Shown: piece by piece, positions 1-40,124 of the stretch
How positions within the stretch are numbered: the stretch's first letter is position 1
Layout of the letters: each line of letters begins with the position of its first letter
Source: an uncultured Porphyromonadaceae bacterium
GTDB lineage: Bacteria; Bacteroidota; Bacteroidia; Bacteroidales; UBA12481
Length of the DNA: 40,124 nucleotides
Direction: 5' to 3'
Assembly (NCBI GenBank): GCA_964457845.1
Contig: CAYWHP010000007.1
Location: 1,349-41,472 of the forward strand
Notes under the pieces: generated by a model
Database searches by the model: none
The model's input: the letters and a program-made list of their open reading frames with translations, nothing else
What the model was told of the DNA's origin: nothing
Position numbers and translations under genes: made by a program

Positions 1-1330
1 GTGCGGCCGGGACAAACCACGATGATCCCGCTTCGAAGGCCATGCCGTTAACTTCAACCGTTTTATCAATGTCTTTCACGGTGATACCATGCTGGAGAAG
101 CATGTCGAGCAGCATGACGGCCTTGTGCGGATCACGACTGTCGCCGAAAACATACCCTTTAACCGCGGAACTTTCACTTTCGGCGGTGGCATTGCGGTAA
201 AAATCAGCCATATAGTATTGAAGCTCTTTTTTAAGATCCCAGGCTGCCGTAAGGGAAGAAAGTGATACGGTTACCTGGTTGCGGATCGTAAAGGGGAAAG
301 TGAGTTTACCCCCGGAAGTTTCACGGAGATGGCCCCGGCTGCCGGCCTGTTCAAAAAGGATCCCGATTGAGCCGTGCAGGTCGGGATAGGATGATCCTTT
401 CCCCACGTAAAAGTCATCGAATGTCTCCTCGGTAAAATAGAGGGAACCGATCTGATCCAGAGCCCGGGAATGATAGGTGCCGATTTTCTGTGTCAGGGCA
501 TAGTTGCCGGGCGGGACAAGCGGGTTGTTTCGGGCAGGAACCCCGGGTTGAAAGAAAAAGGTTGAATTTGAACCCATTTCATGATGATCAGTCAGCACAT
601 TGGGCATCCAGTGGTGAAACTGGGCCACAATGGCACGCGTTTCAGGATGTTGCAGAAGGAGCCAGTCGCGGTTGAGGTCGAACCAATAATGGTTTGAGCG
701 GCTTCCGGGCCAGGGTTCCTGAAACTCGAATGAGTTGGGATCCGAATTGTTATTGAGACTTTTGCGTGAATTAACCCAATAAGCGAAGCGGTTCAATCCG
801 TCCGGATTCAGGCAGGGATCTATCAGAATGACTGTTTGTCCGAGCAGCTGAATAACATTCTCATCTTCACAGGCAGCCAGGTAATAGGCAACCACCGGCA
901 CCGCATTCGCGCCGCTCGGTTCATTGCCGTGAATGCTGTACCCAAGCCAAACCACCAGGGGATCTTTACCCTTGATGCGGTTAGGTGACGACGGATCGAT
1001 CGCGGCAAGGTGTTCCTTCCGCAGTTGTTCAAGGTTGCCGTGGTTTTCGGGAGCAGTAACGATCAGCTGAATCAGTTGCTGTTTTTCATAGGTTTCGCCC
1101 AGTTTGACGATGCTTATGCGATCGGAGGCATTGTCGAGGATCTCCAGATAGCTGACAAGCTTATCGTAAGTGAGGTGGTATTCGCCGGTTTTAAATCCGA
1201 AAACGGATTCTGGCGTCGGTATGGTCTGATTGTATCTGGCCCCGGCCGGCAGGAAGTATTCGAGGCCCTCCTGGGCAAACACCTGAACGAATGCTGCCAG
1301 GAACAGGCAAAGGAATAACAGTCGTCGCAT
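1..1330 (-). CDS. M14 family zinc carboxypeptidase, secreted (C-terminus runs off the window start)
   Basis: Not in the ORF track. Manual translation from ATG at 1330 gives MRRLLFLCLFLAAFVQVFAQ (signal-peptide-like), then SIHGNEPSG, NPDG, FDLNRDW and DHHEMG, the M14 zinc/substrate motifs. The frame appears open to the window edge. Confidence 0.9.
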   Translation of the reverse strand, partial: MRRLLFLCLFLAAFVQVFAQEGLEYFLPAGARYNQTIPTPESVFGFKTGEYHLTYDKLVSYLEILDNASDRISIVKLGETYEKQQLIQLIVTAPENHGNLEQLRKEHLAAIDPSSPNRIKGKDPLVVWLGYSIHGNEPSGANAVPVVAYYLAACEDENVIQLLGQTVILIDPCLNPDGLNRFAYWVNSRKSLNNNSDPNSFEFQEPWPGSRSNHYWFDLNRDWLLLQHPETRAIVAQFHHWMPNVLTDHHEMGSNSTFFFQPGVPARNNPLVPPGNYALTQKIGTYHSRALDQIGSLYFTEETFDDFYVGKGSSYPDLHGSIGILFEQAGSRGHLRETSGGKLTFPFTIRNQVTVSLSSLTAAWDLKKELQYYMADFYRNATAESESSAVKGYVFGDSRDPHKAVMLLDMLLQHGITVKDIDKTVEVNGMAFEAGSSWFVPAA

Positions 1331-1486
1331 TTTTGCTGGTTTTATGATTTGTTGAAATTAGGCTTTCCCGCCATAACCACCAAGATATATGTATCCTTCC
1401 CTGTCAAATTGTATACGGGCCGATGGCGGGGATACGGTAAAATGCTTTAGTTTTAATGCGGCTGCAAAGCGTTAAGGATTTCCTCT

Positions 1487-3544
1487 ATGATAAATCGTGA
1501 ATTGCTCAATCCCAATAGTATAGTGGTCATCGGAGCGTCGGACGACATCCGGAAACCCGGGGGTAAGATTTTGAAAAATATAATTGACCATGGCTACCGT
1601 GGCGAACTGTATGTGGTGAATCCCAAAGCATCGCAAATTCAGGGAGTGGTATCATTTCCGGATACAGGCGGACTGCCCCATGTTGACCTGGCCATTCTGG
1701 CTGTACCTGCTCAGGGATGCCCGGCCATTGTCCGTTCGCTGGCGACTCAAAAGCAAACGAAAGCGTTCATCATCATTTCCGCGGGTTTTTCGGAAGAGAA
1801 TGCAGCCGGTGCAGAGCTTGAACATGAAATCACCGAAATTCTGGAAGCGACCGGCAGTTGCCTGATCGGGCCAAACTGCATTGGTGTCATCACAACAACC
1901 TATGCGGGCTGCTTCACACTACCGGTACCCAGGCTGGATCCGAAGGGCGTTGACTTTATTTCCGGATCCGGAGCCACAGCGGTTTATGTGATGGAATCGG
2001 CAATTCCGAACGGGCTGACCTTTTCGAGTGTCTTCAGTGTCGGGAACTCCGCCCAGACAGGCGTTGAAGATGTTCTGGAATACCTTGATGAAAGTTATGA
2101 TCCGGAGACATCCAGCGAAGTTAAACTCTTATATATGGAGAGTGTGCAGAAACCGGATAAACTTCTTCGTCATGCCTCATCGCTCATCAGGAAAGGTTGC
2201 CGTATAGCCGCCATCAAGGCAGGCAGTTCGGAAGCCGGCAGCAGGGCTGCCTCTTCACATACCGGTGCACTTGCCAGCCCGGATACCGCCGTTGATGCCC
2301 TTTTCCGCAAGGCTGGCATTGTCCGTTGCTACAGTCGCTCGGAGCTTGCCACCGTGGGGGCGATATTCATGCACCGCAGGCTGGAGGGCAAAAGGATTGC
2401 CGTAATAACACATGCCGGCGGTCCTGCGGTCATGCTTACAGATGCGCTTTCGCACGGCGGCATGGAGGTTCCGCTCATCAGCGGCGAACCTGCTGAACGG
2501 CTGCTCACCAGGCTTTTCCCCGGGTCGTCGGTTGCAAATCCCATTGACATCCTTGCCACAGGAACTGCCGAACAACTTGGAGCTGCAATTGATTGCGTTA
2601 ATGATGACCTTGATCATATCGACGGAATGTGCATCATTTTCGGCAGTCCGGGCCTTACCTCCATGAAGCCGGTATACGATCTGATCGACCTGAAGATGAG
2701 AACTTCTAAGAAGCCAATTTTCCCGATTCTGCCTTCCGTCATTAATGCCAGTGATGATATAGCCGGATTTCTGGCGATGGGGCGGATCAATTTTCCGGAT
2801 GAAGTCTTATTCGGACAGGCGCTCATCAAAGCGGCAAGTGTTCCGGCCCCTGTGCCGACCGGCGAGATTGAACTGATTTCAGGATATGACAGGATCCGCC
2901 ATCTAGTGGCTGGGTATGCCGACGGCTATCTCAATCCCGGTCAGGTTCAGGATTTGCTGGATGCTGCCGGTATAAGCAGGATTCGTGAGCGCGTGGTGAA
3001 TTCCCAGGAGGAGGCAGTCAGCTCGGCACTGACATTTGGTTTTCCTGTGGTCATGAAGGTTGTGGGTCCGGTTCACAAAACCGATGTTGGTGGTGTTCTG
3101 CTCAACCTCGCCAACCATGAAGAGGTTTCCGAAGCCTTCCAGCGGCTGATGTCGATTAACGATGCCACCGGCGTTCTGATTCAGCCGATGCTGAAAGGCC
3201 GTGAACTTTTTGTCGGGGCCAAGCGGGAACTCCCGTTCGGGCACCTGGTGGTGATCGGTCTCGGCGGAATATTTATTGAAGTGCTGCATGATGTGCAGTC
3301 GGGATTAGCCCCGTTGACGGCTGCGGAGGTATCCCTGATGATCAGCCGGCTTAAGGGAGGAAAGTTGCTGCAGGGTGTGCGAGGCCAGGCAGGAGTTAGT
3401 ATCGGCAAGTGGATTGAGCTGATTCTGGCTGTTTCTGCACTGGTAGCCGCCGCTCCGGAAATTGCCGAGATGGACCTCAATCCGGTTATGGGGCTCTCCG
3501 ACAGGGCAATTGCGGTGGATGCCCGTATCCGGATCGAAAAGTAG
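1487..3544 (+). CDS. ADP-forming acetate/acyl-CoA synthetase (fused alpha+beta, acetate--CoA ligase family)
   Basis: CoA-binding N-terminus (VIGAS..., IGPNCIG), phospho-His motif SHTGAL, C-terminal ATP-grasp (HKTDVGGV, EMDLNP, VDARI). Confidence 0.92.
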   Translation: MINRELLNPNSIVVIGASDDIRKPGGKILKNIIDHGYRGELYVVNPKASQIQGVVSFPDTGGLPHVDLAILAVPAQGCPAIVRSLATQKQTKAFIIISAGFSEENAAGAELEHEITEILEATGSCLIGPNCIGVITTTYAGCFTLPVPRLDPKGVDFISGSGATAVYVMESAIPNGLTFSSVFSVGNSAQTGVEDVLEYLDESYDPETSSEVKLLYMESVQKPDKLLRHASSLIRKGCRIAAIKAGSSEAGSRAASSHTGALASPDTAVDALFRKAGIVRCYSRSELATVGAIFMHRRLEGKRIAVITHAGGPAVMLTDALSHGGMEVPLISGEPAERLLTRLFPGSSVANPIDILATGTAEQLGAAIDCVNDDLDHIDGMCIIFGSPGLTSMKPVYDLIDLKMRTSKKPIFPILPSVINASDDIAGFLAMGRINFPDEVLFGQALIKAASVPAPVPTGEIELISGYDRIRHLVAGYADGYLNPGQVQDLLDAAGISRIRERVVNSQEEAVSSALTFGFPVVMKVVGPVHKTDVGGVLLNLANHEEVSEAFQRLMSINDATGVLIQPMLKGRELFVGAKRELPFGHLVVIGLGGIFIEVLHDVQSGLAPLTAAEVSLMISRLKGGKLLQGVRGQAGVSIGKWIELILAVSALVAAAPEIAEMDLNPVMGLSDRAIAVDARIRIEK

Positions 3545-3555
3545 ACCGATTTTTA

Positions 3556-3563
3556 TATTTTTG
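3556..3563 (+). promoter_or_regulatory. Bacteroidota -7 promoter box (TATTTTTG) for flavodoxin
   Basis: Exact TAnnTTTG match 18 nt upstream of ATG 3582. Confidence 0.6.
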
Positions 3564-3581
3564 CACAAACAACAAATTGAT

Positions 3582-4100
3582 ATGGATAAAATTGCGATTC
3601 TGTACGGTCCCCTGGGCGGAAATACCGAAAAGGCTGCCCGCCTGGTTGCAAAGGCCTTCGGAGAAGGTAACGCCGACCTGATTCCGGTTAAGAATGCGTT
3701 AGAAGCTGATCTTGAGCCTTATAAAATGATCATCTTCGGTGGTCCTACTGTCGGAACGCATACGTGGGCCGATCAGACCCAGAAAAACGACTGGGACCTG
3801 TTTCTTACCCGCCTCTATAAAATGAACCTGGGTGGCAAAACCTGTGCGGTGTTCGGTTTGGGTGACCAGGTGTGCTATTCATTCAATTTTGTTGATGACA
3901 TCGGAGTAATCTCGGATCAGATTATCGCTTCAGGCGGCCGGTTGATCGGGATGGTTGGACCGGAAGGTTATGCATTCGATGAATCGAAGGCATTCCGCGA
4001 AGGCCGGTTTTCAGGCCTTCCCCTGGATGAAGACAACGAGCCGGACCTTACTGAAACCCGCATCAGCAATTGGGTTGAACTTTTAAAGACTGAGTTGTAA
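3582..4100 (+). CDS. Long-chain flavodoxin
   Basis: Start moved to MDKIAILYG (ATG 3582). Motifs GGNTE, GPTVG, AVFGLGDQ..Y..NFVD, GLPLDEDNE...RI..W. Confidence 0.9.
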   Translation: MDKIAILYGPLGGNTEKAARLVAKAFGEGNADLIPVKNALEADLEPYKMIIFGGPTVGTHTWADQTQKNDWDLFLTRLYKMNLGGKTCAVFGLGDQVCYSFNFVDDIGVISDQIIASGGRLIGMVGPEGYAFDESKAFREGRFSGLPLDEDNEPDLTETRISNWVELLKTEL

Positions 4101-4118
4101 GCGAGTTCAAATGGATGG

Positions 4119-4150
4119 AAACGGTGACTTCGGTTGCCGTTTTTTGTTTT
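4119..4150 (+). terminator. Intrinsic terminator after flavodoxin
   Basis: Stem AAACGGTGAC / GTTGCCGTTT (with G-U pairs), C(TTCG)G tetraloop, followed by TTTGTTTT. Confidence 0.75.
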
Positions 4151-5239
4151 ATGATGAATTTTTCCAAACCAACCTTTCTGATCGATCCGCAGATATGCAG
4201 ATCGAACATCCGGAGCATGGCGGACAAAGCCGCCAGCTCAGGCGCCATCTTCAGGCCTCACTTCAAAACCCACCAGTCCCTTGCCATCGGAAAATGGTTC
4301 AGACAGGAGGGGATTTCCCGGATCACCACCTCTTCACTCTCGGCTGCCCATTATTTTACCGGCGACGGCTGGGATGATATCACCGTAGCTTTTCCTGTAA
4401 ACCTGCGGGAAATGGATCTGATTAATGAGCTTGCCGGCAGGATCCGGCTCGGATTGCTTGTTGAGGATCCCGAAGTTGTGAGGGCACTGCAGGAGAAGCT
4501 CACTGCCGGGGTTGATGCCTATATAAAGATAGATACCGGTTATCACCGGACAGGCCTGATGCTGGAGGAGATGCCTGTTATTTCAAATATTGCTGACCTT
4601 ATCCGGCAGAATCCGTTGACCCGGCTTAAAGGGTTGCTCACCCATGCCGGTCATACCTATCATGCCAAAGACTTGCCGGAGATCAGATCGATTTTTGGCG
4701 ATTCGCTGACAATACTGGAATCGATCAGGACACGGCTTGGCGAAAGCGAACTCCTGCTTTCATACGGGGATACACCTTCTTGCAGCCTGTTGGATGATTT
4801 GACGGGTATCGGCGAGTTGCGACCCGGTAATTTCGTATTCTACGATCTTATGCAGTGGAAAGCCGGGGTTTGTTCGTTCAATCAGATTGGCGGAATTGTT
4901 GTTTGCCCGGTGGTAGCCGTACATACGGCGAGAAACCAGGCTGTTTTGTACGGGGGTGCTGTTCATTTGTCGAAAGATTCTATAAGCGTTGATGACCGCC
5001 CTGTTTTTGGCCAGCTGGTCACTTTCGACGGAAAGGGGTGGAGTGAGCCGGTACCGGGAGCTTTCGTGGTATCCTTATCGCAGGAGCATGGAATACTTGA
5101 GGCGTCGGCAGAAGTGATCGGAACCCTGGAGCCGGGCATGCTTGCAGGGATTATTCCGGTTCATTCCTGTTTGACAGCCAGGCTGTTGCAGGGCTATTCG
5201 TTAATTGGCGGCGGTGAAGCGGATTACTTTCCGGGATAA
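4151..5239 (+). CDS. Fold-type III PLP enzyme, alanine-racemase domain, DSD1/D-threonine aldolase family
   Basis: RPHFKTH PLP-lysine motif, KIDTGYHRTG, THAGHTY, GDTP, RPGNFVFYD, SQEHG, C-terminal PVHSC metal motif. Start chosen at ATG 4151 (alternatives 4115, 4154). Confidence 0.85.
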   Translation: MMNFSKPTFLIDPQICRSNIRSMADKAASSGAIFRPHFKTHQSLAIGKWFRQEGISRITTSSLSAAHYFTGDGWDDITVAFPVNLREMDLINELAGRIRLGLLVEDPEVVRALQEKLTAGVDAYIKIDTGYHRTGLMLEEMPVISNIADLIRQNPLTRLKGLLTHAGHTYHAKDLPEIRSIFGDSLTILESIRTRLGESELLLSYGDTPSCSLLDDLTGIGELRPGNFVFYDLMQWKAGVCSFNQIGGIVVCPVVAVHTARNQAVLYGGAVHLSKDSISVDDRPVFGQLVTFDGKGWSEPVPGAFVVSLSQEHGILEASAEVIGTLEPGMLAGIIPVHSCLTARLLQGYSLIGGGEADYFPG

Positions 5240-5285
5240 TGATTATTTTCAGGTTTGGGTTTATGAAAAAGTTATATCTTGCCAG

Positions 5286-6605
5286 ATGGTACATAACACA
5301 CCGATAGACAGCAATACAGTCAGGGAGCAGATAGCCCTCTCGAACCTGGCTGATCTCGGCCGTGCTTCTATCCGGGAAATTGTTCGGCTGGTTAACATAA
5401 TTGAGCGGCTTACCGGAGAAAAGTTCATCCGCATGGAGATGGGGGTACCCGGTCTGGAACCGCCGGATATCGGAATCGAAGCGGAAATTGCTGCCCTGCA
5501 CAAGGGTGTGGCATCAAAATACCCGATGATCGAGGGGGTGCCCGAGCTCAAGCGGGAAACGATGCGGTTCGCCAAGCTGTTCCTTAATGTCGATGTCTGG
5601 GAGGAAGCCTGTATTCCCTGTGTGGGTTCGATGCAGGGGGCCATGGCCGCTTTTATGGTTGCCAACCGGTCGGACCGGAACAAACTGGGAACCCTTTTCA
5701 TCGATCCCGGTTTTCCGGTGCAAAAGCAGCAGTGCCGTGTTCTCGGTCATACTTTCGAGTCATTCGATGTTTACGATTATCGGGGTGACAAACTAGGACC
5801 CAAACTCGAATCGTACCTTTCTACCGGAAGGATTTCAACTCTGCTTTATTCCAACCCGAACAATCCGTCATGGATCTGTTTTACCGAGGATGAATTGCGT
5901 ACGATCGGGGAGCTTGCTAATAAATATGATGTTATTGTCATAGAGGATCTTGCCTATTTTGGAATGGATTTCCGCAAAGATTATTCCCAGCCAGGGGAGC
6001 CCCCGTATCAACCCACTGTGGCGCATTATTGTGATCACTGGCTGCTATTGATATCCAGTTCGAAGGCCTTTTCATTTGCCGGTGAGCGGGTGGGCGCCAT
6101 GGTGATAAGCAACAAGCTCTTCGGACGGGTTTATCCTGACCTGAAACGCTATTACACCTCCGACCAGTTTGGCTATTCCATGATATATGGCGCTCTATAT
6201 GCCCTCTCATCGGGTGTTTGTCACTCAGCCCAGTACGGGCTGGCTGCCATGTTGAAGGCAGCCAACGACGGGCAGTTCAATTTTGTTGAAATGGTAAAGG
6301 AATACGGGGTAAGGGCTCATGAGCTCAAACGGATCTTTCTTGAGAACGGGTTCGAAATCGTCTACACCACCGACATCGACGAGCCGGTTGCTGACGGGTT
6401 TTATTTTACGATTTCATATCCGGGAATGACCGGTGCAGTATTGCTTGAGAATCTGCTTTATTACGGAGTGAGCGCTATATCCCTGGTTATCACAGGTAGT
6501 ACGCGGATTGAGGGACTCAGGGCCTGTGTTTCGCAGATACACCCGTCACTCTATCCGGTACTGGAAACCAGGCTGAAACAGTTTCGCAAGGATTTTTCAG
6601 ATTAG
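5286..6605 (+). CDS. PLP-dependent aminotransferase class I/II
   Basis: SNPNNPS, IEDLAY, SSSKAFSFAGERVG (PLP lysine). Start chosen at MVHNTPID (ATG 5286). Confidence 0.88.
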   Translation: MVHNTPIDSNTVREQIALSNLADLGRASIREIVRLVNIIERLTGEKFIRMEMGVPGLEPPDIGIEAEIAALHKGVASKYPMIEGVPELKRETMRFAKLFLNVDVWEEACIPCVGSMQGAMAAFMVANRSDRNKLGTLFIDPGFPVQKQQCRVLGHTFESFDVYDYRGDKLGPKLESYLSTGRISTLLYSNPNNPSWICFTEDELRTIGELANKYDVIVIEDLAYFGMDFRKDYSQPGEPPYQPTVAHYCDHWLLLISSSKAFSFAGERVGAMVISNKLFGRVYPDLKRYYTSDQFGYSMIYGALYALSSGVCHSAQYGLAAMLKAANDGQFNFVEMVKEYGVRAHELKRIFLENGFEIVYTTDIDEPVADGFYFTISYPGMTGAVLLENLLYYGVSAISLVITGSTRIEGLRACVSQIHPSLYPVLETRLKQFRKDFSD

Positions 6606-6661
6606 ATTAAAAAGTTGTAATTACCCCGGCCAATTTTCCGGGTAAACTTAAATTGACAGAT

Positions 6662-6892
6662 ATGGCAAAAATGAAGGGTGCGATTGTAGTGGACATCGAA
6701 AAATGCAAAGGTTGTGAAGTTTGCAGGGTCGCATGTCCCAATGATGTTATCGCCATGACTCAGGAAGTTAACCACAAGGGTTACCATTACGCCTATCAGG
6801 AAAAACGCGAGGATTGCGTTGGCTGTGCCAACTGCGCCGTTGTTTGCCCGGATGGTGTAATCACTGTTTACAAAATAAAATTGTCCGATTAA
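6662..6892 (+). CDS. 2x[4Fe-4S] ferredoxin, delta subunit of 2-oxoacid:ferredoxin oxidoreductase
   Basis: Two CxxCxxCxxxCP motifs (CKGCEVCRVACP, CVGCANCAVVCP); first gene of the Vor/Kor cluster. Confidence 0.92.
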   Translation: MAKMKGAIVVDIEKCKGCEVCRVACPNDVIAMTQEVNHKGYHYAYQEKREDCVGCANCAVVCPDGVITVYKIKLSD

Positions 6893-6907
6893 TCATAAAA
6901 GTATCTG

Positions 6908-7981
6908 ATGATGAAGGAATTGAAGCTGATGAAAGGCAATGAGGCGGTTGCGGAAGGCGCCATCAGGGCCGGATGCGATGGCTACTTCGGTTACCCCATC
7001 ACCCCGCAGTCGGAGGTGATGGAATACCTCATGGCACAACAACCTGAAAAGCGCACCGGTATGGTAGTGCTGCAGGCTGAGAGTGAAACTGCGTCAATTA
7101 ACATGGTCTATGGCGGGGCCAGCACCGGGAAGAAAGTGATGACGAGTTCTTCGAGCCCGGGTATCAGCCTGATGCAGGAGGGGATCTCCTATCTGGCAGG
7201 AGCCGAGCTTCCCTGCCTTCTGCTCAATGTGGCCCGCGGGGGTCCGGGGCTCGGAACCATTCAACCATCCCAGGCTGATTATTTTCAGTCGGTGAAGGGT
7301 GGGGGACATGGCGATTACCAGCTTATTGTTCTGGCGCCGTCGTCGGTTCAGGAGATGTTCGATTTTGCTTTTCTGGGTTTCGACCTCGCCTTTAAATACC
7401 GCAATCCGGTATTGATCCTCTCCGACGGGCTGATTGGTCAGATGATGGAGAAGGTAGAAATGTGCGAGCAGATTCCCAGAACCACCACTTTCGACAGGAG
7501 CTGGACGCTCACCGGCAAGCCCGATGGCCAGGAGCGGAACATTGTTACCTCGCTCGATCTCGATGCCCACCAGCAGGAGCTTCACAATATCCACCTGCAG
7601 GAGAAGTACAGGAAGTGCAGGGAGGCAGAGGTCCGTTATGAACTTATCTCAACGGATGATGCAGAATACCTTTTTGTTGCCTACGGTTCTTCGGCCAGGA
7701 TCTGCCAAAAGGCAATTCAACTGGCCAGGGCCGAAGGGATAAAGGTTGGACTTTTACGGCCGATTACCCTCTGGCCCTTCCCGACAAAACCGCTGGCTGA
7801 ACTGGCTCCCAGAATGAAAGGCATCCTGAGTGTGGAGATGAGTGCCGGTCAAATGGTGGAGGATGTACGGTTATCAGCCGGATGCGGCATACATATAGAG
7901 CACTTCGGTAGAATGGGAGGGGTGATCCCGACCCCGGAAGAAGTGTTGGAAAATTTAAAGAAACTCCTTATTTCGAAATAG
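6908..7981 (+). CDS. vorB: 2-oxoacid:ferredoxin oxidoreductase alpha-type subunit (3-methyl-2-oxobutanoate dehydrogenase VorB family)
   Basis: MKGNEA, YFGYPITPQSE, QAESE, SSSPGISLMQE, RGGPGLG, VEMSAGQM. Confidence 0.9.
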   Translation: MMKELKLMKGNEAVAEGAIRAGCDGYFGYPITPQSEVMEYLMAQQPEKRTGMVVLQAESETASINMVYGGASTGKKVMTSSSSPGISLMQEGISYLAGAELPCLLLNVARGGPGLGTIQPSQADYFQSVKGGGHGDYQLIVLAPSSVQEMFDFAFLGFDLAFKYRNPVLILSDGLIGQMMEKVEMCEQIPRTTTFDRSWTLTGKPDGQERNIVTSLDLDAHQQELHNIHLQEKYRKCREAEVRYELISTDDAEYLFVAYGSSARICQKAIQLARAEGIKVGLLRPITLWPFPTKPLAELAPRMKGILSVEMSAGQMVEDVRLSAGCGIHIEHFGRMGGVIPTPEEVLENLKKLLISK

Positions 7982-7983
7982 TT

Positions 7984-8766
7984 ATGGATATCAACGATAT
8001 TATCAAACCGGAGAACCTGGTTTATCGGAAAACCCCGCTGATGACCGATAAGCCCCTGAGCTATTGCCCGGGCTGCGGCCATGGAACGGCCCACCGGATA
8101 CTTATGGAGGTGATCGAGGAGATGGGGATTCAGTCGGATACAATCGGGGTTGCCCCGGTTGGCTGTTCGGTGCTGGCGTATGATTTCATGAATGTGGATA
8201 TGGTTGGAGCGTCACACGGAAGGGCACCGGCTGTGGCCACCGGTATCAAGCGCTGCTGGCCCGACAAGTTCGTTTATACCTATCAGGGAGACGGCGACCT
8301 GGCGGCGATCGGAACAGCTGAAACCATTCATGCATGCAACCGCGGCGAGAACATTACCATTATTTTCATCAATAACGGGATTTATGGTATGACAGGCGGC
8401 CAGATGGCCCCAACCACGCTCAGTGGCATGAAGACTTCCACCAGCCCGTATGGCCGCGACATTGAAACCATGGGCAATCCCCTGAAGATCACCGAGCTGG
8501 TTGCCCAGTTGCCCGGTACATGTTATGTAACCCGGCAGTCGGTTCATTCCCCGCGAAATGTACGGCGGGCAAAGAAAGCTATCCGTACCGCCTTCGAATC
8601 TCAAAAAGAAAAGAAAGGGCTTTCCCTTGTGGAAATCGTTTCTAACTGCAATTCGGGATGGAAGCTCGAACCGGTGGCTTCCAACGAATGGATGGTAGAG
8701 AACATGTTTCCATATTACCCGCTGGGTGATATTAAAGTTGATGGTAAACTGGTTGTTAATCAATAA
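7984..8766 (+). CDS. 2-oxoacid:ferredoxin oxidoreductase TPP-binding beta subunit
   Basis: YCPGCGHG, PVGCS, HGRA, GDGD...NNGIYGMTGGQ (TPP motif). Confidence 0.92.
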   Translation: MDINDIIKPENLVYRKTPLMTDKPLSYCPGCGHGTAHRILMEVIEEMGIQSDTIGVAPVGCSVLAYDFMNVDMVGASHGRAPAVATGIKRCWPDKFVYTYQGDGDLAAIGTAETIHACNRGENITIIFINNGIYGMTGGQMAPTTLSGMKTSTSPYGRDIETMGNPLKITELVAQLPGTCYVTRQSVHSPRNVRRAKKAIRTAFESQKEKKGLSLVEIVSNCNSGWKLEPVASNEWMVENMFPYYPLGDIKVDGKLVVNQ

Positions 8767-8776
8767 TTTAAAGACC

Positions 8777-9325
8777 ATGACTGAAGAGATTATCATAGCC
8801 GGTTTCGGGGGGCAGGGAGTGCTTTCGATGGGCAAGATTTTAGCGTATTCGGCCATTATGCAGAACCAGGAAGTAAGCTGGTTCCCTTCTTATGGACCCG
8901 AAATGCGCGGTGGAACAGCCAATGTTACCGTTATCCTGAGCGATGAGCGGATCAGTTCGCCAGTACTTCATTTGTATGATACAGCGATTTTGCTGAATCA
9001 GCAGTCGCTCGACAAATTCGAGGGTTCGGTTAAACCGGGCGGTTTGCTGTTGTTCGACCCGAATGGCCTGACGAGGCTGCCGGAACGGAAGGATATCCGC
9101 GTATATAAGGTGGAGGCCGCCGATGCATCCGGTAAAATGGAATCGACGAAAGCCTTCAACATGGTGGTTCTGGGTGCCTATTTAAAGATAAAGCCTGTTG
9201 TAAGCCTTGAAAATGTTTACAGGGGACTCGAAAAATCAATACCGGCACGTTACGGTCATCTGCTGCAGCTTAATAAGGTTGCGATTGACAAGGGGCAAGA
9301 GATTGTTGAGGAGTATAAAGGTTAG
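8777..9325 (+). CDS. 2-oxoacid:ferredoxin oxidoreductase gamma subunit
   Basis: IIIAGFGGQGV, SYGPEMRGG, NMVVLGA. Start at MTEE (ATG 8777). Confidence 0.92.
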   Translation: MTEEIIIAGFGGQGVLSMGKILAYSAIMQNQEVSWFPSYGPEMRGGTANVTVILSDERISSPVLHLYDTAILLNQQSLDKFEGSVKPGGLLLFDPNGLTRLPERKDIRVYKVEAADASGKMESTKAFNMVVLGAYLKIKPVVSLENVYRGLEKSIPARYGHLLQLNKVAIDKGQEIVEEYKG

Positions 9326-9339
9326 GAGGTTACCCTTAC

Positions 9340-9367
9340 CGTCACTCGTCACTCGTCACTCGTCACT
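9340..9367. repeat. Heptamer tandem repeat (CGTCACT)x4
   Basis: Four perfect copies read directly, in the 44-bp gap between convergent genes. Confidence 0.95.
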
Positions 9368-9369
9368 CT

Positions 9370-10182
9370 TTATTCCAAAAAGGAATTCTTCTTGTGCATA
9401 TTATACAGGTACCGGTTTAGCAGGCCGGGAAAAAACTTTCCAAGGTAAATCCCTGCGATCTCGAATCCGCCATAGGTTATTTCCGCTTTATTCCGATGGA
9501 CCGCGTTCACCATTTTTTCTGCTAATTTCTCAGGTGCGATACCCTGCGCCTGCTTACGGCTCATTTTATTGAAACGCTGGCCGGACGGGGTAATGGCGTT
9601 AACCGAAACCTGCGTTTTAATGTAACCTGCACACACGATGGTTACCTTAATTCCATCGTCGGCCACTTCCTGGCGCATCGAATCGAAGAACCCATGCAGG
9701 GCATGCTTTGCAGCAGAGTAGGCCGACCGCTGCGGGGTGCCGATTTTACCCACAACGCTCGATGTTACCACAATATGTCCGGTTTTGCGGCTGGCCATGT
9801 GGGGCAGCACCGCTTTGGTAAGGGCCACCACGCTGAAGTAATCGAGATCCATCACCTTTTTGTCGATATCGATTGATGACTCCATCGCAAGCGCCCGGCT
9901 TGATATTCCCGCATTGTTAAAAAGGATATCAACTTTTCCAAACCTGGCTATCACTTTGTCAGTAAGGGCTTTTGCATTTTCGTACTGATACAGGTCGGCC
10001 GGCAGGATCATAATCGATTCGGCAGGAAGCCTGGTGAGGGTGGCAACACGTTTCAGCTCCTCCTCTCGCCTGGCCGTAAGTACAAGCCGGGCACCTTCCT
10101 GTGCGCAAACCATGGCCAGCGCCTCTCCGATTCCGGATGATGCACCTGTGATCCAGACGATTTTATCCTTGAGTGATTTCAT
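9370..10182 (-). CDS. Classical SDR oxidoreductase (DHRS7-like)
   Basis: WITGASSGIG, NNAG, catalytic YSAAK. Start chosen at MKSLKDK (10182). Confidence 0.9.
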   Translation of the reverse strand: MKSLKDKIVWITGASSGIGEALAMVCAQEGARLVLTARREEELKRVATLTRLPAESIMILPADLYQYENAKALTDKVIARFGKVDILFNNAGISSRALAMESSIDIDKKVMDLDYFSVVALTKAVLPHMASRKTGHIVVTSSVVGKIGTPQRSAYSAAKHALHGFFDSMRQEVADDGIKVTIVCAGYIKTQVSVNAITPSGQRFNKMSRKQAQGIAPEKLAEKMVNAVHRNKAEITYGGFEIAGIYLGKFFPGLLNRYLYNMHKKNSFLE

Positions 10183-10198
10183 CTTTCGATTATTTGCA

Positions 10199-10268
10199 CG
10201 AAAATAGCAATTCATTCCCAAGTATGGTTCAATAACGGTTATTCTGAAGGCCCCTCTTGTTATATTTG
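10199..10268. promoter_or_regulatory. Divergent Bacteroidota -7 boxes for the SDR (-) and VOC (+) genes
   Basis: TATATTTG on + at 10261-10268; near-consensus TATTTTCG on - at 10199-10206. Confidence 0.5.
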
Positions 10269-10292
10269 CCGGCCTGAATTATATTAAAAACC

Positions 10293-11360
10293 ATGAAAAA
10301 GATCAACGGAATCCAGCAGATAGGCATCGGGGTAAGCAATTTATACGAAGCCTGGAAATGGTACAAGCAAGTGTTTGGGATGGATGTCCGTGTTTTCGAG
10401 GATGATGCTGTGGCGGAGCTAATGCTTCCTTACACCGGAGGGGAGCCCCGCAAGCGGCATGCCGGCCTGGCGGTAAACATGCAGGGTGGAGGAGGGTTTG
10501 AAATCTGGCAGTACAAGGGCAGGATTCCCCAACCCGCGACATTTGCCATTCAGGCGGGTGACGTAGGCATTTATGCCGCCAAGGTCAAGTCAAAGGGAAT
10601 TCATGCCAGCTACAAGCATATTATTGAGGCCGGTGCCGAGGTTCCGGGCGGAATTGTTGCCGGACCCGACGGCCGGGAGCATTTCTTTGTCCGCGATCCT
10701 TTTGGGAACCTTTTTGATGTTGTGGAATCGGGCTCATGGTTTTCCGACGAGAAAAAACACGGAGGCGGAACGTATGGAGCAGTGATCGGGGTAGCTGATA
10801 TTGACAAATCACTGGCGGTTTATTCCGGCATTCTGGGATACGACCAGACGGTATACGATAAATCAGGCGTATTCGCCGACCTGGACAACCTTCCGGGAGG
10901 AAAAGGAAAATTCCGGCGTGTGCTGCTCAGCCATTCTGTGAAACCCACCGGCGGATTTACACGGCTTTTCGGGGAGAGCCGCATCGAGCTCATTCAGTCC
11001 CTTGACCGTAAACCGGAGCGCATATTCCGCGACAGATTGTGGGGCGACCTGGGGTTCATTCATCTCTGCTTTGATATTAACGGGATGTCGGATCTGAAAC
11101 GCGAGTGCGCCGAAAAGGGTTTTCCGTTTACCGTTGACAGTCATGCCAATCTGGGCGAATCCTTCGATATGGGTGAAGCTGCCGGACATTTCAGCTACAT
11201 CGAGGATCCCGACGGAACCCTTTTGGAATTCGTTGAAACCCATAAGGTACCTATCCTGAAGGCATTGGGGATATCGATCGACATGCGCAAAAGGGATCCT
11301 GAAAAAAACCTGCCCGACTGGCTGGTGAGGGGATTACGGTTTAATCGCTTCAAGGGTTGA
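10293..11360 (+). CDS. Two-domain VOC (glyoxalase/bleomycin-resistance/dioxygenase fold) protein
   Basis: IQQIGIGV, FFVRDPFGNLFDVVE and YIEDPDGTLLEFVE VOC motifs, HLCFD. Confidence 0.85.
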   Translation: MKKINGIQQIGIGVSNLYEAWKWYKQVFGMDVRVFEDDAVAELMLPYTGGEPRKRHAGLAVNMQGGGGFEIWQYKGRIPQPATFAIQAGDVGIYAAKVKSKGIHASYKHIIEAGAEVPGGIVAGPDGREHFFVRDPFGNLFDVVESGSWFSDEKKHGGGTYGAVIGVADIDKSLAVYSGILGYDQTVYDKSGVFADLDNLPGGKGKFRRVLLSHSVKPTGGFTRLFGESRIELIQSLDRKPERIFRDRLWGDLGFIHLCFDINGMSDLKRECAEKGFPFTVDSHANLGESFDMGEAAGHFSYIEDPDGTLLEFVETHKVPILKALGISIDMRKRDPEKNLPDWLVRGLRFNRFKG

Positions 11361-12051
11361 CTTCCGGCCCCTGCTTATAAAAATTCATCTCATCAAGGTA
11401 CTTCCATGCCTGTTCGGGCATGAAAAAGCGTACATCTTTCCCGGTTCGAATGGATTCGCGGATAAAGGTGCCGGAAACTTCCATCAGCGGTGCCTTTACC
11501 AGTGTTACCGACTGGTGATCCAGAAGAACGTGACGCGTGACGCGTGACGCGTGATGCGTAAGATCGCCTGAGGGGAATCCTGCGTCAGATTTTGTTTGGG
11601 TTTCCGTGTCACGTGTCACGCGTAACGCGTCACGATCTCCTTCATTGCGCGGATAAACCAATATCCTGTAATCCGCAAGGATCCGGTCGCTCTCCTTCCA
11701 CTCGTGGAATTTCGGAAGCTGGTCCTCACCCATGATAACAGTGAATTCCGTATCCGGGTATTCCCCGGATAGAAAATCAAGCGTATCAATGGTATACGAT
11801 GGTTTTGGCAGCTTAAACTCAACCGAGCTGACGCGGAACTTCGCATAATCCCCCACTGCCCGGATCAGCAGCTCGCGGCGGTGGTAATCGGCAAGGAGCT
11901 CTCCCTCCGGCTTGAAGGGGTTCCTTGGGCTGACCACAAACCACACCTGCCCGAGTCCGCTGAATTCCGCCACATAGTTGGCTATCATCAGGTGCCCGTT
12001 GTGAACCGGATTGAATGATCCGAAATAGAGCCCTACACGTTTACTTTTCAT
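11350..12051 (-). CDS. nadD: Nicotinate-nucleotide adenylyltransferase, with an in-frame repeat-derived insertion
   Basis: GSFNPVHNGH (HxGH), PSYTIDTL, IMGED..F..WK, VSGTFIR; follows gmk in the yicC-gmk-nadD order. Confidence 0.95.
   Translation of the reverse strand: MKSKRVGLYFGSFNPVHNGHLMIANYVAEFSGLGQVWFVVSPRNPFKPEGELLADYHRRELLIRAVGDYAKFRVSSVEFKLPKPSYTIDTLDFLSGEYPDTEFTVIMGEDQLPKFHEWKESDRILADYRILVYPRNEGDRDALRVTRDTETQTKSDAGFPSGDLTHHASRVTRHVLLDHQSVTLVKAPLMEVSGTFIRESIRTGKDVRFFMPEQAWKYLDEMNFYKQGPEVNP
11529..11634. repeat. Inverted pair of heptamer arrays (CGTGACG x3 + CGTGATG ... TGTCACG x2, CGTAACG, CGTCACG) inside nadD
   Basis: Left array 11529-11556 and right array 11607-11634 are approximate reverse complements, separated by a ~50-bp spacer. 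Confidence 0.9.
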
Positions 12052-12610
12052 TGAGGAAATCCCTGATCAGTTTTTCCGCCTCCTCCAGTGCGGTTTCGAG
12101 GCGGTCATTAACGATGATTTTATCGAAACTACTGGCTTTCTCCATCTCGATGAGCGCTTTGCCGAGTCGAAGCTCAATCTTTTCTGCTGAGTCAGTGGCC
12201 CGGTTAACCAATCGCTCCCGGAGTGCCGCCACCGACGGCGGGCTCACAAAAACGGTTAATGCCAGGTCGCCGCATAATCGCTTGATATTCATACCGCCAG
12301 CAACATCCACATCGAACAGGACGGAGTGTCCGTTCGCATGAATCCTGGCAACTTCTGAATTCAGGGTGCCATAAAAGTGGTCGGGATAAACCTCCTCCCA
12401 CTCGAAAAACTCGCCGGCAGCCACCCTTTTCCGGAACTCCTCAATGGTAATGAAGAAGTAATCCACTCCGTCGGTTTCGCCGGGCCGTTTTTCCCTGCTG
12501 CACGCGGTGACCGAAAACTCCAGACCAAGGCCCGCATTAAGCAGATGCCGCGCGATGGTCGTTTTCCCGGCTCCGGACGGCGCGGATAGTACGATGTATT
12601 TATGCGTCAT
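12041..12610 (-). CDS. gmk: Guanylate kinase
   Basis: SAPSGAGKTT P-loop, R.KRPGE.DGVDYFF, EWEEVY...YGT, FDVDV.G. Confidence 0.96.
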   Translation of the reverse strand: MTHKYIVLSAPSGAGKTTIARHLLNAGLGLEFSVTACSREKRPGETDGVDYFFITIEEFRKRVAAGEFFEWEEVYPDHFYGTLNSEVARIHANGHSVLFDVDVAGGMNIKRLCGDLALTVFVSPPSVAALRERLVNRATDSAEKIELRLGKALIEMEKASSFDKIIVNDRLETALEEAEKLIRDFLNEK

Positions 12611-13482
12611 AAAACGTTCATGCTCAGTTCTTTTATCTTCTCCAGCTCATCCTTCATCTCCACCACGATCCGTTGTATATCGGAATCATTGGCTTTTGAC
12701 CCGATGGTATTGATCTCCCTGCCGATCTCCTGCGAAATGAATCCCAGTTTCCGGCCGGGCGTCTCTTCGGTTGAAAGGGTTTCCATGAAGTATTCACAAT
12801 GGTTGCCAAGCCGAACCATCTCCTCGTTAATATCCAGTTTTTCAATGTAGTAGATCAATTCCTGCTCGAAGCGGTTCCGGTCAACGGTTACCTTTTCGCT
12901 GATCTCCTTGAGTGCATTCTCCATCCTGTCGCGAAGCCTTACCATTCTGTTCTTCTCGATGGACCTTACTTTGGCCACACCTTCCCTGATCAGACGTATC
13001 CGTGTGCCGAAATCCTCTTCCATCGAACGTCCCTCCTGCACGCGGAACTCCTCAACCTGCGTAACGGCCTGCTGGATACAACCGAAAATCTTCGACCATT
13101 CACCATCGTCAAAGTCCTGCTTGTCAACTTTAATTACATCCGGCAGCCGCATGACCATGGGCAGCAGAACATCCATGCCGGGCAGTTGCATCGCAGGCTC
13201 CAGCTGTTTCATCTGCTCGATATATTCCAGAATGATGCCCTGGTTAATCGAAACATTGCGCTCGTTGGCTGAGGCTTCGAACCAGACACTCAGCTCAACT
13301 TTACCGCGCTGCAGAATCCGGCTGAGTTCGTTCCTTACCTGATTTTCGCCTTCCCTGTAAATGGCAGGCAGCTTTATGTACAGGTCGGCCTGCTTACTGT
13401 TCAGGCACTTGATCTCCACGTTTGCCGTGCGGTTGCCCACATCAGCGGTAACTTTGCCGAATCCGGTCATCGATCTGATCAT
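12607..13482 (-). CDS. yicC: YicC/YloC family endoribonuclease
   Basis: MIRSMTGFG N-terminus; GRKLGFISQEIGREINTIGSKAN C-terminal motif; directly upstream of gmk. Confidence 0.93.
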   Translation of the reverse strand: MIRSMTGFGKVTADVGNRTANVEIKCLNSKQADLYIKLPAIYREGENQVRNELSRILQRGKVELSVWFEASANERNVSINQGIILEYIEQMKQLEPAMQLPGMDVLLPMVMRLPDVIKVDKQDFDDGEWSKIFGCIQQAVTQVEEFRVQEGRSMEEDFGTRIRLIREGVAKVRSIEKNRMVRLRDRMENALKEISEKVTVDRNRFEQELIYYIEKLDINEEMVRLGNHCEYFMETLSTEETPGRKLGFISQEIGREINTIGSKANDSDIQRIVVEMKDELEKIKELSMNVL

Positions 13483-13501
13483 AATTCACTTGTATTTAGG
13501 G

Positions 13502-13554
13502 CAAAGTTAGCAGAATGGGGCGATTCCCCCGTTACGGCGCGATGATTAACTTTG
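13502..13554. promoter_or_regulatory. Back-to-back -7 boxes (TAACTTTG on both strands) for the yicC operon and the A2M gene
   Basis: CAAAGTTA at 13502-13509 (TAACTTTG on -) and TAACTTTG at 13547-13554 on +. Confidence 0.65.
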
Positions 13555-13590
13555 GCAGGTGAATTGATACACCCTATGAAAAGTTCTGCC

Positions 13591-16500
13591 ATGAAACGGT
13601 TTTTATATATTCTGATCACAGTTGCCGGCTTAAGCCTGCTGGCTTCCCCCGTAACGGATCTCCCAATGGACAAGGTTGTCTGGGCAAGGATAGATTCGCT
13701 TGAATCACAGGGACTCTACCGTTCGGCACTGAAGCTTGCGGATCAGGTCTACCATGAGGCATCACGCCGGCTTGATCCACAGGAAGAGATAAGGGCGCTG
13801 ATTTACAGACTTAAGTATACACAGGAGCTGGAGGAGGATGGTCAGGAAGCTGCCATCAGTCTTCTTTCGGGCACTCTTCCCGATAACAGAATGGTGCCCG
13901 GTGCGCTTAAGCAGACGATGCTTGCAGAGCTTTATTACCGGTACTATTCGGCCAACCGCTGGCAACTTAGCCAGAACCCGCCGGAGGATGGCAATTCCGA
14001 CCGACCGATGAAAAACTGGTCGCCCGAGCGGTTTTACCGGGTTATCCTGGCTGCCTATGGACAATCCTTAGGCAATCCCGATCAGCTGGCAGGTGTCAGG
14101 GTAAGTTCACTGCCTGAATTGTGGACTGGCAGCCTTGCCGATACCGTTAACAGGCCTGCGCTGTATGATATGCTGATTGGTCGTGCCATTGAATTCATAC
14201 GCAATGCGCCGGCCGAGTTTTCACTTCCGGCGCTGCGCCCGGTGCAGCTCTGCACACCGGAGATGTTCGCTGAGCCCGGTGCTTTCTACCAGGCCGTTCA
14301 GCGAACGGTTGCCTCGGAAAATCCGTTCGATAAGGCAATTTTCTGGTACGGCGAGTGGCTTCACCGTACTCGTGGGGATGCCCTTGTGGCCGCCGATCTT
14401 CAGCGGCTGCACTTCGTGCTCGACCATTCCTGTCATGCCTCCCGCGACAGTCTTTATCAGGGTGCATTGCTTGGATGGAAGGATCGTCTGGGAAAGGACA
14501 GCTCCGCAGCAATGGTTTTTGAAGCGCTGGCACAATACCGACTCGATCGTGCCGGACTTTACCAGATCAACGATCCCGACACCCTCAAATACCGGAATGA
14601 TCGGACACTTGCCCGGGAATGGCTCAATCGCTCCCAGGAGTGGCCATCCACGAATGCTGCGAGGCGTTGCCTGAATACATTGAAGATGCTTCGGAATCCG
14701 GAATTGACCGCACTGGCTGAACCTTGCCAGGTGCCTGGTACCGCTTTTCCCGTCAGCCTCGAATACCGGAATATCGCCGACCTCTTTTACCGTGTGGTTA
14801 GAATGCCTGCGATGACCTTTTACACGAGCTGGAACGAGCTCCCGATGGAGGCGAGGATCGAACGGGTCAACCGTTCAGCGCCTGTTCGAACCGGTACCGT
14901 TCGCCTGCCCGACGATGGCATGATGAATCCCCACAGGATTCAGATGATCATGGATCCGCTGCCACCGGGCTTTTACCTGCTGGTTTTATCGCTCCAAAAG
15001 GATATTTTACCGGCCGGTACGCTCGTTACTTCGGTTCCCCTTCCCGTGAGCCGTACCATTTATCTCACCGGAGATGCTGGTACCGGTAAGCGGGAATTCT
15101 GGTTCCGCGATCGCGACAGCGGCGCGCCGCTCTCCGGTTTGTCTGTTGTTCCCTGGTACACACTCTATGATTCTGATGCCAGGCGACAGGTAACGGAAAA
15201 GGGAAGCCGCCGGAATGCCGGACTGAACGGGTACCTTGAGCTGGCCGACGGCGGGCCGGGACGCCTCGATCCAAATCCGAAAGCTTATCGGCTGGAAATT
15301 ACAGGTAACGGAGACACGCTTGTGACGCAGGAGATGTTTTATCCGGGTTATGTTCATGGCAAAGCAGTGAAGCGCACTGCCGCATCACTGTATACCGACC
15401 GGAGCCTCTACAAGCCGGGCGAGAAAGCCTTTTTCAGAGGCGTTCTCGTTGATTTTACCGGGGACTCTATGTCACCGCACAAGCGGGATTCGATTAAAAT
15501 TACACTGCAGGATCCCCGTTATCAGTCGGTAGCTGAGTTGATGCTGCCTGTCGACTATATGGGAGTCTTTCACGGTTCATTCCCCCTGCCGGCAAAAGGG
15601 CTGACGGGGCAATATATTTTACAGACAGCTTACGGTCAGGCCGTTGTGCAAATGGAGCAGTACAGGCGGCCTGCCTTCGCGGTTGAAATCCTGCCCGGGA
15701 AAGAAATCTGGCATCCCGGGGATAGCCTTTTGCTTCGCGGCCGTGTAACGGCCCTGTCGGGTGAGCCGGTAGCCGGTGCGGAGGTCATTGCTTCGATCGA
15801 CCTGCAGCCGGTAGGAGGCAGGATGCGCTGGATGCCCTTCAGCGACAGGAAGATCCGGATAATGGAGTTGAAATTGACGACATCAGCAGATGGTTTATTT
15901 GTATGTCGCTGGAAATCAATATCCGAGGCGAGTAATCCATTTGGGTCAGGCATTGGCATGCGCTACGGCGTGCAACTGACGGTGACCGATCTGAACGGGG
16001 AGTCGCATCAGGAGGAGAGTTTCCTGGACTGCGGCAAAGAGACGGTGAGCCTCACCCTCGGCCTGCCTGCCCGCATTGAAGAAGGCGACACACTGACCGG
16101 CAGTTGCCAGGCCTCCTCAAGCGACGGCAGAATCGTTTCCCTGCCGGTAAACCTTAAAATCAGCAAACTGACAGAGCCGCTCCGGTTCTTTTCGAAACCG
16201 TTACTGCCCGTGCCCGACCGGTTCCTTGTGAGCCGGAAAGAGTGGGAAAAGCGGGTGTCCACGCTCCCATACAGGGATGAGCATCTGCCCGAATCATGGC
16301 CGGAATCGGCCGCAGTGGTTGCCAGTTACTATGCTAATGATACATTGTCGGTTCTTGCGCTTAATCCTCACGGGGGATGGAACCCGGGCTGGTACAAGGC
16401 CGAGTTGTCGGCTGCCGACGCGAAGGCAGCAAAAAGCGTTGTTCGCTATTTCCGTGTTGAGGACCCTTCACCCTCGAGAATCGGAGAGGCGCAGGCTTTA

Positions 16501-19476
16501 ATGACCCATGGCACTAAAGGGGAGCTAAAGCCGGGTGAAAAGGTTGAACTGTTGTACGGCTCCGGCCGGAAAGGGTTTCTCTTGGTTGATCTTCGAAACC
16601 GGAAGGGGGTAGTTGGTTCGGGCTGGTATGCGTCTGACCGTAAACCGGCCGGCCTCTCCTGGAAGGTAACCGAAGCCTGGCAGGGTGGGGCGCTGATGCA
16701 TCTTTACGTGGTCCGTTCCAACCGAATCTATGAGGAGACGATCGCATTTGATGTGCCCTGGCAGAAATCAGCGCTTTCCGTAACCGGCCTAGAAAGGATC
16801 GGCACCGTTAAACCGGGCGATTCAGTTAAGCTGCAGCTCAGGATACTTGACACGGAAGGTAACCCTGTTCGTGCATCAATGGGAATCACTGTTTATGATG
16901 CCTCGCTCGACCGGATAAAAATGCACGCCTGGCCGGTCATCGCCCGACGGTCCTGGTATGGAGGGGCTCTTGCATTTACCGGACCGGGCCAGTTCGCCAA
17001 TGGTTCATTCAACCTGGCGGACCCGGTGCTCGGCCTGGTTGATATCCCGGAACCAGAGCCGCTTGGGCTGAACTGGTTTGGATTGGGATTTTATGGGATC
17101 AGTCAGATGAACGGTTCGATGGTAAAGATGGCAATGGCGCGGTCCGATGCGGCACCCGGAGGATTGCAGGAGCCTGAAGGGGCGGTGGTTTATTTTAGGG
17201 GGGATGCTGCAGGTGATACCGGAAAGGACAATCAAAGCGCTATACCTGTTAAGAAAGCAGAGAAGCCGGATGGCGGCATCGTGATACGGAGTGATTTCCG
17301 GGAGACGGCTTACTGGGCTGGAAATATCACGACTGATCTTAGCGGGGCTGCCTCAATCGGGTTTCGTGTTCCGGATGCCTTTACCGAATGGAAAGTGATG
17401 GTAACAGCTCTGGATGGAAGCCTTGCGACAGGCTACATCGATAAAACCTTCAGATCGGCAAAGGAACTCATGATCAGGCCCAATTTTCCTGAATTCATCA
17501 GGAAAGGCGATAGCCTTGATCTGGCGGCCCGGCTGGGCTGGTACGGCAAGGGCAGGGTAGAGACGGAAACTTCGCTGAGCCTTATTGACAGCATCGGAAA
17601 CAGGATGTTCGAATATCCTTCAGTCAGGTCGGAACTTGCATCGGGCAGTGTTGTGCCCTTTTACTGGAGCTTTAAGGCAGATAAAAGGGTTCCTGTTACC
17701 TGGATACTGAAGTCCGATGCTTCCGTTTCTTCCGACGGGATTTCGGATACCATAAGGGTACTGCCCGATGATGTCCGGTTGTGGGAAGCCCGGCCATTTT
17801 TCTTTGCCAAACCGGGGAAGAAGGTGCTGAAAGTTGGACCGAATCCGGAGGAGGCATACTTCGAAGTAACAACAACGCCTGTATGGCAGGTGCTGCAATC
17901 ACTTCCCGTGGTTTCCGGCAAGGAGCGTGATTGTTCGGAATACTGGTTCAGCAGGCTCTATCTGGCATCGCTGACCGGCGGGATTGCCGACAGGTTTCCG
18001 GCTGTCGCCGCACAATTTCTTAAGGACTCCGTGCCGGCCGACAGGAAAGCCTGGTTCAGGCAGATCGGCGAGTGGATGAATCCGCACTCCCGGGTGGTTG
18101 AAGTTTCCTATGTGATGGAAAAACTTTCTGATTTACAGAATCCCGACGGCAGCTGGCCCTGGTTCAGGGGCATGGGAACCGATCTGTTCATGACCCAGCA
18201 GCTAATTGCGGGATTTGGAGAGCTGAAATCATACGGGGTGTTTGATGTTACGGCAACCCAGCGCGGAAACTATATGCTGAATCAGGCGGTTGAAGCTATG
18301 GATACCTGGCTCTACAGGCAGTTCAGGGAGGTGATCCGGCAGGATTCCCTGCATCCGATGAAAGTTCACCTGAATCCGTTGATCATCCACTATCTATATG
18401 CCAGGAGCTTTTACCCGGGCTTGGCAATGGCTCCGGAAAATGAAATCGCATGGCTTCACTTCAGGGAGCGAATCCCATTGGAATGGACACAGCAAGAGCC
18501 CGGCTTGCAGGCTCTGCTGGCTATTGCGAGCATCCGGCTCGGGCGTGAGGGGGATGCCCTGCCTATCTACCGGTCGCTGCGGGAACGGGCCAAAACAGAT
18601 GAACAGTGGGGAATCTTCTGGCCACGCAAGGGCAGTTCATCCGGATGGTTCAACTGGGATATCTGGATGCAGTCGAGAATGACAGAGCTTTTTGCCAGCC
18701 TCGAGGAGGGCAGCAAGGAGCTCGATCAGGTAAGGTTGTACCTTATTCATCAGAAGCGGGGCCGGGACTGGGGCAACGGTATGGTTGCCGCCTGGGCCTG
18801 CAAATCACTGCTTTTCTATGGAAAGATTGAAAATCAGCCGGCATCGGTTGGTTTCACCTGGGGATCTGAAGAATTTTCACCGCTCCGGATTAAGACCGGC
18901 AGTCGCGGCGTGACCGGCTATTACCGTTTCAACTGGAAAAACAGGGAAGAGATTCCTGCTGCTCCGGTTGCCGAGGTGAGGATGACCGAAGGCGGACCCG
19001 CCTGGGGAACACTTTTTACACTGAGCAATTACCGGATCGATGATCTCTCCGCTTCGGAAGGACCGCTCTCCATTAAGCGCGAATTGCTTGTGCTGACAAA
19101 ACAGGGCAGCTGGTCGTTGATAGCTGCAGGAAACGTGCTGCGGGTTGGCGATGTCTTGCGTATCCGGCTGACAATCAGGTCCGATCGCGAATTGAGCTAT
19201 ATTCAGGTCAAGGATCAGCTGAGTGCGGGACTGATGCCGCTACAGGTGCTTTCGGGATACCAGTATCACACCGGGCTCTCCTGGTACCAGTCGCGGGAGC
19301 CGGAGGCAGTTGTCTGTTACGTTTCGCAGCTGCCGAAAGGTGAGAGCACCATCGAATACCAGGCTGTGGTGGAGCAGGCTGGAAATTATTCTGGGGGTTA
19401 TGCTGAGGCAGTCAGTCTCTATGCCCCTGAATTCAGGGCATGGTCGGGTTCTTCAAGGATCCGTGCGGGCCGGTAA
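13591..19476 (+). CDS. Bacterial alpha-2-macroglobulin family protein (MG2 domain)
   Basis: ~1960 aa with signal peptide; YTDRSLYKPGE (MG2), EQYRRPAFAV, IRSDFRETAYW, F.VPDAFTEWK, LQNPDGSWPWF, C-terminal YAPEF. Start at 13591 or 13576. Confidence 0.92.
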   Translation: MKRFLYILITVAGLSLLASPVTDLPMDKVVWARIDSLESQGLYRSALKLADQVYHEASRRLDPQEEIRALIYRLKYTQELEEDGQEAAISLLSGTLPDNRMVPGALKQTMLAELYYRYYSANRWQLSQNPPEDGNSDRPMKNWSPERFYRVILAAYGQSLGNPDQLAGVRVSSLPELWTGSLADTVNRPALYDMLIGRAIEFIRNAPAEFSLPALRPVQLCTPEMFAEPGAFYQAVQRTVASENPFDKAIFWYGEWLHRTRGDALVAADLQRLHFVLDHSCHASRDSLYQGALLGWKDRLGKDSSAAMVFEALAQYRLDRAGLYQINDPDTLKYRNDRTLAREWLNRSQEWPSTNAARRCLNTLKMLRNPELTALAEPCQVPGTAFPVSLEYRNIADLFYRVVRMPAMTFYTSWNELPMEARIERVNRSAPVRTGTVRLPDDGMMNPHRIQMIMDPLPPGFYLLVLSLQKDILPAGTLVTSVPLPVSRTIYLTGDAGTGKREFWFRDRDSGAPLSGLSVVPWYTLYDSDARRQVTEKGSRRNAGLNGYLELADGGPGRLDPNPKAYRLEITGNGDTLVTQEMFYPGYVHGKAVKRTAASLYTDRSLYKPGEKAFFRGVLVDFTGDSMSPHKRDSIKITLQDPRYQSVAELMLPVDYMGVFHGSFPLPAKGLTGQYILQTAYGQAVVQMEQYRRPAFAVEILPGKEIWHPGDSLLLRGRVTALSGEPVAGAEVIASIDLQPVGGRMRWMPFSDRKIRIMELKLTTSADGLFVCRWKSISEASNPFGSGIGMRYGVQLTVTDLNGESHQEESFLDCGKETVSLTLGLPARIEEGDTLTGSCQASSSDGRIVSLPVNLKISKLTEPLRFFSKPLLPVPDRFLVSRKEWEKRVSTLPYRDEHLPESWPESAAVVASYYANDTLSVLALNPHGGWNPGWYKAELSAADAKAAKSVVRYFRVEDPSPSRIGEAQALMTHGTKGELKPGEKVELLYGSGRKGFLLVDLRNRKGVVGSGWYASDRKPAGLSWKVTEAWQGGALMHLYVVRSNRIYEETIAFDVPWQKSALSVTGLERIGTVKPGDSVKLQLRILDTEGNPVRASMGITVYDASLDRIKMHAWPVIARRSWYGGALAFTGPGQFANGSFNLADPVLGLVDIPEPEPLGLNWFGLGFYGISQMNGSMVKMAMARSDAAPGGLQEPEGAVVYFRGDAAGDTGKDNQSAIPVKKAEKPDGGIVIRSDFRETAYWAGNITTDLSGAASIGFRVPDAFTEWKVMVTALDGSLATGYIDKTFRSAKELMIRPNFPEFIRKGDSLDLAARLGWYGKGRVETETSLSLIDSIGNRMFEYPSVRSELASGSVVPFYWSFKADKRVPVTWILKSDASVSSDGISDTIRVLPDDVRLWEARPFFFAKPGKKVLKVGPNPEEAYFEVTTTPVWQVLQSLPVVSGKERDCSEYWFSRLYLASLTGGIADRFPAVAAQFLKDSVPADRKAWFRQIGEWMNPHSRVVEVSYVMEKLSDLQNPDGSWPWFRGMGTDLFMTQQLIAGFGELKSYGVFDVTATQRGNYMLNQAVEAMDTWLYRQFREVIRQDSLHPMKVHLNPLIIHYLYARSFYPGLAMAPENEIAWLHFRERIPLEWTQQEPGLQALLAIASIRLGREGDALPIYRSLRERAKTDEQWGIFWPRKGSSSGWFNWDIWMQSRMTELFASLEEGSKELDQVRLYLIHQKRGRDWGNGMVAAWACKSLLFYGKIENQPASVGFTWGSEEFSPLRIKTGSRGVTGYYRFNWKNREEIPAAPVAEVRMTEGGPAWGTLFTLSNYRIDDLSASEGPLSIKRELLVLTKQGSWSLIAAGNVLRVGDVLRIRLTIRSDRELSYIQVKDQLSAGLMPLQVLSGYQYHTGLSWYQSREPEAVVCYVSQLPKGESTIEYQAVVEQAGNYSGGYAEAVSLYAPEFRAWSGSSRIRAGR

Positions 19477-19478
19477 TT

Positions 19479-20849
19479 TCAGCAGCGGTCGAGCTCAAGA
19501 GTGAAGTGGCGCATGATCGGGGCTTCGGATACTATCCTGTAGCCACGCCTGATCTCCCCGGCCCTGTCGAAGGCGAGTTTAACTGCCGCCGCCGCATATT
19601 CCATGTGGCTTTCTGTATACACCCTCCTCGGGATGGCCAGCCTTACCAGCTCGAGTGCCGGAAACCGGTTTTCACGGGTGACGGGATCACGATCAGCCAT
19701 AAGGGCTCCGATTTCAGCGGAGCGGATGCCACCGGCCTTGTACAGCTCCACCACCAGGGTCTGACCGGGAAACTCCTCCCGGGGGACATTCGGAAGGAAC
19801 CGCAGTGCATCAATAAATACTGCATGGCCGCCGATGGGCAGTTGAACAGGGATGCCAAAGGCATGAAGCCGCTCACCCAATCGTGCAACCTGGGTGATGC
19901 GTGCGTCGAGGTAGGAGAATTCAGTTGCCTCACGAAGCCCTACGGCGAGTGCGGCCATATCCCTTCCGGCCTGTCCACCGTACGTGATGTATCCCTCGAA
20001 CATGATATTGTAAACCGTAGCCTGGTTGTATAATGCTTTGTCTTTCAGAGCAATAAAGCCACCAATATTTACGATGCCATCCTTCTTTGCCGACATGGTC
20101 GCACCATCAAAAAGCGAGAACATCTCAAGGACAATCTCCCGGATAGTTTTATCGGCAAAGCCTGGTTCACGTGTTTTAATGAAGTAGGCGTTCTCAGCAA
20201 AACGGGCGGCATCCATGATCAGAAGCTTTCCGTATTTATCCGCGAGATGCCTGACTGCTTTCATGTTATCCATCGAAACAGGCTGGCCTCCGGCAGTATT
20301 GCAGGTTGCCGTGATCAGAATGAACGAAACGAGGTCACCACCGTTGGAAAGCACCTCTTCGAGCTTCTCCAGGTCAACATTTCCCTTAAACGGATGCAGG
20401 CTGGTGGTATCATCGGCTTCGCTTATCGTACAGTTTACGGCAACAGCCTTACGGAATTCAATGTGCCCCTTGGTGGTATCGAAGTGGGCATTTCCGGGGA
20501 CCAGTTGTCCCTCACTCACCAACACCGAGAATAGAACATTCTCCGCAGCACGACCCTGGTGGGTGGGAAGCAGATAATCAAAACCGGAGAGCTCCCGGAT
20601 GGTCTCTTTCAGTTCGTGGTAGGATCTGGACCCGGCGTAGGACTCATCGCCGGACATGATCGCCGACCACTGCCGGTCGCTCATGGCGCCTGTACCTGAA
20701 TCGGTTAGAAAGTCAATAAAAACCTGTTCGCTTCTTAGATTGAAAACATTGTAGCGGGCTTGCCGGATCCAGGTTTCACGCTCCTCCGGAGTGCTCGGAT
20801 AGAGCGGTTCGATCATCTTGATTTTATATGGTTCGCAGGAAGGTAACAT
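19479..20849 (-). CDS. tnaA: Tryptophanase (tryptophan indole-lyase)
   Basis: Beta-eliminating lyase motifs DFLTDSGT, GDESYAG, THQGRAAE, MSAKKD. Specificity residues FDTT, EIG and RHF are tryptophanase-type; tyrosine phenol-lyase has FTTT, ERG and RFF. Confidence 0.9.
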   Translation of the reverse strand: MLPSCEPYKIKMIEPLYPSTPEERETWIRQARYNVFNLRSEQVFIDFLTDSGTGAMSDRQWSAIMSGDESYAGSRSYHELKETIRELSGFDYLLPTHQGRAAENVLFSVLVSEGQLVPGNAHFDTTKGHIEFRKAVAVNCTISEADDTTSLHPFKGNVDLEKLEEVLSNGGDLVSFILITATCNTAGGQPVSMDNMKAVRHLADKYGKLLIMDAARFAENAYFIKTREPGFADKTIREIVLEMFSLFDGATMSAKKDGIVNIGGFIALKDKALYNQATVYNIMFEGYITYGGQAGRDMAALAVGLREATEFSYLDARITQVARLGERLHAFGIPVQLPIGGHAVFIDALRFLPNVPREEFPGQTLVVELYKAGGIRSAEIGALMADRDPVTRENRFPALELVRLAIPRRVYTESHMEYAAAAVKLAFDRAGEIRRGYRIVSEAPIMRHFTLELDRC

Positions 20850-20890
20850 ACTCGTAAGGTTTAAAATGAAATAATGGTGAAAATTGAAAG

Positions 20891-20967
20891 GATACCCGAT
20901 ACCTGATACCTGATACCTGATACCCGATACCCGATACCTGATACCCGATACCCGATACCCGATACCT
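20891..20967. repeat. Heptamer tandem repeat (GATACCY)x11
   Basis: 11 contiguous units, 6 GATACCC and 5 GATACCT, starting 41 nt upstream of the tnaA start. Confidence 0.97.
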
Positions 20968-21053
20968 TAACCCTGCTTTTTGAACGAATCCCGTTCCTTC
21001 AGATTGCGAAAAACCTGGGTGGCTAAAATAGATATGACCCTTGAAGCGTTCAT
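20967..21053 (-). CDS. Putative 28-aa leader uORF upstream of tnaA (MNASRVISILATQVFRNLKERDSFKKQG)
   Basis: Manual translation. The ATG lies 8 nt after a near-consensus -7 box (GAAATTTG) and the TAA abuts the repeat array. No homology evidence. Confidence 0.35.
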   Translation of the reverse strand: MNASRVISILATQVFRNLKERDSFKKQG

Positions 21054-21123
21054 GTAGAGTGCAAATTTCGGAAATAAACCGGACTTGTGTCCAACTTTTA
21101 TCATGAATTGGGGTGTGCTTTTA

Positions 21124-21131
21124 TATTTTTG
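21124..21131 (+). promoter_or_regulatory. -7 promoter box TATTTTTG for the DUF3078 gene
   Basis: Exact TAnnTTTG match 16 nt before ATG 21148. Confidence 0.55.
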
Positions 21132-21147
21132 CACTGTGAAGATCGAG

Positions 21148-22749
21148 ATGAACAGGATATACTACAAATTACTACTCCTTATTTTTATGCTGGGATTGCT
21201 TTCCTTTCCGAAGGCAGTTGCTCAGGTGTCGGATCGAAACGCGCTGGTGCGGGAAGCCCAGAATCTTTCAAAGGATTCACTGATCACACTCCTGCGGGCC
21301 AAGGATTCACTTCTTTCTATCAGGAAGCGCGACTCGATCAATATGGCCAACCTCATTGTAAATCTCGAGTTCAATCGCGATTCTCTCCATTCTGCCCTGA
21401 GCCAATCGATTTATCGGCATAAACTTGACTCTGCCGAACGAATGAGGCGATACCTGAATTTTCGTGAATTCAACAGGAAATCCCGCCAGGGGTTTTATAC
21501 CCCTATCGGTATCATAGATAACGATTCGGTACGAAGCAATGTAAAAGAGGTGGTCGACCTGCTTTTCGAGGACACTGCCTATAACCCGAAGCCCCACCTG
21601 TTGAAGGCATCTGTTGAAAGGCTGCTGAACCACCTTGGAAATGATTCAATCTATTTCCGGATTGTTAATGCCAAAAAGGATACCGTCCCCTTTATCCTGA
21701 AAAAGGACCGTGTAGATTCCACCGCATTTTTCGTGATGAACAGTACCAACGATTCAGCAAGGATCTTTATCAGGAGCCTCGATAAAAACACAATCTACAT
21801 GTGGGTTAACGATGACCTGATGCTGAAGCACCTGCTGAAAAACAAGGGCGAACCCGAAGGAATCGATATCCGGTGGCAGGATCCCGGCAAATTCCGTGTA
21901 GCCAGAAAGCCTTATCCAGTGCCGATTCCCAAATACTGGTACCTTAAAACGCATTTTAGTATGACGTTCAACCAGTATGCCTTTTTGAACTGGGCCAGAG
22001 GGGGGAACACCAACGTGGCACTCAATGCGGATGTTAAGTCATGGGCCAACTATGCCAAGGGCAATATCTCCTGGACCAATTACTTCTGGTTTAATTATGG
22101 TGTACAGAAAGCCGAACTGGTTGAACTGAGGAAGAGTAACGACGTTATAAACGTGATATCGAACCTGTCACATAAGGCGTTCAAGAAATTTGACTACACC
22201 CTCGGATTGACGTATTCGACGCAGGGATTCAGGGGATATGCCTATCCCAATGACTCGGTACCGGTCTCAAAATTCATGGCTCCGGCTGATCTGAAACTTA
22301 AGCTTGGTTTAACCTACAGGCCCAGCCCCAAGCTCACCATCAACATGTCACCTGTCCAGGGGCAGTTCCGGTTTGTACTTGATACGACAATCATTGATCA
22401 AACCAAGTACGGGTTGAAGGCCGATCAGCGGATGAATGCGCAACTTGGAGCATCGGTCACAGTTGACCATAACACCAAGCTGATGAATAACGTCAGCATG
22501 GTCAACCACCTTGAACTCTTCTCAAACTATATCGATCATCCCGAAATGATTAACTTCATATGGCGCATGGATCTGGCATTTAAGATTAACAAGTATTTTT
22601 CCACTACTTTCCATCTTGAATCGGTTTATGATAACCGCATGCTGATTCCCCTTTATGAAATTAAGGATGGCAAGAAAGTTAAGGTGGGCGAGGGAAAGAG
22701 GATTCAGTTCTATGAATTTCTGGGCCTCACATTTATCTACTACCTATAA
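21148..22749 (+). CDS. DUF3078-type outer-membrane beta-barrel protein with long N-terminal extension
   Basis: Signal peptide; C-terminal half has FNQ..F.NWARGG, RKSND, TQ...GY.YPND...SKFMAP, NHLELFSNY, INKYFST and terminal LGLTFIYYL. Confidence 0.8.
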   Translation: MNRIYYKLLLLIFMLGLLSFPKAVAQVSDRNALVREAQNLSKDSLITLLRAKDSLLSIRKRDSINMANLIVNLEFNRDSLHSALSQSIYRHKLDSAERMRRYLNFREFNRKSRQGFYTPIGIIDNDSVRSNVKEVVDLLFEDTAYNPKPHLLKASVERLLNHLGNDSIYFRIVNAKKDTVPFILKKDRVDSTAFFVMNSTNDSARIFIRSLDKNTIYMWVNDDLMLKHLLKNKGEPEGIDIRWQDPGKFRVARKPYPVPIPKYWYLKTHFSMTFNQYAFLNWARGGNTNVALNADVKSWANYAKGNISWTNYFWFNYGVQKAELVELRKSNDVINVISNLSHKAFKKFDYTLGLTYSTQGFRGYAYPNDSVPVSKFMAPADLKLKLGLTYRPSPKLTINMSPVQGQFRFVLDTTIIDQTKYGLKADQRMNAQLGASVTVDHNTKLMNNVSMVNHLELFSNYIDHPEMINFIWRMDLAFKINKYFSTTFHLESVYDNRMLIPLYEIKDGKKVKVGEGKRIQFYEFLGLTFIYYL

Positions 22750-23610
22750 TTACCGGAGCAAAAGATCGGCAATGACGCATACGGCAAATGCGGCACTGGC
22801 AATGCCGTTGGTTGTTCCGAAGGCACGGTTAACCCGTGAAAGGTCATTATGTTTTACAATCGAATGCTGGTAAACCAGAAGTGCGGTGAACCCAGCGGCT
22901 CCGATCCAGTAAAACAGGCCGAATTTCCCCGCTATACCCGCTATAATGACGGCCAGGAATGACAGTCCATGAAGAGCTACCGAAATGGCAAGAGCATTCT
23001 TAACCCCGGCTTTCGACGGTATGGAATGGTAGCCGTGCGATTTATCGAACTGTTCATCCTGCAAAGCATAAATAATATCGAACCCGCTCACCCAGGTAAG
23101 GACTACCGTGCTGAAAATCAATGGAAGCCAGTGGAACTTTGCCGCGAGTACGATGTAAGCACCGATTGGTGCGATAGCCAGCCCCAATCCCAGGACCAGA
23201 TGGCACAGCCAGGTGAATCGTTTTGTATAGCTGTATCCAAGGATGATGAAAAGGGCAACCGGTGACAAAATCAGGCACAATGGATTGATTAGGCCGGCCA
23301 TCGCAATGAACAACAGTCCGTTGGCTACTGAAAATGCAAGTGCAGCTTTGCCCTTGATAATACCGCTCGGGATTTCCCGCCCTGCTGTCCGGGGGTTCTG
23401 GCCGTCGATCGTTCGATCTGCCCAGCGATTGAAACCCATGGCCGCATTCCTCGCAAAAACCATGCACGCAATGCAAAGAAGCAGAGATGTCCAGCTGAAC
23501 GGGAACCCTGACCAGCTCACGGCCAGAAAAAAACCGATCATTGCGAAGGGCATCGCAAAGATGGTATGGCTGAATACCACCAGCGAAAAGTAGTCCTTGA
23601 TACGTGCCAT
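22750..23610 (-). CDS. UbiA-like polyprenyltransferase (4-hydroxybenzoate polyprenyltransferase / MqnP-like)
   Basis: FSHTIFAMPFA, NRWADRTIDGQNPRTA.REIP, YSYTKRFT, GFDIIYALQD..FD; multiple TM helices. Confidence 0.9.
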   Translation of the reverse strand: MARIKDYFSLVVFSHTIFAMPFAMIGFFLAVSWSGFPFSWTSLLLCIACMVFARNAAMGFNRWADRTIDGQNPRTAGREIPSGIIKGKAALAFSVANGLLFIAMAGLINPLCLILSPVALFIILGYSYTKRFTWLCHLVLGLGLAIAPIGAYIVLAAKFHWLPLIFSTVVLTWVSGFDIIYALQDEQFDKSHGYHSIPSKAGVKNALAISVALHGLSFLAVIIAGIAGKFGLFYWIGAAGFTALLVYQHSIVKHNDLSRVNRAFGTTNGIASAAFAVCVIADLLLR

Positions 23611-23681
23611 TAATACAATTTATGCACGAAAATAATCATTCGTCCCGATCCGCCATCGTGCGGGATTCGTACTTTTGCCGC

Positions 23682-24497
23682 ATGATAAAAATGGTGGTAA
23701 CCGATCTCGACGGAACATTGCTCAACAGCCGGCAGGAAGTTGGTGAAGAAGATTTTTCAACGCTGACAGGCCTTGGCAGCCGGGGGGTAATCCGCGTCAT
23801 TGCTACCGGAAGGTCTCCGTATTCATTCCAGCGGGTTATTCAACCCGGATTTCCCATCGATTACCTGGTTTTCAGTTCCGGATCCGGCATCATGGACTAC
23901 AAAACCGGCGAGATTCTCTACTCAATGAACCTCCCGGAATCTGCAGTGCATGAGATCGCCAGGCAGCTCCGCGACCAGAATGTGGCATTTAAAGTACTGG
24001 CCCCGGTTCCGGAGAACCACCATTATGTATTTTACCACAATGGTAACCTTCATCCCGACTTCGTTCGCCGGATGGAGAATTACAGGGGATTCGAAAGACC
24101 GATCTCTTTTGATCCGCCAAATTTCGGGGAAGCCTGCCAGTTTTTGATCATACTTCCGCCAGATGTTGCACGTTTTGAGCAGCTTAAGGCCATGGTAAGC
24201 GGGGTAAAGGTGATCCGTGCCACCTCACCAATGGACCATGAATCGCTGTGGATGGAGATTTATCATCCCGATGTTTCGAAAGGCAATGCAGTGGATTTTC
24301 TCTGCCGGCTAAATGGCATCGACAGATTCGAAGTGATGGGGATTGGCAATGATTACAACGATACCGACCTTCTGGAGTATGCCGGATCCCCGTTCGTAGT
24401 GGCTAATGCGCCTATGGAGCTCAGATCGATGTATCCCGTGGTGCGTTCACACAATGAAAGCGGTTTTTCTGAGGCCGTACGGGCGGTTTCAGCGTAG
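23682..24497 (+). CDS. Cof-type HAD-IIB hydrolase
   Basis: DLDGTLL, IATGRS, SKG, GNDYNDTDLL. Start at MIKMVV (23682), 4 nt after a TACTTTTG box. Confidence 0.9.
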   Translation: MIKMVVTDLDGTLLNSRQEVGEEDFSTLTGLGSRGVIRVIATGRSPYSFQRVIQPGFPIDYLVFSSGSGIMDYKTGEILYSMNLPESAVHEIARQLRDQNVAFKVLAPVPENHHYVFYHNGNLHPDFVRRMENYRGFERPISFDPPNFGEACQFLIILPPDVARFEQLKAMVSGVKVIRATSPMDHESLWMEIYHPDVSKGNAVDFLCRLNGIDRFEVMGIGNDYNDTDLLEYAGSPFVVANAPMELRSMYPVVRSHNESGFSEAVRAVSA

Positions 24498-26930
24498 AAC
24501 GGCACTCAGTTTATTACCGAAAGCAGCGATCAGTTTTTCCATTACCTGGTCGATCTGCTTGTCTGTCAGTGTCTTGTTTTCATCAATCAGGATGAAGCTG
24601 ACAGCAAGCGATTTTTTGCCAGCCCCCAGTTTTTCACTGTGATACACGTCGAAGACGTTCACCTCGCGGAGCAGCTTGCGCTCTGCCTGAAAGGCAAGTT
24701 CTCTTATCTGCTCATACCGGACGGTGCTGTCGACCACGAGTGCCAGGTCCCTGCGCACTTGCGGATATTTGGGCAGACCGGTGAATTTGGTGCCAAGTTT
24801 TACTTTGGTAAACAAAAGGGTCCAGTTGATTTCCGCAAACCACACTTCCTGACCGATTTCCATGGTTTCGAGCAGTCCCGGGTGAACCAGCCCCATCCGG
24901 CAGACCGCGGATTTGCCTGATTTTACGGTAACGGCATAAGCAAAGCGTTCGTCGGCGGACTCTTCTGTTGTGAGTTCACCGAGATTGATACCAAGCCGAA
25001 GCATAATCCGGTCTACGGTGGATTTCAGGTCGTAAAAGGCTGTGTCGGCAACCTTGCCGGTCCAATGTTCGGGTGATTTTTTACCGGTCAGGAAAACCGA
25101 CAGGCAGCGGGTTTCATGGTAGCCTCCGGCAAGAAGTCTGTTCCCGTCTTCCCTGAGTTGATAGATGTTGCCGAACTCATAGAATTTCAGATCGGCATTT
25201 TTGAATTTGATATTGGCGGATATCGCTTCCAGGCCTCCGAAAAGCAGCGTTCTGCGTAGCTGGTTCAGATCATTGCTGAGCGGGTTGAGAAGGTTTACAC
25301 CGGTTTCGGCCGGATAGGATTCAAGATTGTCATAATAGGTGGAACGGGTGAGCGAATTCGCCATGATCTCGTTATATCCTTGTGCTGTAAGCTGCCCGGC
25401 AATCATGTTTTCCAATTTTTCAGGATCCGGATTCGGTGCATAGGAAAGCGTAGAGATCACCTGTTCGGACATGCCTACATTATTGTACCCGTATATCCGG
25501 AGAATATCCTCGATCACGTCGGCCTCACGCTGAACGTCGACCCTGTAGGTGGCGACTGCCAGGTGCAGTCCCTGTTCGCTTTCCCGGACAATTTCTATAT
25601 CCAGTGATTTCAGGATCTTTCTGACTTCATCCCTGTCGATACGGATACCAATCAGCCGGTCAAGGTTCGCCCATTTCAGGTCGACGGGGTAGGGTTGTAC
25701 GGGCTCGGGATAGATATCTACCACATCTGAAGCAATCTGTCCGCCGGCAATCTCGCAGATCATGGCTGCAGCCCGCCTGAGCGCATATAACGTACCATTG
25801 GGATCCGTTCCTCTTTCAAAGCGAAAGGAGGAATCCGTGTACAGGAGATGACGCTTGCTGGTTTTCCTGATCCTGACAGGATTGAAACAGGCCGACTCGA
25901 TAAAAATGGCTTTGGTGGCTTCGGTGACACCGCTGTGAAGTCCGCCGAATACGCCGGCCAGACACATTCCCTCTTCGGCATTGCAGATCATAAGGTCGCC
26001 CGAATCCAGTTTCCTCTCCTGCTCATCGAGGGTTACGAACGGTGTGCCCTGTGGCAAGGTGCCAACGATGATTTTGTTGCCGCGTATCTGTGAGGCATCA
26101 AACGCGTGGAGCGGCTGGCCGGTTTCATGAAGAACAAAGTTCGTGATATCCACAACGTTGTTGATCGGGTTCATTCCGATGCTCCGTAGCCTGTTTTTGA
26201 GCCATAATGGCGATTCGGCAACACGGATACCGGAAACGGTGATCCCGGAATATCGCGAACATCCGTCTGTGTCGGCTATTTCAACGGTAATGTTGAGCTG
26301 ACCGGATTTTTCGGGCAGTGCATCCGATGGCCGGGTGAGCGTAACCTTCTTCTCGGAACCGATTGCTGCACGCAGTTCGCGGGCAACGCCATAATGTGAA
26401 GCGCTGTCGATGCGGTTAGGCGTAAGCCCGATTTCGAAAACATGATCCTCTTCAGTTTCAAAAAGCTCCGAAACCGGCGTGCCTGCAGGTGTCGACGGGT
26501 CGAGTATCAGGATTCCGGAATGATCCTTCCCAATTCCGATTTCATCTTCGGCACAGATCATGCCTTCCGATTCCTCGCCCCGGATCCGTGCTCTTTTGAG
26601 GGTTAAAGGCTCAGGAAAACCATAGAGGGTGCAGCCGACAGGTGCAACGATTACTTTCTGGCCTGCCGCCACGTTTGGTGCACCACAGACAATCCTGAGC
26701 GGAGTGCCGGTTCCTGTGTCAACCGTGGTCAGGCTCAGTTTGTCGGCTTGAGGATGCGCAGTGCATGTAAGAACTTCACCGGTTACAAGCCCGCGCAAAC
26801 TGCCTTTAATCGATTCAAAATCAGTTATGGATTCAACCTCAAGCCCAATGGCGGTAAGAACCGCGGAGGTTTCTTCGTGGGAGAGATCAAGGTTGATATA
26901 GGATCGAAGCCAATTGAACGAAATCTTCAT
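24489..26930 (-). CDS. pheT: Phenylalanine--tRNA ligase beta subunit
   Basis: MKISFNWL, IVCGAPNV, IRGEESEGMICA, LTPNR.D, INNVVDITN, FERGTD, RRDLA, KKSLA, TLTD. Confidence 0.97.
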   Translation of the reverse strand: MKISFNWLRSYINLDLSHEETSAVLTAIGLEVESITDFESIKGSLRGLVTGEVLTCTAHPQADKLSLTTVDTGTGTPLRIVCGAPNVAAGQKVIVAPVGCTLYGFPEPLTLKRARIRGEESEGMICAEDEIGIGKDHSGILILDPSTPAGTPVSELFETEEDHVFEIGLTPNRIDSASHYGVARELRAAIGSEKKVTLTRPSDALPEKSGQLNITVEIADTDGCSRYSGITVSGIRVAESPLWLKNRLRSIGMNPINNVVDITNFVLHETGQPLHAFDASQIRGNKIIVGTLPQGTPFVTLDEQERKLDSGDLMICNAEEGMCLAGVFGGLHSGVTEATKAIFIESACFNPVRIRKTSKRHLLYTDSSFRFERGTDPNGTLYALRRAAAMICEIAGGQIASDVVDIYPEPVQPYPVDLKWANLDRLIGIRIDRDEVRKILKSLDIEIVRESEQGLHLAVATYRVDVQREADVIEDILRIYGYNNVGMSEQVISTLSYAPNPDPEKLENMIAGQLTAQGYNEIMANSLTRSTYYDNLESYPAETGVNLLNPLSNDLNQLRRTLLFGGLEAISANIKFKNADLKFYEFGNIYQLREDGNRLLAGGYHETRCLSVFLTGKKSPEHWTGKVADTAFYDLKSTVDRIMLRLGINLGELTTEESADERFAYAVTVKSGKSAVCRMGLVHPGLLETMEIGQEVWFAEINWTLLFTKVKLGTKFTGLPKYPQVRRDLALVVDSTVRYEQIRELAFQAERKLLREVNVFDVYHSEKLGAGKKSLAVSFILIDENKTLTDKQIDQVMEKLIAAFGNKLSAVLR

Positions 26931-26954
26931 GATGCCAGAATTTTGAGGCGTAAA

Positions 26955-26988
26955 AATAGGAAAAATCCGGATTGGGAGTCCGGATTTT
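26955..26988 (-). terminator. Intrinsic terminator upstream of pheT
   Basis: Perfect 10-bp stem AAAATCCGGA / TCCGGATTTT (26962-26988) with 7-nt loop and a T-rich tail on the - strand. Confidence 0.75.
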
Positions 26989-27085
26989 CACTAACCTAAA
27001 ACCTAACCTATGAAATGATCCAGAATTGGATCATAGAAAATTATGACTTCCATATTGTTATATCCATAACACTGTTACGAAAATC
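26955..27085 (-). ncRNA. Candidate structured small RNA (or pheT leader)
   Basis: Near-consensus -7 box TACTTTCG (27092-27099, - strand), internal hairpins, a TTTCATAGGTTAGGTTTTAGGTTAG segment and a terminal terminator. Ends are approximate. Confidence 0.5.
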
Positions 27086-27224
27086 ACATTGCGAAAGTAT
27101 GAATGATTTTATTTCCTGCAAACTGTTTTTGACCAGATGCGTTGATTTTTTTATAAATGCGTCACTTTGGCGGATGGGACGTAAAAATTGTATTTTTGAC
27201 GCCCGTCACGAAATACTTTTCGAC

Positions 27225-29006
27225 ATGAATAGCATAGCTAAGGGATTATTTATCTTTATATTATGTGCTGCTTTCCCAGGAGCCGGCCAGGCTCAGCGAA
27301 GTGCGTCCATTACGGCTGCCGAACTGCGTGACCATGTGGAATACCTGGCTTCACAGGAACTGGCCGGACGCTATCCGGGCACACCAGGCGATCTGAAGGC
27401 AGCCAGCTATATTTCCGGGGTTTTTAAGGATTATGGATTGAAAGCACCATTTAAGAATGGTTTTCAGGAATTCCGGGTAACTACCGGCATTCGTAAAGGT
27501 ACGGCGAACAGTATGTCGGTTAACGGCATCAGAGGCACTGCAGACAAGGATTTTACCCCGGTTTCGATCAGTGAGAATGGTGTGGCAGATGCTGGATCCA
27601 TCTTTCTTGGGTATGGGTTCAGGATCAAGGGGGATTCCCTAAACTGGGATGACTACGCCGGTATTGATGCAAGGGGAAAAGTGGCCATTATGCTCCTTGG
27701 TGCGCCTGAGCCTGCCAAAGGTGCGACAGATCCTTTCGAAGAATACGGCTCTGTGCGGCTTAAACTGCTGAGTGCACGGGATGCCGGTGTGGCGGCAGTG
27801 ATTTTTGTGGCTGGACCAGCCTATGATGATAAGGATGAGCTGGATTTCGGCACTGTAAAAGAAAATTCAGCCGGGTTGCCGGTTATGCGGGCAAGGCGCA
27901 CATTTATCAATCAGGCGCTTGCCGGTTCAGGCATCACCATTGAAACAGCCGAACAGGAGCTCAACACGGGCCATCGGCCAATTTCAAGGGAACTTGGATT
28001 CTCATCAACACTGAAAGCAGATATTGTTACCACTACGGCCACCACCCAAAACGTGATCGGCTGGATCCATGCGAAGGATACGGGTGCCGTTCAGGAGTGG
28101 GTGGTTGTGGGGGCCCATTACGATCATCTTGGTATGGGCGGGTCAGGTTCAGGTTCAAGGGTGCAGGATACGGTCGGGGTCCACCCGGGAGCCGATGACA
28201 ATGCGTCCGGCGTGGCTTCTGTTATGGAAATGGCCGGTTATCTCTCCTCGGTGAAGGGTGGTCTTAAACGCTCTGTACTTTTTGTAGCCTTTGCCGGAGA
28301 AGAAATGGGACTTCTTGGTTCGAAATACTTTGTAGAAAACAGCCCGATACCACTGAAAAGTGTCAGTGCGATGATCAACTTCGACATGGTCGGGCGTCCG
28401 AATGAACAGAAGAGGCTGTCAATCAGTGGAACGGGTACAGCAGCAGAGATGGACAGTGTTTTGGGCCTGGTTCAGTCGGGAAACCTCAAGTGGGAGAAGT
28501 CTCCGGAAGGTCCCGGACCATCCGACCACTCATCATTTTATTCTGTCAAAGTGCCTGTTTTGTATTTCAGCACGGGTTCGCATCTCGACTACCATACTCC
28601 GGCAGATACACCGGATAAGCTTGACTATATAAATATGGCCGAAATCAACCATGAGGTTTCTGAAATCATCCTGGCTGTGGCCAATGCGCCAAAGCAACTG
28701 ACTTTCAGGGAATCCGGATCAAGGGCAGCTGATAGCGGCCGCAGGAAGCTTAAGGTTTCACTGGGGATCATGCCAGATGTTTCCGGCAGCGAAAACAACG
28801 GTCTGCGGGTGGAGCACGCCACTCCGGGCAAACCGGCCCAGCTCGCCGGAATCACCAAGGGCGACCGGATTGTGGGTATCAATGGATTACCGGTAACCAA
28901 TGTGTATGATTATATGACACGTCTGCAAACCCTCAGGGCAGGTCAGACGGTTTCGGTTGAACTTTTGCGCGGCGATGAGAAAATAGTAGTTTTAGTGCAA
29001 CTTTAA
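27225..29006 (+). CDS. M28 family aminopeptidase with PA and C-terminal PDZ domains, secreted
   Basis: Signal peptide from MNSIAKG; GAHYDHLG, GADDNASG, FAGEEMGLLGS, NFDMVG, PSDH, YHTP.D; PDZ with LGIMPD...GITKGDRIV. TATTTTTG box at 27191-27198. Confidence 0.92.
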   Translation: MNSIAKGLFIFILCAAFPGAGQAQRSASITAAELRDHVEYLASQELAGRYPGTPGDLKAASYISGVFKDYGLKAPFKNGFQEFRVTTGIRKGTANSMSVNGIRGTADKDFTPVSISENGVADAGSIFLGYGFRIKGDSLNWDDYAGIDARGKVAIMLLGAPEPAKGATDPFEEYGSVRLKLLSARDAGVAAVIFVAGPAYDDKDELDFGTVKENSAGLPVMRARRTFINQALAGSGITIETAEQELNTGHRPISRELGFSSTLKADIVTTTATTQNVIGWIHAKDTGAVQEWVVVGAHYDHLGMGGSGSGSRVQDTVGVHPGADDNASGVASVMEMAGYLSSVKGGLKRSVLFVAFAGEEMGLLGSKYFVENSPIPLKSVSAMINFDMVGRPNEQKRLSISGTGTAAEMDSVLGLVQSGNLKWEKSPEGPGPSDHSSFYSVKVPVLYFSTGSHLDYHTPADTPDKLDYINMAEINHEVSEIILAVANAPKQLTFRESGSRAADSGRRKLKVSLGIMPDVSGSENNGLRVEHATPGKPAQLAGITKGDRIVGINGLPVTNVYDYMTRLQTLRAGQTVSVELLRGDEKIVVLVQL

Positions 29007-29019
29007 AATATCAGCATAT

Positions 29020-29877
29020 ATGAAGAAGACTTTGTTATGGGTTCTGGCCGTGGTGATTACAATCTCCGCAGCTATCTACCAGCGTAAAACAGGGCCTACC
29101 TATCCACGTTCCGAAACCATTACCATTGGCGACAGTACCTATAAGTTAAGCCTTATCCGGACAAATGTTTCGATCCGGGATGCCCGGGTTAAGCTGCCAT
29201 GGCGCGATACCACCATTCAGGCAACCATCATCTACAAAAAGCTGGGTGTGAAGGAAGAATGGACCCGGGTACCTTTCAAGCTTACCGACATACGGTATCA
29301 CTCTGCATTCATGAAGAAAGTACTCAGGAAGAAAGATGAAACCCTGATGGCTGCGTATCTGCCGCAGCAACCGCCTGCCGGAAAGCTGGAATACTGGATC
29401 GAGCTGACCAGTAACGGCCAGGTGCAATATGTTGCTAAAGATGAACCAATTGTGATCCGCTTTAAAGGTGATGTCCCCGCCGGAGTTCTTATACCGCACA
29501 TCATCCTGATGTTCCTCGCTATGCTATTCTCACTGGCAGCAGGACTTTATGCACTATTTAAGCTCGACAGTTACCGGCGTTATACCCTTTGGACATTCGG
29601 AATCCTCTTTATTGGCGGCTTTATTTTCGGTCCATGGGTTCAGTGGTATGCTTTCGGCGACTGGTGGACGGGTGTCCCGTTTGGTTGGGACCTTACCGAC
29701 AACAAAACCCTATTTGCGTTTATTTTCTGGATTGCTGCTCTGTTTGGAATAAAGGGCAAGGGCCGTCCGTGGCTCATCATCCTGGCCGCGATAATGACCA
29801 TTGTCATTTTCAGCATACCGCACAGTATGTTCGGGTCGACACTGGATTATACGACAGGTGCAGTGAAGCAGGGATAG
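29020..29877 (+). CDS. Uncharacterised integral membrane protein (N-terminal TM, soluble domain, ~4 C-terminal TMs)
   Basis: 285-aa ORF 13 nt downstream of the M28 gene; clear hydrophobic segments; no family recognised. Confidence 0.8.
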   Translation: MKKTLLWVLAVVITISAAIYQRKTGPTYPRSETITIGDSTYKLSLIRTNVSIRDARVKLPWRDTTIQATIIYKKLGVKEEWTRVPFKLTDIRYHSAFMKKVLRKKDETLMAAYLPQQPPAGKLEYWIELTSNGQVQYVAKDEPIVIRFKGDVPAGVLIPHIILMFLAMLFSLAAGLYALFKLDSYRRYTLWTFGILFIGGFIFGPWVQWYAFGDWWTGVPFGWDLTDNKTLFAFIFWIAALFGIKGKGRPWLIILAAIMTIVIFSIPHSMFGSTLDYTTGAVKQG

Positions 29878-29903
29878 GCAGGTTTCCGGAAGGCAGTCTT
29901 TTA

Positions 29904-29944
29904 CTGAAAAATTGTCAGGGTGCATTCATGGCATGGCCTTTGAA
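29904..29944 (+). promoter_or_regulatory. Sigma54-like -24/-12 box with upstream imperfect palindrome, before htpG
   Basis: TGGCATG-GCCT-TTGAA at 29929-29944 compared with TGGCACG-N4-TTGCW; CTGAAAAATTGTCAG at 29904-29918. Confidence 0.45.
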
Positions 29945-29976
29945 AAAGGTTGCCAGGCTAAACTATTATATTATTT

Positions 29977-32034
29977 ATGGAAACTTCAAAGCAACAAGGA
30001 ACGATCAATGTCACTTCGGAAAACATTTTTCCGATCATTAAGAAATTCCTCTATTCCGATCATGAAATCTTTCTGCGTGAATTGATTTCCAATGCAGTTG
30101 ATGCAACCCAGAAGCTGAAAACGATGGCCTCTGTCGGCGAGTTCACGGGTGAACTGGGAGATCTGACCATTCGGGTTTCGATTGACAGGAAGAAGAAAAC
30201 CCTTACCGTATCCGATCGTGGTATCGGAATGACTGCCAAGGAGATCGAGAAATTCATAAACCAGATTGCCTTCTCGGGTGCCGAGGAGTTCATGAAGAAA
30301 TACAAGAAGGACGCCAATGCCATTATCGGTCATTTCGGCCTCGGATTCTACTCATCCTTCATGGTTTCCGACAAAGTGGAAATCGTTACTAAATCGCACA
30401 AACGGGGAAAGGCTGTGGTCTGGACCTGCAAGGGTGATCCGGAATACACGCTGGAAGAGACCGATCGCGAAGATCGCGGAACCGACATCATCCTTCATAT
30501 CGATAAGGACTCTTCTGAATTCCTGGAAGAAGACCGTATCCAGAGTCTCCTGACAAAATACAGCCGGTTTCTGCCAATACCCATTGCCTTCGGAAAAGAG
30601 AAAGAGTGGAAGGACGGAAAGAATGTTGAAACCGACAATGACAAGATTATAAACATCACCGAACCGGCGTGGACCAAAAAGCCGGTTGACCTCACCGAAG
30701 AGGATTACTCGAAATTTTACAGGGATCTCTATCCCATGTCGGAAGATCCGCTTTTCCATATTCACCTCAATGTTGATTATCCTTTCAACCTCACAGGTAT
30801 CCTCTATTTCCCGAAAATCAGGAACAACTACGAGGTACAGAAAAACAAGATTCAGCTTTACTGCAACCAGGTTTTTGTTACCGATTCAGTTGAAGGCATT
30901 GTTCCGGACTTCCTGACATTGCTGCACGGGGTGCTCGACAGTCCGGATATTCCGCTGAACGTGAGCCGGTCGTATCTCCAGTCTGATCAGAATGTAAAAA
31001 AGATTTCCGCACACATCACCAAAAAGGTTGCTGACCGGCTTAAGGATATTTTCACTGAAAACCGCGAGCAGTTCGAGCAGAAGTGGGATGATCTCAAGCT
31101 CTTCATTCAGTACGGAATGCTTACCGAAGAGAAGTTTTGGGAGAAGGCAAGGGACTATGCACTGCTGAAGAATACCGAAGGAAAGTATTTTACCTATGAC
31201 GAATACCGGGAAATCATCAAGGGCAACCAGACCGATAAGAACGGAACACTCGTTTACCTGTATGCCAGCGATAAGGATGAGCAGTTCAGTTTTATCCGGG
31301 CTGCAAGGGAAAAGGGGTATGATGTTCTTGTCATGGACGGACAGTTCGACACCCATTTTCTGAATCATCTGGAGGAAAAGCTTGAAAAGGTCCATTTTGT
31401 CCGTGTCGATTCCGACGTGGTAGATAAACTCATTGTAAAGGACGAGACGAGGGACTCCAAACTCGACAAAAACCTTCAGGCATGGTTAAATCCTGTTTTT
31501 AAAAGTCAGGCTCCCGGTGACGGATATTTCGTTACTTTCGAGGCACTCGACGAAACCGCGCATCCTGTTATAATTACCCAATCCGAATGGAGTCGCAGGA
31601 TGAAGGAAATGTCGAAGTTTTCTGGTGGTATGAATTTTTACAAGGACCTTCCCGACAGTTACAATCTGGTTGTCAACAGCAACCACCCCGTTGTGCTTCA
31701 GATCGGCAATGAACTGAATAGCTCGCTCGGTGGAGAAGCCGGAAAGTTTGACGATGAGGTTGCCCTTATCAAAACCGAACAGGAGAGTCTCGAAAACCTG
31801 TTGAAAGGCAAAAAGGATGACGAGATTGCGCAGGAGGAGAAGGATAAGCGCAGCGAACTGCGAACCCGGATTGAGGAGGCCGAGAAGCAGCGTAACGAGC
31901 TGCTTACTGCATACGGTAAGGGAAATCCACTGGTTAAACAGCTCATCGACCTGGCCCTTCTTGCTACGAACAAGCTAACCGGCGAGGCACTCGATGCATT
32001 TGTGCAAAGAAGTATACTTTTGTTAGGCAAATAA
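29977..32034 (+). CDS. htpG: Molecular chaperone HtpG (Hsp90)
   Basis: FLYSDHEIFLRELISNAVDA, DRGIGMT, IGHFGLGFYS, DIPLNVSRSYLQ. Confidence 0.97.
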   Translation: METSKQQGTINVTSENIFPIIKKFLYSDHEIFLRELISNAVDATQKLKTMASVGEFTGELGDLTIRVSIDRKKKTLTVSDRGIGMTAKEIEKFINQIAFSGAEEFMKKYKKDANAIIGHFGLGFYSSFMVSDKVEIVTKSHKRGKAVVWTCKGDPEYTLEETDREDRGTDIILHIDKDSSEFLEEDRIQSLLTKYSRFLPIPIAFGKEKEWKDGKNVETDNDKIINITEPAWTKKPVDLTEEDYSKFYRDLYPMSEDPLFHIHLNVDYPFNLTGILYFPKIRNNYEVQKNKIQLYCNQVFVTDSVEGIVPDFLTLLHGVLDSPDIPLNVSRSYLQSDQNVKKISAHITKKVADRLKDIFTENREQFEQKWDDLKLFIQYGMLTEEKFWEKARDYALLKNTEGKYFTYDEYREIIKGNQTDKNGTLVYLYASDKDEQFSFIRAAREKGYDVLVMDGQFDTHFLNHLEEKLEKVHFVRVDSDVVDKLIVKDETRDSKLDKNLQAWLNPVFKSQAPGDGYFVTFEALDETAHPVIITQSEWSRRMKEMSKFSGGMNFYKDLPDSYNLVVNSNHPVVLQIGNELNSSLGGEAGKFDDEVALIKTEQESLENLLKGKKDDEIAQEEKDKRSELRTRIEEAEKQRNELLTAYGKGNPLVKQLIDLALLATNKLTGEALDAFVQRSILLLGK

Positions 32035-32046
32035 TTCAGCTTTAAC

Positions 32047-32706
32047 ATGAAAAACAGATTGGTATTTCTTTTGCTGGCAGCGCTTGTTCTGTCGGGTACC
32101 GCCGCAAGGGCACAGTTTTCATACGGCGCCAAGCTCGGCATGTCCTTTCCCGGATTCATCGATGAAACGATCGCAAGCCAGCGCATAACCCTGAATACCG
32201 GTGCTGTCGGCAGTGTCAGGTTTTTTGATGGCCTCCAGCTCGTGACGGAACTGAACTATCAGCGCAAAGGAAATAAGTATACCAATCAGTTCTGGGATTC
32301 AAAGAATGTCCTGGTAGAGGATTCTTCCTACGTGGTGAAGACCAATCTGGATTACATCAATATCCCCCTGTACCTCAAGGTTAACCTGGGGCGGTCGAGT
32401 AAATTCTATTTTCAGGCCGGCGGCTATTACGGGTACCTTCTGCATGCCAATTTTACCGGCAAGCGTTTAGGTGAAATGGTGAAAAAGGCGGATATTATCG
32501 ATGGGCTGCACCGTTCGGATTATGGAATTATCCTGGGAGGAGGAATCGAAACGCCTATCCGTCCGGGCCTGGGAGTTATACTTGACATCAAATACCAATA
32601 CGGACTTAAGGACATCAATAAGGACCATCTCATTATAGGTGATTCCAAACCCTTGAAAAACAAAGGGCTGGCCATGAGCATGGGGTTTTATATGGATATT
32701 GAATAG
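32047..32706 (+). CDS. Outer-membrane beta-barrel (porin / PorT-like, OMP_b-brl_2) protein
   Basis: Signal peptide ending ARAQ; ELNYQRKG, LDYINIPL, GGYYGYLL, DYGIILGGG, KYQYGL alternating beta-strand pattern. Confidence 0.8.
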   Translation: MKNRLVFLLLAALVLSGTAARAQFSYGAKLGMSFPGFIDETIASQRITLNTGAVGSVRFFDGLQLVTELNYQRKGNKYTNQFWDSKNVLVEDSSYVVKTNLDYINIPLYLKVNLGRSSKFYFQAGGYYGYLLHANFTGKRLGEMVKKADIIDGLHRSDYGIILGGGIETPIRPGLGVILDIKYQYGLKDINKDHLIIGDSKPLKNKGLAMSMGFYMDIE

Positions 32707-32725
32707 TGTTCCGTTACGTTTATGC

Positions 32726-32756
32726 AGAGAGCCGGCGAATGCTGGCTCTCTTTTTT
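32726..32756 (+). terminator. Intrinsic terminator after htpG-OMP
   Basis: AGAGAGCCGGC-GAAT-GCTGGCTCTCT followed by a T run. Confidence 0.8.
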
Positions 32757-32771
32757 ATATCCTGATGGAGT

Positions 32772-33299
32772 TTACCGATCAAGAAGTATCCGGGTTTCGT
32801 TGCGCAGAAACTCAAGGGCAGCGAGGGTGGGGGCGGTGTCGGCCTCCATCTGCAGTTCGATGATTTTTTTGCTCAGCCCAAGTGCGGGTCCGTCAGGATC
32901 TACCTGAAATGCCGCCGTATTAATGATTTTAATGGTTCCTTCCTTGGCATTTCGGATTACATTCCATGCATCGCCTGAGATGTATATCTGTTGCGACAGA
33001 TTATGCTCATATTCAGACCGTATTGATGCGAGAAGATGCTGGTGGAATTCACGCGCGGTGAATTCATCGCTTTGTTCCCGTACAACCAGCGAATCAACCG
33101 TTATCCGCTCCAGGAACAGAGCCAGCCGCTCATACGCCTGAAGCCGCATCGGAAGTGTCTTCCGCCTGTCCTGCATCAGAAGGTCGTGGTCGCGGTCGCG
33201 TACAAACGATTTAAAGTAGAAGCGCATCATGACCATTGAGGTGAGGAAAACCACGAGTGCGGGAACTGTATATTTCAGAATCTCCAGGAATTCTTTCAT
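32772..33299 (-). CDS. Conserved Bacteroidota hypothetical membrane-anchored protein
   Basis: N-terminal TM; LPMRLQAYERLALFLERI and IRSEYEHNLSQQIY motifs typical of a Bacteroidota conserved hypothetical family; TACCTTTG box on - at 33345-33352. Confidence 0.8.
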   Translation of the reverse strand: MKEFLEILKYTVPALVVFLTSMVMMRFYFKSFVRDRDHDLLMQDRRKTLPMRLQAYERLALFLERITVDSLVVREQSDEFTAREFHQHLLASIRSEYEHNLSQQIYISGDAWNVIRNAKEGTIKIINTAAFQVDPDGPALGLSKKIIELQMEADTAPTLAALEFLRNETRILLDR

Positions 33300-33397
33300 G
33301 GGAAGAAGTTAATTGGTTGTTACTACTGTTTCTCTTTAACCCGGCAAAGGTAAAAATAGTACCTTTAGCGATTTCTTTTTTTAATGCGACAGACATA

Positions 33398-34597
33398 ATG
33401 AAAGCTGAACAGGTTTCAAAACGATTACAATCTCTGGCCTTATCGGAAACCCTGGCCATGGCACAGAAGAGCAGGGAGCTGAAGAGCCTGGGCATCGATA
33501 TCGTTGATTTGAGTCTTGGCGAGCCCGATTTCAATACTCCGGAACATATCAAACAGGCTGCTGTAGAGGCCATCCGGAACAATTTTACCCACTATCCACC
33601 GGTTCCGGGATATGCCGATCTCAGGGAAGCTATCGCCGCCAAACTGAAGCGCGACAATAATCTGGAGTTTTCACCCGACCAGATCGTTGTGTCGAACGGG
33701 GCAAAGCAGTCGATTGGGAATGTTATACTCAGCACGGTTGACCCCGGCGATGAGGTGGTCATACCAGCACCCTATTGGGTGTCCTATCCGGAAATCATCA
33801 AGATGGCGGGTGGTGTGCCCGTTATTGTGCATGCCGGGATCGACCAGTCGTTCAAGATTACGCCAGCTCAGCTTGAAGCTGCCATTACCGGCAAAACCAG
33901 GGCATTCCTGTTCAGTTCGCCGTCAAACCCAACCGGTGAGATCTATTCCAGGGAGGAGCTTTCCGGTCTCGCAGCGGTTTTTGAAAGGCATCCGCAAATC
34001 CTCATCATTTCTGATGAGATTTATGAGTACATCAACTACACCGGTCTTCATGAATCCATTGCACAGTTTGAATATCTTAGGGATAGGGTTGCCATAATAA
34101 ATGGTGTTTCAAAGGGTTATGCGATGACCGGATGGAGGATAGGTTACCTGGCGGCGCCGCTTTGGCTGTCCAAGGCATGCCAGAAACTTCAGGGTCAGTA
34201 TACCTCCGGTGCCTGCACCATCGCTCAAAAGGCCTCAATCGCCGGCCTAATGGGCGACCAAACGGTTATTGGAGAGATGGTGTCCGAATTCCTGAAACGA
34301 CGCGACCTGATGGTCAGCCGGCTTTCTGCTATCCCCGGAATCCGCACAAACAACCCGCCCGGAGCCTTTTATGTGTTGCCCGATGTTACTGCCTATTACG
34401 GGAAATCGGATGGAACCACCACCATCACCAACGAAACCGACCTGGTGATGTACCTGCTTAACGAGGCGCATATCACCATGGTCTCCGGATCGGCTTTTGG
34501 GGCACCCGGGTGTATCCGGATCTCCTATTCCACCTCGCGCGAACTGATCGGGAAGGCTATGGACAGGATGGAAATCGCAATGGCCAGGCTGAAATAA
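33398..34597 (+). CDS. Aspartate aminotransferase (class I/II, subgroup Ib)
   Basis: LSLGEPDF, SNGAKQS, PAPYWVSY, SPSNPTG, SDEIYE, NGVSKGYAMTGWRIGY, GAFY. Start at MKAEQ (33398). Confidence 0.92.
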   Translation: MKAEQVSKRLQSLALSETLAMAQKSRELKSLGIDIVDLSLGEPDFNTPEHIKQAAVEAIRNNFTHYPPVPGYADLREAIAAKLKRDNNLEFSPDQIVVSNGAKQSIGNVILSTVDPGDEVVIPAPYWVSYPEIIKMAGGVPVIVHAGIDQSFKITPAQLEAAITGKTRAFLFSSPSNPTGEIYSREELSGLAAVFERHPQILIISDEIYEYINYTGLHESIAQFEYLRDRVAIINGVSKGYAMTGWRIGYLAAPLWLSKACQKLQGQYTSGACTIAQKASIAGLMGDQTVIGEMVSEFLKRRDLMVSRLSAIPGIRTNNPPGAFYVLPDVTAYYGKSDGTTTITNETDLVMYLLNEAHITMVSGSAFGAPGCIRISYSTSRELIGKAMDRMEIAMARLK

Positions 34598-34601
34598 CAG
34601 T

Positions 34602-35639
34602 ATGAAGCGGAAGAAGGTATTGATTGCCGGCGGCATAGCCGGTGTTGCCATGATTATCCTGACACTGCTCGCCGGCGGCAGTGTGCTTTACAGGTGGGTT
34701 TACAGCCCGAGCCTCCTGAATGTTCCCTCCGATTCTGTCTACTTTTTCGTTAAGACAGGCTCTGAATATCCGCAGGTATACGTTGACTTCAGAAAATCGG
34801 GCTGGCTAAGGCACGGGCGTGGATTCGACTGGGTTGCACGGCAGAAGGAGTACCCGTCGAATGTAAAACCCGGGCGCTACCTGCTCACCCGGGGCATGTC
34901 GAACGCAGCTATTGTCGACCTGCTAAGGTCGGGCCGTCAGGCGGAAGTCAGCCTTGTCTTTAGAACCACCCGGCATTTCGACAGATTGGCCGGAGTCATT
35001 TCAAAACAAATCGAAGCGGATTCGTTGTCACTGCTTGCCGCCTTCCGCGACACTGCCGTGATGCGCAGTTATGGTCTTACACCCGACCAGTGGCGGGCGA
35101 TGTTCATCCCGAACACCTACCGGTTTTTATGGAATACCAGTGCGAAGCAGTTCCTCGACAGGATGCAAAGGGAGTTCAATGCTTTCTGGAATGAGGAACG
35201 AATGGCCAAACTCAGCAACTTGGGACTTGATAAATTTCAGTTGATGTCACTGGCTGCCATTGTGCAGGAGGAGACTTTTAAAACGGAGGATATGCCGGTG
35301 GTAGCCGGTGTTTACATGAACCGGATCCGCACCGGGATGAAGCTGCAGGCTGATCCGACTGTTGTTTTTGCCATCGGTGATTTTTCCATCCGGCGAGTGC
35401 TGTTTTCCCACCTGAGTGTGGATTCCCCTTATAATACCTATAAATATCCGGGCCTCCCGCCAGGTCCTATCCGTATACCATCCATGGAGGCAATCGATGC
35501 CTGCCTTAATCATGCAAAACACGGGTATTTCTATTTCTGTGCCAAGGAGGATTTTAGCGGCTATTCCGTATTTGCGCGCACCTATGTTGAGCACATGGTT
35601 AACGCGCGACGTTATCAGCGGGCAATAAGCAGGCGCTAA
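34602..35639 (+). CDS. mltG: Endolytic transglycosylase MltG (YceG)
   Basis: N-terminal TM; FIPNTY, LAAIVQEET, VYMNR...MKLQADPT, SPYNTY...GLPPGPI, YFYFCA. Confidence 0.94.
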   Translation: MKRKKVLIAGGIAGVAMIILTLLAGGSVLYRWVYSPSLLNVPSDSVYFFVKTGSEYPQVYVDFRKSGWLRHGRGFDWVARQKEYPSNVKPGRYLLTRGMSNAAIVDLLRSGRQAEVSLVFRTTRHFDRLAGVISKQIEADSLSLLAAFRDTAVMRSYGLTPDQWRAMFIPNTYRFLWNTSAKQFLDRMQREFNAFWNEERMAKLSNLGLDKFQLMSLAAIVQEETFKTEDMPVVAGVYMNRIRTGMKLQADPTVVFAIGDFSIRRVLFSHLSVDSPYNTYKYPGLPPGPIRIPSMEAIDACLNHAKHGYFYFCAKEDFSGYSVFARTYVEHMVNARRYQRAISRR

Positions 35640-36649
35640 ACAACCCTGACTTCCCGTTCCAGTTTAATCCCGAACTTATTCTTTACCGATTCGGTGATCC
35701 GGTCAGCAAGTCGGATAATATCGGATGCTTCGGCGGATCCGTGGTTCACGAGCACCAGCGCCTGCAGGGGCCAGATGCCCGCATCGCCTTCACGGAAGCC
35801 TTTCCATCCGCATTGCTCAATCAGCCATCCGGCAGGTATTTTCACGGTACCCGGGCCATGGTAAAAGGCTGGCATGCCTTCATGGGACTCACGCATAAGA
35901 CCGGCCTGGCAGGCGGAGACGACCGGGTTCTTGAAGAAACTGCCGGCATTTCCGGTTTCGGCGGGATCCGGAAGTTTTGATTTCCGTATCCGGATTACTG
36001 CGTCCCTCACTTCAGCAATGCCTGGCCTGATACCTCCGGCAAAGCATTCTTTTAACGGCTGGTATTCAAGATTTATGAGCGGATCTTTTTCGAGTTGAAA
36101 AACCACCTCCCAAACCAGCCAGGCTTGATGATCCGGCTCCTTGAAGATACTGTGGCGGTAACCGAAGCGGCAGTCACCACCCGAAACCGAAAACAGTTTT
36201 CCGGTCAGCAGGTCGAGCACCCTCACATAGGCCACATTAACTCCGATCTCAGCCCCATAAGCCCCGATATTCTGCACCGGAGCAGCGCCTACCGTACCCG
36301 GAATGAGGGATAGGTTTTCGAGACCACCGTATCCTTTGCTAACGCACCAGGCAACAAAACGGTCCCAGTCGGAGCCCGCCCCGGCACTAATCAGTACCGA
36401 GCCGGATGACTCTTCGAGAAGGCTGATAGCTTCGTTAACGGGACGGATGACGGCCGGGATTAACGGTGACAAGAACAACAGGTTGCTGCCGCCACCCAGG
36501 ATCAGCAAATTGCCTGCATCGGTGCCGGTGCCGGCAAGCGCCATCATGAGGGCATCCGTCTCGTCCGACTCTATCAGGATTCCTGCTGTGGAATCCAGTC
36601 CGAATGTGTTGTATTCCCTTAACGGGTGGTTTTTTCGGATATTAATCAT
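35636..36649 (-). CDS. murB: UDP-N-acetylmuramate dehydrogenase
   Basis: NTFG, LGGGSNLL, GLENLSLIPGTVGAAPVQNIGAYG, FGYRHSIFK, GNAGSFFKNP, QALVLVN, LEREV. Confidence 0.96.
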   Translation of the reverse strand: MINIRKNHPLREYNTFGLDSTAGILIESDETDALMMALAGTGTDAGNLLILGGGSNLLFLSPLIPAVIRPVNEAISLLEESSGSVLISAGAGSDWDRFVAWCVSKGYGGLENLSLIPGTVGAAPVQNIGAYGAEIGVNVAYVRVLDLLTGKLFSVSGGDCRFGYRHSIFKEPDHQAWLVWEVVFQLEKDPLINLEYQPLKECFAGGIRPGIAEVRDAVIRIRKSKLPDPAETGNAGSFFKNPVVSACQAGLMRESHEGMPAFYHGPGTVKIPAGWLIEQCGWKGFREGDAGIWPLQALVLVNHGSAEASDIIRLADRITESVKNKFGIKLEREVRVV

Positions 36650-36716
36650 GGGATAAAGATACGCCTGATAAAATTAAACTGCTATTTTTCGGTTTATTCA
36701 CCGAACAAGCGGTTAA

Positions 36717-37832
36717 ATGAACAATCGAGTCATCGTGGCAGTAACCAACGACCTGTCGGGCGACCAGCGGATACACAAGGTCGCTGTGAGCCTGATGAAG
36801 TTTGGCTATGAACCTGTGCTCGTAGGCCGTTTGCTGCCGGGTTCAGCGCCACTGAAAAGGCCTTATTCCTGCAAACGGTTCCGGATGTTAGCCCGAAGGG
36901 GAGCGGTTTTCTATGCTGCCTTTAATATCAGGTTATTCTTTTACCTGCTTTTTTCGCGTGCAGACACCTTCCTTGCCAATGATCTCGACACGTTGACAGC
37001 AGTGTTCCTTGCCGGAAAGCTGAGGAGTAAACGTATCGTATACGACTCGCATGAATACTTCACGGAAGTGCCCGAGCTGGTTGGGAGGCCGGCTGTAAAG
37101 CGTGTGTGGGAACAAATAGAGAGTCGGATTTTTCCCGGATTGACATCGGTATATACCGTAAATGATTCTATAGCTGATATTTATCGCGGTAAATATGGTG
37201 TTCCGGTGAAGGTCGTCCGGAACCTTCCGCTCCCGGCAAGCCACGATGCTACACCCGGCCATCTGCCTGAAGGGTTTGCCGGTTTTCCGATCATAATTTA
37301 TCAGGGGGCACTAAACCTCGGGCGGGGGCTCGAAGCAATGATCGGGGCCATGGAGTTTTTACCGCAATGCCGGCTGTTGATTGCCGGAGATGGTGACAAG
37401 CGCGTTGAACTTGAGCTGCTGGTCAGTGCGAGGGGACTTGGCGAACGAATTCACTTCGCCGGAAGGGTTCCGTTTGAACAACTGTCCTGGTACACCGTAC
37501 AGGCTTCGCTTGGAGTAAGCCTGGAGCAGGATCTGGGATTGAATTATCATTTTGCGTTACCCAACAAGCTGTTCGATTACATGCATGCCGGAGTTCCTGT
37601 TTTGGCTTCAGACCTGCCTGAAATCAGAAGGGTGGTGGAGGATGCGGGATTTGGTATCGTTATCAGCCGATTCGATGCCCGTTACATCAGTACGGTGATT
37701 GAGGATATCCTGGCCGACCCGGGAAAACTGCGCGAATGGAGCGAGGCAGCACGGATGGCGGCACCCCGATATGTGTGGGAAACGGAAGAAAAAGTGATAG
37801 AAGAGATTTTTCCGGATCTCAGGTCCTCATAA
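36717..37832 (+). CDS. Glycosyltransferase family 4
   Basis: DQRIHK, ANDLDTL, YDSHEYF, YQGALN.GRGLE, PNKLFDYMHAGVPVLASD. Confidence 0.9.
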   Translation: MNNRVIVAVTNDLSGDQRIHKVAVSLMKFGYEPVLVGRLLPGSAPLKRPYSCKRFRMLARRGAVFYAAFNIRLFFYLLFSRADTFLANDLDTLTAVFLAGKLRSKRIVYDSHEYFTEVPELVGRPAVKRVWEQIESRIFPGLTSVYTVNDSIADIYRGKYGVPVKVVRNLPLPASHDATPGHLPEGFAGFPIIIYQGALNLGRGLEAMIGAMEFLPQCRLLIAGDGDKRVELELLVSARGLGERIHFAGRVPFEQLSWYTVQASLGVSLEQDLGLNYHFALPNKLFDYMHAGVPVLASDLPEIRRVVEDAGFGIVISRFDARYISTVIEDILADPGKLREWSEAARMAAPRYVWETEEKVIEEIFPDLRSS

Positions 37833-38529
37833 CCTTTTCAAAATCAAACCAGTTCTGCGAAGATGCCACGGGATCGAGGCGTCCGCTTTCGCATCGCACC
37901 GTTCGGAATGGGAACTTACGAATCATGTTGTAATCGTGCGTCGCCATCAGGATGGCCCTTCCGCTGCGGCTGATGCTGATAAGCAGTCGCATGAGCTCTT
38001 CGCTCGTGTCGGGATCCAGGTTACCGGTTGGCTCATCGGCCAGAATGATCTCGGGATCATTCAACAGAGCCCGCGCGATGACGACACGCTGCTGTTCCCC
38101 GCCTGAAAGCTGATGCGGGCGTTTGTCATCCTTGTAATGCAGATCAACATGGTCCAGAACCTCCCCGATCCGTCGCTTTATGGCCTGCTTATCTTTCCAT
38201 CCGGTGGCTCCCAGAACGAATGCAAGGTTTTCATAAATGCTCCTGTCATCGAGCAGCTGGAAGTCCTGAAAAACCATGCCTATTTTCCTGCGCAGTTTGG
38301 GAATATCGCGGTGATGCATGTTTTTCAGGTCAAAGCCGGCGATGAACCCGCTTCCGTCGCGGAGGGGCAGCTCACCATACAGCATTTTGAGCAGACTGGT
38401 TTTGCCGGTACCTACCTTGCCGATCAGATAAACGAATTCCCCGGTATTGATCTCCAGGGAGACATTGTCGAGGACCAGGTTGAACTGCTGATAGACCGAA
38501 GCATGCTTGATATCGATGACGGATTCCAT
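37819..38529 (-). CDS. ftsE: FtsE-family ABC ATPase (cell division ATP-binding protein)
   Basis: Walker [49 protein letters not shown]. Confidence 0.85.
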
Positions 38530-38673
38530 TATGAAGGACGTTATTAACCGTAAGTTGTTAATTTATAAAACCCAAAGGAGGCCTATAGGCTGAGCAACCA
38601 CCTTTATCTTTGCTAAAGTAAAAATAAAACCGGGGAATTGGAGTTATTCTTTCCGGACGTAATACATCAAACC

Positions 38674-40124
38674 ATGAATCGATACCGATCATTCCTGATA
38701 TCATCTGCCCTTATTATTTTGTGTGCTGTTGCTGCCAGCGCCCAGCAATCAGCGGTTTATCGGGATATCGATGCGGACCTGAAAGAAGGGATCGAATTGT
38801 TTCACAAGGACCAGTACGGGGCTGCACAGCTGCGATTTTCGGAATACCTGCAACGGACAGAGGGTCAGGAAGCGACTGCCAGGGCCGATGCATCGTTTTA
38901 TGAAGCCATGTGCGCCATCCGGCTCAATCATGATAACGGTGAGGCCCTGGTTTCCGGTTTCCTTGAAAAGTATCCGGAAAGTTCGAAAGCCAACCTGGCC
39001 CGGTTTGAAATGGGGAAGGCGCTGTTTACCGGAAAGAAATTCAAGCGGGCTTCAACCTGGCTTCAGCAAGTTAAACTTTCGACACTTGCCGCCGAATACC
39101 AAACCGAAGCAGCCTTTTATACGGGTTACTGCCTGTTCATTGATAAGGCCTACAAGAAGGCGCGTCCGCTGTTTGAACGGGTAATGAATTCAGATGGCGA
39201 TTTTCGTGAGGCTGCCACCTACTATTATTACGTAACTTCCTATCTGGATAAGGATTACGACAAGGCACTGGAAGGGTTTTTAAGCCTGCGTGAGAGCCGC
39301 GAATATGGCGTCTCCGCTCGCTTTTATGTGGCGCAGATCTATTTTGCCCAGGAGAAATTCGAGGAGGTTGTTTTGCTGGCGCCTGAACTCATGCGCAATG
39401 CCAAACCAGACCAGCAGACCGAAATGGCGAGAATCTGCGGCTTTTCTTTTTTTCGCCTCGGGCGATATGCTGAGTCGATTCCGTACCTGGAACAATACCG
39501 CAAGGGAACCAAAACCATGTCGAGGGATGAGCATTACGCACTTGGATACGCCTTCTACATGAACCGCCAGAATGCGGAGGCTGTTAAGGAGCTTCAGCTG
39601 GTGACCGATGCCACCGACCTTCTAACGCAGGCTTCGAATCATCTCCTCGGTAAGATATTCGTTGACCTTAACGATAAACTCAAGGCCAGAACCGCTTTTC
39701 GCAAAGCAGCCAATCTGACCATCGACAAGGCTGTTCAGGAGGAGTCGCTTCTTAATTATGCCAAGCTCAATTTCGATCTGTCAATTTCGGGTGAAACACT
39801 CCGCGCATTTCAGGAATTTCTTTCCACTTTCCCCGATTCGAAATATCAGGATGAAGTTTTCGAGTATATGGTTAAGGTGTTTATGAACACGCGAAATTAT
39901 TCAGAAGCACTTGATGCCCTCAACAAGATCCCAAACAAGAATGCAGAAGTGAAGAAGGCCTACCAGCGGATCGCCTACTATCGCGCCCTGGAATTGTTCA
40001 ATAATCTTAAGTACCGTGAGGCCATCGACCTGTTCGACCGGTCGCTCGAATATGCCAGTTATGACAGCGGTATCCGGGCACTCTGCTGTTACTGGCAGGG
40101 TGAGGCCTGGTACAACATCCGGGC
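38674..40124 (+). CDS. Large secreted tetratricopeptide-repeat protein (runs off the window end)
   Basis: Not in the ORF track. Manual translation from ATG 38674: MNRYRSFLISSALIILCAVAASAQ (signal-peptide-like), then TPR-like helices (FLEKYPES, FYTGYC, YALGYAFY, FLSTFPDS, YWQGEAWY). Still in frame at the window end. Confidence 0.88.
   Translation, partial: MNRYRSFLISSALIILCAVAASAQQSAVYRDIDADLKEGIELFHKDQYGAAQLRFSEYLQRTEGQEATARADASFYEAMCAIRLNHDNGEALVSGFLEKYPESSKANLARFEMGKALFTGKKFKRASTWLQQVKLSTLAAEYQTEAAFYTGYCLFIDKAYKKARPLFERVMNSDGDFREAATYYYYVTSYLDKDYDKALEGFLSLRESREYGVSARFYVAQIYFAQEKFEEVVLLAPELMRNAKPDQQTEMARICGFSFFRLGRYAESIPYLEQYRKGTKTMSRDEHYALGYAFYMNRQNAEAVKELQLVTDATDLLTQASNHLLGKIFVDLNDKLKARTAFRKAANLTIDKAVQEESLLNYAKLNFDLSISGETLRAFQEFLSTFPDSKYQDEVFEYMVKVFMNTRNYSEALDALNKIPNKNAEVKKAYQRIAYYRALELFNNLKYREAIDLFDRSLEYASYDSGIRALCCYWQGEAWYNIR

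Follow-up and report, generated by a model that had tools for sequence, protein, structure and literature searches.

A hairpin-forming pair of heptamer arrays in frame within nadD of an uncultured Bacteroidota bacterium, and its dispersed repeat family

In a lake bacterium, the nadD gene contains a pair of 7-base tandem-repeat arrays that can form a hairpin; the pair is one among hundreds of such elements dispersed genome-wide. The nadD element resembles the STRR-like heptamer repeats and is inserted in frame in the manner of Rickettsia palindromic elements (RPEs). We consider it probable that the element is a cargo-less hairpin member of the genome's dominant dispersed family, tolerated as a surface excursion of the NadD protein.

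The element and its host gene

The window (the whole stretch of DNA analysed, 40,124 nucleotides) holds the following features of interest.

11350..12051, minus strand: nadD (nicotinate-nucleotide adenylyltransferase), 233 aa; Pfam PF01467, E 3.1e-15
11522..11641, no strand assigned: whole inverted-repeat element, 120 nt, with 40-nt arms that are 83% complementary
11529..11559, plus strand: left array, (CGTGACG) x4.4; Tandem Repeats Finder period 7, 95% matches
11560..11607, no strand assigned: spacer, 48 nt; peptide ETQTKSDAGFPSGDLT
11608..11634, plus strand: right array, GTCACGC-type, x3.9; Tandem Repeats Finder period 7, 85% matches

A first-pass annotation, made from the letters alone, described inverted 7-nt arrays around a unique spacer of about 50 bp, in frame in nadD. 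Tandem Repeats Finder and the open reading frame at 11350-12051 both recover this arrangement: head-to-tail units number more than three on each side (4.4 and 3.9 copies), and the frame runs uninterrupted across the element with the peptide as first quoted. The proposed extent of about 106 bp fits the arrays; the inverted repeat itself is longer (120 nt), and its 40-nt arms, 11522-11561 and 11602-11641, stand 40 nt apart. The flanks are linker-like, similar to the GGAAGAAT / ATTCTTCC linker of the heptamer family. The spacer is single-copy, returning only itself in a blastn search of the whole genome. Folded as mRNA, the element reaches -60.2 kcal/mol (z -6.66), a value that 0 of 200 shuffles equalled; folded as single-stranded DNA, its z is -5.66.

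The identity of the host protein was judged by an N-terminal GxFxPxHxGH and a C-terminal ISSxxxR motif. GSFNPVHNGH and EVSGTFIR occupy invariant alignment columns, as expected for the cytidylyltransferase-like fold and for NadD. The 233-aa protein matches Bacillus subtilis NadD (1kam, E 2.5e-27), with only residues 3-126 and 185-226 aligned, and also matches PDB NadD chain 1k4k; the insert separates the two aligned blocks. This is the sole NadD-like gene found in the genome with this query, which otherwise matched only a repeat array translated within tsaD.

The element occupies a 40-residue loop that follows the β-strand ending in YPR. On the coding (minus) strand, the left array has the stop-free CGTCACG orientation and specifies HHASRVTRH (NadD residues 166-174). 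The right array has the CGTGACG orientation, for which TGA is expected in every frame; in nadD, TTA stands at the in-frame TGA position and the peptide reads RDALRVTRDT (residues 140-149). The structure prediction proposed at first pass was run with AlphaFold2, giving pLDDT >90 for the core and <50 for residues 141-169. The 40-residue loop is predicted to be disordered and, judging from the intact frame, is presumably translated; RDALRVTRDTETQTK and SDAGFPSGDLTHHASR are NadD stretches within the peptides that span the insert. Metatranscriptome contigs, from the one run with signal, cover nadD at 11819-11969 only; the others consist of repeat arms shared by many loci.

It is hardly credible that a repeat-induced misjoin placed an intergenic element into nadD. 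The genome is a metagenome assembly in 299 contigs, and short-read contigs end within the left arm. The first-pass annotation had itself allowed for an assembly artefact. However, contigs of three further public metagenome runs, which stem from separate studies in different years, join part of the left arm, the spacer, and the right arm to downstream nadD: X3 (11530-11871) and X7 (11530-12100) with 0 differences, and X6 (11527-12084) with 6. The element therefore is not an artefact of one assembly. Moreover, the nadD frame is intact, and separately assembled congeners show arrays at the same codon positions. All of the independent contigs break inside the left arm, so its unit count is confirmed by no single one. 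Two joints that skip 50-53 nt (11551 to 11602/11605) were considered as deletion variants and rejected: their 23-nt sides lie within the repeat arms, and they most likely stem from other family copies.

A dispersed family with coding copies and gene cassettes

Period 7 is the commonest tandem-repeat class in this genome, with 508 arrays among 2583 Tandem Repeats Finder rows. These arrays fall into 130 canonical units. The CGTGACG-type unit appears in 146 arrays and, together with the linker motif, at well over 100 loci; the genome scan suggested at first pass thus found inverted heptamer-array units abundant elsewhere. The family's members are built of CGT(G/C)ACG heptamers in tandem, often grouped in modules that a GGAAGAAT-like linker connects, and their layout is (CGTGACG)n - spacer - (CGTCACG)m. 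Where neighbouring arms lie within 500 nt of each other, the G-type precedes the C-type in 17 pairs and follows it in 1; same-unit inverted pairs, counted from Tandem Repeats Finder output, number 30. Among 19 spacers compared, a core is common to those on contigs C127, C73, and C78 only. Elements are mostly intergenic: 64 of 291 lie in long open frames, compared with 2158 of 3000 random intervals, which indicates selection against coding sites.

The likeness to RPEs drawn in the first-pass annotation extends well past nadD. Copies in frame occur in no fewer than five additional housekeeping genes, tsaD, aspS, and ispG among them. The copies lie inside or between the Pfam domains of TsaD, AspRS, IspG, an E2 acyltransferase, and a GltD-like protein, and relatives have TsaD and IspG genes without the inserts. 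The arm peptides RDALxVTRDT and HASRVTRH recur among these copies; the cores differ. Where a CGTGACG arm would place TGA in frame, TTA is found at 8 of 8 sites in six genes (nadD, tsaD, aspS, and those for the E2 acyltransferase, a FAD_binding_2 protein, and a flippase). This purging of stops supports translation, because an element removed from the RNA would need no purging. The all-TTA result is in part expected, because T or A at the centre base is the commonest unit variant family-wide: among 1918 units on both strands, variants at TGA are TTA (44), TAA (48), and other sense changes (21). Given that spectrum, TTA at every site is weaker proof that a "coding-competent" subfamily is propagating, an idea that we set aside.

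The same arms also bracket a gene. Larger versions had been guessed to carry four-helix-bundle cargo, and an S23p/Avd-like gene (PF05635, 123.8 bits) at G000:C36:19974-20285 (G000 being the present genome) indeed is flanked on both sides by the modules seen in nadD. In five congeners, whose assemblies are fragmented, 30 of 48 PF05635 matches were examined, and 26 of these 30 loci have tandem arrays on both sides. No gene class other than PF05635 was found in consistent association with such arms, and it is also the only gene found between identical arms; the genome was searched besides for PF00078 and PF01797. PF05635 is not known to be a transposase. A cassette with the species-typical unit is present in this genome (C36) and in G011 (locus L056), and absent among the loci examined of G007, G010, G012, and G002 (30 of 48 matches). 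The notion of a "master copy", in which the dominant unit is that of the arms of one S23p cassette, fits G000 and G011 only among these loci.

The nadD element is not such a cassette: it has no open reading frame of its own, and its 48-nt spacer belongs to nadD. Because its arms are the same as those of the C36 cassette, it behaves as a derivative that lacks cargo. The idea that a reverse transcriptase or a telomerase-like enzyme synthesises the arrays from a template was dropped for want of support, as PF00078 has no match in this genome, which is 98.4% complete. Our searches of the literature returned nothing connecting PF05635 genes with tandem-repeat arms, and no heptamer arrays in Bacteroidota.

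The loop and its units across the genus

Outside the genus, NadD has 190-196 aa and a loop of 6-7 residues (16 of 16 genomes, compared with 40 in this NadD), in line with the first-pass statement of about 190-200 aa and a short loop. Within the genus, loop length ranges from about 4 to 41 residues (14 genomes), and 8 of 13 congeners have arrays of 7-8-nt units in the same loop, so this genome is not alone in carrying an insertion there. Relatives have either short loops without repeats or long loops with them, so the long, repeat-free loop that would have spoken against the original proposal did not appear. In one congener, G018, the loop is as short as outside the genus. Other congeners are one-armed: G002 and G009 have the right arm alone, and G017 the left. 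The ancestral loop, as seen in G024 of sister genus g4 (locus L021), already holds GGTCACG, coding G-H-E, at the place where the right arm ends.

The inserts of G000 and G007 share their left boundary and the spacer peptide D-x-G-F-P, and so are probably orthologous; the codons of that peptide differ at the third position in 4 of 5 cases, and the differences between their arms are compensated. Despite differing units, a hairpin is retained, with z of -6.4 in G000, -4.6 in G007, and -2.4 in a third species.

Arrays and units were compared locus by locus, by eye, across the 14 genomes. The unit in the nadD loop matches a unit type abundant in the species' own genome, although the species are related and therefore are not independent trials. 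The units are CGTCACG in G000; CTTCACG in G007 (31 genome matches, nearly all C[TC]TCACG); GGTCAC[CT] in G012; [CT]GTCACC in G002 and G009; and a CTAACC(7+8) alternation in G010 (195 genome matches; other G010 loci spell it identically). G011 gives a mixed picture, with GGTCACG/CGTCACG in the nadD arm and mostly GGTCACT among its arrays listed. The aspS array of G018 likewise matches a unit type abundant in the G018 genome, and the tsaD loop has four different unit families in four congeners. This tracking of the genome's own units argues against purely local slippage, and for either array turnover in trans or repeated insertion at the same site.

Origin, rivals, and known relatives

We suggest that the NadD loop was colonised in an ancestor of the genus. 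Later turnover would have gained or lost units, lost an arm, or replaced the unit type, through a process acting in trans: dispersed arrays may have converted one another ectopically, or insertion may have recurred at an array or hairpin already in place. The element would be transcribed and translated with nadD as a probably disordered surface excursion of about 35 residues. Selection on nadD would retain a length that is a multiple of three, and would have removed the in-frame TGA from the CGTGACG arm; the insert itself may be selfish or neutral, rather than useful to NadD. Mobility is a deduction, not an observation, because no enzyme, target-site duplication, or within-species pair of empty and filled sites was found. 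A bolder proposal is possible, although we regard it as doubtful: sequence-specific machinery, encoded by or tied to the S23p/Avd-like cassettes, might act in trans to write and renew the arrays, homing to arrays or hairpins. If so, colonised sites (NadD, TsaD, AspRS) would stay occupied through speciation while their unit is overwritten to that of the current family. This would constitute a new kind of self-renewing mobile repeat, and would provide a function for the orphan PF05635 family.

Conversely, nothing mobile or trans-acting might be involved: the ancestral loop may by chance have contained a heptamer from which replication slippage built one arm, template switching giving the second. 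The single GGTCACG at exactly the right-arm end in L021 is what such a local origin would start from, and the one-armed congeners, the unique spacer, and the missing target-site duplication all agree with it. We nevertheless judge it distinctly unlikely, since unit and linker motif recur at well over 100 loci, and the nadD units match each genome's abundant types, including the unrelated CTAACC 7+8 unit of G010; the four unit families in the tsaD loop tell the same way. The insert could instead be kept because it is useful, either as an mRNA hairpin that tunes nadD expression (by pausing ribosomes or being cut by RNase III) or as a protein loop with its own function. The hairpins kept in three species with different units and the D-x-G-F-P peptide kept between G000 and G007 point in that direction, although five residues shared by two sequences are weak evidence. 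We find this unlikely, given the range of loop lengths in the genus (down to that of G018) and the predicted disorder. The presence of the element in unrelated genes, and far more often in intergenic sites, argues against a role specific to nadD.

Finally, gain or loss of one unit shifts the frame, 7 not being a multiple of 3, and heptamer repeats are reported to cause phase variation in some pathogens. A contingency locus that toggles nadD is nonetheless very improbable: NadD normally is essential, and no second NadD was found with this query. Furthermore, the arrays are short (about 4 units) and imperfect; the same elements reside in tsaD, aspS, and ispG; and the contigs of three other runs contain no length variant, although contigs drop rare variants.

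How does this family relate to known repeats? STRR (short tandemly repeated repetitive) is the name of heptanucleotide repeats of heterocystous cyanobacteria; work on Calothrix heptanucleotides reportedly dates from 1990. The present genome likewise has several unit families with many dispersed copies, mainly intergenic. Rehm et al. (2015, PMC4692102), in the parts of that paper drawn on here, mention the Calothrix heptanucleotides and describe Xanthomonas and Nostoc heptamers, GGGAATC / GGGGA(C/T)T, with 70 and 75 convergent inverted pairs in two Xanthomonas genomes. By the same parts of PMC4692102, the shared features are tandem 7-nt units in hundreds of dispersed copies, mostly intergenic near gene ends, with frequent convergent inverted pairs and some intragenic copies. 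The present family differs in its uncultured Bacteroidota host and its units, which are not G-rich, so the quadruplex idea in PMC4692102 does not apply. Four features go beyond those parts: modules made of a linker plus heptamers, PF05635 genes enclosed by the arms, essential genes with copies in frame, and units that at orthologous loci follow the species' own family.

RPEs (Ogata et al. 2000, as summarised in part in PMC10969869) are palindromic and lie in frame in unrelated housekeeping genes; they are translated, apparently compatible with the fold, and about 150 bp long, with full-length sequence and peptide conserved. By that summary, the nadD element resembles RPEs in its in-frame insertion in many unrelated genes, and differs in that the arms alone are conserved, that they are tandem heptamers around a unique core, and that most copies are intergenic. 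REPINs (Bertels and Rainey 2011, PMC3116915), the REP doublets mobilised by RAYT, fold into a hairpin made of two short repeats in inverted orientation and the spacer between them. In the sections of PMC3116915 consulted, they share with this family hundreds of copies, mostly intergenic, and a hairpin; REPs are single palindromes, whereas the nadD arms are tandem arrays. A RAYT link was rejected: the single Y1_Tnp gene (G000:C190:359-688) is flanked by an unrelated 34-nt perfect inverted repeat. RPEs and the nadD element have no sequence relationship, and the host here belongs to the Bacteroidota, not Rickettsia.

Intervening sequences of 23S rRNA can carry an S23p (PF05635) ORF, and Avd belongs to diversity-generating retroelements. 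Similarly, in this genus a PF05635 gene lies between inverted repeats able to form a long stem; the nadD copy differs in lying within a protein-coding gene, read through and without an ORF. A mechanism like that of diversity-generating retroelements is without support here, because the genome has no PF00078 match. In Nostoc punctiforme, Elhai and colleagues are said to have described in 2008 very small repeats (SDR) that insert in heptamer contexts, occasionally in genes. Such insertion would parallel arrays attracting further arrays; no SDR-type conserved insert of 21-27 nt was identified here. The first-pass label of a MITE-like unit holds for the terminal inverted repeats and small size (40-nt arms, 120 nt), and fails for target-site duplication and shared core. 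Inspection by eye showed no duplication bordering the copies in nadD or tsaD, whose flanks are inverted linker-like motifs, and the spacer is unique in the genome; a classical MITE was rejected on these grounds.

Knowledge of dispersed heptamer repeats goes back to about 1990, and the in-frame nadD element makes this old repeat class easier to study. The nadD loop, part of a conserved enzyme that is easy to assay, is a natural experiment: sister genera lack the insert and most species of this one genus have it, with arrays that follow their own repeat type. A coding frame that records each change is the yardstick against which to measure how fast, and in which direction, the arrays turn over. 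Copies in essential genes must be translated, and so show how much disordered, repeat-encoded peptide enzymes tolerate, while offering peptides for proteomics. The same arms around S23p/Avd-like genes point to a candidate partner protein. For annotation there is a caution: inserts of 30-60 "low-complexity" residues in the housekeeping proteins of such genomes should not be taken for errors, since they are repeat elements.

The nadD element and its loop

The gene nadD of this genome (G000) reads without interruption through two heptamer arrays and the spacer between them.

Features of the nadD locus (window positions; arrays from Tandem Repeats Finder)
11350-12051 (-): nadD open reading frame, 233 aa, reading through the whole element
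11529-11559: left array, period 7, unit CGTGACG, 4.4 copies, 95% matches
11608-11634: right array, period 7, unit GTCACGC, 3.9 copies, 85% matches

The product is NadD (PF01467, E 3.1e-15; Bacillus subtilis NadD 1kam, E 2.5e-27, the alignment being limited to query residues 3-126 and 185-226), and its named relatives are Bacteroidota NadD proteins of at most 46% identity. The two arrays are mutual reverse complements. Complementarity extends past them into arms of 40 nt each (11522-11561 and 11602-11641; 83% complementary, 40 nt between), and the whole is bounded by degenerate linker copies of the family module. Thus the first-pass annotation of inverted heptamer arrays around a spacer, in frame in nadD, is confirmed by Tandem Repeats Finder, by the inverted-repeat search and by the open frame. 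Predicted folding bears out its hairpin as well: as mRNA, 134 nt around the element fold at -60.2 kcal/mol, while 200 dinucleotide shuffles give -36.1 +/- 3.6 (z -6.66; 0/200 as good), and as single-stranded DNA the z-score is -5.66.

An assembly artefact, which that annotation had named as one of the outcomes that would sink it, is contradicted by contigs from three other public lake/freshwater metagenome runs. These reproduce the sequence from the left-arm interior through the spacer and right arm into the remaining nadD: X3 (11530-11871, 0 differences), X7 (11530-12100, 0 differences), and X6 (11527-12084, 6 differences). All three end within the left arm, whose unit count no single independent contig bridges. 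The nadD element is a real feature, and was rightly read.

NadD was located in 38 of 41 related genomes, and 30 returned loci were aligned. Outside the genus the protein has 190-196 aa, and in 16/16 orthologues the stretch separating YPR from the L-x-x-H motif measures 6-7 residues; G000 has 40 (residues 136-175, with arrays and spacer at 140-174). An AlphaFold2 model on the NadD alignment (mean pLDDT 84.5) gives values mostly >90 for the core and <50 for residues 141-169; on this prediction the NadD fold is normal apart from the insert, which would project from it in disordered form. Across the 13 congeners in the genus, the hypervariable loop spans about 4 to 41 residues. The G000 and G007 inserts have a common left boundary (GGAAGAT / CGTGA...) and encode a common spacer peptide, D-x-G-F-P, four of whose five codons differ at the third position. 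This suggests that the two inserts, in proteins of 64% identity, are probably orthologous and old.

A dispersed heptamer family

The G000 assembly (5.24 Mb, 299 contigs, 98.4% complete) is rich in tandem arrays. Period 7 is the largest class, with 508 of 2583 Tandem Repeats Finder rows, followed by period 9 (404) and period 8 (258). The 508 arrays reduce to 130 canonical units: the nadD unit recurs in 146 arrays, and the next families in 33, 22, 21, and 18. Among 131 neighbouring array pairs at most 400 nt apart, a shared unit is inverted in 30 and direct in 6, so that the genome scan suggested with the annotation does find inverted-array units like that of nadD elsewhere. A strict in-phase scan found 156 CGT(G/C)ACG-type arms, with 17 'G then C' pairs and one 'C then G' among neighbours within 500 nt; this is an undercount, since the degenerate right arm of nadD, for one, goes undetected. 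The unit is palindromic except for its central base, and the two arms therefore differ at one position in seven. Examples reveal a higher-order module, often repeated: three to four heptamers plus a linker (GGAAGAAT left, ATTCTTCC right).

Spacers are mostly unique. The label MITE-like fails for the nadD element, at which no target-site duplication was seen by eye and which lacks a conserved core (its spacer occurs once in the genome). A common core occurs in three of 19 compared spacers, at C127:4581-4973, C73:4232-4650, and C78:3843-4138 (contigs of G000), where CGTGACG-family arms bracket GCCCCGTAGGGGCG... This core is roughly 170 nt, strongly palindromic and non-coding, with copies 74-89% identical; it could represent a structured RNA, or a small element that is nested here.

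Other arrays were noted in passing. In the window, a single (CGTCACT) x4.1 array at 9340-9368, a variant of the CGT(G/C)ACG family with no inverted partner nearby, lies where convergent ORFs 8726-9325 (+) and 9370-10221 (-) leave 44 nt between them. GATACC(C/T) x10.9 lies at 20891-20966, between divergent ORFs 19479-20849 (-) and 21085-22749 (+). Units differ in 95 of the 131 neighbouring pairs, which is, by impression, far above what we would expect and fits the idea that arrays attract further arrays.

Only one gene class, PF05635 (S23p, the Avd-like protein of 23S rRNA intervening sequences), is consistently linked with arms of the heptamer type. Four such genes in G000 score above the curated cut-off, and a fifth match is weak. 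A check for larger versions with a four-helix-bundle gene had been suggested, and one is present: the gene at C36:19974-20285 has CGTGACG modules to its left (19793-19886) and CGTCACG modules to its right (20318-20458), the family of nadD. The C152 and C258 genes have arms of other heptamer families (at C152, GATACC(C/T)), and the C98 gene is bracketed by 22-nt repeats. Five congeners hold 48 PF05635 matches; at 26 of 30 loci examined, tandem arrays (periods 6-24) occupy both sides, whose complementarity was judged by eye from consensus units only. The other four comprise two cut by a contig end, one with an array on one side only, and one with none. One type, that of the C98 gene (C98:6368-6661) and of C36:21560-21842, sits between inverted tandem repeats whose units measure 21-24 nt (AATTAGCGAGCGCAGCGAGCA-like) rather than heptamers; similar units recur around PF05635 in loci L084 (G002) and L078 (G007).

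In-frame copies and evidence for their translation

Merging arrays of three or more copies that lie within 200 nt of one another turns 384 arrays into 291 heptamer elements. Of these, 64 are enclosed in an open frame that continues for 50 codons or more to either side, compared with 2158 of 3000 random intervals. The family is therefore depleted from coding sequence about three-fold, not excluded. Pfam searches covered 20 of 68 open-frame spans, picked for CGTGACG-type or long arrays.

In-frame arrays in other G000 genes
TsaD: PF00814 split in two stretches
AspRS: before the GAD domain
IspG/GcpE: inside
E2 acyltransferase: linker
GltD-like protein: between domains
Flavoprotein: after the FAD-binding domain
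MurJ-like flippase
M1 and M3 peptidases
Two AP_endonuc_2 paralogues: same position

The proposed analogy to Rickettsia palindromic elements is upheld by these housekeeping genes; as PMC10969869 outlines those elements, in-frame spread works alike in G000. The AP_endonuc_2 paralogues (xylose-isomerase-like TIM barrel; L054, C59:21262-22506, and L055, C270:220-1437) carry different units, AAGACAG x7 and TCTCATG x6, at about residues 258-279.

The tsaD insert, a CGTGACG element of 57 residues (137-193), is absent in G007, G011, G018, G020, and G025; in the three genomes that were compared, 6-9 nt separate the two flanking matches. The loop is nonetheless filled in three congeners, by a different unit family in each: CCGTCAN in G007 (L110), AACCGAC in G018 (L111), and inverted GACCGCA / GTCCGCC in G011 (L112). 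It is empty in two outgroups. Sites thus stay occupied through unit-family change. The ispG insert is absent in G018. In G000 and G018, AspRS exceeds the length found in three others by about 16-20 residues.

It follows from the sequences themselves that (CGTGACG)n puts a TGA in every frame, whereas (CGTCACG)n is open in each. Inverted pairs occur in six genes: nadD, tsaD, aspS, and those for the E2, flavoprotein and flippase. In all six, the in-frame TGA positions of the CGTGACG arm read TTA (8/8 modules), giving a recurring peptide, RDAL(R/S/H)VTRDT; the other arm gives HASRVTRH. This is evidence that the element is translated, because stops would not have to be purged if it were cut out of the RNA. 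That TTA is used throughout is in part to be expected, since T or A at the centre base is the most frequent unit variant across the family (changes of TGA among 1918 units, both strands: TTA 44, TAA 48, all other sense changes 21).

Probable unit turnover and a proposed origin of the insert

Pattern searches show the nadD units of each species to be of a type abundant across its own genome.

Genome-wide units and nadD loops, G000 and the 13 congeners (8 of these congeners with recognisable tandem 7-nt or 7+8-nt units)
G000: [CT]GTCACG; nadD CGTCACG
G007: C[TC]TCACG (31 hits of a TCAC-period pattern, nearly all so spelled; GTCAC pattern only 2 hits); nadD both arms, (CTTCACG)x4
G011: mixed, listed arrays mostly GGTCACT, some CGTCACG; nadD both arms, GGTCACG/CGTCACG
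G012: GGTCAC[CT]; nadD both arms, GGTCACC/T x4
G002: [CTA]GTCACC, 149 hits; nadD right arm only, CGTCACC, CGTCACC, TGTCACC
G009: same type as G002; nadD right arm only, GTCACC-type
G017: nadD left arm only
G010: CTAACC arrays, 195 hits, identical 7+8 alternation CTAACCTTCTAACCC at other loci; nadD CTAACC-type, CTAACCTTCTAACCC alternation x4
G008: nadD CTAACC-type
G016, G006, G013, G004: longer nadD loops without clear arrays
G018: arrays genome-wide, none in nadD (outside-genus length); aspS array spelled with its own unit

Because the species are related, this match describes a pattern and does not amount to a statistical test. The nadD mRNA hairpin is retained by G000 (z -6.4), by G007 (z -4.6) and in weaker form by G011 (z -2.4); changes in the G007 arms compensate each other, CGTGAAG/CGTGAGG pairing with CTTCACG. 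Single-locus drift would not converge on the spelling of dozens of other loci, which argues for either sequence exchange in trans among arrays or repeated insertion of current-family elements at a colonised site.

We lean toward a model in which a CGT(G/C)ACG-family hairpin element without cargo colonised the NadD surface loop in the ancestor of the genus. From then on the insert would have persisted as a translated passenger that the enzyme tolerates; its arrays would keep pace with the genome-wide family as they turn over, and selection on the nadD frame would screen the results. Purely local slippage from a seed heptamer gains from the GGTCACG found at the right place in one sister-genus orthologue, but leaves the match to each species' genome-wide units unexplained. 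A hairpin or loop that is itself useful would account for the conservation of both hairpin and DxGFP in two or three species; against this, the loop is highly variable, and in G018 it is not expanded. Phase variation is unlikely: NadD is normally essential, and its gene is single-copy (this NadD query found no second one in G000).

No enzyme that would make or move arrays was found among the candidates considered, reverse transcriptase (none in G000) and RAYT-like (REP-associated) Y1 transposase. The single Y1_Tnp gene (PF01797, RAYT or IS200-like; C190:359-688, L115) is flanked by repeats unrelated to the heptamers: a perfect 34-nt inverted repeat (L115 212-245 / 783-816) containing its own small hairpin, and 46-, 23-, and 26-nt tandem repeats. 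A RAYT/REPIN origin was therefore rejected; unlike REPIN systems, G000 has a RAYT without matching repeats.

The closest relatives are STRR and the Xanthomonas heptamers, repeats of the same kind. Where Rehm et al. (2015, PMC4692102) describe the latter, over-represented heptamers form 70 and 75 convergent pairs in two genomes, some copies are intragenic, and no function is known. Our literature search found nothing linking PF05635 genes to tandem-repeat arms, nor on heptamer arrays in Bacteroidota. The nadD element belongs, then, to a known but unexplained kind of repeat. New here are the species-by-species match between the units of an orthologous coding locus and those genome-wide, and the persistence of occupied sites through changes of unit family.
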